Part shown: piece by piece, positions 1-64,000 of the stretch
How positions within the stretch are numbered: position 1 is the stretch's first letter
Layout: each line of letters begins with the position of its first letter
NCBI GenBank assembly: GCA_963664225.1
Contig: OY760937.1
Span: 128,001 to 192,000, forward strand
DNA: 64,000 nt
Direction: 5' to 3'
Source: Verrucomicrobiia bacterium
GTDB lineage: Bacteria > Verrucomicrobiota > Verrucomicrobiia > Limisphaerales > UBA1319
The notes under the pieces: generated by a model
Seen by the model: only the letters and a program-made list of their open reading frames with translations
What the model was told of the DNA's origin: nothing
Database searches by the model: none
Made by a program: the position numbers and the translations under genes

Positions 1-1317
1 GGTGCGAAGGTCGTTCAATCCCGCGCTGGGAAAACGCATGGGATCGACGCGTTCGGTGCCGACCTTGAGCCAATCGTTGTAGGTGGGCCATAGGGGCGCC
101 TGTCCCACGGCGAAACCGCGACGGCCGAACCGGGCATCGAGCCAGTCCATGAAGGCCTCGCTGTCCTCCGTGCCCAGGGTGTGTTCCCCATGGCGGTAAC
201 GCAGGTTCAGTGAACCCGCAGCGCCCAGGAAGGCATAGACGCGCTGGGCGCCATAGAAGGTTTGCTCGACGGCCCAGACACTTTCCACCGGGTCGTTCAT
301 GGCGGTGGAAATCAGGCAGGGACGCGGAGCGATGCAGGCTATGAGTTCATGCTGGTCTATGGGGAGCTTGTTTTCGCGACCGGCAAAAAACCTCAGTCGG
401 GGATGAAACCAATCGGGAAAGACGCGGGTGAGCATTTCGATGCCTTCGCCGAACTGGGTTTCCGAAAATATGCGGAACGTGCACGCGCCTCCCGCGCCGG
501 AGCTGCTGGAAATGACGGCGGTGATGCGATCGTCCAACGCGGCGGCGATGAGGGAGGTTTTGCCGTTGCGGGAATGTCCCGCCAGGGCGATGCGCGCGCG
601 GTCCACGAAGGGGAGGGTCTGGAGGTAATCGACGCACCGGCTGGCGGCCCATGCCCTGCGGGTGAGTTTGGACCAGTCGGACTTGGGCCAGACATCGGCG
701 AATGCACCCGTATCGTCCAGGGAATCCGCGCCCGCATAGATGCAACCGATGTAGCCGCGGCTGACGGCCACCAAGGCCCAGGGCCGATGGTTATCTTGTG
801 TGATGAACACGGGGAAGGGACCTGGTCCGGGCGGCACGATGAGCTGGATGTTCAGTTTGGCGCGGTGTTCGGGGCCGAACTCAAGGGTGATGCCCTGAAT
901 GCGGATGTCGCCTTCCACGCGGGAATTGAGGTTGGCGGCGCGCACGTTGTCGGGCGCGGGAGGAACATGGCCCAGGGTGTAGAATTGAAAGAGATCAAGC
1001 AATTGAGCGCGGCGCCGGGTCCAGTCGCTGCGGCTTTTAGCCAGGGTTCCGTCGGAAAAGAGGAAGGGATCGGGGAGTTCAGGCACTCCCGGAAAATTGC
1101 CGAAGTCGGGAGGCTGCGCGCCGGTGTCCTTGAGCCATTTTTCCCAGGGTCCGCTGGGGGGAAGCATGTGCAGGAGGTCGTCCAGGGCCGGGCTGGCGTT
1201 GGTGATGCCGGCGGCGGCCGAGAGGGAAAGCGGCGGCTGCGCGGGCTGGGCCGGCGAGGTTGGCGCGGTAGCCATGATCGTCAGGATTGCTGACAAAAGG
1301 ATGTGGAAAATGTTCAT
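1..1317 (-). CDS. Secreted alpha/beta-hydrolase, CE15 glucuronoyl-esterase-like (3' end runs off the window; absent from the ORF track)
   Basis: Manual translation from the minus-strand ATG at 1317 gives MNIFHILLSAILTIMATAP (signal peptide), then ELPDPFLFSDG..DWTRRRAQL, and the nucleophile motif IALAGHSRNGKTSLIAAALDDRI, matching CE15 G-x-S-R-x-G-K. Confidence 0.8.
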   Translation of the reverse strand, partial: MNIFHILLSAILTIMATAPTSPAQPAQPPLSLSAAAGITNASPALDDLLHMLPPSGPWEKWLKDTGAQPPDFGNFPGVPELPDPFLFSDGTLAKSRSDWTRRRAQLLDLFQFYTLGHVPPAPDNVRAANLNSRVEGDIRIQGITLEFGPEHRAKLNIQLIVPPGPGPFPVFITQDNHRPWALVAVSRGYIGCIYAGADSLDDTGAFADVWPKSDWSKLTRRAWAASRCVDYLQTLPFVDRARIALAGHSRNGKTSLIAAALDDRITAVISSSSGAGGACTFRIFSETQFGEGIEMLTRVFPDWFHPRLRFFAGRENKLPIDQHELIACIAPRPCLISTAMNDPVESVWAVEQTFYGAQRVYAFLGAAGSLNLRYRHGEHTLGTEDSEAFMDWLDARFGRRGFAVGQAPLWPTYNDWLKVGTERVDPMRFPSAGLNDLRT

Positions 1318-1624
1318 GCGCAATTGCGGGCCTTTATTAAACCGCATCATCCCACGCCGCAACCTCAATTCTTTCAGGCTGACTCACGAAAAAACAATTG
1401 AGTGACCGCCTAAAAAAGCGCTAGAATCAGGTGTGTGATCGATCGGATCGGCACGCAATGGCGCGCTGGGAGTGGATCGGAATCATAAAGGCCGAAGACA
1501 CAGGATTGAGCCAGGACCTGCAAATGCGTTATCGAGCCACCACAGTGAATGTGTTAAGAATGGCTGTAATCCAGACGCGCAGAAGGAGGCGGACAAGGAC
1601 TTTAAGCGCTTAAATCATTAATTT

Positions 1625-1945
1625 ATGTCAATGCAGGATTAGAAAGACATTTGGGTCAAAGCCGGACGACCAACTGTGTGGGAGTATTTAATGGTCTCGG
1701 CATCAGCCTTCGTGGTTATCATTTCAGTTATTGAGCTGCTAGATTCCTATCAGAATGTCACTAATTTTGTAAATATTCCAGCAGATGTTGTTGGACAGAA
1801 GATACACAGTTGTGCCAAGGACTTACGAATAGATTGGATATTCTCCGTGGTTGCTGCATCCGTTCTCGTTCCCAGTATCTCGAAAATATGGGCTGTGTTC
1901 AAACAACCGACGCAAACTGATAAAGGCTGCGGAGGCGGCGGCTAA
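1625..1945 (+). pseudogene. Small membrane protein, probably interrupted (in-frame TAG at 1640-1642)
   Basis: ATG TCA ATG CAG GAT TAG AAA GAC ATT TGG is in frame with ORF 1676..1945, which has two hydrophobic segments; region is AT-rich. Confidence 0.4.
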
Positions 1946-2111
1946 GGCGCAAGACTCGACCGTATCATCCAGTTGCACTCCCAGCAAATGACCTCATCAA
2001 CGGGGGCGACCATGGATCGGTTTGTTTATGATGATTATAGACGGCAAGAACCCCGAAAACGAAAAGCCAAATCGAGGCCAAAGTAGCGACACGAAACCAT
2101 TAGGGCGTGAT

Positions 2112-2498
2112 ATGCAATATTCGGAGATCGAAAATAAAAACTTAATTTTTGATTATTTTGGTGACTGGCCGTCTTTTCATGATTTTGAAATCCAACGACT
2201 GGTATTAGACAGAGGGGAAGTTGTCAACGGGGACGATCCGTCCCTATATATTCAGGTTGTCGGCTCTCGAGGCAAAAAATCCACAGCTTATCCCAATCCT
2301 GATGGCTGCATCATAGAATTGCGATTTGAAAGCATCGAGAATGTTCGACTTGCTGGATTTAATCACCAGAACGCCATTAATGATATAAATATCCAGCGTG
2401 TTCAGGATGTCCTGAAAGTAAAAATTCTAGGCGCGTATGGAGTTGATGGAGAATTTGAATGCAAGTCCGTAAGGGTTGAATCTCTCAAATCACGATGA
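2112..2498 (+). CDS. Imm50-family immunity protein (orphan)
   Basis: FGDWPSFHDFEI..LVLDR and LAGFNHQNAINDINI resemble Immunity protein 50; AT-rich codons. Confidence 0.75.
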   Translation: MQYSEIENKNLIFDYFGDWPSFHDFEIQRLVLDRGEVVNGDDPSLYIQVVGSRGKKSTAYPNPDGCIIELRFESIENVRLAGFNHQNAINDINIQRVQDVLKVKILGAYGVDGEFECKSVRVESLKSR

Positions 2499-2646
2499 AA
2501 AGGCGCAAGAGCGCATACAAAGGGCCAGGCATGCCAGTGAGATGACATGAAGTTTCTTCATGGGCGATTGCGCTCCTTTTTTAAACCGCGGCATCCCTGG
2601 TCGCAATCTCAATCCAAGATCCGAATGGGATAGGCGTGTTTTTGTA

Positions 2647-2751
2647 TGGAGTCCCGGTTTTAGCCGGTGGGACTGCCGCAGCGGGCGGGGGCTCGAAGAG
2701 TTTTACGCGTCTTTCGTTTCCCGCATCATTCCGCCTGAAGGCGGGACTCCA
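2647..2751. repeat. Inverted pair of REP-like palindromes (REPIN-like doublet)
   Basis: TGGAGTCCCGGTTTTAGCCGG (2647-2667) faces CCGCCTGAAGGCGGGACTCCA (2731-2751); each has an internal hairpin. Confidence 0.6.
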
Positions 2752-2858
2752 AACCCAGAGCGCGCATTGGAGGCTACGGTAATTCGCCCTTTCGGGCTGT
2801 GTTTTAATCTTTGGACAAAACGAGTGCGTGGGTGTTTGATATGCGGCTGCATTGTACT

Positions 2859-4313
2859 ATGGAAGACAGCAATTCGTTATTTGAACAAAGAAAAGCCAAG
2901 CTGGCCGCCATGCGCGCCCGCGGGGTCAATCCGTTTGCCAATAAATTCACGCCGACTGAGTCGTGCGCCCAGGCCCGCGCCAATTACGCGGAGGGCCGCG
3001 AGGTGTCGGTGGCCGGACGCATTACGGCGCATCGGGACATGGGCAAAACCCATTTCATCGATGTCCGCGACCAGAGCGGTCGGCTCCAGGTGTATGCGCA
3101 GAAGCAACTCCTGGGCGATGAGCCGTTCGAGGTGTTCAAGCTGCTGGACCTGGGAGATTTCATCGGGGCGCGCGGGACGCTTTTCACGACTAAAACGGGG
3201 GAAATCTCGGTTAAGTTGCATTCGTTTGTCGTGCTGTCCAAGTCGCTGCTGCCGCCGCCTGAGAAATGGCATGGGCTGGCCGATACGGAAACGCGCTACC
3301 GCCAGCGCTATCTGGACCTGATGTCGAACGAGGATGTTCGCGCGGTATTCGTCAAGCGGAGCCGGATTCTGCACGAGATACGCGATTTCTTCCATCAGCG
3401 GGATTACATGGAGGTGGAGACGCCGATGATGCAGCCGATACCGGGGGGAGCCGCGGCGCAGCCGTTCGTCACGCATCACAACAGCCTGGGCTGCAATTTT
3501 TATCTGCGCATCGCGCTGGAGCTTTATTTGAAGCGACTGCTGGTGGGCGGATTTGACCGGGTGTTCGAGATCGGACGCAATTTTCGCAATGAGGGCCTTT
3601 CCCGGCGTCACAATCCTGAGTTCACCATGCTGGAGGCGTATCAGGCGTATGGGGATTATGAGTCGATGATGGAATTGACGCAGTCCCTGATCTGCCATGT
3701 GGCGGAAAAGGTTCTGGGAACGCTGAAGATCGAGCACAAGGACGCCGAGGGCAAATTGATTCACACGATTGACCTGACAGCACCCTGGAAGCGGGTGCGT
3801 TACAAGGATCTCGTTTGCGGCAAGGCGGGCGCGGATTGGTTTGAATTAACGCCCGAACAGCGCAAGACCAAGGCGACGGCCCTGGGCGCTGAAATCGGTC
3901 CCGGTTACGAGGACTTTGAGGTGACCAACGCGGTGTATGAGAAATTGATCGAGCCAACGCTCATTCAACCGACGTTTGTCACGCACCTGCCCAAGCAACT
4001 CGTGCCGCTGGCGAAGCTCGCTCCTGAGGATCCGTCGCTGGTCGAGGTGTTCGAATGCTGCATCAACGGGCAGGAGATCGCTCCCGGTTATTCGGAGCAG
4101 AACGACGCCGTGGAGCAGCGTGAACGGCTGGAACATCAGGCGGGTGGCGAACAGCAGAAGCTGGATGAGGATTTCCTGGTGGCCCTGGAACACGGGATGC
4201 CGCCTGCGGGAGGCATTGGAATCGGAATCGACCGTCTGTGCATGATGCTCCTGGGGCAGGAAACCATCCGGGACGTCATCCTTTTCCCGCAATTAAAGCC
4301 AAAGCAGGATTAG
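2859..4313 (+). CDS. lysS: Lysyl-tRNA synthetase, class II
   Basis: OB anticodon domain, RYRQRYLDL, GGAAAQPFVTHHN, FRNEG..HNPEFTMLEAY, GMPPAGGIGIGIDRL. Confidence 0.97.
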   Translation: MEDSNSLFEQRKAKLAAMRARGVNPFANKFTPTESCAQARANYAEGREVSVAGRITAHRDMGKTHFIDVRDQSGRLQVYAQKQLLGDEPFEVFKLLDLGDFIGARGTLFTTKTGEISVKLHSFVVLSKSLLPPPEKWHGLADTETRYRQRYLDLMSNEDVRAVFVKRSRILHEIRDFFHQRDYMEVETPMMQPIPGGAAAQPFVTHHNSLGCNFYLRIALELYLKRLLVGGFDRVFEIGRNFRNEGLSRRHNPEFTMLEAYQAYGDYESMMELTQSLICHVAEKVLGTLKIEHKDAEGKLIHTIDLTAPWKRVRYKDLVCGKAGADWFELTPEQRKTKATALGAEIGPGYEDFEVTNAVYEKLIEPTLIQPTFVTHLPKQLVPLAKLAPEDPSLVEVFECCINGQEIAPGYSEQNDAVEQRERLEHQAGGEQQKLDEDFLVALEHGMPPAGGIGIGIDRLCMMLLGQETIRDVILFPQLKPKQD

Positions 4314-4335
4314 GGATTCGGAGGAGATTTTAACG

Positions 4336-4378
4336 GGTCGATTTGGAGCCTGATTAAAAGCAGAACTCCAAATCGACC
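4336..4378. terminator. Hairpin between convergent genes (likely bidirectional terminator)
   Basis: GGTCGATTTGGAG / CTCCAAATCGACC perfect 13-bp inverted repeat. Confidence 0.55.
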
Positions 4379-4404
4379 TTATTCTCGAACAGGCCCCGGG
4401 ACAC

Positions 4405-5199
4405 TTACTGGGGCCTGTATTGTAATTTGGCTTCGGGCAGCCAGGTCTGGAGTTGGGCGATGCGCGCATCGTCCAGGGGGTGGGTTCGCAGGAACCAAGG
4501 GGTTGTGCTGCCGCTCTGTTTGTTGAACGCGGCAAAGCGTTGCCAAAATGCGACCGCCGCTTCAGGCGGATAGCCTGCCTGGGCCATATAGACGAGCCCA
4601 ATATGATCGGCCTCGGATTCCTGGCTGCGGCTGTGGGGCAGGGCGATCCCCACCTGTGTGCCTGTTCCATAGACCTGGGTGGCCATGGCGAGAACCTTGG
4701 GATCCGCCTTGAAGATGCCGGAGCCGATGAGCTCGCTTCCGCCGTTGATGATGAGCTGCTCGCTCATGCGCTCCGCACCGTGGCGCGCGATGGCGTGGGC
4801 AACCTCGTGGCCAATGACCGTGGCCAGACCCGCCTCGTCCTTCGTGATGGGCAGGATGCCGGTATAAACGCCGACTTTTCCACCCGGCAGACAAAAGGCG
4901 TTGGCTTCCGGGCTTTCAAAAACGACAAATTCCCACTGGGCGCCCGGGAGGTTGGCAACGGCTGCAATCCGACCCCCGACTTTTTGGACCAGTGCATTGA
5001 TGGCCGGGTCGTGGTTGATGGGGGTGTTCGTTTTCATCTCGTTGAAACTGGTCATGCCCAGTTCCATTTCCTGCCCGGCGGGGATGAAGTTCATCTGCCG
5101 CCGACCGGTCACAGGCACGGTATTGCAGGCGGTGAGAATCACTCCAAAAACGACCATGATCGCCAGGGCGCGACGCGCCTCCAAAATGAATTTCGTCAT
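4405..5199 (-). CDS. M48 family zinc metallopeptidase lipoprotein
   Basis: Lipobox LTAC, NAFCLPGGKV, HEVAH, SRSQESEAD, LRTHP. Confidence 0.93.
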   Translation of the reverse strand: MTKFILEARRALAIMVVFGVILTACNTVPVTGRRQMNFIPAGQEMELGMTSFNEMKTNTPINHDPAINALVQKVGGRIAAVANLPGAQWEFVVFESPEANAFCLPGGKVGVYTGILPITKDEAGLATVIGHEVAHAIARHGAERMSEQLIINGGSELIGSGIFKADPKVLAMATQVYGTGTQVGIALPHSRSQESEADHIGLVYMAQAGYPPEAAVAFWQRFAAFNKQSGSTTPWFLRTHPLDDARIAQLQTWLPEAKLQYRPQ

Positions 5200-5648
5200 A
5201 CGCTATGAATACATAAACCGGGGAAAAAATCAAGGTTCGTAAGTGAGTTTTGGGGTTTTCCTGGCCGAATAAAATCAGGGCACTGGCGATCGTGTTATTT
5301 TTTGGCGTCGCGGCAAATTGGTGGTTGCCGGTGAATTGGAGATCGGAACCCAGGCGGTCGATTGTCCTGTCGGCTTGTTAGTTCCAGCAGTTCACGGGAT
5401 TCGAATCTTGGCGGCTTTCCCCGGCAACCCGCTGCGGGTTTGTGGCGAAGACCATGCAATCCATTCGTCAAACGATGGAATGGACTTTCAGTTTTTGAAA
5501 TGGTTGCGGCGATTGGCCGGTGTCGGAAGTCCAGGCTGGCAGGACGCCACGTTGTTGGCGCTGCAAACGGGAATAAACACATCCGACCTTTCCAAATCAT
5601 GGAATTACGGCTTGCATTCAATAATTAACCCGACATAAATACCACATC

Positions 5649-8600
5649 ATGAACAGAATATCGATGATTATTCTGCGGTGCTTTCCAATAGTGAGCTTCT
5701 TTCGCATAACTCGACATCCTTCTGTTGCGCGATGGGTCGCCATCTCAATGGTCCTCGTTTTGTCAGCTCTGTTGAATTCAGTGACCGCAGCAACCTTCGG
5801 TGATTACACTTACACGACAAAAGACATATATGCGACCATCACCAAGTACAACGGTCCTGGTGGTGACGTGACCATACCAGCCACTATCGAAGGCAAACCA
5901 GTCATCAACATCTGGTCTAGTGCGTTTGCTTCAAAACCCAATTTGACAAGCGTAACCATACCCTTCGGTGTTATGGCAATCTGGACTGGCGCGTTCTCTG
6001 ATTGCAGCGGGCTGACGAATGTGCTGATGCCTGACAGCATAACGAATATAAATACGAAGGCGTTTTTCAATTGCAGGAAACTGACAAGCGTCAGAATACC
6101 CAACGGCGTTACCAGCATCGGGACTGAAGTGTTCTCTGGCTGCAGCAGCCTGACAAACGTCATTATACCCGCAAGCCTTGGCAGCCTCAACGATAAGACG
6201 TTCTATGGCTGCAGATCTCTCCCGGAGATCATAATTCCAAACTCCGTCACCAACCTTGGGTCTTCTGCGTTCAATGGTTGCACAAACCTGACGAGTGTCA
6301 CCGTCTCCAAAGGACTCAGGAGTATGGGGATTTACACATTTTCCGGTTGCACAAGCCTTACAAACATTATCATTCCAAATAATGTCGTGGACATGGGGAG
6401 TTATACTTTCTATAACTGCGTGAGTCTCGCTGACGTTGCGATTCCCATGAATATCACCAGCTTCGGATGGTCTGTGTTCGGCAACTGCAGTGCTTTGACC
6501 AATTTAACGATCCCCAATGGTGTTACCAACATCGGGCCAAATGCATTCTCTGGCTGTACCGGACTTGCGAACATCACGATCCCCAGTGGCATCGCCAACA
6601 TTGGAAACAATATTTTCTCCGGATGCGCCGGTCTGACGAATGTCACGATTTCCTATGGCGTCACCAACCTCGGAGATTCTTCGTTCTCTGATTGTTCTGG
6701 TCTGACGAGCGTCACCATCCCCAGAAGCGTGACCAGTCTCGGGCCGAATGCGTTCTCTGGATGCACCAATCTTGAGAGTGTGTATTTTGCAGGGAATGCG
6801 CCTTCATTGGCTTCTGAGAATACATTCGAAAATGCAAACCAGGCAACAGTTTATTACCGTGCGGAAACCACGGGCTGGGGGTCCTCGTATGCTGGTCGAC
6901 CAACCATGCGATGGATAATCCATTATGAAAGCCAGTTTGCATGGCAAACAAACGAATCGACAATCACCATTACGGGTTACATTGGTGCGGACGGAGACGT
7001 AATCATCCCAAATGAGATCAATGGACTTGCCGTATCCAACATCGGAAACCAGGCGTTTGTGGGGCGGACCAATCTAACGAGCATCCTCATTCCCACCGGC
7101 ATCACCAATTTGGGAGCGTATGCGTTCCAAAGCTGCACCGCGCTCGCGAATGTCACAATTCCCGAGAGTGTCACAACGATTGGACAAAGTCCTTTTAGTG
7201 GTTGCACAGGGCTGAAGACCATCCTGGTGGAGGCGGGAAATAGCAATTATTCCAGCTTGGATGGCGTCTTGTTCAACAAGGACCAGAGGACTCTCATTCA
7301 ATGCCCGGGAGGCAAAACTGCAAGCTATACAATCCCCACCAATGTCATCAGCATCGAAGCAAACGCGTTTTCGTATTGCGCAAACCTGGTCAACATTACG
7401 ATCCCCAACACGGTAACGAACATTGGAAATTCTGCATTCAATAGCTGCACCAATCTGGCGAGTATATATTTTGAGGGCAACGCCCCAACATTCGCACCTG
7501 ATGATCTGTTTTCCAATGCCAGCCACGCTACGGTTTATTACCACCCCGGAATGACAGGCTGGCTGTCAACTTTCGCAGGCCGACCTGCCATGCAATTGAT
7601 TGGCCCTAATGATGGCGATTTTCCATGGCAGCAAATTGGCACAACAATTCACATTGTCGGTTACAATGGTCCTCGAGGGACTGTTACCATCCCTAATGAA
7701 ATCAATGGGTTACCAGTTACCAGCATTGAAGCTTCCGCTTTCTATGGAAATACGAATTTGATGGTGGTCACAATCCCCAACGGCGTCACCAACATCGGAC
7801 CAAGGGCTTTCTTTGGCTGTTACAACCTTATGAGTGTTGCAATCCCGCGCAGCGTCGTCACTATCGGATATTCTCAATTTGGTCGGTGCATAGGATTGAC
7901 GAATATCATGGTGGACTTGCTCAATCCGACATACAGCAGCATTGACGGCGTTTTGTTCAACAAGAACGCAACGACCCTCCTTCAAGTGCCAGAAGGCAAG
8001 ATGGGAAGTTATACGATCCCCGATGGCGTCCGAATCATCAGCGATAGCGCGTTCTTTGATTGCACCGGTCTGACGAACATAACCATACCCACCAGCACGA
8101 CCACTTTCAGATATTATGCGTTTTATGGATGCACAGGCCTGACAGAAATCATGCTCCCCAAAAGCGTCATAAGCATTCTGTCTGATGCATTCACTGATTG
8201 CAAACACTTAACAGCCATCACTGTGGACAACGACAATCCAGCATTCAGTAGCCTGGATGGCGTCCTGTTCAACAAGAACCAGACATCGGTTGTTCAATAT
8301 CCACCCGGCAAGATTGGAAGCTACATAATTCCCAACGGTGTCACCAGCCTCGCAGATAGTTCGTTTGCTTTTCGATACAACCTCACGAGTGTTATAATGC
8401 CCAACAGTCTCACCAACATCGGGTGGGGCGCGTTCGAAGGATGCAGCAGCTTTACGAATATCACCATTCCCAATAGCGTCACAATGATTCAGCATCGCGC
8501 GTTTCAAAGCTGCGCCAAACTGACGGAAATCCGCATTCCCGGCAGCGTTAAAGTCATTCAATCTGACGCGTTCTCCTATTGTAGAACCATGACGAATATC

Positions 8601-9455
8601 ACAGTGGACCCACTCAATGAAGTTTATAGCAGCAAAGATGGTGTTTTGCTCAGTAAAGACCAGACGATCCAGATTGAAATTCCGGAAGGCACAACTGGAA
8701 GTTTCACAATCCCCAATGGAATCACATTCATCGCGGGTTCAGCGTTCGACAGATGCATGGGCATCACTGGCGTGACAATTCCTGACAGCGTCATAGAAAT
8801 CGGAACTTCAGCGTTTTCTTATTGCGCAGGGCTGACGAACATAACGATTCCCAAGAGCGTCAGGTTCATTGGTGCTTCTGTGTTTAATTGCTGCAGCAAC
8901 CTGCAGAGCGTGTTTTTTGAAGGGGTTGGGCCAAAACCCGAGCCGGATAATCTGTTTACAGCGGCTCCCAATGTGACCGTGTATTATCGGCCTGAAACGA
9001 CTGGCTGGGGCACCACCTATGCAGGGCGTCCGACCGCGCTTTGGGTCGAACAAACCCCTTTTCAGCAATGGGCACAAACGTGCGGGTTGCTGGATAAGTT
9101 TCCTAATGCCAGTGGAGAAACGGATGACGCCGACCACGATGGCATGAGCAACCTGGCCGAGATGCAGGCAGGCACGGACCCCACCACAGCAGCCTCGGCT
9201 TTGAAATTTGAACGCGCATCCCGACTTGCTGATCTGACAGACGATGACAAAACCGCCATTGGGTCGGATCAACACGCCCTCTATTTCCAGGCTGTGCCGG
9301 GTAAGAAATACGGAATCCAGAGATTAACCGCAATTGGTGGTATTGTTGGTGTTTGGCAGACCGAAACAAACGTTACCGCGACCACCACTCAAAAGCGCGT
9401 TTTGGTCAATAGGCCAACCGATCAAGGATTCTACCGTGCGGTTCTGGTGCCATAA
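5649..9455 (+). CDS. BspA-like leucine-rich-repeat (LRR_5) surface protein with C-terminal DxDxDG and FYR domain
   Basis: Dozens of LTSVTIPNSVTSIGxxAFSGC-type repeats in three modules; C-terminal DADHDGMSNLAEMQAGTDP..GFYRAVLVP. Confidence 0.9.
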   Translation: MNRISMIILRCFPIVSFFRITRHPSVARWVAISMVLVLSALLNSVTAATFGDYTYTTKDIYATITKYNGPGGDVTIPATIEGKPVINIWSSAFASKPNLTSVTIPFGVMAIWTGAFSDCSGLTNVLMPDSITNINTKAFFNCRKLTSVRIPNGVTSIGTEVFSGCSSLTNVIIPASLGSLNDKTFYGCRSLPEIIIPNSVTNLGSSAFNGCTNLTSVTVSKGLRSMGIYTFSGCTSLTNIIIPNNVVDMGSYTFYNCVSLADVAIPMNITSFGWSVFGNCSALTNLTIPNGVTNIGPNAFSGCTGLANITIPSGIANIGNNIFSGCAGLTNVTISYGVTNLGDSSFSDCSGLTSVTIPRSVTSLGPNAFSGCTNLESVYFAGNAPSLASENTFENANQATVYYRAETTGWGSSYAGRPTMRWIIHYESQFAWQTNESTITITGYIGADGDVIIPNEINGLAVSNIGNQAFVGRTNLTSILIPTGITNLGAYAFQSCTALANVTIPESVTTIGQSPFSGCTGLKTILVEAGNSNYSSLDGVLFNKDQRTLIQCPGGKTASYTIPTNVISIEANAFSYCANLVNITIPNTVTNIGNSAFNSCTNLASIYFEGNAPTFAPDDLFSNASHATVYYHPGMTGWLSTFAGRPAMQLIGPNDGDFPWQQIGTTIHIVGYNGPRGTVTIPNEINGLPVTSIEASAFYGNTNLMVVTIPNGVTNIGPRAFFGCYNLMSVAIPRSVVTIGYSQFGRCIGLTNIMVDLLNPTYSSIDGVLFNKNATTLLQVPEGKMGSYTIPDGVRIISDSAFFDCTGLTNITIPTSTTTFRYYAFYGCTGLTEIMLPKSVISILSDAFTDCKHLTAITVDNDNPAFSSLDGVLFNKNQTSVVQYPPGKIGSYIIPNGVTSLADSSFAFRYNLTSVIMPNSLTNIGWGAFEGCSSFTNITIPNSVTMIQHRAFQSCAKLTEIRIPGSVKVIQSDAFSYCRTMTNITVDPLNEVYSSKDGVLLSKDQTIQIEIPEGTTGSFTIPNGITFIAGSAFDRCMGITGVTIPDSVIEIGTSAFSYCAGLTNITIPKSVRFIGASVFNCCSNLQSVFFEGVGPKPEPDNLFTAAPNVTVYYRPETTGWGTTYAGRPTALWVEQTPFQQWAQTCGLLDKFPNASGETDDADHDGMSNLAEMQAGTDPTTAASALKFERASRLADLTDDDKTAIGSDQHALYFQAVPGKKYGIQRLTAIGGIVGVWQTETNVTATTTQKRVLVNRPTDQGFYRAVLVP

Positions 9456-9559
9456 GGCATTTCGTTTTAAAGTAATTCTTCGATTCGAGAAGATACTTAA
9501 CCTGCAACCGGTGGATTTCAATGGGTGACAAAGTGACGATATTTTGACAGGGTCTTCTT

Positions 9560-12500
9560 ATGTCAACCAAAGAAATTCTCCCGAACGATGGGGCCACTGA
9601 GGGGCGCGCCCAGGACGGCAAATCTTCGGCATCGGATCGTGCCTTATGGGGTCGCAGGGAGTTTTTGCGGACAGTGGGTTTGGGGGCGGCGGCAGCTCCA
9701 TTTCTAATGGCCGGGGCGCGGGCTGTGGCCGGCCCATTCGAGGCGGGGGATTTCGAGAAACTGGTGCCTTCCGACAAGAAGCTGAGCGCGGCCTGGCTGC
9801 GTTCGCTGGTGGAGCGGGGCGAGCCTACGACGTATCGCGGTGCGGCAACTGCGAAAATCGGCATGCCCGTTGGCGGACTATGCGCGGGGCAGCTTTACTT
9901 GGGCGGAGACGGTCAATTATGGCACTGGGATGTGTTTAATCTGCCGCAGACGCCGGATTTTGGCGCGGGAGACGGGCCGCATTATGCCAGGCCGTTGAAA
10001 CCAACGTCGCCGTTGGAGCAGGGATTTGCTATCCAGGTGCGGCACGGTCAAGAGGAGATCACGCGCGCGTTGAATCGGGAAGGTTTTCCCGGCGTGTCGT
10101 TTCAGGGGCAGTATCCGATCGGGCGCGTGGGGTATGCGGATGAGGCCGTGCCGGTGCGGGTGGCTCTCGAAGCCTTTTCGCCGTTCATCCCGTTGAACAC
10201 GGAGGATTCGAGTCTGCCGGCCACGATCATGGAATTCACGCTGACGAACACCGGCAAGGAAACGGTGGATGTGGCGTTGGCAGGGTGGCTGGAGAATGCC
10301 GTGTGCCTGGGGAGCGGAAAGCCGGGACGCGGTCGGCGCCGGAACCGGATCACGCATGACACGGATTTGACCCTGCTGCAATGTTCCGCCGAAGCCGCGA
10401 CGGAGAAGTCGGGCGCCAATGCGCGGCCGGACATTCTTTTCGAGGATTTTGAGAAGGAGACCTACGCGGGCTGGAAGGTTGAGGGCACGGCGTTTGGCGA
10501 GGGACCGATCGAGGTGGCGAAGATGCCGGGGTACCAGGGGGAGGTAGGCGCGCAGGGGAAGCGGTTGGTGAATTCGCATAACGTCCGCCACGGGGAGGAT
10601 GTGGGGCAGGGGGACGCGCATACGGGAACGCTGACGAGCCGTGAATTTGTGATCGAACGCGATTACATCAATTTTCTGATTGGCGGCGGGGCGCACAAGG
10701 ACCGGACCTGCATGAACCTGTGGGTGGACGGCAGGGTCGTGTCATCGGCCACGGGGGCGGATTCCAACCGCATGCACCCGGCTTCGATGGACGTGCGGGG
10801 TTTTGCGGGTAAAACCGCGCATCTGGAGATTGTGGATCGGGAGAAGGGAGCGTGGGGCAATATTGGGATCGACGATATCGTTTTCAGCGATTCTCCAAGA
10901 AAGCCAGCCACCCCGCTGGCGCAGGAGCCTGATTATGGAACGATGGCCCTGGGGTTGCTGGACGGCGGGTCGAAGACCTATTCGACACCGGATGTTCAAA
11001 GCGGACCCGAAGCGGTTTTTGCCGGATTGCACGGTAGGAATGCAGCGGATGCGAACCGGGAATTCGGCGCGAAATTAATGGGCGCGTTAGGGCGCGAATG
11101 GCGGTTAAAACCCGGTCGCACGGTCAAGGCGACCTTTGTAGTGACGTGGTACTTCCCGACCTTGCGGCGCGGAGGGTTGGAGCACATCACGGATATTGCG
11201 AAATTGCAGCGTTCCTACGGCAAACGCTTTGAATCCGCAGGGGCGGTGGCGCGTTCGGTGGCGCAGCGTTATAACACGCTCGCGGGTCAGACACGGCTAT
11301 GGCATCGCACCTGGCACGATTCGTCGCTGCCATGGTGGTTTCTGGAACGGACACTTCTGAATATTTCCATCCTGGCCACGGCCACCTGTTACGAGTTCGA
11401 CAATGGTCGGTTTTACGGCTGGGAGGGGACCTATTGCTGCGCGGGCACCTGCACGCATGTCTGGCAATACGCCCAGGCCGTGGGACGTTTGTTCCCGGCC
11501 TATGAAAGGTCCGTGCGCGAAATGGTGGATTACGGACTCGCATTTCATCCGGATACGGGCGCGATGGATTACCGGGCCGAGGCCAGCCGGATGGTGGCGG
11601 TGGACGGTCAGGCGGGAACGATTTTGCGGGCGTATCGCGAGCACCAAATGAGCGCCGACGATACGTTCCTGCGTCGGAATTGGGCGAAGATCAAGAAATC
11701 CATCGAATACCTGATCCGGCAGGATGCCAACGAGGACGGGATTTTGGATGGCGACCAATACAATACACTCGATGCGTCGTGGTATGGGCGCATTCCCTGG
11801 ATCAGCTCGTTGTATCTGGCGGCGGTGCGGGCCGGGGTGGCCATGGCGGAGGAAATGGGGGATGCGGGTTTTGCCGAACGCTGCGAACGGATTGCGGACA
11901 AGGGGCGCGAGCAATTGGTGACCGAACTTTTCAATGGGCAATATTTCATTCACAAGCTGGATCCCAAACATCCCGAATCCACGAACACGAATGAGGGATG
12001 CCATATCGACCAGGTGTATGGCCAGAGCTGGGCCTTCCAGGCGGGGCTGCCGAGGGTGCTGCCGGAGACCTCCACACGCGCGGCGCTGGAGTCGCTTTGG
12101 AAATATAACTTCACACCGGACACAGGGGTTTACCGGGAGAATTTCAAGGATATCTCCGGCGGGCGCTGGTATGCCATGCCGGGTGAAGGCGGGCTGTTAA
12201 TGTGCACATGGCCCAAGGGCGGGGGTGCGAATGCCGCGGGGAAAGGTAATCCCGGATTCGTGGCCTATTTCAACGAATGCATGACGGGCTTCGAATACCA
12301 GGTGGCGGCGCACATGATCTGGGAGGGGATGACGGAAAAGGGATTGGCCATTACGCGCATGATCCATGACCGCTACCATGCGGCCCGGCGCAATCCATGG
12401 AACGAGGTGGAGTGCAGCGATCATTATTCACGGGCCATGGCCAGCTACGGCGTGTTCCTGGCGGCTTGCGGCTATGAATACCACGGGCCCAAGGGATTTC

Positions 12501-12814
12501 TGGCGTTCGATCCGCGATTGACACCGGAAAACTTCAAGGCCCCGTTCACGGCGGCAGAGGGGTGGGGGAGCTTTACGCAAAAACGGGAATTGGCAGCGCA
12601 AACCAACGAGATTCAGATTCATCGTGGCACGCTGCGACTGAAGCGGTTAAAACTCACATTGGCCGACGGTTTCGCAAACGACCGGGTGGAAATAAAGCTT
12701 AACGGCACAAAAGTGGGCGTTCATCCGATGCGCACTGGGAATCAAGTGATTTTGCAGTTCGAGAAGGAATTGACCCTCAAAACAGGCCAGAAACTGGTGA
12801 TTCGCTTTGGATGA
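9560..12814 (+). CDS. GH116-family glycoside hydrolase, Tat-exported
   Basis: RREFLR twin-arginine signal; IGMPVGGLCAG, AFSPFIP..DSSLPA, FYGWEG..CTHVW, QYNTLD, NPWNEVECSDHYSRAM. Confidence 0.88.
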   Translation: MSTKEILPNDGATEGRAQDGKSSASDRALWGRREFLRTVGLGAAAAPFLMAGARAVAGPFEAGDFEKLVPSDKKLSAAWLRSLVERGEPTTYRGAATAKIGMPVGGLCAGQLYLGGDGQLWHWDVFNLPQTPDFGAGDGPHYARPLKPTSPLEQGFAIQVRHGQEEITRALNREGFPGVSFQGQYPIGRVGYADEAVPVRVALEAFSPFIPLNTEDSSLPATIMEFTLTNTGKETVDVALAGWLENAVCLGSGKPGRGRRRNRITHDTDLTLLQCSAEAATEKSGANARPDILFEDFEKETYAGWKVEGTAFGEGPIEVAKMPGYQGEVGAQGKRLVNSHNVRHGEDVGQGDAHTGTLTSREFVIERDYINFLIGGGAHKDRTCMNLWVDGRVVSSATGADSNRMHPASMDVRGFAGKTAHLEIVDREKGAWGNIGIDDIVFSDSPRKPATPLAQEPDYGTMALGLLDGGSKTYSTPDVQSGPEAVFAGLHGRNAADANREFGAKLMGALGREWRLKPGRTVKATFVVTWYFPTLRRGGLEHITDIAKLQRSYGKRFESAGAVARSVAQRYNTLAGQTRLWHRTWHDSSLPWWFLERTLLNISILATATCYEFDNGRFYGWEGTYCCAGTCTHVWQYAQAVGRLFPAYERSVREMVDYGLAFHPDTGAMDYRAEASRMVAVDGQAGTILRAYREHQMSADDTFLRRNWAKIKKSIEYLIRQDANEDGILDGDQYNTLDASWYGRIPWISSLYLAAVRAGVAMAEEMGDAGFAERCERIADKGREQLVTELFNGQYFIHKLDPKHPESTNTNEGCHIDQVYGQSWAFQAGLPRVLPETSTRAALESLWKYNFTPDTGVYRENFKDISGGRWYAMPGEGGLLMCTWPKGGGANAAGKGNPGFVAYFNECMTGFEYQVAAHMIWEGMTEKGLAITRMIHDRYHAARRNPWNEVECSDHYSRAMASYGVFLAACGYEYHGPKGFLAFDPRLTPENFKAPFTAAEGWGSFTQKRELAAQTNEIQIHRGTLRLKRLKLTLADGFANDRVEIKLNGTKVGVHPMRTGNQVILQFEKELTLKTGQKLVIRFG

Positions 12815-13001
12815 AAGAGAGCCGTATTTGGTCGAAATTGAGCAAATCGGCCCATTATAACGATATTGAGGGTCGGGTTGCGCCGCAAAAGACGGAATTT
12901 CGATCTGGAAAAAATAGAGGCTTGAATTCCGATTGGGGTTGCGTACCATCCGGCGTTCGATTTAAATTGCAAGATTAGAGAATCAGCGAGCAGAAAGTAC
13001 T

Positions 13002-13559
13002 ATGGCAACAGCAAACGATATTCGTAAAGGCATGGCGGTCGTCTATAATGGTGACATCGGCGTTGTCCTTGACTCACAGCACCGCACCCCAGGCAATCTG
13101 CGGGCATTTGTGCAGGCGACCATTCGCAGCATCAAGACGGGCAAAACCACCGACGTGCGCTTCAGTTCGACGGAGAAAATTGACGTGGTGCCCATGGCAT
13201 CGCGCAAAATGGAGTACAGCTACAAAGATGGAACGGATTTTGTCTTTTCTGACCCGGAAACGTATGAAACGGTGACCTTGAGCGCTGAATTGATCGGTGA
13301 CATCAAGAATTATCTCACTGAGAACGCGCTGGTGACAGTGACTTTCGTGGACGATAAGGCGGTGACGGTTGAGTTGCCGTCGTCGGTGACCTTGAAAGTG
13401 ACCGATGCTCCCGAGGGGATTCGCGGAGATTCCGCCAACAACGTCCAGAAACCGGTGGTCATGGAAACGGGCATCACCGTTCAAGTGCCATTGTTCATCA
13501 AGACGGGCGAGAAGCTCAAGATCGACACACGCACCGGCAAATACATGGAACGGGCCTGA
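13002..13559 (+). CDS. efp: Elongation factor P
   Basis: ANDIRKGM, FSDPETYE, KPVVMETG..VPLFIKTGE..IDTRTGKYMERA. Confidence 0.96.
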   Translation: MATANDIRKGMAVVYNGDIGVVLDSQHRTPGNLRAFVQATIRSIKTGKTTDVRFSSTEKIDVVPMASRKMEYSYKDGTDFVFSDPETYETVTLSAELIGDIKNYLTENALVTVTFVDDKAVTVELPSSVTLKVTDAPEGIRGDSANNVQKPVVMETGITVQVPLFIKTGEKLKIDTRTGKYMERA

Positions 13560-13612
13560 TCAAGGCGCATCCAGGGGCGGGAATTGCAGTTCCAGCGCCC
13601 GCAAGAAATTTC

Positions 13613-13644
13613 AAAGACGATCCGTAATGGGGTCGTCTTTTTTT
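13613..13644 (+). terminator. Rho-independent terminator after efp
   Basis: AAAGACGATCC-GTAAT-GGGGTCGTCTTT followed by T-run. Confidence 0.75.
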
Positions 13645-13779
13645 ATGGATGGAAATGGCCCGTGGAGAACTGCTTGTCGGAGTGCGACGCTGCAAATAAA
13701 TCAAACGCGTAAATCCTGTAAAAGGCGCTTTACAAGTTATCCGGTGGCGGTAATCTTCAGACAAGAAATACGTCTTTTT

Positions 13780-14220
13780 ATGCGAACTGCGACTTGGCTT
13801 TTAACAACTGTGTCCGGTCTGGCCTTATTGGTGGCCGGATGTTCCGGGCCTGAACAAAAACTCGGGCGCGGCATTGGCAATGCCACCGAATTGGCGCGCA
13901 TGGGTGATGTGCGTCGCTCGATGGAGCAATCCGCCCTGTACGAGGGACCGGACGCGGCCTTAACCACCGGTGTGGTCAAGGGATTCAGCAAGACCATGGC
14001 CCGCACGGCGGTGGGTGCTTATGAGATCGTGACGTTCCCCATCCCTTCGTATGATCCGGTCTGCACTAATTATTTGTCTGTGAATCCCAGCTATCCGGAC
14101 AGCTATAAACCGAATTTTCTGGCGGATCCGATGTTCACACCCGATGCGAATCTCGGTTTCGGCGGCGGCGATGTGATCCCGTTCTTCCCCGGCAGCCGTT
14201 TCCGTATTTTCGACTACTAA
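13780..14220 (+). CDS. Lipoprotein resembling exosortase system-associated protein TIGR04073
   Basis: Lipobox VAGC, then KLGRGIGN..G..K..ARTAVGAYEIVTFPIP. Confidence 0.7.
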   Translation: MRTATWLLTTVSGLALLVAGCSGPEQKLGRGIGNATELARMGDVRRSMEQSALYEGPDAALTTGVVKGFSKTMARTAVGAYEIVTFPIPSYDPVCTNYLSVNPSYPDSYKPNFLADPMFTPDANLGFGGGDVIPFFPGSRFRIFDY

Positions 14221-14236
14221 GGCACTGCAATTTATT

Positions 14237-14267
14237 GGCGCCAACACAGGCTGTTGGCGCTTTTTTT
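14237..14267 (+). terminator. Rho-independent terminator
   Basis: GGCGCCAAC / GTTGGCGC stem plus T7. Confidence 0.7.
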
Positions 14268-14274
14268 ATTTCCC

Positions 14275-15147
14275 ATGGAGCGATTTTCTCCCTGCAAAGT
14301 CAATCTGCTGCTGAACATTCTGGGTCGGCGGGCGGACGGTTTTCATGAATTGGAGACCGTGTTCCAGCCCGTCGCTTTGTGTGATCGACTGATGTTCGCG
14401 AAACAGGCGTGCGGCCTTGAATTGAGCTGCAACATTCCTGAGCTGCCGGTAAACAACGGAAATCTGGTCTATCGCGCGGCGGAGGCTTTTTACAAGGCGG
14501 CGGGTATTGCGCCCGGAATTTCCATTCACCTCGAGAAAAACATTCCCCTGGCAGCGGGCCTGGGAGGCGGCAGCGCCAATGCGGCCACGACCTTGATGGC
14601 GTTGAACGACCTGCACGACGGGGTGCTGGCGGCGACCACATTGGAACAGATTGCCGCGGCGCTTGGATCGGATGTTCCCTTCTTTTTGCAGAGCAAACCC
14701 GCATTGGGTCTGGGACGGGGGGAGCAGATCACGGTTCTGGAGGATTTCCCAGCGTTGCGCGGCGTCCATGCGCTTCTGGTGCATCCCGGGTTTGGCGTCT
14801 CCACGGCGTGGGCTTACCAGCACTTGTCGATTTATCCCGAGGCTTTGAATGGCCGCAAGGGCAGGGCGCAGGAATTAGTGGCGCTGTTGCAAGGGACATT
14901 GGCGGAAGCGGGCCCCGCTTTTTATAATTCGCTGGAAGCGCCGGTGCTGGTCAAATACCCGTTGCTCGCGGAGTTTCAGGAGTTCTTGAAAAACCATGGG
15001 GCCAGCGCCGCCGTGATGTCCGGGAGCGGATCCACCACGTTTGCCCTGGTGAATGGGCGCGCGCATGCCGAAACGTTGCGGGAGAAATTCCGGTCCCATT
15101 TTGGTCCGTCTTATTGGACCGCTGTGGTTCCCTTGCAAGGAAAGTAA
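14275..15147 (+). CDS. ispE: 4-diphosphocytidyl-2-C-methyl-D-erythritol kinase
   Basis: PCKVNLLL..RRADGFHELETVF, KNIPLAAGLGGGSANAA, GSDVPFF, MSGSGST. Confidence 0.95.
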   Translation: MERFSPCKVNLLLNILGRRADGFHELETVFQPVALCDRLMFAKQACGLELSCNIPELPVNNGNLVYRAAEAFYKAAGIAPGISIHLEKNIPLAAGLGGGSANAATTLMALNDLHDGVLAATTLEQIAAALGSDVPFFLQSKPALGLGRGEQITVLEDFPALRGVHALLVHPGFGVSTAWAYQHLSIYPEALNGRKGRAQELVALLQGTLAEAGPAFYNSLEAPVLVKYPLLAEFQEFLKNHGASAAVMSGSGSTTFALVNGRAHAETLREKFRSHFGPSYWTAVVPLQGK

Positions 15148-15239
15148 CGGCTCGTCCGCAGGCGCAATTTTACGCCCCAGTCGCGTCCTGCCTGTCTACC
15201 TGCTTTTCCGGACACTTTCTTGAACGCTCCTCGAGACGC

Positions 15240-16418
15240 TTATGCCGTTTTTTCTGGCGCGGCTGCAAGAAAATCCAGGTCCACGGGCACCTTGACACGT
15301 TTGCCGCTTGTGGAGAGCAAAGTGACCCCGTGCTGGTCCGGCGCGGCAACGATGTCCGCCACACTATCGAATCCGGGAGGCACGGGCGTCATGATCATGA
15401 TGTAGGGCACGCGCAACGGTTTGTTCGGATCGAGCGTCAAATACGTGGGGTGGCCGTTCTTGGAGATGGGATTCTTCGCAACGGACTCCGCCAGGCCATA
15501 ATGAAAATAGGAGGTGACTTCTTCAAGCCCCATGACATTGACATGTCGGCCATTCCAGGGTTCGTAATGCCGTCCGCCATTTGAAAGCCAGAAAACAGTC
15601 TCGCGAAGAATTCGCGGGTTCTTGAGCGAAAACCAGACGGCGCGCACTTTTGGAAAGGTCACAGCGGTCCATGCAAAAGGCAGGGCGGGATCGCTGACCA
15701 TCATGACCAGATCTTCGAAACCACGCCGCGCGGGGTAGTGGGAAAGGTCGGCATTCTCCCCGGTCAGTGCGGGCACGGCGGACAGGTTGGTGAACAGAGC
15801 TCCCGGTTTCAGATAGGAATAGCCGCGCTGGGCGGGAATCTCGAAGGGGGTGGGCAGTACCTCGCCATGCAGGAACGGGCTTGTGGAAATCACGCCGCTG
15901 GCCGGTGCGTTGGGGAATCTGAGGATGGCGTGATGCCCGGGGCTCATCGGCCCTTTCATCCCTGAAATGATGTGTTCGCTGTAGATGGCATTCTGGCCAT
16001 CCTTGAGGCGGATGCGCTTATCGACGCGACCGGGGCGCACAGTGGTTTCAAGGCTCAGGTGGAGTGTGGACTCTCCTTCCACAGTCTCCAGGGATTCAAA
16101 ATGCCAGAGCGCGTTGGCTGTTTCGCCGTGGGGGGGGAACTGCTCCCCTTGCAGCGGTGTTTCGTTGCCGCCGAAAGGCATGCAAAAAAAATCCCCGCGC
16201 AACGCCTTGAGAATAGGCGGCATGGTCGCCGGAGTTTTTTCCTCCGCCCAAGGGGCCACTGCGTAAGGACTCAAACGCCGACCGCCCCGGTCGAAAATAA
16301 CCGGGGCCAGATGCCCGCCCAACCGGGTGACGTGTGCCTCCACCTGGGAGGCGGCCACACGCCAGGAAGGTTGTCCGAGGACTTTGACGAGTTTGGCGGG
16401 TCGAGCGTTCATACCCAT
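15240..16418 (-). CDS. Conserved hypothetical protein, galactose-mutarotase-like fold
   Basis: Long ORF with genome-like codon use; LRGDFFCMPFG..PPHGETAN and WLSNGGR..PWNGR..GLEE motifs. Confidence 0.55.
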   Translation of the reverse strand: MGMNARPAKLVKVLGQPSWRVAASQVEAHVTRLGGHLAPVIFDRGGRRLSPYAVAPWAEEKTPATMPPILKALRGDFFCMPFGGNETPLQGEQFPPHGETANALWHFESLETVEGESTLHLSLETTVRPGRVDKRIRLKDGQNAIYSEHIISGMKGPMSPGHHAILRFPNAPASGVISTSPFLHGEVLPTPFEIPAQRGYSYLKPGALFTNLSAVPALTGENADLSHYPARRGFEDLVMMVSDPALPFAWTAVTFPKVRAVWFSLKNPRILRETVFWLSNGGRHYEPWNGRHVNVMGLEEVTSYFHYGLAESVAKNPISKNGHPTYLTLDPNKPLRVPYIMIMTPVPPGFDSVADIVAAPDQHGVTLLSTSGKRVKVPVDLDFLAAAPEKTA

Positions 16419-16456
16419 TTTTATATGCTGTCTGAACGCTTCGATCGAGACAAAAA

Positions 16457-16897
16457 TTACTTTTTAATCTTGCTCAACTCTTCGATGAAAGGCTTGGGTC
16501 CGCCGGCCTGGTAGCCAAGTCGCTTCACTTCCTTGCCTTCGCCATCGAGCACCACCACAGTGGGGTAGCCTTCGATATTGTATTTATTGGCCAGGGCCTG
16601 GTTGGCTTTTTTGACTTCAATGGACTGCTCGGTCTTCCTGGGAAAATCGATCTCGACGAGAACGAGGTTCTTCTTCGCGTAATCGGTAAAATCCGTTTTC
16701 TCGAATACCTCTTTATGCAGCTTGATGCACCAAGGGCACCAATCTGAACCCGTGAAATCCACCAAAACGAGTTTTTTCTCGGTTTTTGCCGTTTTTAGGG
16801 CGGCGGAGAGGTCCGTTTCCCACAGTTTTTCCGCATGCACACTGATCGCAAGCGCGGCTAATGCAAACAACGACAGCAACTTTTTTAACATAATCAT
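16457..16897 (-). CDS. Secreted thioredoxin-family protein
   Basis: Signal peptide; FTGSDWCPWC; YPTVVVLD. Confidence 0.92.
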   Translation of the reverse strand: MIMLKKLLSLFALAALAISVHAEKLWETDLSAALKTAKTEKKLVLVDFTGSDWCPWCIKLHKEVFEKTDFTDYAKKNLVLVEIDFPRKTEQSIEVKKANQALANKYNIEGYPTVVVLDGEGKEVKRLGYQAGGPKPFIEELSKIKK

Positions 16898-16996
16898 CCA
16901 AACAGTTTTATGAACCGTCGGCCCCTTCACACCAGTTCATAACCGGTGTCTCCAATCCTGATGGCATCACCTTAATGCCTCCAGGTTCGCAGGATT

Positions 16997-18364
16997 TTAA
17001 GCGTTTTCGCGCCAGACGATTACACCAGAGACTATCGTTGCGACGGGCTTTCCGCGCAAGGGCCAATCGTAGAAGGGGTTGTTCAGGGATTTGCTGGCGG
17101 TGTTCTCCTTCTTAAAGGTCCAGGAACGATCCGGATCCAGCACCGAGATATCCGCGCACGCGCCCACGCTGAGCGTCCCTTTGTCCAGACCCAAAAGCCG
17201 GGCGGGCCCAACCGTGAATTTCGCCAGGAGGTCCGACAGGGAAAGCCGCTTCGAATGATAAAGCTGCATCAGGGCCAGGCTTAGCTCCGTTTCCAGCCCA
17301 GTGATGCCAAAGGGGGCGTAATCGAACTCGACCTCCTTTTCAAAATTGCAATGCGGCGCATGGTCGCTGGCGATCAATTCAAGCGTGCCGTCCACCAGGC
17401 CTTCGAGCACCGCCTCGCGATCGGCAGCCGTGCGCAAGGGCGGGTTCATTTTGAAATTGGTGTCGTAGCTCGACCATGCGGGCCAAGGGCGGGCAGCCCC
17501 GGGCAGAAGGTTCGCGCCGTCGGCTTTCCAAAAGGCCTCGCTTCCCGCCAGAGCGGCATCCGTGAGCGTGAAATGGTGGGGACAGGCCTCCGCCGTGATG
17601 CGCACGCCCCGCTTTTTGGCTTCGCGCACCAACCGCACACTGGTCGCGCTGCTGATGTGCTGGCAGTGAACGCGCGCGCCCGTCAACTCCGCCAGCATGA
17701 TGTTCCGGGCCACGATGGAATCCTCCCCCGACGCGGGCCAGCCCCGCAGCCCCAGCACCGTGCTGTAATAGCCTTCATGGGCCACCCCCTCGGTCACCAG
17801 CGAATAATCCTGGCAATGGTCCATCACCGGAATTTCGAGCATCGTGGCGTATTCCAGGGCGCGCCGCATCATTTCATTATTCTGAACACAGTGGCCGTCA
17901 TCGGTGAAGGCGACGACCCCGGCCTTTTTCAGCGACCCCATCGGCGCCAATTCCTCGCCGGCCAGATTTTTTGTAATCGCCCCGGCCACCAGCACGTTCA
18001 CCACTCCTTCGCGCCTGGCCCGTTCACGGATTAAAACCACCGTTCCGGCGCTATCGATGGCCGGTGAGGTGTTGGGCATGCACACCACGGACGTAAACCC
18101 ACCCCGGGCCGCTGCGGCGGTGCCCGTGGCGATCGTTTCCTTGCCCGTCTGGCCCGGCTCGCGCAAATGCACATGCACGTCGATTAATCCCGGGCAGACC
18201 ACCTGACCGGAAACATCCACGCGCGTCGCATCCGGCGCGGCCATTTTGGCGGCCTCGGGACCCACGGCGGCGATCTTGCCATCACTCACCAGGACATCCG
18301 CCGGAGCATCGAAACGATTGGCGGGATCGATCACGCGTCCGCCGGTTAGAAGCAACGAATTCAT
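16997..18364 (-). CDS. pyrC: Dihydroorotase
   Basis: DVHVHLREPG, GGFTSVVCMPNT, FTDDG, KMNPPLR, ASDHAPH, APFGITGLE. Confidence 0.95.
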   Translation of the reverse strand: MNSLLLTGGRVIDPANRFDAPADVLVSDGKIAAVGPEAAKMAAPDATRVDVSGQVVCPGLIDVHVHLREPGQTGKETIATGTAAAARGGFTSVVCMPNTSPAIDSAGTVVLIRERARREGVVNVLVAGAITKNLAGEELAPMGSLKKAGVVAFTDDGHCVQNNEMMRRALEYATMLEIPVMDHCQDYSLVTEGVAHEGYYSTVLGLRGWPASGEDSIVARNIMLAELTGARVHCQHISSATSVRLVREAKKRGVRITAEACPHHFTLTDAALAGSEAFWKADGANLLPGAARPWPAWSSYDTNFKMNPPLRTAADREAVLEGLVDGTLELIASDHAPHCNFEKEVEFDYAPFGITGLETELSLALMQLYHSKRLSLSDLLAKFTVGPARLLGLDKGTLSVGACADISVLDPDRSWTFKKENTASKSLNNPFYDWPLRGKPVATIVSGVIVWRENA

Positions 18365-18437
18365 CGGCCCAAACAGTGCCAAACCCGCATTGACAAGGCA
18401 AGCGCTTCAGTTAATATCAGGACGCATTTTTGATAGT

Positions 18438-18511
18438 GCGGGTGTAGCTTAGTGGTAAAGTTCCAGCCTTCCAAGCTGGCCATGTGGGTTCGATTCCCAT
18501 CACCCGCTCCA
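18438..18511 (+). tRNA. tRNA-Gly (TCC)
   Basis: GCGGGTG acceptor stem, anticodon arm CCAGC-CTTCCAA-GCTGG, GGTTCGATTCC T-arm, encoded CCA. Confidence 0.97.
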
Positions 18512-19111
18512 ATCTTTTCCCCAACAGGCCTCGTCAAGAGGTTCGGTGTAAACCCTTTGGCCTGCAATGGATCTTGTAAACAATTTTGAGACGTCACTTG
18601 GCCGTTTTTGTTTACGTTTTGGTTCCGACCAGCCTGTTAGGTGGTGTTGGTTTTCCCAACAGACAGGCCAGGTAACGGGCAAAAGAGGGTGCCTTCCCTG
18701 CCGTCAATTCCACGTCAAAAACCGGTTGCTGCGATCCCGTTGGACTGGGGGGCGCGATATTGCACTGCGGTTGAGCCCGATGGTTTTCTGGTGCATTTGC
18801 TGTGGATACATGCAGCCGGCGCTGATTCAGTCCACGAGCCACTTTCGCGATGGAAATCCTTCTCCCCTTATATCGCGGGCGTCATTTGACTTGGGACACT
18901 CCATCCACTACGGTCCAGCTGTGTCTAAACAGCTTGACCACAACCTTGCGGTGTTTGCCTTGCTGATGGCGATCCGGACGCATTTGGATGCGGCCAGACA
19001 CAGGAGTTTATTTGGAAAAACCTTTCGGCGGCGCTTCGCTCATTCCACTGTTTGTCAGGGTATCAACGTGAATGAAGATTTTCTGATGTATTCCTCACGA
19101 GCTTGGGGTTT

Positions 19112-20029
19112 ATGAAGAACTTTGTGTATGCGGTGTTCGTTTGCGCGTTTGCCCAACCGGCGATGGCTTGTGATTTGTGTTCCGTTTACGCGGCAACGGA
19201 AGCGCAGGGGGGAGGCGGCAGGGGTTTGTTTGGCGGAGTTGCCGAGCAATATACGTATTTCAATACTTTTCAGATTGATGGGCACGATGTGCGGGACGTC
19301 GATAATCAATATCTTAAGAGTTCTGTTTCACAGGCATTCGTTGGTTACAATTTCAACAATCGAATAGGCGTCCAGTTCAACCTTCCAGTCATTTACCGCG
19401 AATATGGCACCGCGGTCAAACGAGGCAGTGATTTGGGCATTGGCGATGCCTCGCTGATTGGCAATGTCCGGCTTTATGAAAAACTCACCGAACACTTCAC
19501 ATTCAACTGGACGGCGCTCGGCGGCCTGAAGTTCCCCACTGGTGATTCCAGTCACCTCAACCCGGACGAAGAAGATTTTGCGCCAGGGATCGGTGGCCAT
19601 GATTTGGCACTGGGGTCAGGGTCCTGCGATGGCCTGGTTGGAACGAGCTTTTTTGCAAGATGGAAGCGCGCATTCCTCACCGGGGCCATGCAATACGCAA
19701 TTCGCACCGAGGGGGATTTCAGCTATCAAGCTGCCAACGACTGGACTTGGTCCGGCGGGCCTGGTGTTTACCTTCTGCTGGGGGATACGCACACAGTCTC
19801 ACTGCAAGCCGTGGTATCCGGGGAAAGCAAAGGGCAGGACACCATTGCTGGCGTGGCCACTGATGACACGGCGATTACGGCGGTGTATCTCGGTCCTCAA
19901 GTCAATTTCACATGGTCGAGCAAGCTCAGTGCGCAGATTGGGGCCGACTTACCGGTGAGCATTGTAACGACCGGCCAGCAGATCGTGCCTGATTTCAGGG
20001 TGAGAGCAGGATTGACGTGGCGCTTCTAA
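19112..20029 (+). CDS. Outer-membrane beta-barrel 'transporter' (MetA-pathway/phenol degradation-like)
   Basis: Signal peptide followed by CDLC; GIGDASL, GLKFPTG, LGSGS.D; terminal aromatic residue (TWRF). Confidence 0.75.
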   Translation: MKNFVYAVFVCAFAQPAMACDLCSVYAATEAQGGGGRGLFGGVAEQYTYFNTFQIDGHDVRDVDNQYLKSSVSQAFVGYNFNNRIGVQFNLPVIYREYGTAVKRGSDLGIGDASLIGNVRLYEKLTEHFTFNWTALGGLKFPTGDSSHLNPDEEDFAPGIGGHDLALGSGSCDGLVGTSFFARWKRAFLTGAMQYAIRTEGDFSYQAANDWTWSGGPGVYLLLGDTHTVSLQAVVSGESKGQDTIAGVATDDTAITAVYLGPQVNFTWSSKLSAQIGADLPVSIVTTGQQIVPDFRVRAGLTWRF

Positions 20030-20240
20030 ACTCCGTTCCGCGGCGCAAGTTGTGAGGTGAGTTCCTTAAAGGGCGCAACCAGAGAGGGTTATCCGACAGC
20101 AGGTAGCGTTCAACCGGTTGACCACGGGTTGAACGCTGGTCAACCGAAGTGGTGCAAACCAGTTTTTGAGGCAGGTGACCTGGCTTTAAGAACCAGGCCA
20201 CCTTCGTTGTGGAAACAACTGTTGTATTCCGCCGGGAGCT

Positions 20241-22361
20241 CTATTTGCGCAGTCGGAAGAACGCGCTATTGGCTCCAGCGGGGATGGTGACGGTGTTCAG
20301 ATCACCGTTTACGACCACCGCAGGCTGGGGATCGAGATCGACGAAGCCTGTCGAAAGATTGGAGCTGGACTGAACCATCATGTTGGTGAACGACACAGGC
20401 CACGAGAGGAGAACATTCGATCCGGATCGTGAGATCGAGGCCGTAATCAAAGCACGTTCCTCCAGTTCGTAAACCTTGCCATCCAAACCACCCAGCAGCA
20501 TTTTCCTCCCATCGGTCGTCACGTCCAGGCCGAAATATTGCGTGGAGCCACCCGTGAGCGCGTCCAACTGCGCTTTGGTATAAGTGGCATACAACGCTCC
20601 CAGCGTGGTCGCGTCAGTCATTTTATAAACCTGAACGCCGTTGTCGGTCGTCTGCACGTAGAGATACCCATCCCGTTCCAGCACACTCCAAATGCCAAAG
20701 CTGCCGGTGCCGCTCAAAGTGCCCGCATTGCCCAGTAATGTCTCCGCGCCCGTGGCCAGATTGACGGCGTAGAAGTTGGGGTTGGCGTTCAGTCCGGCGT
20801 CTCCGTAGTAGGCGTAGCCGCTGAAAACATCGCCCGTGCGCACATTGCGAATCCGGGTGCTGACGCTGGTCGGGACAAAGCCATCCGCGTTCCATGCGAT
20901 GTTCTTGGTCACGGCAAAGGGTTGGGCGGTCACATCGGCCAGGCACAGGCGCTTTCGGTTCCCGGACGTATAGACGGTGTAGATGATGGTGTCATCGTCC
21001 ACCCAATCGAAAGCATCCACGGTCATGGCATCGGGCGCATCAGCGTTGGCGACCAGATTCCCGGCGAAGTCGTACTGCGTGAACGTCGTCGTGGGCGTCG
21101 CAGCACTGCTCGAGCCGATCAGGTAGGTTGATTTGAATGCCCCGCGGAAGGGTGCCACCATGCGGTGTTCCATGGCCGTATTGGCGCTGTTATCCACGAG
21201 CATCTCCGCCGTTGCGGAGTCTGTGGAATAGCGGCCGAAACAAGGCACATTGACTTGATTGGCGTAGATTTTCCCGTCAAAGAAACGGGGGTTGAACATG
21301 CTGCTGTGGGCGATGCCAAGGTCCGCGCTGGGCTGCACAGTCACATGAACCTGCAATTGTTCCGCCCGGAGCGGCACGCCGCGAACGCCCAGTTGATAGA
21401 CCTTGCCGGCAAGGCCGCTCAGCAGCAGTTTTTTGCCATCGGACGTCACGTCCAGGCCGAAATACTGCGCGGAACCACCCGTCAGCGCGTCCATCTGTTC
21501 CTTGGTGTAGGTGGCATACAACGCACCCAGCGTGGTCGCGTCGGTCATGTTATAGACTTGAATGCCGTTGTCGGTCGTCTGCACGTAGAGATAGCCACCC
21601 CGTTCCAACACGGTCCATACACCAAAGCTTCCCGTGCCGGTCAGCGTGCCCGCATTGCCCAATAATGTCTCCGCGCCCGTGGCCAGATTGAGGGCGTAGA
21701 AGTTGGGATTGGCGTTCAGCCCGGCGTCGCCATAATAGACGTAGCCGCTGAATACATCCCCCTTGCGCACATTGCGAATCCGGGTGCTGACACTGGTGGT
21801 GGCGTAACCATTGGCGTTCCAGGCGGTGTTCTTGGTCACGGAAAAAGGTTCGGCAACCACATCGGCCAGATACAGGCGTTTTCGATTTCCAGAAGTATAG
21901 ACCGCATAGACGACGGTGTCATTGTCCACCCAGTCGAAAGCGTCCACGGAAAGGCTGTCAGGCGCTTCAGCCGTCACAGGATTATTCCCGTCAAAATCGT
22001 ATCGCGTAAAGGTCGTGGTGGGTGTGGCGGCGCTGCTCGAACCGAGTATGTAATTCGTGCTGAGAGTGCCGCGGAATGGGGCCACCATGCGGTGTTCGAA
22101 AGCATTGTCGCCGCTATTATTCACGACCATCTCCGGCGTGCTCGAGTCCGAGGAATAACGTCCGAAACAGGAAACATTGATCTGGTTGGCGAAGATTTTC
22201 CCGTCAAAATAACGGGCGTTAAACATGCTGTTGCCGGCGATATTCAAGTCGGCGCTGGGTTGCACGGTCAATCGAAGCCGCACTTGATCCGGCAGGCTCG
22301 GAGCCCCCTTGGCCAATGAAGCGGCCAGAAAAGCGGCCGCCAGGATTATTTGTGTTTTCAT
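20241..22361 (-). CDS. Secreted protein with two tandem ~309-aa beta-rich (propeller-like) domains and a C-terminal FFRL domain
   Basis: Signal peptide; internal duplication with 927-nt period; ends LSWP..VQSSSNL..FFRLRK. Confidence 0.8.
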   Translation of the reverse strand: MKTQIILAAAFLAASLAKGAPSLPDQVRLRLTVQPSADLNIAGNSMFNARYFDGKIFANQINVSCFGRYSSDSSTPEMVVNNSGDNAFEHRMVAPFRGTLSTNYILGSSSAATPTTTFTRYDFDGNNPVTAEAPDSLSVDAFDWVDNDTVVYAVYTSGNRKRLYLADVVAEPFSVTKNTAWNANGYATTSVSTRIRNVRKGDVFSGYVYYGDAGLNANPNFYALNLATGAETLLGNAGTLTGTGSFGVWTVLERGGYLYVQTTDNGIQVYNMTDATTLGALYATYTKEQMDALTGGSAQYFGLDVTSDGKKLLLSGLAGKVYQLGVRGVPLRAEQLQVHVTVQPSADLGIAHSSMFNPRFFDGKIYANQVNVPCFGRYSTDSATAEMLVDNSANTAMEHRMVAPFRGAFKSTYLIGSSSAATPTTTFTQYDFAGNLVANADAPDAMTVDAFDWVDDDTIIYTVYTSGNRKRLCLADVTAQPFAVTKNIAWNADGFVPTSVSTRIRNVRTGDVFSGYAYYGDAGLNANPNFYAVNLATGAETLLGNAGTLSGTGSFGIWSVLERDGYLYVQTTDNGVQVYKMTDATTLGALYATYTKAQLDALTGGSTQYFGLDVTTDGRKMLLGGLDGKVYELEERALITASISRSGSNVLLSWPVSFTNMMVQSSSNLSTGFVDLDPQPAVVVNGDLNTVTIPAGANSAFFRLRK

Positions 22362-22706
22362 TATTTATTTTTGGTTTGTTTGTTCTGCGAAGATTATTTG
22401 ACGATCGATTGGCGATACACGGGGGCGGGGCAGATTGCCTGGGCATCTGCAAAAGCACGACGAAGTCGCGGCGGATCATTTTTGGACGCGTGCAACATGG
22501 ATTCAATTAACTTCAGGAGCAGAGTCCTTCTCATTTGAGGACGCCCATATATTGAAATAATGGAAATTCCATTTTTTACCCAAACGCGTGCCCGGGTGAT
22601 TAGGTTTTTGACTTCGGCTATGCTGCGAACTCTATATCGTTCATGGCAGTCGTCAAGAACTTTGACAATGGTTAAAGGGCGTAAGACAAAATTCTTTGGC
22701 AAGCGA

Positions 22707-23312
22707 AAAAGTCAGATCTGAAAGGACGACCGCCCTCCCCATGAACCCAAAGTGGGATGTCTTTCATTACAAGTTACATTAAGTGGGTGAAGAAATATCA
22801 ACATGGATAAGCAGGATAGGCAGGATTTTTAACCACGGATGGCACGGATGAGGGAGGAAATGGATAATTGAGTCATCGAAAAAAACGAACACCCTGGATG
22901 CGAATGATGGGATACGAAAAGCCACCTCACCCCGTCCCTCTCCCCAAAGCGGAGAGGGAGGAGTATTGCGAGTCCTGGTTTTTTTGCACGGTTTGGAGGA
23001 TACGGCCGCACCGTGTTGGCGAGGGGACAATTGACATATGACCAAGTGGGTGGTTTGGAGGTGCCGCCGCGTGGGGTATGGAGGGGAGAATGGATAAGTG
23101 ACAATTGATAATGAATAATAATAGAAAAAAAGAAATTGACGCACGCCCTCATCCCGGCCTTCTCCCCCAGGAGAAGGAGGAGTATTGGGGGATATCGGTG
23201 TAATTGGATGGTTTGGGAGCGGCCGCCGCGTGGGGTATGGAGGGGAGAATGGATAAGTGACAATTGATAATGGACAATGATAGAAACAAAGAAATTGACG
23301 CACGCCCTCATC
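22707..23312 (+). repeat. Modular intergenic repeat cluster A
   Basis: Contains the CCCTCCCCATGAACCC block, GGAT 9-mer repeats, CCTTCTCCCCCAGGAGAAGG hairpin and TTGACAA-type heptamers, all found again at 24453-25060 and 29575-30612. Confidence 0.9.
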
Positions 23313-23396
23313 CTGCAGACCAAGTTGGCCCCCAAACTTGCCGCTTGATATCCTCGTCCCGTCTGCCAACCTGCCGGTTTTAAAGCGCACGTTAAA

Positions 23397-24377
23397 ATGG
23401 CAAAACCACCGACATCGTTCCAAAGACGCCTGCTCAAGGGCCTGTTGATCCTGATGGCCGTTTTTGCCCTTGGCATGGGGACGCTCATCGCGGTGTTCTC
23501 TTATCAGGTTCACCGCGCAAACGGCGAGGTCCTCACGAGTGGAACGAAACGCGCCTACCTGCTGTATGTACCCAAAAGCTACCAGAGCAACCAGCCGACG
23601 CCGCTCGTGATCTGCATCCACGGTTTTGGCGAATGGCCGGCGCACGTCATGGACATCAGCCGCTGGAACCGCCTCGCCGATGAATTTGGTTTCCTGGTGG
23701 TCTATCCCAGGGGCAGCAGATTCCCGCTCCATTGGGCCAGCAATGACCGCCCGAACGAAGGGGTCCGGTCCCGGCGGGATGTGCAGTTCATTTCCGACCT
23801 GATCGACCAGTTGGGCCGTGAATACAACATCGATGCGAAGCGGGTTTACGCCAACGGCCTCTCCAATGGTGGCGGCATGTCGTTTCTGCTCGCCTGCAGG
23901 CTGTCGGAACGCATCGCGGCGATTGGCGGCGTTTCCGGGGCTTACCTCATGCCCTGGAGCGCCTACACCCCGCAGCGTCCAGTGCCGACCATCCTCTTTC
24001 ACGGCACGGCGGACAAAATCGTGCCCTACCACGGCGGCCCCTCGCGCATGTTCAAAGTCCCCTTTCCCGATGTTCCGGAGTGGGTGCAATCGTTGGCGGC
24101 CCGTAATGGCTGCGACCCCACTCCCGTCCCATTGATTCCCGTTGGCGAAGTCACCGGAGTGCGCTATTCGGGCGGCGCGTCAAACGCCGAAGTCGTGTTC
24201 TACACCGTGGCCGGTGGCGGTCATACATGGCCCGGGGGCAAGGATATGCCGGCCTTTATTACCGGGCTCACCACCCACGATGTGGACGCCACCCGACTCA
24301 TGTGGGAGTTCTTCCAGCAACATCCGATGAACAGGGTGCATGACAAAATTCTTCGGCGAGCGAAAAAAGACCTTTAA
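23397..24377 (+). CDS. PHB depolymerase/LpqC-family esterase
   Basis: YLLYVP..PLVICIHG, GFLVVYP, NGLSNGGGM, FHGTADKIVP, GGGHTWPG. Confidence 0.9.
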   Translation: MAKPPTSFQRRLLKGLLILMAVFALGMGTLIAVFSYQVHRANGEVLTSGTKRAYLLYVPKSYQSNQPTPLVICIHGFGEWPAHVMDISRWNRLADEFGFLVVYPRGSRFPLHWASNDRPNEGVRSRRDVQFISDLIDQLGREYNIDAKRVYANGLSNGGGMSFLLACRLSERIAAIGGVSGAYLMPWSAYTPQRPVPTILFHGTADKIVPYHGGPSRMFKVPFPDVPEWVQSLAARNGCDPTPVPLIPVGEVTGVRYSGGASNAEVVFYTVAGGGHTWPGGKDMPAFITGLTTHDVDATRLMWEFFQQHPMNRVHDKILRRAKKDL

Positions 24378-24452
24378 AAGGCCTTGTGAGTATATACGAA
24401 ACAAATATAGCAAGAGTTTCGGGAATGGCCGGGCGCCGATTGAGGGTCCGGC

Positions 24453-25060
24453 AAAAGTCAGATCTGAAAGGACGACCGCCCTCCCCATGAACCCAAAGTG
24501 GGATGTCTTTCATTACAAGTTACATGGAAAGAAGTGGGTGAAGAAATATCAACATGGATAAGCAGGATGAGCAGGATTTTTAACCACTGATATCACGGAT
24601 GAGGAAATGGATAATTGAGAAATCGACCGGCAGCGAATTACAGAAAAGGGTTGACGCACGCCCTCATCCCGGCCTTCTCCCCCAGGAGAAGGAGGAGTAT
24701 TGCGAGCCCTGGATTTGATGCACGGTTTGGAAGGTGCCGCCGCGTGGGGTTGGTTCATGAAGGAAACTTCAGTTGGAGGGGGAATTAAGGCACGCCCTCC
24801 CCATGAACCCAAAGTGGGATGTCTTTCATTACAAGTTACATGGAAAGAAGTGGGTGAAGAAATATCAACATGGATAAGCAGGATGAGCAGGATTTTTAAC
24901 CACGGATGGCACGGATGAGGAAATGGATAATTGAGAAATCGACCGGCAGCGAATTACAGAAAAGGGTTGACGCACGCCCTCATCCCTTCCTTCTCCCCCA
25001 GGAGAAGGAGGAGTATTGGGAGCCCTGTGTTTATTGCACGGTTTGGAGGATGCCACCGTG
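24453..25060 (+). repeat. Modular intergenic repeat cluster B (two ~316-bp tandem copies)
   Basis: CCCTCCCCATGAACCC at 24479 and 24795 with near-identical downstream ~220 bp. Confidence 0.92.
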
Positions 25061-25201
25061 CCGGACTACATGCTCCACACCGCCGACTGACGTTCGGGCT
25101 GGGTTCGTACGGTTTAGGCTTTTACCAGCTTCGTGAATTTTGTCATGCACCCCCATGGACATTCACTGAATTGTTTTCCTCCATCAAACGTCATAAAATC
25201 C

Positions 25202-26998
25202 ATGTTCATGAAAACGAGCCTGTTAAATACTCCGCGCTTTGAAACGCCTGTGCGGTCGGCCATGGGATTGCTCTCGCTCTCCATCCTGCTGCTCTGCGCG
25301 TTGGCCCCGCGCGCCGCCGCCGTGTCGGTGATGATTCAGGACTTTGAGAAAGCCTCGATCCAACCCTCCGTCTGGGTCGTGAACATCCCCAACGAAAACG
25401 CCTCCGTCCAATCTTCCACCGATTCGGCGCATGATGGGAAACAAGGCTTGAAGCTGCATTACCATTTTGTCGGCGCGGGCCAGTTCCAGTACCTCGGCAT
25501 TCCCAACAAGGTCCGCATCCTGGCCCCGGTTCACAAACTCCATCTCTGGATCAAAGGTGACCATTCGCTCTGTTCCCATGGCGTGCAGGTGAACGATGCC
25601 AGCGGCGAGACACACCAATACAAGGGTTCGAGCCTGGGCAAAAACATCGACTTCACCGGATGGAAAGAGGCCGTCATCGATCTGGACGCGAACCACGAAA
25701 CCTGGGGCGGCGATAAGAACGGCAAAATCGATTACCCCATCACCACCATCACCTTCACCGTGGGCCAGCCTCAGGAAAACGAAAAACCGCTCGCCGCCGA
25801 AGGCGACCTCTCCTTCGATTCCCTCAGCGTGGACTCCGAGAAAAGCGCCGACGAAACCCTGGGATGCCAGGTCTCCGTGATCTCGCCCGCCTATTGCGCG
25901 GAGGTGAAGGGCGACACCGCCGTCACTCTTGCCGCCCCCGGTTTCAAGAGCCTGACCGTGAAATGCTGGAAACAGGGCGACGGCTTTGGAGCCGATTCCA
26001 CCCTCGCCACCGTCGATCTCGATGCCAAAGGCGGCGGCTCCTTCGTTTTCCCCGCCGACCAGTATCCGCACGGACCGGTCACCGTGAGAATCGTCGGTCA
26101 GAACGGCGCGGTCAAAGACAACTGCTATCTCCAGCTCTACAACAAGGGCGGCGTTTCCTGGAACGAAGGCATCCCTTCCGACCCACCCCCGGCGGCGAAA
26201 GGAATGTCCCTCGTCTTTGCGGACGACTTCAAGGGGTCTCTCTCCATCTCCAGCACGGACACCAACGCCACCTATTACGATCACAAGCCGCCGGGCGGCT
26301 GGCAGGATTTCAGCGTCCATAATTTCTCCAGCCACGATTCCCCGAAAAACCCCTTTGCCCAGGTCGATTCCTACCTCCGCATCCGGGCCAGCGACCAGAC
26401 CCACAGCGCGGGCCTGATCTCCTCGATGAAAAACAACGCCACCGGCATCACCGCCAGGGCACCCTGTTATTTCGAATGCCGGTTCATTGGCCCCAACGCC
26501 ATCGGCACATGGCCCGCCTTCTGGCTCATGACCGATTACATGACCGCCCAGGTCAAAGGCAAAAAAGTGCCGTGCGATGAACTGGACATTGTGGAAGCCT
26601 ACGGCGGCGAAGGCCCCCGCGAACCCAACGCGTTCGACACCTACATGATCACCCCCCACTGCTGGGATCAGGGCGAGACGGGCAAGGCCATCGAGAAAAA
26701 AGCCTTCGAGGGCCTGCACAACCCGGTTCGCATGGGCCAATCCGGCATTCCCTCCACCTGGTTCGACACCTTCCACACCTACGGCTGCAAAGTCACCGAG
26801 GCGGACACCATTTACTATTGCGACAACATCGAAGTGGGACGCCACGCCACACTCCCGCTCTCCAGGAACCAGCCGCTGTTTTTCCTCATCAACCTCGCCA
26901 CCGGCGGCGGATGGCCCGTCGATCTGTCCCGCTACAATGGCCTGGCGGACATGTATGTGGACTACGTCCGGGTTTACAGCACCGCCCCGGCAAAATAG
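25202..26998 (+). CDS. GH16-family glycoside hydrolase with N-terminal carbohydrate-binding-like domain
   Basis: Signal peptide; LVFADDF, YFECR..WPAFWL..ELDIVEAYG, FHTYG, DMYVDYVRVY. Confidence 0.88.
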   Translation: MFMKTSLLNTPRFETPVRSAMGLLSLSILLLCALAPRAAAVSVMIQDFEKASIQPSVWVVNIPNENASVQSSTDSAHDGKQGLKLHYHFVGAGQFQYLGIPNKVRILAPVHKLHLWIKGDHSLCSHGVQVNDASGETHQYKGSSLGKNIDFTGWKEAVIDLDANHETWGGDKNGKIDYPITTITFTVGQPQENEKPLAAEGDLSFDSLSVDSEKSADETLGCQVSVISPAYCAEVKGDTAVTLAAPGFKSLTVKCWKQGDGFGADSTLATVDLDAKGGGSFVFPADQYPHGPVTVRIVGQNGAVKDNCYLQLYNKGGVSWNEGIPSDPPPAAKGMSLVFADDFKGSLSISSTDTNATYYDHKPPGGWQDFSVHNFSSHDSPKNPFAQVDSYLRIRASDQTHSAGLISSMKNNATGITARAPCYFECRFIGPNAIGTWPAFWLMTDYMTAQVKGKKVPCDELDIVEAYGGEGPREPNAFDTYMITPHCWDQGETGKAIEKKAFEGLHNPVRMGQSGIPSTWFDTFHTYGCKVTEADTIYYCDNIEVGRHATLPLSRNQPLFFLINLATGGGWPVDLSRYNGLADMYVDYVRVYSTAPAK

Positions 26999-27060
26999 AA
27001 TCACCCAAACATGTAAAGACCGAACGCCAGCGCAGCGTCTTCGCGCCGGCGTTCCCCTAT

Positions 27061-27230
27061 ATATTTAGTGTCCATTAGTTCTAAACAGCGGAATATTCCA
27101 TATGTTTCATTGCTCTTTGCGGTTAACTCCTTTTATATTCATCCCCTCTATTATTAGTGTTTATTAGTGTTAATTAGCGGTTTAATCCATTTGTTTATTT
27201 GCGGTCTATGCGCTCTTTGTGGTTAAATAT
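27061..27230 (-). repeat. AT-rich cluster of short periodic repeats
   Basis: ATTAGTGTTT-ATTAGTGTTA-ATTAGCGGTT and twice CTCTTTG(C/T)GGTTAA. Confidence 0.6.
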
Positions 27231-27304
27231 CCCTAGCCCATTTTTCCCGTAATTCGCGGCTTTATCCCCCTGAGCTCATTCGTTCAGGCCTCATTTGAAC
27301 CGAC

Positions 27305-27340
27305 AAAAAAAACCGCCTCAATTGGAATATTGGGCGGTTT
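27305..27340 (-). terminator. Rho-independent terminator for the prepilin-lipoprotein pair
   Basis: A-run then AACCGCC / GGCGGTT stem. Confidence 0.65.
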
Positions 27341-27384
27341 GCGGAACTGTATCCTTGAGCTTGAGTGTTTTCCCTTATGTTGCC

Positions 27385-27747
27385 TTAGCGCAAGGTTGTC
27401 TTCTTAAGTTCGTCGAGCGCTTTGTTGGCAGCTTCATCCCCATTGCGTGCTGCTTCGTACATCTTATCCGAAAGCGCCTGTGATGTATCCGATACCGCTT
27501 TTCTTTGTTCCGTTGTGAGCGCTGGATTATCGAATACGTTCTTCAGGGCCATGCTGGCGGCAAAGTAATCGTTGCTTTTGAGCAGGCTTTTTGCCTGGTC
27601 CCACTGGCCCTTGACCTCCGCACTTGCAGATTGGAACACCTTGTCGCGGGCCGGATCTACAGTCGTGGTTTTTTTCTCCCCGCCACAGCCCGCCACAAAC
27701 AGCGAGACCGCAGCCGCACCTGCCAATATAACGCTATTAAATCTCAT
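27385..27747 (-). CDS. Small helical lipoprotein, unknown function
   Basis: Lipobox FVAGC; starts 21 nt after the prepilin-type gene. Confidence 0.75.
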   Translation of the reverse strand: MRFNSVILAGAAAVSLFVAGCGGEKKTTTVDPARDKVFQSASAEVKGQWDQAKSLLKSNDYFAASMALKNVFDNPALTTEQRKAVSDTSQALSDKMYEAARNGDEAANKALDELKKTTLR

Positions 27748-27768
27748 ATAATATACCGTTACAGGAAC

Positions 27769-28575
27769 TTATCGCCCATTATCCGTTGCTGGATTGCACC
27801 AAAGCAAACCCTTCGTGGTCTTTAAGGATTCCTTGTCGAAGGTATCAAATTTGATAAACTCGACATGCCCGCCAAATCCGGCAATGACCGCTCCCTTGAC
27901 ATGTTTTTTGCCCACGCCTTCGCCTCTGTCTGGATAGCTGCTGGCGTCATTATACGCGAACTCTCCAATGGGCTGGTTGCCATTGTTCGGATTGAGTTTG
28001 TCTTCGTCAGGCTCCCACATCATATAAGCCGTCGGTTTGAACATGGTTTGCTTAAAGGTGTTGGGTTTTACCTTGGTTACTGCAGTGCTTTTGGTCCCAT
28101 ATCCGCAAACCGCCCCGTTCATGATGTATGTGGACATTTTATTTAGTCGTCTGAAAAAATATTTCCCATTGGTCTTGTCGAGTGGGCAGGTATAGACTTG
28201 GGTCTTCTTGATGAGATTCCACAAAGCACCACCGCTGTATGCCACTTGAGGATTCAAGCGGTTGGCTGCCGACCACATGTCCGGCGGGTTGCCGTTCCCT
28301 GTATAGAGCCAGCCGGCACCTTCAATCGGATCACTGCCCCAGTTGGGATAAGGCAACTGGTCGTTGTTGTCGTTGCAATACATCTGCATGGCCAGTGTGA
28401 ACTGTTTGTTGTTGTTCACGCAGTAGGTGCGGATGCTTTTTTCCTTGGCCTTGGACAGGGCGGGAAGGAGCATGCCGGCAAGAATCGCGATGATGGCGAT
28501 GACGACGAGCAGCTCGATGAGTGTGAACCCCTTGCGGAATCCTCCCTCTTGGATTGGGTATCCAGGTGCTTTCAT
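27769..28575 (-). CDS. Prepilin-type N-methylation domain protein (DUF1559/H-X9-DG-like family)
   Basis: [43 protein letters not shown]-terminal [15 protein letters not shown]. Confidence 0.9.
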
Positions 28576-28688
28576 AATTTTGAACATTGGTTGAACAGGT
28601 TTGCCGATTCTTGATCTTTTTCCACGGCGTGTCAACGACACGTTTTTAGAAAGCTCACGCACCGGCTGTAACCAACCATTACTGACAC

Positions 28689-28704
28689 TCAAGCCCCATG
28701 CCAA
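28689..28704 (-). promoter_or_regulatory. Possible sigma54-type promoter (imperfect -12)
   Basis: Minus strand reads TTGGCATGGGGCTTGA, close to the pilin promoter TTGGCACGGGGCTTGC. Confidence 0.4.
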
Positions 28705-28819
28705 CTGTGCGTTTTAAGGCACATCTCGGGGACTTTTTGCCCGCTTCACCCCATGAAATCACAAAACAGCCCCCCAGAAGCCTTCTTCCCCGCTCCTTTT
28801 CTGCGTTCCACCCGTTTTT

Positions 28820-28945
28820 TACGGTTAAAAATCCTGTCCATCCTGAATATCCATGTTGAATTCTCTTCGCCAGCCGTCCGCCTAATTCGCTGTTCGCTGT
28901 TTTTTTTCATTTCATTGTCCATTTTCCATTGTCAATTATCCATTT
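28820..28945 (-). repeat. Reverse-orientation copy of the modular repeat (GGAT 9-mers plus heptamers)
   Basis: GGTTAAAAATCCTGTCCATCCTGAATATCCATGTTG and CATTGTCCATTTTCCATTGTCAATTATCCATT. Confidence 0.75.
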
Positions 28946-29011
28946 CCCCCCGCCCTCCGCCTTCCGCCCCCCGTCATTTGACAATCCGGGCCCTCCGGCG
29001 ATGTTAAGCCC

Positions 29012-29563
29012 ATGAATAGAGTATTTGTGTTCTTAACTTTGCTAATCATGAGTATCGCCCCTGTCCATGCGGTCACCAACGACCTTTACCAGATTCCGCT
29101 CAAGGATCTCGACGGCAAACCCGCCACCCTGGCTCCTTATCGCGGAAAGGTTCTGCTGCTGGTCAATGTCGCCTCCAAATGCGGGCTCACCCCCCAATAT
29201 TCCGCCCTCGAATCCGTTTACGAGAAATACAAGGACAAGGGATTCGTGGTGCTCGGATTTCCGTGCAACGATTTTGCCGGCCAGGAACCCGGATCCAACG
29301 AAGAGATCCGCCAGTTTTGCAGCGCCAATTACAAGGTCACTTTCCCCCTTTTCGACAAGCTCCATGTCAAAGGCCCGGAACAGCATCCCTTGTATGAGGT
29401 TTTGACGGGCAAGGAGGCGGCTTTCCCGGGCGATGTGGCCTGGAATTTCGGCAAATTTCTCGTGTCGGCCGATGGGAAGATCATTCAACGTTTCGAACCG
29501 AAGACCACCCCTGACGATCCGAAGGTCACCAAAGCCATCGAAACCGCGCTGGCCGCAAAATAA
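29012..29563 (+). CDS. Glutathione peroxidase (Cys-type), with signal peptide
   Basis: VNVASKCGLTPQY, LGFPCNDFAGQEPG, WNFGKFLV. Confidence 0.95.
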   Translation: MNRVFVFLTLLIMSIAPVHAVTNDLYQIPLKDLDGKPATLAPYRGKVLLLVNVASKCGLTPQYSALESVYEKYKDKGFVVLGFPCNDFAGQEPGSNEEIRQFCSANYKVTFPLFDKLHVKGPEQHPLYEVLTGKEAAFPGDVAWNFGKFLVSADGKIIQRFEPKTTPDDPKVTKAIETALAAK

Positions 29564-29574
29564 TCCCTCAGAGG

Positions 29575-30612
29575 CGCCCCGGGTTTATTGCACGGTTTGG
29601 AGGATGCGACGGCGCCGGGTTGGTTGAGGGAGGAAACTTTAGTTGGAGGGGGAATCAGGGCACGCCCTCATCCCGCCCTTCTCCCCCAGGAGAAGGAGAA
29701 GTATTGCGAGTCGCGGGTTGTTTGGACGGTTTGGGAGGTGGCTGCCGCGTGGGGTATGGAGGGGAGGATGGACAATTGACAATGGACAATAATAGAAAAA
29801 AAGAAATTGACGCACGCCCTCATCCCGGCCTTCTCCCCCAGGAGAAGGAGGAGTATTGCAAGTCGCGGGTGTTTGGACGGCTTGGGAGGTGGCTGCCGCG
29901 TGGGGTTGGTTTGCAAAGGAAACAGCGGTTGGAGGGGGGAAATAGGGCACGCCCTCATCCCGGCCTTCTCCCCCAGGAGAAGGAGAAGTATTGCGAGTCT
30001 TGCGTATATTGCACGGTTTGGAGGATGCGACGGCGCCGGGTTGGTTTAGGGAGGAAACTTTAGTTGGAGGGGGAATCAGGGCACGCCCTCATCCCGCCCT
30101 TCTCCCCCAGGAGAAGGAGAAGTATTGCGAGTCGCGGGTTGTTTGGACGGCTTGGGAGGGGCTGCCGCGAGGGGTTGGTTTGCAAAGGAAACAGCGGTTG
30201 GAGGGGGAAATAGGGCACGCCCTCATCCCGCCCTTCTCCCCCAGGAGAAGGAGAAGTATTGCGAGTCGCGGGTTGTTTGGACGGCTTGGGAGGGGCTGCC
30301 GCGAGGGGTTGGTTTGCAAAGGAAACAGCGGTTGGAGGGGGAAATAGGGCACGCCCTCATCCCGCCCTTCTCCCCCAGGAGAAGGAGGAGTATTGCGAGT
30401 CGCGGGTTGTTTGGACGGCTTGGGAGGTGGCTGCCGCGTGGGGTTGGTTTGCAAAGGAAACACCGGTTGGAGGGGGAAATAGGGCACGCCCTCCCCATGA
30501 ACCCAGAGTGGGATGTCTTTCATTACAAGTTACATGGAAAGAAGTGGGTGAAGAAATATCAACATGGATAAGCAGGATGAGCAGGATTTTTAACCACGGA
30601 TGGCACGGATAG
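29575..30612 (+). repeat. Tandem array of ~134-bp units (cluster C)
   Basis: CACGCCCTC anchor at 29661, 29813, 29948, 30082, 30216, 30350, 30485. Confidence 0.95.
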
Positions 30613-30696
30613 GGTCCAGTTTGGCGTTTACCAGCTTAGTGAATTCTGACCTGAGCTCTGCCCATTCGCACGCGTATTTTTTTACGCGACGTTTTT

Positions 30697-31647
30697 TTAT
30701 GCGCTGATTTGGGGCCTGAGCATCTTTCTCAAATCCAATCGGGAGAGCACCACCGCGCTGATGATGAGCCCCATGGCCATGAAGTAGGTTCGGGTGACCT
30801 GTTCGCCCAGGCACCAATGCGCCCAGGACATGGTGCTCAATGGGATGAGATTGTTGAAAAGGAAGACCTGGCTCGTGGGCCAGCGACGCAAGGCGTTGTT
30901 CCACAGGGCAAAAGCCGCCACACCGCCAAAGAGGATGCAATAGCTTTGCACCAGCACAAGTTTCGTGTTCCAGACCGGGGGTTGGAAGGCGGTTTCGAGC
31001 AGGGCCAATGGCATGAGCAATACCCCCGCCCGCCACATGGTGTGGGCGGTCAGGGAAACGCCTGAAAGAGTGGATCCCAGCGTGCGGCATTGGTTTCCGT
31101 GGTAGGCCCAAAGGAGGCTGGCGGATAGGCCGAGCAATTCTCCGGTCCAAAGCGTATTGTGGGCATTGGCATTGGATTGGGCCTGACCGGAGGGATGTTG
31201 CAGGGCCGGCCAGAAAAGGAGCAATACACCGGAGAAGGCCAGGGCCGCGCAAAAATATCGTTGAAGCGAGCGCCAGTTTCTTTCGGGACGTCCCTCGGCC
31301 AGGAGGGCCCAGACCGGTGATGCCCCCAGGTAAAGGGCCACATGCGAGGCGGAGGTGAACCTCAAGGCCCAGTTGAACACCACAATATAGACCGCCAGAC
31401 TCAGGCCGGTGCGCCACCACAGTCCGGCCCGCTCGGCAGGCGTCGGCGCCGCAGCCCGTCCCAGCCAATGGGTCCAGCGCAGGACGCCGAGCATGAGCAG
31501 CCCCGCGCACAAAAAACGTGTGCAACCGACCCAGATGGGCGGCCATGTGCCAACGAGCAGTTTTATGCCTGCATTATTGCCTCCCCACAGGAACACCGCG
31601 AGCAACAGGCTGGCAATAATCGTGTTTTTCGAACCCAACGCAAACAT
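30697..31647 (-). CDS. DMT/EamA family transporter
   Basis: About ten hydrophobic segments; LWGGN..K, RFLCAG, ALRFTSAS, LGEQV. Confidence 0.9.
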   Translation of the reverse strand: MFALGSKNTIIASLLLAVFLWGGNNAGIKLLVGTWPPIWVGCTRFLCAGLLMLGVLRWTHWLGRAAAPTPAERAGLWWRTGLSLAVYIVVFNWALRFTSASHVALYLGASPVWALLAEGRPERNWRSLQRYFCAALAFSGVLLLFWPALQHPSGQAQSNANAHNTLWTGELLGLSASLLWAYHGNQCRTLGSTLSGVSLTAHTMWRAGVLLMPLALLETAFQPPVWNTKLVLVQSYCILFGGVAAFALWNNALRRWPTSQVFLFNNLIPLSTMSWAHWCLGEQVTRTYFMAMGLIISAVVLSRLDLRKMLRPQISA

Positions 31648-31887
31648 CGGGCCATGAGTTAGGGGAGGGATGGCCTTTAACGCAATGAGAATATGCGATG
31701 GAAGAGTGTCGGCAGGTTTTGAGGGCGATTCAGTTCTTCTTGAATTGCCAAAAATAATTTTATTGATGCTGACAGCACCTGTGGTTTTTGTCTAAATTTA
31801 TACTGACCTCGGTGCGTGCAAACAATTTGACAGCGCAAGAATTGTAATCCGTTGTCGCGGGTGAATGGATTGTCCGAGTTTGATTTC

Positions 31888-34800
31888 ATGAATACATTGG
31901 AAAACCGGAGCGCCGACATTGCGGGCGGTTGGAAGGGAATGTCGGTCCGGCGTCGTCTTACGCTGGCCATGGCCCTGTTGATGGGCGTCTCCATAACCGT
32001 CTTTGCCGTTTTTCTCTATTCCAAACAACAACAGGCCCTGATGGATGGCGTGGATGCCAAATTGGAGACTGCGGCACGGATGGCCCAGGCCAATTTGCCT
32101 GCCAACTACCACGACCGCATCGCCGGGCCGGGCTCGATTTCGGATCAGGAATACCAGGGCATCGTGGATCGCTTCAACCGTTTGTGCAAGAGCTTGGGAT
32201 TGGAATACCTGTGGAGTGTGATGCCATTGGATGGCAGGATTGTATTCACCAGCGCCACATCCCCCGACAAGGAGGTCGGAAACAGAAAGCACGCGGCCTT
32301 TCTGGAGGTGCATTCCAATCCAGGGCTTTACACGGACGCGCTCAGAAGCAAAACCAAGACGGTTCAGATCAATGAGGACCGATGGGGGAGTTTGAGGGTC
32401 GTGCTGATTCCCTATCAGGATCAAAGAGGCCGGCCCTATTTGATGGGGGCGGGAATGCGGCTGTCCGAGGTGGACCGCGCGTTGAACGATCTGGTCCTCG
32501 AGTGCGCGGTTGGAGGGGTGTTTCTGTTTCTCGTTAGCGTGGCCGGCATCTACCTGCTGGCAGGCCTCCTGTCGCGGCCGGTGGAGAGGCTGACCGAAAC
32601 GATCAAGGCCATTGCAGCGGGAGATTTCACCCGGCAGGCGCCCGAGGATGGCGCGCGCGAGCATGTCCAGTTGGCGCGATGTTTTAACCAGCTAAACCAG
32701 GCGGATCGGTGCCATATCCAGGAATTGACGCTGGAACGGGAGAACCTGCGCATTACGCTCCAGTCGATTGGGGACGGGGTGATCGTGACCGATGCCGCCG
32801 GGCGCGTGGCGCGGATGAACCCGGTGGCGGAGCGGCTGACAGGCTGGCCTTTTGCGGATGCCGCGGGCAGGCCGTTGCTCGAAGTGTTTCGCATCGTCAA
32901 TGCCCAAAGCCGCCAACTCGCGGACGATCCGGTCGCGCGCGTGTTGAAAACCGGCCTGGTGGTGGGTTTGGCCAACCACACCGCTCTGATCGCCCGGGAC
33001 GGCACGGAGCGTCAGATTGCCGACAGCGCGGCGCCCATCCGCGACGCGAATGCCCGGATATTGGGCGCGGTCATGGTCTTTTCAGATGTCACGGAGGCAT
33101 ACGCGATGCAGAAGGCCGTCCGCGAGGCTGAAGAACGATTCCACCTGCTTTTCGAGCGCATGATCGGCGGGGCCGCGCTGCATGAAATCATTTGCGACAC
33201 CTCGGGAAAACCCGTGGACTACCGGTTTCTGGAAGTCAATCCCGCATTCGAGCAACTCACCGGTTTTAAAGCGGCGGACGTCCTTGGGCGCACGGTGCGG
33301 GAGGTCATGCCGAAGGTGGAGCCGGACTGGATCGAGCGCTACGGACGCGTGGCCCTGACCGGCGCCTCGGACCGTTTCGATCACTATGCCGCGGAGCTGG
33401 ACAGGCATTTCTCAGTGGCGGCGTATTCGCCCAAACCGGGGCAGTTCGCCGTGGTGTTTCAAGACATCACCAGCGCCAAACGGGCGGAAGCCGCGCTGAT
33501 GGAGAGCGAGGCCCGCTACAAGAGCTATTTTGAAGAGAGCCAGGCCATCATGTTGTTGATCGATCCGGATACCGGCGCCATCGAAGAGGCCAACGCCGCC
33601 GCCGTTGATTTCTACGGATGGACCAAAGCGGAGTTGTGCGCGAAAAACATCGCCGATATCAACACCCTCCCCTGGGGGGACATTAAGGCGCAACTGGCCT
33701 TGGGGAATTCGGAAAAACGCAAACATCACTTCTTCAAGCACCGGCGCGCCTGCGGGGACATTCGCGATGTGGAGGTTTACAACGGACCCATCAAGGTGGA
33801 AGGCAAAACACTTTTTAAATCGATTGTCCAGGACATCACCGAGCGGAAGCAGGCGGAATTGAAATTGGAGCGCAGTCGCGCTGAGCTGAAGGCGGTGTAC
33901 GACCAGGCGCCGCTGTTGATGTGCGTGGTTGGCCGGAGCTGCGAGGTTCTGTATGGCAACCGCGCATTCACCGAGTTTGCAGGGCAATCCGGGGAGACAA
34001 TGCGCCCGGAAACCCCCGGCGCCGTGTTGCGGTGCATTCATGCGATCGAGGATCCCCGCGGATGCGGCTATGGCCACAATTGCGAATCCTGCGCCCTGCG
34101 GCTGGCCATGAAGGAAACCTTCGAGACGGGTTGCAGCCAGGAGGCCATCGAATACCGGACCACGTACCAGCGGGCGGGCATTATGCAGGAGATGGTCATG
34201 CTCGCATCGACATCCCTCATCGAAACCGGGGAGCAACCGGTGCTCCTGCTCTGTCTGGAAGATGTGACCGATCGCAGCCGGGCGGACCAGGCGCTCCGGG
34301 AGAGCGAGGCCCGCTTCCGCAGCTTTTATGAGCTGGGTTTGATCGGCATGTGGATTTCCACACTGGACAAGGGTTTTTCCCAATTCAACGACAGGCTTTG
34401 TGAAATCCTGGGATGGTCCCGCCAGGAACTGCCGGTCAAGAGCTGGTCGGAAATGACCCATCCGGAGGATCTGCCCGCCGACGTGGCGCTGTTCGAGCAG
34501 GTTCTTTCGGGGGTCAGGGAGGGATATTCGATGGACAAGCGGTTCATTCGCAAAAATGGGGAGGTTGTTTATACCTCCATGTCCGTGCGGTGCGTGCGCA
34601 ATCCGGACGGCTCGCCAAATCATTTTGTGGGCATGATGCAGGATATTTCGGATCGGAAGCGGAGCGAAGAGGTGATGAGCGGTTCCCTGCGGGAGAAAGA
34701 GGCACTGCTCAAGGAGGTGCATCACCGCGTCAAGAACAACCTTCAGATCGTCAGCAGCCTGTTGCGTTTGCAGGCGGCTCAAATCGATCATCCCATGGTC

Positions 34801-35331
34801 GCCGCCGCGCTGCGGGACATGCGCAACCGGATTCGTACCATGGCCCTGCTGCATGAGAACCTGTACCGCTCGGAAAACCTGGCTCAAGTAAACCTGGCCG
34901 AGTATTTGCAGGGTGTCTGCGCGCAGTTGCTTCGGTCGATGGTGTCGCAGCCGGGGCTGGTGAGATTGGAGATGAATATAGCCGCCGTGAGCCTGGATGT
35001 GGGGCAGGCGGTTCCTTGCGGTCTGCTGATCAATGAATTAGTTTCTAATTCTCTTAAACACGCTTTTCCCCAGGGCCGCTCTGGAGTGGTTCGCGTGGAG
35101 TTGCAGCCGGTGCCTGAAGAACGCTCGCTGCGATTACGCGTGTCCGATGACGGCGCGGGGCTGCCACCGGGATTCGATCTTCATGCCGTGCACAGCCTGG
35201 GGCTGCAACTGGTGGCCGATCTGGCCCGTCAGCTTCATGGCATCCTGGTGGCCTGGTCAGATAACGGGGCCGTTTTCGAGGTGGTTTTTGAGCCGATAAG
35301 CAATTATACCATGGCAACTGCGAATGAATAA
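31888..35331 (+). CDS. Membrane sensor histidine kinase (HAMP, five PAS, HisKA_2-type)
   Basis: Two TM helices, HAMP, repeated PAS/PAC ending D(I/V)T, LLKEVHHRVKNNLQ, NELVSNSLKHAF, DDGAG. Confidence 0.92.
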   Translation: MNTLENRSADIAGGWKGMSVRRRLTLAMALLMGVSITVFAVFLYSKQQQALMDGVDAKLETAARMAQANLPANYHDRIAGPGSISDQEYQGIVDRFNRLCKSLGLEYLWSVMPLDGRIVFTSATSPDKEVGNRKHAAFLEVHSNPGLYTDALRSKTKTVQINEDRWGSLRVVLIPYQDQRGRPYLMGAGMRLSEVDRALNDLVLECAVGGVFLFLVSVAGIYLLAGLLSRPVERLTETIKAIAAGDFTRQAPEDGAREHVQLARCFNQLNQADRCHIQELTLERENLRITLQSIGDGVIVTDAAGRVARMNPVAERLTGWPFADAAGRPLLEVFRIVNAQSRQLADDPVARVLKTGLVVGLANHTALIARDGTERQIADSAAPIRDANARILGAVMVFSDVTEAYAMQKAVREAEERFHLLFERMIGGAALHEIICDTSGKPVDYRFLEVNPAFEQLTGFKAADVLGRTVREVMPKVEPDWIERYGRVALTGASDRFDHYAAELDRHFSVAAYSPKPGQFAVVFQDITSAKRAEAALMESEARYKSYFEESQAIMLLIDPDTGAIEEANAAAVDFYGWTKAELCAKNIADINTLPWGDIKAQLALGNSEKRKHHFFKHRRACGDIRDVEVYNGPIKVEGKTLFKSIVQDITERKQAELKLERSRAELKAVYDQAPLLMCVVGRSCEVLYGNRAFTEFAGQSGETMRPETPGAVLRCIHAIEDPRGCGYGHNCESCALRLAMKETFETGCSQEAIEYRTTYQRAGIMQEMVMLASTSLIETGEQPVLLLCLEDVTDRSRADQALRESEARFRSFYELGLIGMWISTLDKGFSQFNDRLCEILGWSRQELPVKSWSEMTHPEDLPADVALFEQVLSGVREGYSMDKRFIRKNGEVVYTSMSVRCVRNPDGSPNHFVGMMQDISDRKRSEEVMSGSLREKEALLKEVHHRVKNNLQIVSSLLRLQAAQIDHPMVAAALRDMRNRIRTMALLHENLYRSENLAQVNLAEYLQGVCAQLLRSMVSQPGLVRLEMNIAAVSLDVGQAVPCGLLINELVSNSLKHAFPQGRSGVVRVELQPVPEERSLRLRVSDDGAGLPPGFDLHAVHSLGLQLVADLARQLHGILVAWSDNGAVFEVVFEPISNYTMATANE

Positions 35332-38300
35332 GACGCGCATCCTAATTGTGGAAGACGAGGCCATTGTGGCTTTGGACATCCGTCGTCAACTAGCCGATCT
35401 GGGTTACGAACCGGTGGCGCACACGATGCAAGGTGAGGATGCCGTGACGCTTGCGGGGAACTTGCGCCCCGATCTGGTCCTCATGGATATCCAACTGGCG
35501 GGAGAAACGGACGGCATCGCCACCGCACAGGAGATTCGTCAGCGGTTTTCCATTCCTGTCGTCTTTCTGACCGCTTTCGCGGGGGAAGAGACCCTGAAGC
35601 GGGCCAAACTGGCCGAACCTTACGGCTATATCATCAAGCCGTTCGAGGATCGCGATCTGCGCACGGTGATTGAGATGGCCATTTACAAGCACCAGGCGGA
35701 AAGAGATTTGAAGGAGGGCCACGCGGCGCTGACGGCCATTGTTCAGGGGGCCATGGATGGGTTTTATTTCATCGATGGCCAGGGCCGTTTTCTGGATGTC
35801 AACGAGGCGTATTGCCAGATGACCGGCTATTCCCGGGAGGAGCTGCTGCGAATGTCGATCAGCGATCTGGCTGTGGACGAGACGCAGGAGCAAATCCTTG
35901 CCGATATCGCCAATCGGTTGCAGAACGGATTCAAGCGCTTTGAGAGGCGGCAACGCTGCAAGGATGGGCGCCTGGCGGACATCGAGGTCAGCCCCGGTTT
36001 TATTCCAGGAGACAAGCCCCGGTTGTTTGGTTTCGCCCGTGACATCACCGATCGCAAGCGTGCCGAGGAGGAGCGAGAGGCCACGCTGAAGCTGCTCAAT
36101 CTGGTGAATAGTGAGAACGACCTCCACGGTTTAATGGAGGCGGCGACCATTTTATTGCGGGATTGGTCCGGCTGCACCGCGGTGGGCATACGATTAAAGG
36201 AGGACAAGGATTATCCCTATTTTGAAACGCGTGGATTTCCTCCCGAATTTGTCGCTGCTGAAAACAAGTTATGCCGGTATGATGCGAGCGGCAATCCGGT
36301 TTGCGACGATCTGGGAAATCCCGCGTTGGACTGCATGTGCGGCAATGTCCTCTGCGGAAGGTTTGACTCCGCGCTGCCATTTTTCACGGAACACGGCAGT
36401 TTCTGGACCAATTCGACGACGGCGCTGCTTGCCACCACCCCGCAGGAAGACCTGCAGTCGAGCACCCGGAACCGTTGCAATGGGGAAGGTTATGAATCGG
36501 TGGCCTTGATTCCATTGCGAGTGGGGGCTGTCACCCTCGGACTGCTCCAGATGAACGACAGTCGAAAGGACCGTTTCACACCGTACACCATTGGATTACT
36601 GGAGCGAATGTCGAACAGCCTGGCCGTTGCCGTGGCGCATCGCCAGGCTCAGGAAAAAGTCCTCGAAAGCGCGACCAAATTCCGCTCCTACATCCAGAAC
36701 GCTCCCATCGGCATCGCCGTGGCTGACCGTGAGGGCCGCTATGTGGAGGTGAATCCGGCCGTGGCGGACATGCTGGGGTATTCCGAGGAGGAATTTCTCA
36801 AGTTGCGTGTTCACGATGTTCTGGCCCCCTCCAAAGTGGCGGAGGGATTGAGCCTCTTCCGAAAACTTGTCGAGGAGAATGCCGCTTCCGGCGAGAAGCT
36901 GCTCCTCAGAAAGGACGGGACCGAATTTTGGGCGATGGTTTCTTCAGTAAGGTTGAATGACAATCGCTTCATGGCCTTCCATCAGGACATTTCCGCGCGC
37001 AAGAACGCCGAACAGGAAGCCCTGAGCGCCGCATCCTTGCTGGAGGCCGCTTTCGAATCCACGGCCGATGCCCTGCTCATGTCCAACCGTGACGGGCTCA
37101 TGACGCATTATAATCATAATTTTGTCGAGTTATGGAATCTTCCCAAAGAAGTGCTTGCCAGCGGAGATGAAAAGTTGGCCATCGAAGCAGTGCTCGAAAA
37201 AGTCAGGGAGCCGATTGGCTTTAAGAAACGCATTCTGTATCTCTACGAACATCCCGAGGAGGATGCATTCGATATGGTGGAGTTAAAGAACGGGCGCATT
37301 CTGGAGAGGTATTCCAAATCGTATCGTGTCGGAGGCAGGGTGGTGGGCCGTGTGTGGAGCTTTCGTGACGTCACCAATCGCAAGCGCCTTGAGGACCAAT
37401 TGCGCCAGGCCCAGAAAATGGAGGCCGTGGGGCAGTTGGCCGGTGGGGTGGCCCACGATTTCAATAACATCCTCGCAGTGATTCTCATGCACCTGGGCTT
37501 GCTCCAGGAAGAGTCCGCGTTGAGCGAGGCTGTTCGCGGTTCCCTCAGGGATCTCACGACGGAGGCCCAGCGCGCCGCCGCGCTCACCCGTCAACTGCTC
37601 GCGTTCAGCCGCCGACAGATCATCCAGATCAAGCCGGTGGACCTGGATGTGCTGGTGGAGAATTTGCTCAAAATGCTCCGGCGGTTGCTCGGCGAGCACA
37701 TTACATTGGATTGGCAATGCGAATCCGGCCTGCCCCTGCTCAATGCCGATCCGGGCATGGTCGAGCAGATCGTTATGAACCTGTCCGTCAACGCACGGGA
37801 TGCCATGCCCGGCGGCGGAAGCATCACCATTAGGGCAAAGCCCGTACGCATCGAGGAAAACGGGGCCGGTAATCATCCGGAGAGCCGTGCTGGTAATTTT
37901 GTGCGGTTGGATGTCATGGACACCGGCTGCGGTATGGATGAAGGGGTCCTCAAACACATTTTCGAGCCATTCTTCACCACCAAGGAAGTGGGCCGCGGGA
38001 CTGGTTTGGGGCTTTCGACCGTGTATGGCATTGTCAAACAACATGGTGGATGGATGGAAGTCGAAAGTGTGGTTGGCAAGGGGAGCTCCTTCCATGTCTT
38101 TCTGCCCGTGTGCGCCTCCGTCAGGCCCGGTGAAAACAACAACAAATCCACGCCTGTGGTCGGAGGCAGGGGCGAAACCATTCTCGTGGTCGAAGACGAA
38201 ACCGCGGTGCAGCAGCTTGTCCGCCGCACCCTGGAGCGCAACGGATACCGCGTTCTCCAGGCCTCCAGCGGACCTGAGGCCCTGGGTCTGTGGAGGCAAT

Positions 38301-38560
38301 ACCGCGCGGACATCGACCTGCTCTTTAGCGATGTCGTCATGCCCCACGGGATGACGGGCTACCAGCTCGCCGATTCCTTGCGCAAGGACAAGCCCGGTCT
38401 CAAGGTCATTCTTTCGACCGGCTATAGCGATAAACTCATTGAGTTTGGCAGGCAGGGCATACAAACCTTTTTCGTTCTCGCAAAGCCCTACACTTCCTCC
38501 GCGTTGCTGGCCGCCATACGCAATACCCTTGATAAGGGCAGCGCCATTGACAAGACCTGA
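35324..38560 (+). CDS. Hybrid histidine kinase (REC-PAS-GAF-PAS-PAS-HisKA-HATPase-REC)
   Basis: [42 protein letters not shown]-terminal receiver; overlaps upstream kinase by 8 nt. Confidence 0.93.
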   Translation: MNKTRILIVEDEAIVALDIRRQLADLGYEPVAHTMQGEDAVTLAGNLRPDLVLMDIQLAGETDGIATAQEIRQRFSIPVVFLTAFAGEETLKRAKLAEPYGYIIKPFEDRDLRTVIEMAIYKHQAERDLKEGHAALTAIVQGAMDGFYFIDGQGRFLDVNEAYCQMTGYSREELLRMSISDLAVDETQEQILADIANRLQNGFKRFERRQRCKDGRLADIEVSPGFIPGDKPRLFGFARDITDRKRAEEEREATLKLLNLVNSENDLHGLMEAATILLRDWSGCTAVGIRLKEDKDYPYFETRGFPPEFVAAENKLCRYDASGNPVCDDLGNPALDCMCGNVLCGRFDSALPFFTEHGSFWTNSTTALLATTPQEDLQSSTRNRCNGEGYESVALIPLRVGAVTLGLLQMNDSRKDRFTPYTIGLLERMSNSLAVAVAHRQAQEKVLESATKFRSYIQNAPIGIAVADREGRYVEVNPAVADMLGYSEEEFLKLRVHDVLAPSKVAEGLSLFRKLVEENAASGEKLLLRKDGTEFWAMVSSVRLNDNRFMAFHQDISARKNAEQEALSAASLLEAAFESTADALLMSNRDGLMTHYNHNFVELWNLPKEVLASGDEKLAIEAVLEKVREPIGFKKRILYLYEHPEEDAFDMVELKNGRILERYSKSYRVGGRVVGRVWSFRDVTNRKRLEDQLRQAQKMEAVGQLAGGVAHDFNNILAVILMHLGLLQEESALSEAVRGSLRDLTTEAQRAAALTRQLLAFSRRQIIQIKPVDLDVLVENLLKMLRRLLGEHITLDWQCESGLPLLNADPGMVEQIVMNLSVNARDAMPGGGSITIRAKPVRIEENGAGNHPESRAGNFVRLDVMDTGCGMDEGVLKHIFEPFFTTKEVGRGTGLGLSTVYGIVKQHGGWMEVESVVGKGSSFHVFLPVCASVRPGENNNKSTPVVGGRGETILVVEDETAVQQLVRRTLERNGYRVLQASSGPEALGLWRQYRADIDLLFSDVVMPHGMTGYQLADSLRKDKPGLKVILSTGYSDKLIEFGRQGIQTFFVLAKPYTSSALLAAIRNTLDKGSAIDKT

Positions 38561-38633
38561 CCGGCGGCCTTTTCGATTTCGACCGCGATTCCGGTGCGCC
38601 CTTTGGCACACGTCACACGCGCGTCCCCGCTTT

Positions 38634-39182
38634 CTATTGGCCGCCCGGATGAAGATCGTCGCCGGGGTAGAAGGCACCGCGCAAAAGCAGGTTTAGTTCG
38701 TGAACCGCCAGACTCAGATCCGCAAAAGTGTCCGCAGTGGCTTCATCAGTTGTTTCGATGTTCAGCCGTTTCTTGACGTGTTGAAAACGAAGGCTCAACG
38801 CCAGGGATTCTTCCTCGTTGCCAAGTTGCTGAAGCAACTGCCGCACCCGCTCCGCGAGCCGCAGAGTTTTGCGAATGGCCCGTATGGCGAAGACAGGCGT
38901 CACCCGGCCATCGTGAACCGCCTTGTATAGGCCGCACTCGAAATCGCGGCAATGGGCTGGGCGGTCGGCATAGACACGGCAGTGACATCCATTCAAGGCG
39001 GCGCAGGGTTGGGGGAGGCGGAGTTTGCCACGGCCGGATAGAAGTTTGAGCCCATGACCGCGAAGCGTGTCGGCACCCGGGCCGGGTGGGAGTTCAACAT
39101 CACGAAAAAGCACTCCGTTACAGCAAATGCCGCATTGGAGACACAGCTTTTCCATGCTGTATGGAGGGGGTTCCATGTTCAA
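38634..39182 (-). CDS. YkgJ-family cysteine cluster protein
   Basis: CLQCGICC..C..L..C.CRVY..RP..CRDFEC. Confidence 0.85.
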   Translation of the reverse strand: MNMEPPPYSMEKLCLQCGICCNGVLFRDVELPPGPGADTLRGHGLKLLSGRGKLRLPQPCAALNGCHCRVYADRPAHCRDFECGLYKAVHDGRVTPVFAIRAIRKTLRLAERVRQLLQQLGNEEESLALSLRFQHVKKRLNIETTDEATADTFADLSLAVHELNLLLRGAFYPGDDLHPGGQ

Positions 39183-39247
39183 ACGGGACCGGTCGAATCC
39201 CCGAATTGAGGGAATTCGACCGGTTGGCTCCGAATATAACGACGATA

Positions 39248-39691
39248 TTAGAATTTCTTGTTCGCCCGGGCTTTGGCCGCGTGCTTGGCCCTCATGGCGG
39301 CGGCGATTTTCGCCTTTGTCTCAGGGCTCATGACTTTCTTGCCTGGCGCGGTCTTTTTGGCCAGAGGCTGAAACATCGGTTTGACGGTGCTGACGGTGCT
39401 GAGTTTTGCCGCCTTTTCGGCGCGAACTTTCGCCCAGCGGCGCGCCTGGGCGGCGGCGATTTTCGCCTTCCACTCCGGGGTCATGATGCGCTTGCCCTTG
39501 GTGGTCCTGGTGGCCCTTGCCGCCGGGGCTGTGGCGAACGATTTCACGGACGTCAATGTTGTGACCGGCGTTACGGGTGTGTCGCTCAGAATCGAAGACA
39601 ACTCCTGTTCGAGTTTCTCGATCTGCTCGCGGACATCCAATGCCCGTTTCAATTGTTCCACCGACAAACTGGCTGATATGTTAGATTTCAT
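39248..39691 (-). CDS. Small basic Lys/Ala-rich protein, putative DNA-binding
   Basis: N-terminal coiled coil; two copies of M(T/S)PExKAKIAAA. Confidence 0.75.
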   Translation of the reverse strand: MKSNISASLSVEQLKRALDVREQIEKLEQELSSILSDTPVTPVTTLTSVKSFATAPAARATRTTKGKRIMTPEWKAKIAAAQARRWAKVRAEKAAKLSTVSTVKPMFQPLAKKTAPGKKVMSPETKAKIAAAMRAKHAAKARANKKF

Positions 39692-39775
39692 CTTTGTATC
39701 CTTAATCTACACGAATAGTATTGGTTATAAACAAAAAAACAACTTCATTTGCTGTTGCGGGCATTTTTTGGGCGT

Positions 39776-40645
39776 TTATGCGGGGAATATCCCCCGCAAA
39801 TAGTTCAAGTCGGCGCGGTAATCTTCCACAATGGAATGGGGCGCGGCGGCCTCGATTTGTATCCAGCCCCGGTAGTCAATGTCGTCCATGGCCGCGCGAA
39901 CCTGTTTAAAATCGATGCGTCCCTTGCCGAGCATGTTGCCGGCGTCCTTGGCGTGGAATTCGCAGATGCGTTTGCCGAGGAGGCGGATTTCCTTGAGGAT
40001 ATCGTAGCCTTTGTCGGTGGAGTTGCCGACGTCATAATAGACCTGCACCGCGGGGGAACCGACGCGGTCCATGATGCCGATGTTGGCTTCCGCGCTCATA
40101 TAGTTTTCGAGCCCAAGCAGGACGCCGGCTTTTTCCGCCCGGGGCGCGATTTCCTTGAGCAAATCGACCACCCGGTCGATGGATGGCTTGTCGTCGGCGC
40201 GCAATTCGCCTTTGGCAAAGCACGCTATGAGAACTACTTTGACATTCAGGGCCTTGCAGACTTCGATACTATCCAGAAGCCAGATGGCGGCCCGGGGTTC
40301 GGAGAATAAAGGCACGTTGTTGGTCTCTGAAAGGGCCAGGGAAGCCACTTCCACTTTGTTCTCGCGGGCGGCCTTGAGATACTGTTGTTGAACTTCCCGT
40401 TGGCGCATTCTCATCCGATCGCCCACGGAGCCCATGGACACTTGCACGCCGTCCAGGCCGATTTCACGGGCGATTTGCATGCAGGACGGATCGTTGCGTC
40501 CGAGGGACCAATCGCACGCGCCGATTTTAAATCCGCGACTTCCCGGCGCCGCAAACAACGGGCCGAAGGATTGGGCGAGGGTGATGGCGGCGGCGGCCTG
40601 GGCCGTGCGCGAAACCATCTGGCGGCGGGTCAACACGTTATTCAT
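39776..40645 (-). CDS. Sugar phosphate isomerase/epimerase (AP_endonuc_2 TIM barrel), Tat signal
   Basis: TRRQMV signal; GVLLGLEN, YYDVGN, EFHAKD, GRIDF, WIQIE. Confidence 0.88.
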   Translation of the reverse strand: MNNVLTRRQMVSRTAQAAAAITLAQSFGPLFAAPGSRGFKIGACDWSLGRNDPSCMQIAREIGLDGVQVSMGSVGDRMRMRQREVQQQYLKAARENKVEVASLALSETNNVPLFSEPRAAIWLLDSIEVCKALNVKVVLIACFAKGELRADDKPSIDRVVDLLKEIAPRAEKAGVLLGLENYMSAEANIGIMDRVGSPAVQVYYDVGNSTDKGYDILKEIRLLGKRICEFHAKDAGNMLGKGRIDFKQVRAAMDDIDYRGWIQIEAAAPHSIVEDYRADLNYLRGIFPA

Positions 40646-40807
40646 GGGTAAAAATCTTCAACAATAATCCGGTTCGCATGCATTCGACATGGAATGCCAA
40701 TGCCATATGTCCCATCGGTGAGCTGCAAGCGTATCGGTTGATGGGAATATATTATAGGAATCCAATGGTTACGCAAGGTGAAATTGCGTCAGGCGATTGC
40801 GCATTGA

Positions 40808-44059
<3,252 letters not shown>

Positions 44060-44106
44060 AACGGACAAGGTTGAAGCCGGTATAGACAGGAGTTGGTCCC
44101 ATGCAA

Positions 44107-44188
44107 GGAGGGCGTGCAGTCCTCTGCGCGCCGCAGTTCCGCCAGCTCCTGTCTATTCGTTCGGCGTGCAGAGGACTGCCCGCCCTAC
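44107..44188. repeat. REP doublet (inverted pair) downstream of the RAYT
   Basis: GGAGGGCGTGCAGTCCTCTGCGCGCCG (44107-44133) and CGGCGTGCAGAGGACTGCCCGCCCTAC (44162-44188). Confidence 0.88.
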
Positions 44189-44225
44189 CATTGCGCGAGA
44201 GGGTCGAGGCGCTTGAAATGTTTTG

Positions 44226-44693
44226 TTAGCCTGGAAGCGGGAGCGGCCGGTCTTTGGGACGAAAAACCCAAACCCATTCTTCGGCGCGTTCGCATAAGCC
44301 GCTCCTCACAGGATTCATCAGAATGTAATTTGTCTTTTCTTGCATTTCCCAATGGTTCCGCAGCCGATGGTCGAAGAAGTCACGTTGCCATTTCACGCCG
44401 CATTTAAGAGCTGCGAACTTCTTCCAGTTCTTGAGAGCTGTTTCCATGCCTGGTTCCTGGGGAAACATCAGAATCGCATGCAAATGGTCGGGCATGAGCA
44501 GACAAAGGCGGCAGTGCCAGACGAATTGGTAGTGATTGTGCGTTATCGAGGCCAGGACGGTGTCACCGATACCAGCGCGGCAAAGTTGATTTTTCCCTGG
44601 CGGCGCACAGTTGATGGTGACGAAAAAGTGACTGCCTTCAGCGACCCATTGTGGGATCTTATGCGGAAGCCGTTTACGAACTGGCAGATCCAT
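44226..44693 (-). mobile_element. REP-associated tyrosine transposase (RAYT, Y1 HUH family)
   Basis: RKRLPH, FFVTINC, LMPDHLHAIL (HUH), WQRDFFDHRLR, YILMNPVRSGLC; flanked by GTAG-type REPs. Confidence 0.92.
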
Positions 44694-44773
44694 GGGGTGA
44701 TAATAAACAGACCGGTTTGTGAAGCAAGGTTTGCGTTGAAACCATAGCCGTCGGAACGAGACGAAATTCCAAG

Positions 44774-44944
44774 GTAGGGCGTGCAGTCCTCTGCGCGCCG
44801 CTGTTTCTGCAACACCTGTCTATTCGTTCGATTGCAGAAGACTGCGTCCGCTTGGTCGCACGTCACAGAGCAAAACAAAGTGGAAGCTGAAATCGAAAGG
44901 ACTTGGTCGAATCGAAGGTAGGGCGTGCAGTCCTCTGCGCGCCG
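44774..44944 (+). repeat. GTAG-type REP copies upstream of the RAYT
   Basis: GTAGGGCGTGCAGTCCTCTGCGCGCCG identical at 44774-44800 and 44918-44944; degenerate inverted partner near 44829-44851. Confidence 0.9.
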
Positions 44945-45106
44945 CTGGACAAGGCGAGAGGCCAGTCAAAGCAAGGCCCGCACCGGGCGACAAGCGAATC
45001 ATACTTTGCACATCCCTTTCATCGCAATGAAACGCCGCTCCGTTCCGTCAGCCGCAAAAATGTTGGTGAAGCGTCTTGAATTCGATTAATGTGATATAAA
45101 TCGATT

Positions 45107-45607
45107 ATGGGTCTTATCTGGAATCTGGCGTCGTTGGCAAAGAATGCGAAGCAGGCGGTTGGCTCTTTGGAACAGGTGAAAGGGCAAACCGCGCGATGCT
45201 ATGGCGCATTGAAACAAGTTCAGGATAACCTGATACAGAAGACTTACGACAAGGCGCAGGCTGGCAACAACGAGGCCCAGTTCGACATGGGGGAACGCTT
45301 TTTTCAGGGACTCGGCGTGCCCAAGGATTATGCGGAGTCTGCCGCATGGTTCCTGCGGGCGGCACGGCAGGGGCATGCCAGGGCTCAAAACTACCTGGCG
45401 ATGATGTGTTTCCTGGGGCGCGGAGTGAATGTCGATCCGGCCGAGGCTTACAAATGGAGCTGTCTGGCTGCGGCCAGCGGTGAGGAAGAAGTGTTGAACA
45501 CCAAACGGAAGATCGCCTCCAAAATATCCCCTGAAGCATTGGCCGAAGGAGAGAAGCGGGTGGCTGAGTTTAAAATCGTGATGGAGACACCTCCCCCGCA
45601 AGGTTGA
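45107..45607 (+). CDS. Sel1-repeat protein
   Basis: AQFDMG..G.GVPKDYAESAAWFLRAARQGHARAQNYLA..G.GV..D..EAYKW. Confidence 0.88.
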   Translation: MGLIWNLASLAKNAKQAVGSLEQVKGQTARCYGALKQVQDNLIQKTYDKAQAGNNEAQFDMGERFFQGLGVPKDYAESAAWFLRAARQGHARAQNYLAMMCFLGRGVNVDPAEAYKWSCLAAASGEEEVLNTKRKIASKISPEALAEGEKRVAEFKIVMETPPPQG

Positions 45608-45643
45608 ATCCGACCCAATTCTGCATGACCCAGGATTGCTTTT

Positions 45644-46168
45644 TCAGGGCACATCCTCCTGCCACGACCAGTAAAGGCCACGCAACACGGGATGAAATCC
45701 GTGCGTTTTCATTTCTTCATAGGCGGCAGTCTTCGACCAATGCTCGACCTTGACGCGGTATGCTCCGACGACGAGTCCTGTGCGGTCCTCGCCATGTTGG
45801 CAGTGGACAAAAGTGCCTTCGCGTTCGAGGGCGGATACCGCAGCATTGAGCGTTCTGACGCGTGGTTTTCCGATGGTTTGCCGTGCTTTCGTTATGGGGA
45901 GGTAGAGGACCTGCATGCCATTGGCCTTTGCCAAATCGTCCGATGCCTCATGTTTCGTGTTGAGCTTCACGACCCATTTTACGCCCAGAGATTTGAGATG
46001 CTTCCAACCGGCAGCCGTTGGCTGGCCGCCGCGCCAGACACCAGTTTTGACTTGAGAGAAGTTTGGAATGCCCTGCGGAGCAGCCATTGAAACGTTTCCG
46101 CAAAGGAACAACAATGCAGTGAGAACAACCGCAGCTAGCGCCGTATTTAACGGTCTGGTCTTTTGCAT
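45644..46168 (-). CDS. Secreted Cys-based (tyrosine/dual-specificity) phosphatase
   Basis: Signal peptide; VWRGGQP; P-loop FVHCQHGEDRTG. Confidence 0.9.
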   Translation of the reverse strand: MQKTRPLNTALAAVVLTALLFLCGNVSMAAPQGIPNFSQVKTGVWRGGQPTAAGWKHLKSLGVKWVVKLNTKHEASDDLAKANGMQVLYLPITKARQTIGKPRVRTLNAAVSALEREGTFVHCQHGEDRTGLVVGAYRVKVEHWSKTAAYEEMKTHGFHPVLRGLYWSWQEDVP

Positions 46169-46177
46169 GTGATTTAT

Positions 46178-46339
46178 CCCGAAATCCGAAATAGGAACGG
46201 CCCATCTGACGCAATCATTTGGCCATCCATGGTTTGAAACCGGCTGTGGAGTATTGATTTAATACACCCTCGCCGATTGCAAATCATGGCTGCCTCAAAG
46301 CATTGCATCATCTTGACCATTCGTATTTCGGATTTCGGG
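46178..46339. repeat. 162-bp imperfect palindrome
   Basis: Arms of ~79 nt, about 60/79 complementary by hand alignment; perfect 16-bp termini CCCGAAATCCGAAATA / TATTTCGGATTTCGGG. Confidence 0.85.
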
Positions 46340-46477
46340 TTTATTGGAGTAATACTCGTGCGCTAATCCAATCGACTACGCCCCATCTTCGTAATGTTTT
46401 TGGCCAGGAGCAAAAGCACAGCGCCCGCTCCTGGCGGCGGGCGCATCAACGACCTTTTGCTCGATGGGATTCAAAGT

Positions 46478-48274
46478 TTACCTTGGCTGCTGAAGGCGTG
46501 CGCGCACCAGTTCCGGCAGATACTTGACCGGCACCGGACCGGGAGCCAGGACGGCTTCGTGATAGCGGCCCAAATCGAAGTTCGCGCCCATCTCGCTTTG
46601 GATGGCCTGGTGCAGGCGGTAGTGTGCCATTCGCCCCACAAAATAAGTGGAAAGCTGGACGGAGCTTTGTTTGGCACGAATGATCTTAAGGCGCGCCTCG
46701 CCCTCGGATTGATAGGCCTGTTCGGTCAGGAATTTGAGGGCATCGTCATCGGTCAAGCCGCCACAGTGCATCTGGTGATCGAGAATGGCGTTCGCCACCG
46801 CGCGAAGGTAAAACTTCAACTGCGTTAATCTCAAGGGCAGATCGCCTTTTCCATATCCCTCATCGAGCATGGTTTGTTCGGTGTAAACGGCCCAGCCCTC
46901 GATATAGACACCCGATTGGAGCACGCGCCGAATGGTGGAGGGATTGCGGTTGGCGAATTCAAACTGAACATAGTGTCCCGGATAAGCCTCGTGGATGGTC
47001 AGAATCTGCAGCATGTAGCTATTGTACTCCGCGAGGTAGCTCTCCACCCGTTTGGCGTCCCAATCTTTGGGCGGAGGGCTCACGGCAAAAAAGCCCAGGG
47101 CCTTCGGATCGAGCGGCGGCGCTGAATTCATGTAGGCGGTGGAATTGCCGCGCTGGAACTCCGGCATCTCCACGATCCGGCATGTATCTGGAACGGGCAG
47201 GCGCAGGAAATCGCGTTTGGTAATGAAACTTTTGACTGCAGCCACGTCCTTGCGGACATCGCGTGTCAGGTTTTCAGGTTTGCCGTGCTCTCTGCCGATG
47301 CGGTCGAGCACCTTCTGAATGGTCTCGCGTCTTCCATTGGCATCGTCTGTCGGAAGCACCTTCCCCGGATAAAAGCCGCTCCAGAGCTGGCGTGCGATGA
47401 CATACATGTCCCGTTGAACCCGCTCGAATTCGGCGTGCGCATCCGCCAGCACCTGGTCGGCGGTGAGGCTGGCGTTGAGTTCCAGTTCGAGCTTCCGATA
47501 AAACTTCTCGCGTCCCAGCCGCCATTCGCCCGAGGCGCGCGGGAGCAGATCTTTTTCCAGAAAGGTCTGGTAGTCCTTCAGGCAGGCCACGACTCGCTGT
47601 GCCGATGCCTTGAGCGCCGGGAGTTGGGGCGTTTTACCCGCGAACTCGAAGAGGTCCTTTTCATAGAAACCGATGGAGCCCTGATTCTGGCGAATCGCTG
47701 TTTCGAGCAGCGGACGGGCAGGGTGCTGGAGATTCTCCTTGGCGGCGGCGATCACCCGGGGAATTTGATCCATCCGCGACCGGCAATTGGCGATGTTGGT
47801 TTCCTTGGGCAATGTCGATTGGGCGAGCAACAGATAGACGCTGTCGCTGATGTAAGCGTTATAGACGCGGGGATCCTCCTCGAAAGGATGCAGATTTTCA
47901 GACATCCAAATCGAGCTGAACAGATCCTGGCGAAGGATTTCGTAATCGATCTGGCGGTCGCGCGAAAGCTGCGCGTAATCGATTTTTTTGGGCAGGGCCT
48001 CCAGGGCGGCCTGGGCCCGCGCCCGCCCGGCCTCGATGGCCGGGCGCGAGAGATCATCCATCCGGGAGTCGAACCGGTGATCGCCCAGTTGGGTGGCGTC
48101 CAGTGGATGGTGGCGGAAGTGGGTTTCGAGGTATTCCTGATAAAAGGCGTCGAGCTTCTTATCCATCTCCTGCCCGAAGGCGGAAATGGCGCCCGCGCCA
48201 AATGCACCAATGGCTAGGACGGCTGTTAACAGGAACACCGGACGGAAAGTTCTCAAGCATGGGGCACGCAACAT
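46478..48274 (-). CDS. DUF885 family protein
   Basis: P..AT.LGDH.FD, LTIHEAYPGHYVQ, EGWAVYTE, YFVG, HEAVLAPG. Confidence 0.88.
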   Translation of the reverse strand: MLRAPCLRTFRPVFLLTAVLAIGAFGAGAISAFGQEMDKKLDAFYQEYLETHFRHHPLDATQLGDHRFDSRMDDLSRPAIEAGRARAQAALEALPKKIDYAQLSRDRQIDYEILRQDLFSSIWMSENLHPFEEDPRVYNAYISDSVYLLLAQSTLPKETNIANCRSRMDQIPRVIAAAKENLQHPARPLLETAIRQNQGSIGFYEKDLFEFAGKTPQLPALKASAQRVVACLKDYQTFLEKDLLPRASGEWRLGREKFYRKLELELNASLTADQVLADAHAEFERVQRDMYVIARQLWSGFYPGKVLPTDDANGRRETIQKVLDRIGREHGKPENLTRDVRKDVAAVKSFITKRDFLRLPVPDTCRIVEMPEFQRGNSTAYMNSAPPLDPKALGFFAVSPPPKDWDAKRVESYLAEYNSYMLQILTIHEAYPGHYVQFEFANRNPSTIRRVLQSGVYIEGWAVYTEQTMLDEGYGKGDLPLRLTQLKFYLRAVANAILDHQMHCGGLTDDDALKFLTEQAYQSEGEARLKIIRAKQSSVQLSTYFVGRMAHYRLHQAIQSEMGANFDLGRYHEAVLAPGPVPVKYLPELVRARLQQPR

Positions 48275-48421
48275 GTGCGCAGTGTGCCCTATTCGGCGAC
48301 GGAATCAATCTTCAAACCGTCCCAACCACAGGCACAGAGACAAGGGAACAAGTGGAAATACGACTTTAAGTTTGATTTCCTGCCCTGTGCCTGCGGGCTG
48401 TTTCCGGTGGTTGAAACAATC

Positions 48422-50680
48422 TCAAATGTGCGTGGCGATGTTACCCTGCAGGCAATCTTTGACGGCTTGGGCAAGCGCGGCCGGCTGGAACGGCTTCTGG
48501 ATAAAGGCGACCCCGTTGCGCTCGGGAATTTCCTTTATTTGACCTGGGAATATATAACCGGTGGCGAAAAGGACTTTGAGGTTCGGCTGTTTTTTCCAGA
48601 GGCGGTCGGCCAGTTGACGGCCGGAAATGCCCTCTGGCATCACCATGTCCGTCAGTAGCATCTCGATATGATCCGAATGGGTATTCCACAATTCCAACGC
48701 GGCGTGGCCATTCTTTGCCGCAAGCACCTTGTAGCCCTGGCGGGTGAGAATTTCCAGCTCCAGGTCGCGCAGCGCGTCGTCATCCTCGACGATGAGGAGG
48801 GTTTCATTGCCGCGCAGTGCGGTGATGGTGGAGGATGGGGCTGGCTGGCTGGCTGGGCTTTCCACATTTTCCGGCCAATAAACCCGGAACGTGGTGCCGA
48901 CGCCAAGGCGGCTTTCCACCTCGATCCAGCCGCCGTGCTGTTTGACAATGCCATAGACTGTGGCCAGTCCCAGACCAGTGCCTTTGCCAACATCCTTCGT
49001 GGTGAAAAACGGATCGAAAATGCGGTTAACGATTGAGGGGGCAATGCCGCAACCCGTGTCGGAAATGGTCAGGCAGACGTGGCGCCCCAGGCGCGCCTCG
49101 GGTTGCTGGCGCACAAAGGCCTCGTCCGCGATGAACAGCGACGTGACCAGGCGTAACACTCCTCCCTCCGGCATGGCGTCCCGTGCGTTGACCGCCAGGT
49201 TGATGACGACTTGTTCCACCATCCCAGCGTCCGCGCGAATCCCAGGCAGCGAGGGGCTGCAGGACACTTGCAGCGAAATGTGCTCGCCAATAACCCGCCG
49301 GAGCATATCCAGGATTTGATCGAGGACCTCGTTGACGGCGATGACGCGCAATTGCATGAGCTGCTTGCGGCTGAAGGCCAGGAGCTGATGGGTCAGATTG
49401 GCGGCCCGTTGAGCGGCGCCTGTGATGTGGTTGACGGAGTCGAGCGATTCGGCGCTCAGCTCAGGGTCGCTGCTCAGCAGGTCGGCGTGGCCCTGGATGA
49501 CGGTGAGCAGATTGTTAAAATCGTGGGCCACACCGGCCGCGAGCTGGCCGATGGACTCCATTTTTTGCGACTGGCGCAACTGTTCCTCGAGATTGAGTTT
49601 TTCAGTAATCTCGCCGGCGTAGCAATGGGCCACATGAATTTGCGGAATCGGAAAAAACGACCAGGATATCGTGCGGTCATTGCGCTGGGTTTCCAGACGC
49701 AGCTTGTTCGTGCCGGTGCGCAGGCATTCAGTCACGATCCTGGACGAATCAGGCGGGAGCATTTCCTCCGGCGAGGCGTAACCCAGCGAACGGGCCAATT
49801 CGTGGGTGGCCTCGTTGCAATAGACCATCCGGCCGTCCTCGGCGAATTCGAGCACCGGGTTGGGATTCCACCGGGGGAAAGCTGCCAGCTTGCGCACCTC
49901 CTCCTCCGTCCGCTTGCGCTGTGTGATGTCCCGGATTGCGGCGATGCGTCCCGTGCGCCCGTGGTAACGCGTTTCCCGACCGCGAATCTCCATGACAAAG
50001 CGCGAACCGTCCTTGCGCAAGCCGATCGATTCGAAAGGGGTGTCCCGACCGTCCTTGATATGCTGGAGGGATATTTCATGGGTTTCCGGTGCGGTCCAAT
50101 CCAGCACCGGGCGCCCGATCATTTCCTCCAATTCGTAACCGAACATCCGCGCGTAATTCGGGCTGGCATCCAGCAAAATGCCGTCGGCATGAATGCAGAC
50201 TCCCTCGAAGGAGGCCTCCGTGAATCGCCGGAAACGCTCCTCGCTTTCCCGCAAGGCCTCCAGCGCCTGTGCCTTGTCCAACCGATCCTTCCATTTCACA
50301 CGGGCCGACAGAATGGCGGGCGCCAGCCGGGTCAGATGCTCCTTGATGACATAGTCCCAGGCTCCAGCCTTGATGCAATCCACCGCTGTGGACTCATTAA
50401 TCGAACTGGTCACCATGATGAACGGGGTCAAAGGCGCCACTTCCAGGGCGATGGCCAGCGCATCGGCTCCCGTAAAATGCGGCAGGGCGTAATCGGAAAG
50501 AATGATATCCGGCTTGAATTCCGCCAGCCCCTTGCGAAAACCGGCCTGATCGTCCACATGCAACAGCTCGAACTGCAATCCGGCATGCTTCAGCTCCCGG
50601 TGCGTTAACTCGGCATCGGCGGGCACATCCTCCAAATGGAGAATGCGCAATCGTGAATCGGCTATGTAATCTTGCTGCAT
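48422..50680 (-). CDS. Cytoplasmic hybrid histidine kinase (REC-PAS-PAS-HisKA-HATPase-REC)
   Basis: [41 protein letters not shown]-terminal receiver. Confidence 0.93.
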
Positions 50681-50873
50681 GTCTTACCGTCATTATGATC
50701 ATGCCCCTTGAGAATGGGCAAGTCGCAATGTGCTCCAAAATGATACACTTAAGAGTGTTTCTTGGACTCTTGGCCCCGCAAAAGCCGATTTTACTTTCGA
50801 CCATTGCCTGCAAAGGTTCCTTGAACTGAATGATTTGTGCGGTCAAAGGCGGATGGGGGAATGTGAAAAAAAA

Positions 50874-50947
50874 TGGCTGTCCGACCTGGATTCGAACCAG
50901 GACAATAGCCTCCAAAGGGCTGTGTGCTACCGTTACACCATCGGACA
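50874..50947 (-). tRNA. tRNA-Gln (TTG)
   Basis: Reverse complement TGTCCGATGGTGTAACGGTAGCACACAGCCCTTTGGAGGCTATTGTCCTGGTTCGAATCCAGGTCGGACAGCCA. Confidence 0.96.
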
Positions 50948-51052
50948 GTCCGATGAGAAGACTAGACCAAAAGAGCCTCCCATTGCCAAGAGAAAACGCC
51001 GACGATGGCTATTTTGTTGTCATGCAATGCGCCCGGCATTAGATTTTACCCC

Positions 51053-51625
51053 ATGATAAGGGTTTTCCAGCTTTTCTTTTTGCCAGGCACCGCATGGGAA
51101 AAAATCGCGCTCGGTCGGCAGAAAATGCTGATGACGGCATTGTTGTATTTTGTGCCCTTGTTGGTCTTGGCCGTTTTGATCGATGGTTATGCGCTGCAGC
51201 TTTGGGGAATGCGTGGGATGTCCGGCGGAGCGGCCACACACTATGATCCGGCCACAATCATGCGATTCGAGGCAATCCACGCGGGCCTCCTCGCCGGAAT
51301 GGTCCTGGCCGGGACCCTGGTTGTCCAATGGCTTGCGGACGGCTTCCAGGTGCGAACCGATTTTGCCACCTGTTTCAATCTGGCCGTCTTCGGTTTCACC
51401 CCGGTGTTCATCGCTCACATGCTGGGTATCATTCCGTTCTTGAATGCCTGGATTACCGCAGGCCTGGGCATGATCGGTTGCGCCTATGTCCTCTACCAGG
51501 GAGTGGGAGCCGTGCTGCAACCCGATCAAACCAAGGGTTTTGGCATCTATATTCTATGCGTGGTCACTTTTTCCCTCCTGATCGCCATGGAACTGATGCT
51601 CGGATTGATGGCGTTGCGCGCATAA
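51053..51625 (+). CDS. Yip1-family membrane protein
   Basis: LFFLPGTAWEKI start, about five TM segments, YVLYQG. Confidence 0.7.
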   Translation: MIRVFQLFFLPGTAWEKIALGRQKMLMTALLYFVPLLVLAVLIDGYALQLWGMRGMSGGAATHYDPATIMRFEAIHAGLLAGMVLAGTLVVQWLADGFQVRTDFATCFNLAVFGFTPVFIAHMLGIIPFLNAWITAGLGMIGCAYVLYQGVGAVLQPDQTKGFGIYILCVVTFSLLIAMELMLGLMALRA

Positions 51626-51631
51626 TTGGGC

Positions 51632-52516
51632 GTGACCATACTCGAGACCATTCAGCGCGGCGCGCAATTCCTTCAAAATAAAGGAATTGATTCCCCCCGC
51701 CTGCAGGCCGAATTGCTCATGGCCCATGCCTTGGGCCTGCCCCGGCTCCGCCTGTATCTCGATTTTGAACGCCAACTCACCGGGGAGGAACTCGGCCGGG
51801 TGCGCGACCTGGTCACCCGCCGGGCCCGCCGCGAACCGCTCCAACACATCGTGGGCACGGTTTCCTTCTGCGGTCTGGAACTGGCCGTCTCCCCGGCCGT
51901 TCTTATCCCCAGACCCGAGACCGAGCTTCTCGCCGAGCATGCCTGGCAATACCTCAATCAGCGTTCCAGGGAAGGCACAGCGCCACTGACCGCCCTCGAT
52001 TTTGGAACCGGCAGCGGTTGTCTGGCCATAGCCATCGCGTCACATTGTCCCACAGTGGAAGTTCTTGCACTGGACCTGTCGGCGCCCGCTCTCGAGGTGG
52101 CGCGAGCCAATGCCGCCCGGCACGGAAAGCACGCCGTTCGTTTTATTCTGGGGAATGGCTTTGCAGCCCTGCCAAGGTCGGATCCGGCGGGAGTCGAGGA
52201 AAGCCGGTTCGACCTCATTGTCTCCAATCCCCCCTATATTCCAGCGGCGGAAATCGAGCGCCTGGAACCCGAGGTGCGGGACTTCGATCCCCGTGGCGCT
52301 CTGGATGGCGGCGTGGATGGTCTGGATTTCATGCGGCGGCTGGCCGGTGAAGCCGGGACGCACCTGAGAAATCCGGGGCGCTTGATGGTCGAATTCGGGG
52401 ACGGCCAGGAAACGGCCGTGCGCGGGATATTTGAGCAATCAGGCTGGCGAATCGAAGCCGTGGTCAAAGACCTGAACGGCACCCCCCGGTTCGTGGTCTG
52501 TGACCGCGCAAAGTAA
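51632..52516 (+). CDS. prmC: Release factor glutamine methyltransferase
   Basis: RR..REPLQHI, VLIPRPETE, DFGTGSGC, VSNPPYI, ALDGG.DGL. Confidence 0.95.
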   Translation: MTILETIQRGAQFLQNKGIDSPRLQAELLMAHALGLPRLRLYLDFERQLTGEELGRVRDLVTRRARREPLQHIVGTVSFCGLELAVSPAVLIPRPETELLAEHAWQYLNQRSREGTAPLTALDFGTGSGCLAIAIASHCPTVEVLALDLSAPALEVARANAARHGKHAVRFILGNGFAALPRSDPAGVEESRFDLIVSNPPYIPAAEIERLEPEVRDFDPRGALDGGVDGLDFMRRLAGEAGTHLRNPGRLMVEFGDGQETAVRGIFEQSGWRIEAVVKDLNGTPRFVVCDRAK

Positions 52517-52544
52517 GCCGACGCATCCCTTTGCCCTTTGCCCT

Positions 52545-52731
52545 CATTGTCCATTTTCCATTGTCAATTAACCATTACCTTTTCCCCTCCGTGTCATCCG
52601 TCATATCCGTGGTTAAAAATCCTGTCCATCCTGACTATCCATGTTAATTCTTTCCCCCTTCCCATCCCTGTCTTTTCCGCCGCCCTCCCGCCCTCTGCTC
52701 TCGGCTCTCGGCTCTCGGCTCTCGGCTCTCC
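52545..52731 (-). repeat. Reverse copy of the modular repeat plus (GCTCTCG)x4 heptamer tract
   Basis: CATTGTCCATTTTCCATTGTCAATT, TCCGTGTCATCCGTCATATCCGTGGTTAAAAATCCTG; heptamers at 52697-52731. Confidence 0.8.
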
Positions 52732-52779
52732 GCCCTTTTACAGGTTGCATTACACGCCCAAACCGGCCTATTTTCCCGC

Positions 52780-53190
52780 ATGCGACAAATGCGCCAATTC
52801 CTTGGCATTGTCTTGATTTGCATCGCGTTCCTCGCCGGTCGCGCCTGTTACCGGCATTTCACGCATTTCATGGGCGAACAGCTTCCGCCCGCTCAAAGCC
52901 AGACGACCAACAACGCCACGCCCAATCTGCCAGGCATGCCTGAGTCCCTGGAGTCCTCCCTGGCGGCCGCGCAAGCCCGGGGACCCAAAACATTCCGGCG
53001 CTGGATCGATTATTACGGCCCGAACATCGCCGATCCCCGTCTGGCCTCCATCGAACTCGATTACGTGGTCATGGTCAGCCGCGAGGACATGGCCGAGGCG
53101 CGCCGCGTCTTTGCCGCCGTCAAAGCCAGAACCCCCGCCAATTCCCCCGTCCATCCCCGGATCGCACGCCTTCAGGAGGCGTATGAATAG
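52780..53190 (+). CDS. Hypothetical protein with N-terminal membrane anchor
   Basis: Hydrophobic N-terminus; genome-like codon usage. Confidence 0.65.
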   Translation: MRQMRQFLGIVLICIAFLAGRACYRHFTHFMGEQLPPAQSQTTNNATPNLPGMPESLESSLAAAQARGPKTFRRWIDYYGPNIADPRLASIELDYVVMVSREDMAEARRVFAAVKARTPANSPVHPRIARLQEAYE

Positions 53191-53392
53191 CAATTCCCTG
53201 ATCCTGTTCATCCTATCTATCCATGTTAAGAATCCCATTGCCGCATCCTGTTGGAATAACCGTGTCTTCCGGCTCTTCCGCGTGTCCTAATACGAGACAT
53301 TCAAACCGCGCTTCATGACATTCCCTTTACAGAAAGGCCTGAATACGCGGTATTTTCATCGTGATTATGGGGAGTTTACTGGGAGTTGACAT

Positions 53393-53407
53393 TGGCACGG
53401 GGCTTGC
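53393..53407 (+). promoter_or_regulatory. Sigma54 (-24/-12) promoter of pilin copy 1
   Basis: TGGCAC-GGGGC-TTGC, consensus spacing. Confidence 0.85.
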
Positions 53408-53421
53408 TAACGTTACCCCAA

Positions 53422-53493
53422 GCGGTTGGTATGAGGCGATCTGTGGACCGAACATGTTATCATATAAAATACCTCATACCGGGTTCACGCCGC
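53422..53493 (+). ncRNA. Candidate structured 5' leader RNA, copy 1
   Basis: GGTATGAGG/CCTCATACC stem; GTGGACC/GGTTCAC crossing pairing; GCGG/CCGC; conserved in copy 2. Confidence 0.55.
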
Positions 53494-53524
53494 GTTAAGT
53501 AAAACAACAAAAAAAGTAAAACGT

Positions 53525-53887
53525 ATGCGTACGCAAACCTCGCGGAAATCCGCCTTCACCCTGGTTGAAATCATGATCGTCGTGGCCATCATCGGCTTGC
53601 TGGCCGCGATCGCCATTCCTAACTTCGTCAAGGCCCGCCAGACCGCTCAGAAAAATGCTTGCATCGCGAATTTGAAGCAGATTGACGGTGCCATTGAACA
53701 ATATGCGTTGGAAAATAAGATAGCCACAGGAACGGCGGTTGCCATGACCGCCATTACCGGTGCGACAAACTACATCAAAGTTGCACCCAGTTGCCCTGCC
53801 ACAGGAACGGCTTATACCGGGGCTAACGTTGGTACACAACCTGTTTGCCCTTCCGCTGCGACGTATCCTGATCACAAGCTTCCGTAA
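53525..53887 (+). CDS. Type IV pilin, copy 1
   Basis: SAFTLVEIMIVVAIIGLLAAIAIPNF; CIANLKQI; C-terminal CP..CP. Confidence 0.92.
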   Translation: MRTQTSRKSAFTLVEIMIVVAIIGLLAAIAIPNFVKARQTAQKNACIANLKQIDGAIEQYALENKIATGTAVAMTAITGATNYIKVAPSCPATGTAYTGANVGTQPVCPSAATYPDHKLP

Positions 53888-53936
53888 TGCGGAAAGTGGC
53901 AACATAAGATTTGTTGCTCAGGCATTTTATTAAGCG

Positions 53937-53973
53937 AAAGGCTTGGAGGACGAAAATCCTCCAAGCCTTTTTT
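53937..53973 (+). terminator. Rho-independent terminator
   Basis: AAAGGCTTGGAGGA / TCCTCCAAGCCTTT plus T-run. Confidence 0.88.
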
Positions 53974-54174
53974 ATTTTTGAAGCCAGGTGTTGAATTGCA
54001 GTCCATTGTGGGTTAAATGAGCGGAATAGTTGGCAACGCGCTTCATGCGTTTATTGTCTCGATCCAAGGCATGTAAATTTAATAATGGACGTGTTCATTC
54101 CGCTGCAGTGTTTCCTGCTTTCATTTCAGGTTTAAACTCATACTTTTGTATTCAGTTCGCCTCCTGTTTGATAT

Positions 54175-54189
54175 TGGCACGAGACTTGC
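54175..54189 (+). promoter_or_regulatory. Sigma54 (-24/-12) promoter of pilin copy 2
   Basis: TGGCAC-GAGAC-TTGC. Confidence 0.85.
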
Positions 54190-54204
54190 TTTCGTTATTC
54201 TCGT

Positions 54205-54276
54205 GCGGTCGGTGTGAGGTTATCAGTGGACCGAACATGTTATCATATAAAACACCTCATACCGGGTTCACGCCGC
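54205..54276 (+). ncRNA. Candidate structured 5' leader RNA, copy 2
   Basis: GGTGTGAGG/CCTCATACC stem (G.U replaces A-U); GTGGACC/GGTTCAC; GCGG/CCGC. Confidence 0.55.
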
Positions 54277-54306
54277 GTTAAAAAGCACAACAAAAAAGTT
54301 AAACGT

Positions 54307-54669
54307 ATGCGTACTCAAACCTCGCGGAAATCCGCCTTCACCCTGGTTGAAATCATGATCGTCGTGGCCATCATCGGCTTGCTCGCCGCGATCGCCATCC
54401 CCAACTTCGTCAAGGCCCGCCAAACCGCTCAGAAAAATGCTTGCATCGCGAATTTGAAGCAAATTGACGGAGCCATTGAACAATATGCGTTGGAAAATAA
54501 GATAGCCAGCGGCACGGCGGTTGCCATGACGGCCATTACCGGTGCGACAAACTATATCAAAGTTGCACCCAGCTGCCCTGCCACTGGTGTGGATTATACC
54601 GGTGCTAGCGTCGGTACACAGCCTGTGTGCCCTTCTGCTGCGACTTATCCTGATCACAAGCTGCCTTAA
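54307..54669 (+). CDS. Type IV pilin, copy 2
   Basis: Same length as copy 1; four amino-acid differences visible. Confidence 0.92.
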   Translation: MRTQTSRKSAFTLVEIMIVVAIIGLLAAIAIPNFVKARQTAQKNACIANLKQIDGAIEQYALENKIASGTAVAMTAITGATNYIKVAPSCPATGVDYTGASVGTQPVCPSAATYPDHKLP

Positions 54670-54722
54670 GGTCGGCAGTGACAACATAAGTTTGATTGCT
54701 TTGATTTGTCTTTTAATGAATC

Positions 54723-54754
54723 GCTTGGAGGGGGGAACTCCTCCAGGCTTTTTT
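54723..54754 (+). terminator. Rho-independent terminator
   Basis: GCTTGGAGG / CTCCAGGC plus T-run. Confidence 0.75.
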
Positions 54755-54815
54755 ATGTTGGACTATCAGTTCTCAAATTTGAGTGGGTATTTTCTAACAA
54801 TGAACATCTCTAAAC

Positions 54816-55169
54816 ATGCATATCCGGCATCGGCAAAGGCGCCAGGCATTTACATTAGTGGAGATAATGGTGGTGATTGCGATCATTGGGCTGATAATGG
54901 CCATCGTAATTCCCAATTTCATCAAGACCCGGCAAATGGCTCAAGCACGAGTGTGCCTTGAAAATATCACACAAATAGAATCCGCAAAAACGCAATGGGG
55001 TTTGGACGCACTAAAAGGAAACGCCGATACTCCCACTGTTGCGAATCTGTTTGGATCGACAGGATATATTCGGGTTGAACCCAAATGCCCAGCCAACAAT
55101 GGAAGTTACGATCTGAAAACTTTGGGTGAAAGAGCAGTCTGTGCCATTCATGGGGATGGATTGCACTAA
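54816..55169 (+). CDS. Type IV pilin-like protein (divergent third copy)
   Basis: QAFTLVEIMVVIAIIGLIMAIVIPNF; C..N..QI..AK.QW; CP..C..HG. Confidence 0.88.
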   Translation: MHIRHRQRRQAFTLVEIMVVIAIIGLIMAIVIPNFIKTRQMAQARVCLENITQIESAKTQWGLDALKGNADTPTVANLFGSTGYIRVEPKCPANNGSYDLKTLGERAVCAIHGDGLH

Positions 55170-55301
55170 GTCGCTATCGAGAAACCCGAGCACAAAAGTA
55201 ACCCATTAAAATCTCCTTCACAGCGCCAAATCCGAGTCAATCGGTTTTGGCGCTTTTTTTGCCGGGTTGCGGGAAACGGGGCGCATGCTAGAATTGTGGC
55301 G

Positions 55302-56267
55302 ATGATTTCCGAAACGGAAAATGTGGTTGGTTCGAAGGCGCCAGGGCAGGGGATGAATCCTCGTCCGCGGCTGCCCGCATGGTTGCGCATGCCGCTGCCC
55401 ACGACCGACACCTACAGTCACACCCGCGCCATGCTCGGCGAACTGCACCTGCACACCGTCTGCGAAAGCGCGAAGTGCCCGAACCACTGGGAATGCTGGA
55501 GCCGTGGCACCGCCACATTCATGATCGGCGGGGACCGCTGCACGCGCGCCTGCGGTTTTTGCGCCATAGCAACGGCCAGGCCCCTGCCGCTCGATCCCGA
55601 CGAACCCGCCCGCGTGGCCGAGGCCGCCCGTCGCATGGGCTTGCGCCATGTGGTGATTACCGCGGTGGCGCGGGACGACATGCCGGATGGCGGCGCCGAT
55701 CATTTCCGGCGGACCATTCTCGCGGTCAAAGCCGCCGTTCCGAACCTGGTGGTGGAGGTATTGACGCCCGATTTCAACGACCGTGACGCGGCCATCGAAT
55801 GCGTGCTCGAAGCGCGGCCCGAGGTGTTCAATCACAACCTGGAAACCGTGCGGCGCTTGACGCCCTCGGTCCGTTCCCGGGCCACCTATGATCGTTCGTT
55901 GAGTGTCCTGCGAAAGGTCCGGGCCAAAGTGGGGCACAACCTTTACACCAAATCCGGCCTGATGCTCGGATTGGGCGAGACCCGGGAGGAAGTGCTGACC
56001 GCCATGGCCGACCTGCGAGAGGTCGATTGCGACATTTTGACGCTCGGCCAGTATTTGCAGCCCACGCGAGAGCATCTGCCCGTTCAGGACTTTATCGCTC
56101 CCGAACAATTTCTCGATTATGCGCGCCTGGCCCGTCAAATGGGGTTCGTGCATGCGGCCTGCGGACCTCTGGTGCGCAGCTCCTATCACGCGGAGGATTT
56201 TTCCCAAAACCAAACGCAACAGGCGGCGGAATCAGCGGGGCGGGATGCCGGCATTGCGGCGCATTAA
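55302..56267 (+). CDS. lipA: Lipoyl synthase
   Basis: TVCESAKCPNHWECW, CTRACGFC, FNHNLETV, TKSGLMLGLGE, PLVRSSYHA. Confidence 0.96.
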   Translation: MISETENVVGSKAPGQGMNPRPRLPAWLRMPLPTTDTYSHTRAMLGELHLHTVCESAKCPNHWECWSRGTATFMIGGDRCTRACGFCAIATARPLPLDPDEPARVAEAARRMGLRHVVITAVARDDMPDGGADHFRRTILAVKAAVPNLVVEVLTPDFNDRDAAIECVLEARPEVFNHNLETVRRLTPSVRSRATYDRSLSVLRKVRAKVGHNLYTKSGLMLGLGETREEVLTAMADLREVDCDILTLGQYLQPTREHLPVQDFIAPEQFLDYARLARQMGFVHAACGPLVRSSYHAEDFSQNQTQQAAESAGRDAGIAAH

Positions 56268-56867
56268 CATCACAGTGCCCCACACAATCAGCCCCAGCAA
56301 CACCAGCACGACCATCGTGGCCAGGATTTTCAACTGCCTGGCGCGCCGATGCATTCCCTGGATCTCCGCCTCCTGGTTCTGACGAAACATTTCCAGATGC
56401 TCCTCCATCGTGAGTCCCTGGGAGCTGAGGATCGTTTCGTCGGCAAACTTAAGCGTGATCCAGCGCCCGCGGACATCTCCAAAACCGGCGGGCATCCGTT
56501 CCAATTCCTCCGGCGTCGGCTCTTTGAACCCGATGAAGTGCTTCCAAAATGGGGCTTCTTCCAGCGTCCAAAACCGGACCAGTCCATGATTTCGGGCCAG
56601 CATCGTCACACGCTCCCAAAGCATGGGGCGCAAAGTTTCCTCCATCTCCGGGTGTAAAAAAGCCTCGCTATGCAAATGACCGTGGCGGACCATCATCGTC
56701 AAACCCACGGCGCCGAGCAACTCGCCTTTATCATCGAACACCACCTGAAACTCGATGAAGCGTTTCTCCAGTTCATCCGCAGGCAATTGCGCTTCCTTCC
56801 ATAAGGCGCGCAGCCACGGCACATCCTCAAACGTCGCCCGTCGGATAGAATAACTGGGTTGCTGCAT
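56232..56867 (-). CDS. GNAT-fold-like protein with C-terminal TM helix
   Basis: IRRATFED start, LLGAVGL, F..F..IGFK; hydrophobic C-terminus. Confidence 0.55.
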   Translation of the reverse strand: MQQPSYSIRRATFEDVPWLRALWKEAQLPADELEKRFIEFQVVFDDKGELLGAVGLTMMVRHGHLHSEAFLHPEMEETLRPMLWERVTMLARNHGLVRFWTLEEAPFWKHFIGFKEPTPEELERMPAGFGDVRGRWITLKFADETILSSQGLTMEEHLEMFRQNQEAEIQGMHRRARQLKILATMVVLVLLGLIVWGTVMLMRRNAGIPPR

Positions 56868-56956
56868 GTCTCCGACTCTATCGAATGCTCTGCGTCCCGT
56901 AAAGACTGGAGAAAAGGCGCGGATTTGGAGATTTGGGAGGATGCGCGGGGCGGGCT

Positions 56957-57811
56957 CTAAGATTCCTTATCCGTGGAGGACCGGATCTTAGCCTGGTGGA
57001 GTTTGTTGAGGATGTTCTGCAATTCCGAGTTATCGGGTGTCTCCACCTTTTTCGGCGGAGCCGGGGCAGGGGCCGGGGTCGGGGTCTCGGCCGTCTCAGG
57101 GGCGGATTGCTCCTCCACCGCACTGGGGTTTTCGGCTTCGGTTTCCAGCCGTTTGCGTGCTTTTTCGGCTGCGGCCGTGTCTGGATATTCCTCGACAATT
57201 CGCGTCAGCAATTCGCTCGCCTTTTTGGGCTTATTGAGTTTGCTGATGTAAAGATTGCACAAATGAATGGCCGTCCACCCCCATTGTTCCGCCGACAATT
57301 TTTGCTTGAGCACTTCCTCATACTCGAGCGCCGAGGCCAATGGATTGTGCAGATCTTTCTCGTAAATCTCGGCTATGCGGATGGCCACATGTTGTTCGTT
57401 GGGATTCTTCAGCAGGTAGCCCCGCATCAATTCAATCGCCTCCAGATGATTTCCATCCACCCACTTTTGCTCGGCGATCTCGTAATCCGTATCCTTGAAG
57501 CCTTCCCCTTCCTCGTTGAACAGGAATTTTCCAAAGCGATGCCCCACGTAATTGGACACTTCGTGACCCGCCATCAGGCCCAGTATGAGCACGGTGCCAA
57601 AGAATGCGCCGCCATATATGATGATATTTGAGAACTTGGCGCTGGAGGGCAGTTGATGCGCGACCACGTTATCCTTGTTGGCAGCCTCCTCGAGGTCCGC
57701 CGTCGTGCTCATCAATCGGTTGTAATTCTTGTGGAAACCGTGGAAAAAAAGACACGAAAGGACCAACAGCACCGTATAGACGGCGATCTTGATTATGTTG
57801 TTCACGGCCAT
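56957..57811 (-). CDS. Membrane-anchored TPR-like protein
   Basis: Two TM segments, helical repeats, IVEEYPDTAAAEKARKRL, Pro/Ala-rich tail. Confidence 0.7.
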   Translation of the reverse strand: MAVNNIIKIAVYTVLLVLSCLFFHGFHKNYNRLMSTTADLEEAANKDNVVAHQLPSSAKFSNIIIYGGAFFGTVLILGLMAGHEVSNYVGHRFGKFLFNEEGEGFKDTDYEIAEQKWVDGNHLEAIELMRGYLLKNPNEQHVAIRIAEIYEKDLHNPLASALEYEEVLKQKLSAEQWGWTAIHLCNLYISKLNKPKKASELLTRIVEEYPDTAAAEKARKRLETEAENPSAVEEQSAPETAETPTPAPAPAPPKKVETPDNSELQNILNKLHQAKIRSSTDKES

Positions 57812-57883
57812 TCCGGGGGATTAAAAGCAATAACCGGACCAATTTAAAGGGAATAATTGTGGCTATTTAACAGGAACCCATCA

Positions 57884-58819
57884 TCAAAAAATTGCCGGAA
57901 CCCCCTCTTCCAGCATGCGCACATGCCGGATGATTCCGTTCTTATGGGCCAGTTCATTGAGCCAGCGGGGCGGTTCATCCATGTTCTCGAACGAGAGTCG
58001 GAAGCTTCCATAGTGCATCGGGACCAACCATTTGGAACCCAGGTCCTTAAAGACCTTGATGGCTTCGTCCGGTCCCATGTGTACCCGGCGTAATTCATCC
58101 GGCAGATACGCGCCAATGGGCAAGAGCGCAACCTCGGGTTTGCATCGTTTGCCAATCTCCTTGAATCCGTCCGAGTAGGCGGTGTCCCCCGCGTGATAAA
58201 CACTCCGGCCTTGATGCTCGACCACAAACCCGCCAAATCCGCGATGGGCATCGCGCAGCGTGCGGGCACCCCAGTGTTTGGATGGCGTTAACGTTACCTT
58301 CAGGTCGCCCTGCGTAAAGGTTTCCCACCACTTAAGCTCTATGATGCGCTCGAAACCCAGGCCTCGGGCCAAATCTCCCATTCCCCAGGGCATGATGGCC
58401 AGTTTGGGGGCGGGCAGTTTCCGCAGGGTGGGCTTATGAAAATGGTCGAAATGCGCATGCGTCAGAAGTACCAGGTCGATGGGTGGAAGGTCTTCGATCT
58501 TCATTCCGGCGCGTTTCACTCGCTTGAGCAAAAACAGCCAGTTCGCGAAATTGGGATCGAACAGGGCGTTTAAATCGTTGAATTGTAATAAGAAAGAAGC
58601 GTGACCGATCCACGTCAAGGCAAGCTGGCTCTCCTTCAAATTCGGAAACACCGGTCTCTTATGCTGACCGGTGCGCCGCATTAAGAGCGTTTTCCAGATC
58701 ATCTCCCGGAAAAACGTGCGCGGGTTGAAGGCGCGGGACGGCGTTAAATCCTTGAAGGATCGCGGTATCTGCCGCCTCGTTCGCCCTTTTACTGCCACTG
58801 CATCGGGATCCCAATTCAT
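57884..58819 (-). CDS. MBL-fold metallo-hydrolase
   Basis: TWIGHASF, THAHFDH, YHAGDT, LPIGAY, PMHYGSF. Confidence 0.9.
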   Translation of the reverse strand: MNWDPDAVAVKGRTRRQIPRSFKDLTPSRAFNPRTFFREMIWKTLLMRRTGQHKRPVFPNLKESQLALTWIGHASFLLQFNDLNALFDPNFANWLFLLKRVKRAGMKIEDLPPIDLVLLTHAHFDHFHKPTLRKLPAPKLAIMPWGMGDLARGLGFERIIELKWWETFTQGDLKVTLTPSKHWGARTLRDAHRGFGGFVVEHQGRSVYHAGDTAYSDGFKEIGKRCKPEVALLPIGAYLPDELRRVHMGPDEAIKVFKDLGSKWLVPMHYGSFRLSFENMDEPPRWLNELAHKNGIIRHVRMLEEGVPAIF

Positions 58820-58906
58820 ATCCGTGATAATGGGCAGATTACGCCCCTTTGAATAAATTACAAGGGGTGGCGTCGAACGCAATGAAGGTATAAAATAAAG
58901 GTTTAT

Positions 58907-59446
58907 ATGAAACCGATGATGAAAGTTACGATTTTAGCGCTCACACTCGCGGCCGTCGCGAGCTCTGGTTTTCAGAACGCTTATGCGGGAGACCGGGAGT
59001 GGGCCACCGCAGGCAAGGTTTTGACGGGCGTGGCTGTCGGGAGTCTGCTGGTGCGGGCCTTGGAACCCTGTCCGCCGCCGGTCTGTGCCCCCTTGGTTTG
59101 TGAGTCGCCACGCACGGTCTATATGGTTCCTCAGCAGACTACCGTGGTATATCAGCAACCGGTCGTTCAACAGGCCATGGTTCAAACCACGACCACCACG
59201 ACGGCGCCCAATGGTCAGCAAACGACGACCGTTGTCACTCAACCGACACAAACGATTGTCCAGTCCGCGCCCGTTTATGTGCAGCCCGCCCCGGTGGTAT
59301 ATGCCCCGGCGCCCGTTGTTTACGTGGCCCCCAGACCGGTGGTTACGGTGGGTTTTTGGGGTGGACCCTATTACGGCCCGCGCCCTTATTACGGTTACGG
59401 TCATGGTTATGGTCATGGATACAGCCGTGGGCACGGCCGCTGGTAA
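58907..59446 (+). CDS. Secreted Pro/Val/Tyr-rich low-complexity protein
   Basis: Signal peptide, GDREWATAGKVLTG, PAPVVY repeats, YGHG repeats. Confidence 0.7.
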   Translation: MKPMMKVTILALTLAAVASSGFQNAYAGDREWATAGKVLTGVAVGSLLVRALEPCPPPVCAPLVCESPRTVYMVPQQTTVVYQQPVVQQAMVQTTTTTTAPNGQQTTTVVTQPTQTIVQSAPVYVQPAPVVYAPAPVVYVAPRPVVTVGFWGGPYYGPRPYYGYGHGYGHGYSRGHGRW

Positions 59447-59759
59447 TATAAATAGCGCCACACGAAACATTTAAAACGAACCGGCCGCTTGGGGCATGGA
59501 ACAGGTCAAAAGAGCCTGTCCGATCCCAGGCGGCCTTTCTCTTTCCCGGGCAGTTGTTCTTTTGTCTCATTGGGTCAGGCGCGCCTGTCAATTTTAGCCG
59601 GTCACAAACCTTTTGCGGGGACTCATCTGATGTGTAAATAATTACTACACAATCACATGCAACCAAGAACAACCAGGTTGCTCAAAAGGTTGGAATTTTA
59701 TTGTCATGTCGCCCGGTGATGTTACATTGTTGTGAAGCATTAGGTTTTAGTTTGCAGTT

Positions 59760-59993
59760 ATGTCGTGTGACACAAACAACGCCGTTGACGGTAATAGTCT
59801 GTTAAGAAGCTCGTCCCTTTATCGGGAGTTTCAAGCTGAGCGGGAGGAAATCCTGCGTCATAAATGGCTTGAGTCCGAAAAAGCAGGCTACGATATCGGG
59901 TTCGAATGGGCCTTGACCGATTGGATCATCAAGCACCGATCCAAATGGAAAAAGAACCGCCAACTGGAAACCCACACCGCAGTCGCTGGCTGA
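59760..59993 (+). CDS. Small DUF4032-like protein
   Basis: EREEILRHKWLESEKAGYDIGFE.AL.DW. Confidence 0.7.
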   Translation: MSCDTNNAVDGNSLLRSSSLYREFQAEREEILRHKWLESEKAGYDIGFEWALTDWIIKHRSKWKKNRQLETHTAVAG

Positions 59994-60091
59994 AATAACC
60001 CTTCCACGTAATTTTGGGAGGGCGGCGCTGAGAAGGTGGATGTGGGATTTTTGTTTTAATTTTTAACCGATGCCATATTCGATATTGCACT

Positions 60092-60637
60092 GTGTCCACC
60101 TTGACTTCAAAAAATAACCCCGTTTTAAACGCTCAGGAAATCCAGGAGGCCCTTCAGCGCCTGGCCGGGGAAATCATCCACAACAAGAATAATTCCGACG
60201 ACATGGTGTTGGTCGGAATACAACGCGGCGGGGTTCATCTTGCGGAACGTCTGAGCCTGATTTTCAAGGATAAATTCTCACGCCAGATTCCCGTGGGCAC
60301 TCTGGATGTGAACATGTACCGCGACGATTTGAACCAGCGCGCCGCGCCTCCCGTGCATCCGACCCTGATTCCCTTCGATATCACCGGCAAGGCTGTGGTT
60401 TTGGTGGATGACGTGTTATTCAAGGGGCGGACAGTGCGGGCGGCGATGGATGCGTTGAATGATTTTGGGCGGCCCCGTTGCATCGAGCTGGCGGTTTTGA
60501 TCGATCGCGGGCATCGGGAATTGCCCATTCGAGCGGATTTTGTGGGCCGGGCGGTTTCTACCGGGCCATTGGACAAAGTGGATGTCAGGTTGCGCGAGGA
60601 CGGCGATGCCGAGGGGGTCTTTCTTGTTTGTGCATGA
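60092..60637 (+). CDS. pyrR: PyrR bifunctional regulator/uracil phosphoribosyltransferase
   Basis: [42 protein letters not shown]. Confidence 0.95.
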
Positions 60638-61578
60638 TCTGGAATCGTAAACACTTGCTGGATATCGAATCGCTCTCGCCCGAGGAAATCAACCTCGTGC
60701 TGGACACCGCCCGGGCGTTCAAAGCCGTGGGAGAGCGGGCGATTAAAAAAGTGCCGGCTCTGCGGGGCAAAACCGTCATCAACCTGTTCGTCGAACCCTC
60801 CACGCGCACGCGCATCAGTTTTGAGCTGGCTGCCACGCGTTTAACTGCGGATATCGTTAATTTCTCGGCTGAAATTTCCTCCCTGCGCAAAGGGGAAACC
60901 CTCAAGGACACGGCGCGCAATCTCGAGGCGTTGAATGCGGATATCATCATCATCCGGCACAGCGCCGCCGGGGCGCCTCAATTCTTGTCCCGGGTGCTCA
61001 ATTCATGCGTGGTCAACGCCGGGGATGGCGCCCACGAACATCCCACACAGGCCTTGCTCGACGCCTTCACCATTCGCGAAAAGCGGGGCAAGCTGGCCGG
61101 ATTGAACGTCACCATCCTGGGCGATATTCTCTACAGCCGGGTGGCCCGTTCCAATATCTGGGCGCTCACGAAATTGGGGGCCAAAGTGACATTGTGCGGC
61201 CCTCCGACGCTGGTGCCCAAGGTGTTCGAGCAAATGGGTTGCCGGGTGGTTTATGATGTGAACGAGGCCATTGAAGGGGCGGACATCATTAATTTGCTGC
61301 GCATTCAGCACGAACGCCAGCGCAAGAGCATGTTCCCGAGTCTGGGTGAATACACCTCGCTTTTCGGTCTGAACAAGGAGCGCATGGCACGAACCAAACC
61401 CGACGTGATCATTATGCATCCCGGCCCGATCAACCGCGGCGTGGAGATCGACAGCGATGTGGCCGATTGCAGCCGCTCGGTGATTCTTGAGCAGGTGACC
61501 AACGGGCTGGCGGTGCGCATGGCCGTATTGTTTCTGGTCAATGGCGGCAAGGGCCCGCAAGAAGTCAGTGGGAATTGA
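60634..61578 (+). CDS. pyrB: Aspartate carbamoyltransferase catalytic subunit
   Basis: [41 protein letters not shown] overlap with pyrR. Confidence 0.97.
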
Positions 61579-61690
61579 CCGGGTCCAGTCACGAACCATC
61601 CTTCCCATCCATGTACGCGGTTGGCTGTTCGTTTTTTCTTCTCCATTATCCATTTTCCACCGCCCTCCGCCCTCCGCCCTCCGCTCTCTT

Positions 61691-62590
61691 TTAAAACACC
61701 TCAGCTTCGATCCCGGCGTCCGTCTTGATCTTCCGGGAGATTTGGGCCAGGGCTTGGAGTGGCAGATGATTGCAGCCCTCCACGGCGGTCGGTTGGTGGG
61801 CGGAGCAAACCAAAACACGTTGGATGATCGCCCCCGCGTCTCGCAATTCCGCCAGACGCCGCACATATTGGTCGATCTGCGCGGGTGGCGGTTCCTGGCC
61901 GTGCAGACAGGGGAACAGACTTTGAATCACCACCGGGCGCTGCCGCCCCAGAAGCAGCAAATTCTCCAATATCCGGCTTAAAGGGACCGAGGCGCGGTTG
62001 ATGGCATCCATGTATTCCTGGGTGCCCGCGTCCAATTTCACCCAAACCTCATCGGTCATGCTCAGCCTTTTAAATCCATCCTGTATGTGCGCCAGGTGCA
62101 GACCCGAGCCGTTGGTCATGACCACAATCCTAAAATACGGGTTCACGGAGCGCTGGTGAGCCAGGGTTTCCAGGGCTGCCGCAAAGTTGGGGCACAAGGT
62201 CGGTTCCCCGTCCCCGCTCACCGCCACGCCTTGAAAACGCAGCAGATCCCGGGGGACTTTTTGAAAAGCGGGCACACAAGTCAGATCGCCCTGCATCGCC
62301 TGTTCCAGCGCGCTGCGCAAGGCCGTCTCCAGCATCTTGAGATTCACCCCTTCGCCCGGGCTTATCCGGTTGCGGCGGACCTCGCAGTAAACGCAATTAA
62401 AATTGCATTCCCGGCCCGGATTGAGATTCACCCCCACCGTCAAACCGTGTGCGCGCTGGGAAATGGCCAGATAGACAAGCCGCTGCCCCAGAAAACAGCG
62501 CGGTTCTCCAAAGGTGGATTCGACACACCTACGGGTTGGTCGTGGTGGATGCCCGCTGTTTCCTCCGCTATCGTTGATTCTGGTGCCCAT
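61691..62590 (-). CDS. Radical SAM protein
   Basis: GVNLNP..CNFNCVYCEV, SGDGEPTL, TNGSGL, KLDAGT. Confidence 0.9.
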   Translation of the reverse strand: MGTRINDSGGNSGHPPRPTRRCVESTFGEPRCFLGQRLVYLAISQRAHGLTVGVNLNPGRECNFNCVYCEVRRNRISPGEGVNLKMLETALRSALEQAMQGDLTCVPAFQKVPRDLLRFQGVAVSGDGEPTLCPNFAAALETLAHQRSVNPYFRIVVMTNGSGLHLAHIQDGFKRLSMTDEVWVKLDAGTQEYMDAINRASVPLSRILENLLLLGRQRPVVIQSLFPCLHGQEPPPAQIDQYVRRLAELRDAGAIIQRVLVCSAHQPTAVEGCNHLPLQALAQISRKIKTDAGIEAEVF

Positions 62591-62738
62591 TCCCGAAACG
62601 AAGCCGCGCGGCAATACTGCCTCAGCCTCGATTGAAAATTACACCTTCTCCGCAAACCTGGCTTGTCAACGGTTGGCATTCCCTTGGCAATTATTGCTTT
62701 TCACGCACGCCTTGCACCGCACCAAAATTACTTTCCCC

Positions 62739-62845
62739 ATCCGTGTCATCCGTCCTATCCGTGGTTGCCACGAGCGTGACCGTGCCGCATGTCTTCTCTC
62801 CCGCCCAGCGAGGCACGAGCGGGGAGGGAGCTGGAGGGAGGGGTC
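62739..62845 (-). repeat. Degenerate reverse copy of repeat modules
   Basis: ATCCGTGTCATCCGTCCTATCCGTGGTTG followed by a purine-rich GGGGAGGGAGCTGGAGGGAGGGG segment. Confidence 0.55.
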
Positions 62846-62934
62846 GCCAGAAGGTTCCTCCCATTCATCGATGCATTAAACCTCTTCTCCACTCTCTTTC
62901 TATAAAATCTATGTGCCTTTCGCAGTCCAAGTCT

Positions 62935-63930
62935 TTATGCCCGCGCGGAAATCTCCAGCATCCGCTCAATCGGCAGGCGGGCCTTTTGGATGATTTCATC
63001 GCTCAGTTCCACCTGTGGGCGCAGATCCACCATGCAATCGTAAAGCTTCTCGAGCGTATTCATCTTCATGAACTTGCATTCGTTGCAATGGCAGCTCTCG
63101 GTGGGCGCGGCAATGAACTTTTTGCCAGGGCACGTTTTTTCCAGCCGGTGAATCATCCCCGCTTCCGTGGCGATCAGAAACGTCGGGGCAGGGGATTGCT
63201 GGCAATAGGTGACCATGCGCTCCGTGGAGCAGACCTCATCGGCCAGTATCCGCACGGCCTTGGTGCATTCGGGGTGCGCCACCAGCGGTGCGCCGGGGTG
63301 CTCCCGACGCAGTCGGGAAATCGCCGCATGCGTGAACTCCACATGCACGTAGCAATTGCCTTTCCACAAGGTCATCGGACGCCCCGTCTGTTCCATCACC
63401 CAGGAACCCAGGTTCTCATCCGGCACGAACAGCAAATCCCGATCCTTGGGCGCGGCCTTGACGATCTTCACCGCATTGCCGCTGGTACAGATGACATCGC
63501 TCAGGGCTTTGACCGCCGCGCTGCAATTGATGTAGGCAATCGTGTAAAAATTGGGATTGGTCGCCTGAAACGCCTTCAATTTATCCGCCGGACAGCTTTC
63601 CTCCAGCGAACAACCCGCATCGCGATCCGGGAGAACCACGATTTTGCCCGGATTAAGAATCTTGGCCGTTTCAGCCATGAAATGGACGCCGCAAAAGACA
63701 ATGACCTGCGCGGGAGTCTTCGCCGCTTGTTGGGCCAGGCCCAGCGAGTCGCCCACATAATCCGCCACGTCCTGAATCTCGGGCACCTGATAGTTGTGCG
63801 CGAGAATGACCGCGTTAAGCTTGCGCTTCAACTCGAGTATCTCACGCGCCAACGTATCCAGTTTCTCTGGCGGAAGAGTTTTCCGCTCAATGGCTTTCAC
63901 TGCCTCTGTTATCTGCACTTCCATACTCAT
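62935..63930 (-). CDS. nadA: Quinolinate synthase
   Basis: ILAHNYQ, GDSL.LA, FCGVHFMAETAKILNP, YINCSA, LVAHPEC, CKFMKMNTL. Confidence 0.96.
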   Translation of the reverse strand: MSMEVQITEAVKAIERKTLPPEKLDTLAREILELKRKLNAVILAHNYQVPEIQDVADYVGDSLGLAQQAAKTPAQVIVFCGVHFMAETAKILNPGKIVVLPDRDAGCSLEESCPADKLKAFQATNPNFYTIAYINCSAAVKALSDVICTSGNAVKIVKAAPKDRDLLFVPDENLGSWVMEQTGRPMTLWKGNCYVHVEFTHAAISRLRREHPGAPLVAHPECTKAVRILADEVCSTERMVTYCQQSPAPTFLIATEAGMIHRLEKTCPGKKFIAAPTESCHCNECKFMKMNTLEKLYDCMVDLRPQVELSDEIIQKARLPIERMLEISARA

Positions 63931-64000
63931 TGCCAAAACCTAATTCCCAGTGCCCCAGTCGTCAATTAGAAGCAACGACACCCGCACCGCCCGTCCTTAG

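Follow-up and report, generated by a model that had tools for sequence, protein, structure and literature searches.

Two neighbouring pilin-like genes of a Verrucomicrobiia bacterium are each preceded by a block of ~72 nt that is the predicted 5' leader of the pilin mRNA and represents an undescribed RNA family, folded into three helices of which one is a pseudoknot. Both genes and their leaders are encoded on the forward strand of a window of 64,000 nt (contig OY760937.1, positions 128,001 to 192,000), to which all coordinates given here refer.

Organization of the two pilin units

The first-pass annotation had placed TGGCAC-N5-TTGC promoters before both pilin genes, at 53393 and 54175, and downstream of them blocks able to form a main stem, a pseudoknot and a GCGG/CCGC closure; the promoters proved exact and every element of the blocks was located where it had been reported. 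The sigma54-type promoters (53393..53407 and 54175..54189) carry the exact consensus, with the -12 GC ending 14 nt before the closing helix P1 in copy 1 and 15 nt before it in copy 2. The leaders, at 53422..53493 and 54205..54276, match the covariance model with 90.7 and 89.8 bits, respectively, and are the only two copies recovered by searches of the same genome. Linkers lead from the leaders to the ATG, that of copy 1 (53494..53524) being A-rich and CAA-rich with no clear Shine-Dalgarno sequence and that of copy 2 (54277..54306) A-rich. Pilin-like gene 1 (53525..53887) encodes 120 aa with a prepilin N-terminal methylation motif (PF07963, 29.4 bits against a cut-off of 21.2), and pilin-like gene 2 (54307..54669), also of 120 aa, differs from it by four amino acids. 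Intrinsic terminators follow at 53936..53980, with a 15-bp stem and then a T tract, and at 54723..54757. Each unit is monocistronic and consists of promoter, knot, pilin gene and terminator. A third pilin-like gene (54816..55169, 117 aa, forward strand) is of a different subtype, has no leader and is included for contrast only, as it lies outside the motif. The product of gene 1 also scores above the cut-off of TIGR02532 and below those of the GspG, ComGC and PilA equivalogs, and its best sequence matches in the PDB are the N-terminal helices of geopilin, GspG and PilA. The genes behind the leaders are therefore members of the type IV pilin/pseudopilin superfamily, with no subtype assigned by the equivalog models.

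Comparison of the two units revealed 66/72 identical positions in the leader motif (92%) against 119/230 aligned columns (52%) for the 190 nt upstream, in agreement with the proposal that the block is better conserved than the DNA upstream of the promoters. Identities were 13/15 in the promoter, 8/15 in the spacer between promoter and P1, 27/33 in the linker, 336/363 (93%) in the CDS and 69/98 (70%) in the 3' UTR. Since the CDS is as well conserved as the motif within this genome, the two copies alone cannot exclude a recent duplication, and the case for more than chance rests on copies in other genomes.

Fold and covariation of the leader

P1 of copy 1 is formed by GCGG at 53422-25 with CCGC at 53490-93, and that of copy 2 by 54205-08 with 54273-76. 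The main stem, P2, pairs GGTATGAGG at 53428-36 with CCTCATACC at 53472-80 in copy 1, and GGTGTGAGG(T) at 54211-20 with (A)CCTCATACC at 54254-63 in copy 2. The pseudoknot joins the loop sequence GTGGACC at 53443-49 to GGTTCAC at 53482-88 in copy 1, and 54226-32 to 54265-71 in copy 2. Conserved unpaired bases of copy 1 are (G)AT 3' of P2 and ATCATATAA in the long loop. The fold of the family as a whole comprises P1 as a 4-bp closing helix (GCGG/CCGC), P2 as a 10-bp hairpin of free sequence, and a pseudoknot of 6-8 bp between the P2 loop (GUGAAC) and the strand directly 5' of the 3' half of P1 (GUUCAC-G-CCGC); unpaired GGC-AAU at the helix junctions and an A-rich long loop are conserved. The suggestion that differences between the two copies keep the pairing held in part, the A-U to G.U exchange being genuine whereas the U.G to C-G difference at the base of the stem does not concern a conserved family pair. 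Nested-only folding of the two window copies gave unremarkable z values of +0.48, -0.84, -1.10 and -1.56, which are uninformative alone.

Covariation was evaluated in 89 copies from 70 genomes at the 22 pairs of P1, P2 and the pseudoknot. Over the three helices 94.1% of cells pair, compared with 33-44% with slid partners; two-sided changes occur at 18 of the 22 pairs and cover 245 cells, and none of 500 shuffles attained any of the observed pairing measures. The nine column pairs with the highest mutual information all fall within the three helices. In P2, the sequence of which is fully different between species, pairing is retained in 95.9% of cells and two-sided changes are seen at each of the 10 pairs. 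The pseudoknot was left out of the model used for alignment; its core pairs in ~100% of cells, with three pairs invariant and AU/GC/GU exchanges at two positions, namely 37:124 (AU 74, GU 9, GC 6) and 38:123 (AU 84, GU 3, GC 2), while pair 40:121 is formed in 57/89 copies by AU, GC and CG types. G.U cells outnumber A.C cells by 94 to 24, an excess that points to an RNA on the mRNA strand. These results reveal compensatory changes above controls, the mark of a conserved structured RNA, and establish an H-type pseudoknot with covariation of its own. We regard the existence of the RNA structure as practically certain.

Two further interpretations of the block were considered and rejected. Pairing of the purine tract of the linker with the 3' strand of P2 was dropped on inspection by eye because the P2 sequence varies freely. 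A leader peptide encoded by the ORFs that run across the blocks (53361-53498 and 54030-54281) was discarded on the grounds that loop lengths vary by indels between species and that the predicted transcript start is at P1.

Distribution of the leader family

A covariance model (R1) built from 7 leader copies yielded 185 matches, which fall in 109 of the 151 genomes from the same order. Homologous leaders with compensatory changes, the absence of which the annotation had named as a refuting outcome, are thus present in other genomes. The same model matched none of 150 other genomes of the phylum, and a second model (R2) matched none of 131 genomes that represent other orders of the class. As far as the sampled genomes show, the leader family is confined to a single order of Verrucomicrobiota. 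A missing model match within that order does not always mean a true absence: one genome (G090) has a divergent variant of the leader (22.1 bits) before a pilin of 59% identity, and another (G087) has a pilin of 56% identity with an unrelated leader. The covariance model was needed for detection, as a plain DNA similarity search of 60 relatives recovered it from no more than 2 other genomes. Public records with the leader are mostly titled Verrucomicrobia subdivision 3, Pedosphaera or Verrucomicrobiia. An exact-pattern scan of contigs returned 58 stretches, 32 of which are real by the model, and 5 of these 32 carry non-verrucomicrobial MAG titles, the titles being as deposited. The remaining 26 were dismissed as chance matches in unrelated phyla, 25 having no model match and one a weak match (21.4 bits) with no pilin gene.

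The genes downstream were examined for 141 copies. In 135 of them a pilin-like ORF comes next, in 2 a short ORF intervenes between leader and pilin gene, and 4 are cut off by the sequence end. By set, a pilin-like gene follows directly in 86/89 copies (3 cut), 17/20 copies (1 cut, 2 with the short ORF first) and 32/32 copies. Thus, all copies with readable downstream sequence precede a pilin-like gene. Clustering of the neighbours of 76 loci revealed no conserved regulator gene adjoining the leader; the only clusters obtained were sugar-nucleotide enzymes, present in 16 and 5 loci.

Promoters and linkers

A sigma54-type promoter accompanies 71 of the 89 family copies, 11-19 nt 5' of P1 in 70 and 25 nt in one, against a background of 0.20 matches per kb. 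The gap between the -12 GC and P1 is 12-14 nt in 53/71 of these copies, with a mode of 13 nt. The genome under study encodes rpoN (425.9 bits against a cut-off of 277.35), and the two features expected of sigma54-dependent promoters, the GG-N10-GC consensus and rpoN in the genome, are therefore both present. Among the copies that have upstream sequence and no sigma54-type promoter, 9/17 have a sigma70-type promoter, TTGNNN-N15-18-NANNNT, ending 5-9 nt before P1. A sigma54-type promoter is accordingly the usual, though not an obligatory, partner of the leader. With the textbook spacings from -12 to +1 and from -10 to +1, the sigma54- and sigma70-type geometries both predict a start 0-3 nt 5' of P1, which would place the beginning of P1 at +1 to +4. 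A transcript start downstream of the block is unlikely, considering that the block ends only ~23 nt before the start codon and that the promoter lies at a fixed distance upstream. The fixed place at the predicted start, with two types of promoter, points to a function tied to the 5' end of the mRNA.

The distance from P1 to the start codon has a median of 23 nt and is 18-26 nt in 55/85 copies. Lack of a clear Shine-Dalgarno sequence, noted previously, holds for the genome under study but not for many of its relatives, in which a GAAAGG-like purine tract is visible by eye in the linker. This tract lies 3' of all three helices and outside each, as judged by eye, and inspection by eye of the linkers of the 89 copies (4-47 nt) revealed no terminator hairpin. 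In unconstrained folding, which ignores the pseudoknot, the ribosome-binding site has a median unpaired probability of 0.69 and exceeds 0.7 in 39/85 copies.

Relationship to known RNAs

In a cmscan of positions 52000-56000 against Rfam 15, run on both strands with E up to 10, neither leader was matched; the five weak matches returned do not overlap 53393-53524 or 54175-54306. The families without a match at this threshold include c-di-GMP-I and c-di-GMP-II, in line with the first-pass annotation, which recognized no such pattern, and its larger proposal of an undescribed, pseudoknotted, cis-acting leader RNA is supported both by this result and by the homologues with compensatory changes. No description of the family was found in the literature covered, which included the main text of the 224-motif paper (PMC5737381); that text contains no occurrence of Verrucomicrobia, pilin, pili, pilus or sigma-54. 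The pilin leader resembles the orphan leader motifs that Weinberg and Breaker listed from comparative genomics in being a covarying 5' UTR motif associated with one gene family in one lineage, and differs from them in its absence from Rfam 15.

Among leaders of known function, class II c-di-GMP riboswitch Cdi-2-4 of Clostridioides difficile lies upstream of pilA1 and controls the major pilin (PMC6366702). Like the pilin leader, it is pseudoknotted and precedes the coding sequence of a major type IV pilin; however, it acts via a transcription terminator, and none was seen by eye in the linkers of the pilin leader. Small H-type pseudoknot riboswitches include SAM-II, preQ1-II and guanidine-III, in which the ribosome-binding site is usually within the pseudoknot. 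The pairing of a hairpin loop with a 3' flanking strand and the conserved bases at the helix junction are common to these RNAs and the pilin leader. The latter differs in that its purine tract is downstream of all helices (by eye) and in the extra helix P1 that ties the 5' end to the 3' strand, and cmscan gave no match to any of the three. The stabilizers of the E. coli ompA 5' UTR and of papA are base-paired at or within a few nt of the mRNA 5' end, a position that promoter geometry predicts for the pilin leader as well, and belong to mRNAs for abundant envelope or filament proteins, papA encoding the major pilin of the P pilus; an RNase E/G-type enzyme is also present in the genome studied here. 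These stabilizers have no sequence relationship to the pilin leader, for which a stabilizing role is a proposal, and are simple hairpins of free sequence, whereas the pilin leader combines a knot of three helices with nearly invariant unpaired bases and is conserved throughout one order.

Proposed function

We propose that the leader acts in cis as an element that sequesters the mRNA 5' end and promotes stability and translation, a role whose chances we judge to fall a little short of even. The knot would begin at +1 to +4 with either promoter and ends ~23 nt before the start codon, a placement suggesting a compact, cap-like domain at the 5' end. Such a domain could bury the 5' end and thereby slow 5'-end-dependent decay through pyrophosphohydrolase and RNase E/G, and it would leave the neighbouring purine-rich ribosome-binding site single-stranded; the mRNA of an abundant filament subunit would in this way be long-lived and well translated. 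Bouvet and Belasco in 1992, Emory et al. in 1992 and Bricker and Belasco in 1999 reportedly found that 5'-terminal pairing protects E. coli mRNAs, including that of papA. RNase E/G was detected in the genome with 345.9 bits; RNase J was rejected as the blocked nuclease, no match being above the cut-off (32 bits against 400). Several results count against stabilization, namely the length of P1, only 4 bp, the moderate openness of the ribosome-binding site in unconstrained folding, and the presence in the same genome of RNase Y, which is independent of the 5' end. RppH is described as needing at least 2 unpaired 5' nucleotides (PMC3997798), and the modal gap of 13 nt would leave about two, a value borderline for protection. 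Furthermore, protection of the 5' end is already given by a plain hairpin, which leaves the near-invariant unpaired bases and the pseudoknot unexplained.

Both of these features are more suggestive of a binding pocket, or of a surface recognized by a protein. Recognition of the knot beside the ribosome-binding site by a lineage-specific RNA-binding protein or sRNA, coupling pilin translation or decay to filament assembly, is rather unlikely in our estimate; CsrA-FliW on flagellin and S15 on the rpsO pseudoknot are models for an operator of this kind. It would account for the association with a single gene family and for the conserved loop and junction sequence, with a fixed ~23 nt to the start codon the knot would border the 30S footprint, as commonly sized, on its 5' side, and restriction to one order fits co-evolution with a lineage-specific partner. 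However, no partner was identified, no conserved regulator gene stands beside the 76 clustered loci, and the leader alignment contains no conserved CsrA-type GGA motif visible by eye. A small molecule bound at the pseudoknot junction, for example a cyclic dinucleotide or another signal for surface behaviour, with ligand-dependent folding that alters translation or decay of the pilin mRNA, is unlikely. The three-helix pseudoknot with near-invariant junction bases (GGC-AAU, GUUCAC-G-CCGC) is typical of small aptamers, Cdi-2-4 upstream of pilA1 provides a precedent (PMC6366702), and with no known Rfam class matching, a riboswitch here would be a new one. No expression platform was found, however: a linker terminator is lacking by eye, the purine tract is outside the helices, no column pair beyond the three helices is among the nine highest in mutual information, and a candidate alternative hairpin in the long loop (columns 38-41 with 51-54) was rejected, since its pairing of 61.1% does not exceed the 61.7% obtained on shuffling. 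Riboswitches as a rule control several families of genes, yet all 141 copies examined (4 cut by the sequence end) are tied to one, only pilin-like genes following the leader, and the tight coupling to the predicted transcript start is unusual for aptamers. That the knot is the aptamer of a new class tuning the major filament subunit in one verrucomicrobial order, for example to a nucleotide second messenger, is improbable to us; so is the route that such a class might take, in which ligand-dependent closure of the mRNA 5' end, rather than a terminator or a masked ribosome-binding site, would govern decay and translation.

Ribozyme classes are found among small pseudoknotted RNAs with invariant unpaired bases, and the leader could in principle be a new self-cleaving ribozyme or another processing signal that makes a defined 5' end. 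This is very improbable, as no Rfam ribozyme family matches, the motif is already at the predicted transcript start with nothing upstream to remove, and a tie to one gene family is rare for ribozymes. The probability is negligible that the block is not an RNA element at all and reflects recent tandem duplication or gene conversion, or an inverted repeat bound by protein at the DNA level downstream of the promoter. The near-equal identity of motif and CDS within the genome (92% and 93%) and the fact that GTGAAC...GTTCAC is also an inverted repeat in DNA are compatible with such an origin; however, it is contradicted by the distribution of the motif in 109/151 genomes of the order, by the pairing retained in P2 through complete sequence divergence with two-sided changes at all 10 pairs, and by the strand-specific excess of G.U over A.C. 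The spacer between promoter and P1, identical at only 8/15 positions though conserved blocks flank it on both sides, likewise argues against it.

Verrucomicrobia of the host order are abundant in soil, peat and freshwater, and to our knowledge their gene regulation is almost unstudied. The leader is a well-supported new RNA family, with ~185 copies in 109 genomes and three covarying helices; a seed alignment and covariance model are ready for Rfam-style curation, and the monocistronic units offer a clean, testable genetic context. If the proposed function at the mRNA 5' end is true, the leader would be an unusually elaborate protective or regulatory 5' structure for a bacterium. Binding of a ligand or a protein instead would show by what means bacteria of this order control their surface filaments.

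Two pilin-like genes with a common leader

The window contains two tandem genes (53525-53887 and 54307-54669, both + strand), each encoding a 120-aa protein with a prepilin N-terminal methylation motif. In both, scores exceeded the cut-offs of PF07963 and TIGR02532 and stayed below those of all equivalog models, GspG, ComGC and PilA included; the genes are therefore termed pilin-like with no subtype assigned. Each is a unit of its own comprised of promoter, spacer, block, linker, coding sequence and terminator. An exact TGGCAC-N5-TTGC element (53393 and 54175, +) is followed by a spacer of 14-15 nt, a 72-nt block (53422-53493 and 54205-54276, +), an A-rich linker of 30-31 nt, the coding sequence and an intrinsic terminator plus T tract (53936-53971 and 54723-54748, +). 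The best regional Rfam match, cyano_het_sRNA at 53908-53971 (+), reaches 24 bits where the gathering score is 35.7 (E = 0.14); it coincides with the terminator hairpin of gene 1 and most likely reflects generic hairpin similarity. No such block precedes a third pilin-like gene of a different subtype (54816-55169, +). The cluster has prmC with an unassigned ORF at one end and lipA at the opposite end, and no pilus machinery or sigma54 activator genes were found near it. A 136-aa ORF with no Pfam or NCBIfam match (52780-53190, +) lies directly 5' of the first pilin promoter. Elsewhere in the window, a 311-aa prepilin-type protein (27769-28704, -; N_methyl plus DUF1559/SBP_bac_10) has no leader; the leader is restricted to a short pilin subfamily of 105-141 aa.

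The first-pass annotation proposed that the block can form a stem, an H-type pseudoknot between the loop of that stem and the strand just 3' of it, and a GCGG/CCGC pairing that closes the ends; every helix was found where it had been placed. The closing helix (4 bp) is here called P1 and the hairpin stem (10 bp) P2. Identity between the two copies is 92% (66/72) in the block, 93% (336/363; 4 amino-acid differences) in the coding sequence, 53% (8/15) in the promoter-P1 spacer, 52% upstream and 70% in the 3' UTR. From these two copies alone, the only ones detected by a search of the genome, selection on the RNA cannot be separated from recent duplication. Their nested folding energies are unremarkable.

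Distribution among relatives

Sixty relatives were searched at the DNA level, with weak matches in two genomes, where the P2 sequence is wholly different with pairing kept. A covariance model built from 7 copies and containing P1 and P2 only (R1) had matches in 109 of the 151 genomes searched within the order Limisphaerales (81 of 110 of good quality; 82 of 108 genera), 185 in total and often 2-7 per genome; a sample of 150 genomes from the rest of the phylum gave none. A second model built from 89 copies (R2) matched 13 of 19 genomes of the same order and 0 of 131 from other orders of the class. All these genomes are samples of their groups, relatives are not independent, and E-values are rough owing to shortened calibration. 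An exact-pattern scan of species-representative genomes yielded 58 stretches, of which 32 scored at least 39 bits with R1; the other 26 were rejected as chance matches on this rescoring. The titles of 27 of the 32 true copies carry a name beginning with Verrucomicrobi, Pedosphaera or Candidatus Angelobacter, and five stand under other, unconfirmed MAG labels.

Some genomes with no match are not true absences, since a divergent variant precedes a close pilin homologue (59% identical) in relative G090 (L142:1384-1465). This variant, with an R2 score of only 22.1 bits, keeps P1 and P2, and in place of the GUUCAC strand it has GUUGGUUG, complementary to the CAACCAAC of the linker downstream; it may represent a rearranged architecture. 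In G087, a genome without the motif, a 56%-identical pilin (L141, G087:C10, 12705-13034, -) has an unrelated leader that, judged by eye, opens with a GC-rich hairpin (CCGGCG...CGCCGG) immediately downstream of a sigma70-like promoter, possibly a functional substitute for the knot.

Conserved three-helix structure

The structure was analyzed in an alignment of 89 copies from 70 genomes. Paired cells amounted to 99.7% for P1, 95.9% for P2, 89.0% for the pseudoknot and 94.1% for all three helices; fitting the alignment to P1 and P2 biases it towards them, whereas the pseudoknot is an independent test because it was absent from the alignment model. Sliding the partners by 1-3 columns gave 33-44% pairing, and none of 500 shuffles reached any of the pairing measures. 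Two-sided changes were present in 18 of 22 pairs (245 cells). Three pseudoknot pairs are invariant across the 89 copies, two exchange AU, GU and GC (for example GUGAGC/GCUCAC and GUGGAC/GUCCAC), and a seventh, of AU, GC and CG types, is formed in 57. The nine top column pairs of a structure-blind mutual-information scan all lie inside the three helices, and the scan found no further helix. The excess of G.U over A.C cells (94 versus 24) assigns the structure to the mRNA strand. Outside the helices, the bases with 90% conservation or more include the AAU that follows P2 and individual G and U sites within the long loop; conservation is just as high at the GGC/GC top of P2. The leader is a conserved, strand-specific, three-helix pseudoknot RNA, with covarying homologues beyond the duplicated pair, in keeping with the candidate RNA of the first-pass annotation.

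Association with pilin-like genes

In 86 of the 89 copies the ORF that follows is pilin-like, with the N-terminus ...GFTLVEIMIVVAIIGLLAAIAIPNF, and the other three run into the locus end. Second loci supplied another 20 copies, of which 17 directly precede a pilin-like ORF and one is cut. In the remaining two, L172:263-1133 (G022) and L171 (G157), motif, purine tract and ATG are all retained, but the ORF that they open encodes 107 aa and belongs to no family; after it comes a pilin-like gene of the same subtype as the third gene in the window; one G001 copy (L003:2096-2700) has the same layout with a short ORF of 38 aa. All 32 pattern-scan copies precede a pilin ORF. Since the downstream genes are pilin-like, the motif is tied to one gene family, and the association is exclusive.

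A PF01370 NAD-dependent epimerase/dehydratase gene neighbors the leader-bearing pilin gene in 16 of 76 loci and a PF16363 GDP-mannose 4,6-dehydratase gene in 5 of 76 (L018:311-1297, -; L017:2747-3085, -; and 14 plus 4 further). These neighbors may hint at pilin glycosylation or reflect conserved synteny only; the window contains no sugar-nucleotide gene of these kinds.

Position relative to promoter and start codon

A sigma54-type element ([TC]GG[CTA][AG][CT]-N5-NTGC) lies upstream of 71 of the 89 copies, and the genome has an rpoN gene. Between the GC of the element and P1 lie 11 nt in 1 copy, 12 in 9, 13 in 33, 14 in 11, 15 in 4, 16 in 5, 18 in 4, 19 in 3 and 25 in 1; elsewhere in these loci the frequency of the pattern is 0.20 per kb. 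The element is missing from 18 copies; one of them has only 8 nt of upstream sequence, and nine of the remaining 17 carry TTGNNN-N15-18-NANNNT with the second hexamer ending 5-9 nt before P1 (7 nt in six of the nine). Thus the sigma54 promoter noted in the first-pass annotation is usual but not essential. With textbook promoter spacings, both types place the predicted +1 at 0-3 nt before P1; selection thus seems to hold the start of the RNA at the extreme 5' end under either sigma factor.

The distance from P1 to the start codon has a median of 23 nt and is 18-26 nt in 55 of 85 copies; the leader thus stands at fixed distances to both promoter and start codon. An A/CAA-rich linker with no clear Shine-Dalgarno sequence, as described earlier for the window, is particular to this genome and a few others; in many relatives a GAAAGG-like tract lies between P1 and the start codon, judged by eye. 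Inspection of the linkers showed no terminator, and they take part in no alternative pairing with covariation.

Novelty and possible function

The leader had been thought undescribed, and cmscan against Rfam 15 gave no match in either copy at E up to 10. A full-text literature search found no description of it; Verrucomicrobia and pilins are unmentioned in the main text of a 224-motif paper, the supplement of which, outside this search, may list the motif unnamed. In our view the leader is a new RNA family that belongs to a familiar general type, the structured cis-acting leader, and is unusually placed.

Restriction to a single gene family and to one order, and a position bordering the ribosome site, would all fit an operator for a putative lineage-specific protein or sRNA; this explanation is rather unlikely. 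A riboswitch is less probable still: the architecture fits and the pilA1 c-di-GMP-II riboswitch (PMC6366702) offers a precedent, but the leader serves one gene family and no expression platform was found.

Closure of the knot on the predicted 5' end, right beside an apparently open ribosome-binding site, leads us to propose a cis-acting 5' domain that would shield the mRNA from 5'-end-dependent decay and leave the initiation region accessible, a reading of the sequence to which we give a little short of an even chance. The genome encodes RNase E/G and RNase Y, with no RNase J match above cut-off. Base pairing at the 5' terminus reportedly stabilizes mRNAs of E. coli, that of the pilin gene papA among them. 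RppH is described as requiring at least two unpaired 5' nucleotides (PMC3997798). A simple hairpin would be enough for such protection; the invariant unpaired bases and pseudoknot therefore call for something more from the knot, be it a tertiary fold of great stability, a pocket for a ligand or a surface recognized by a protein.
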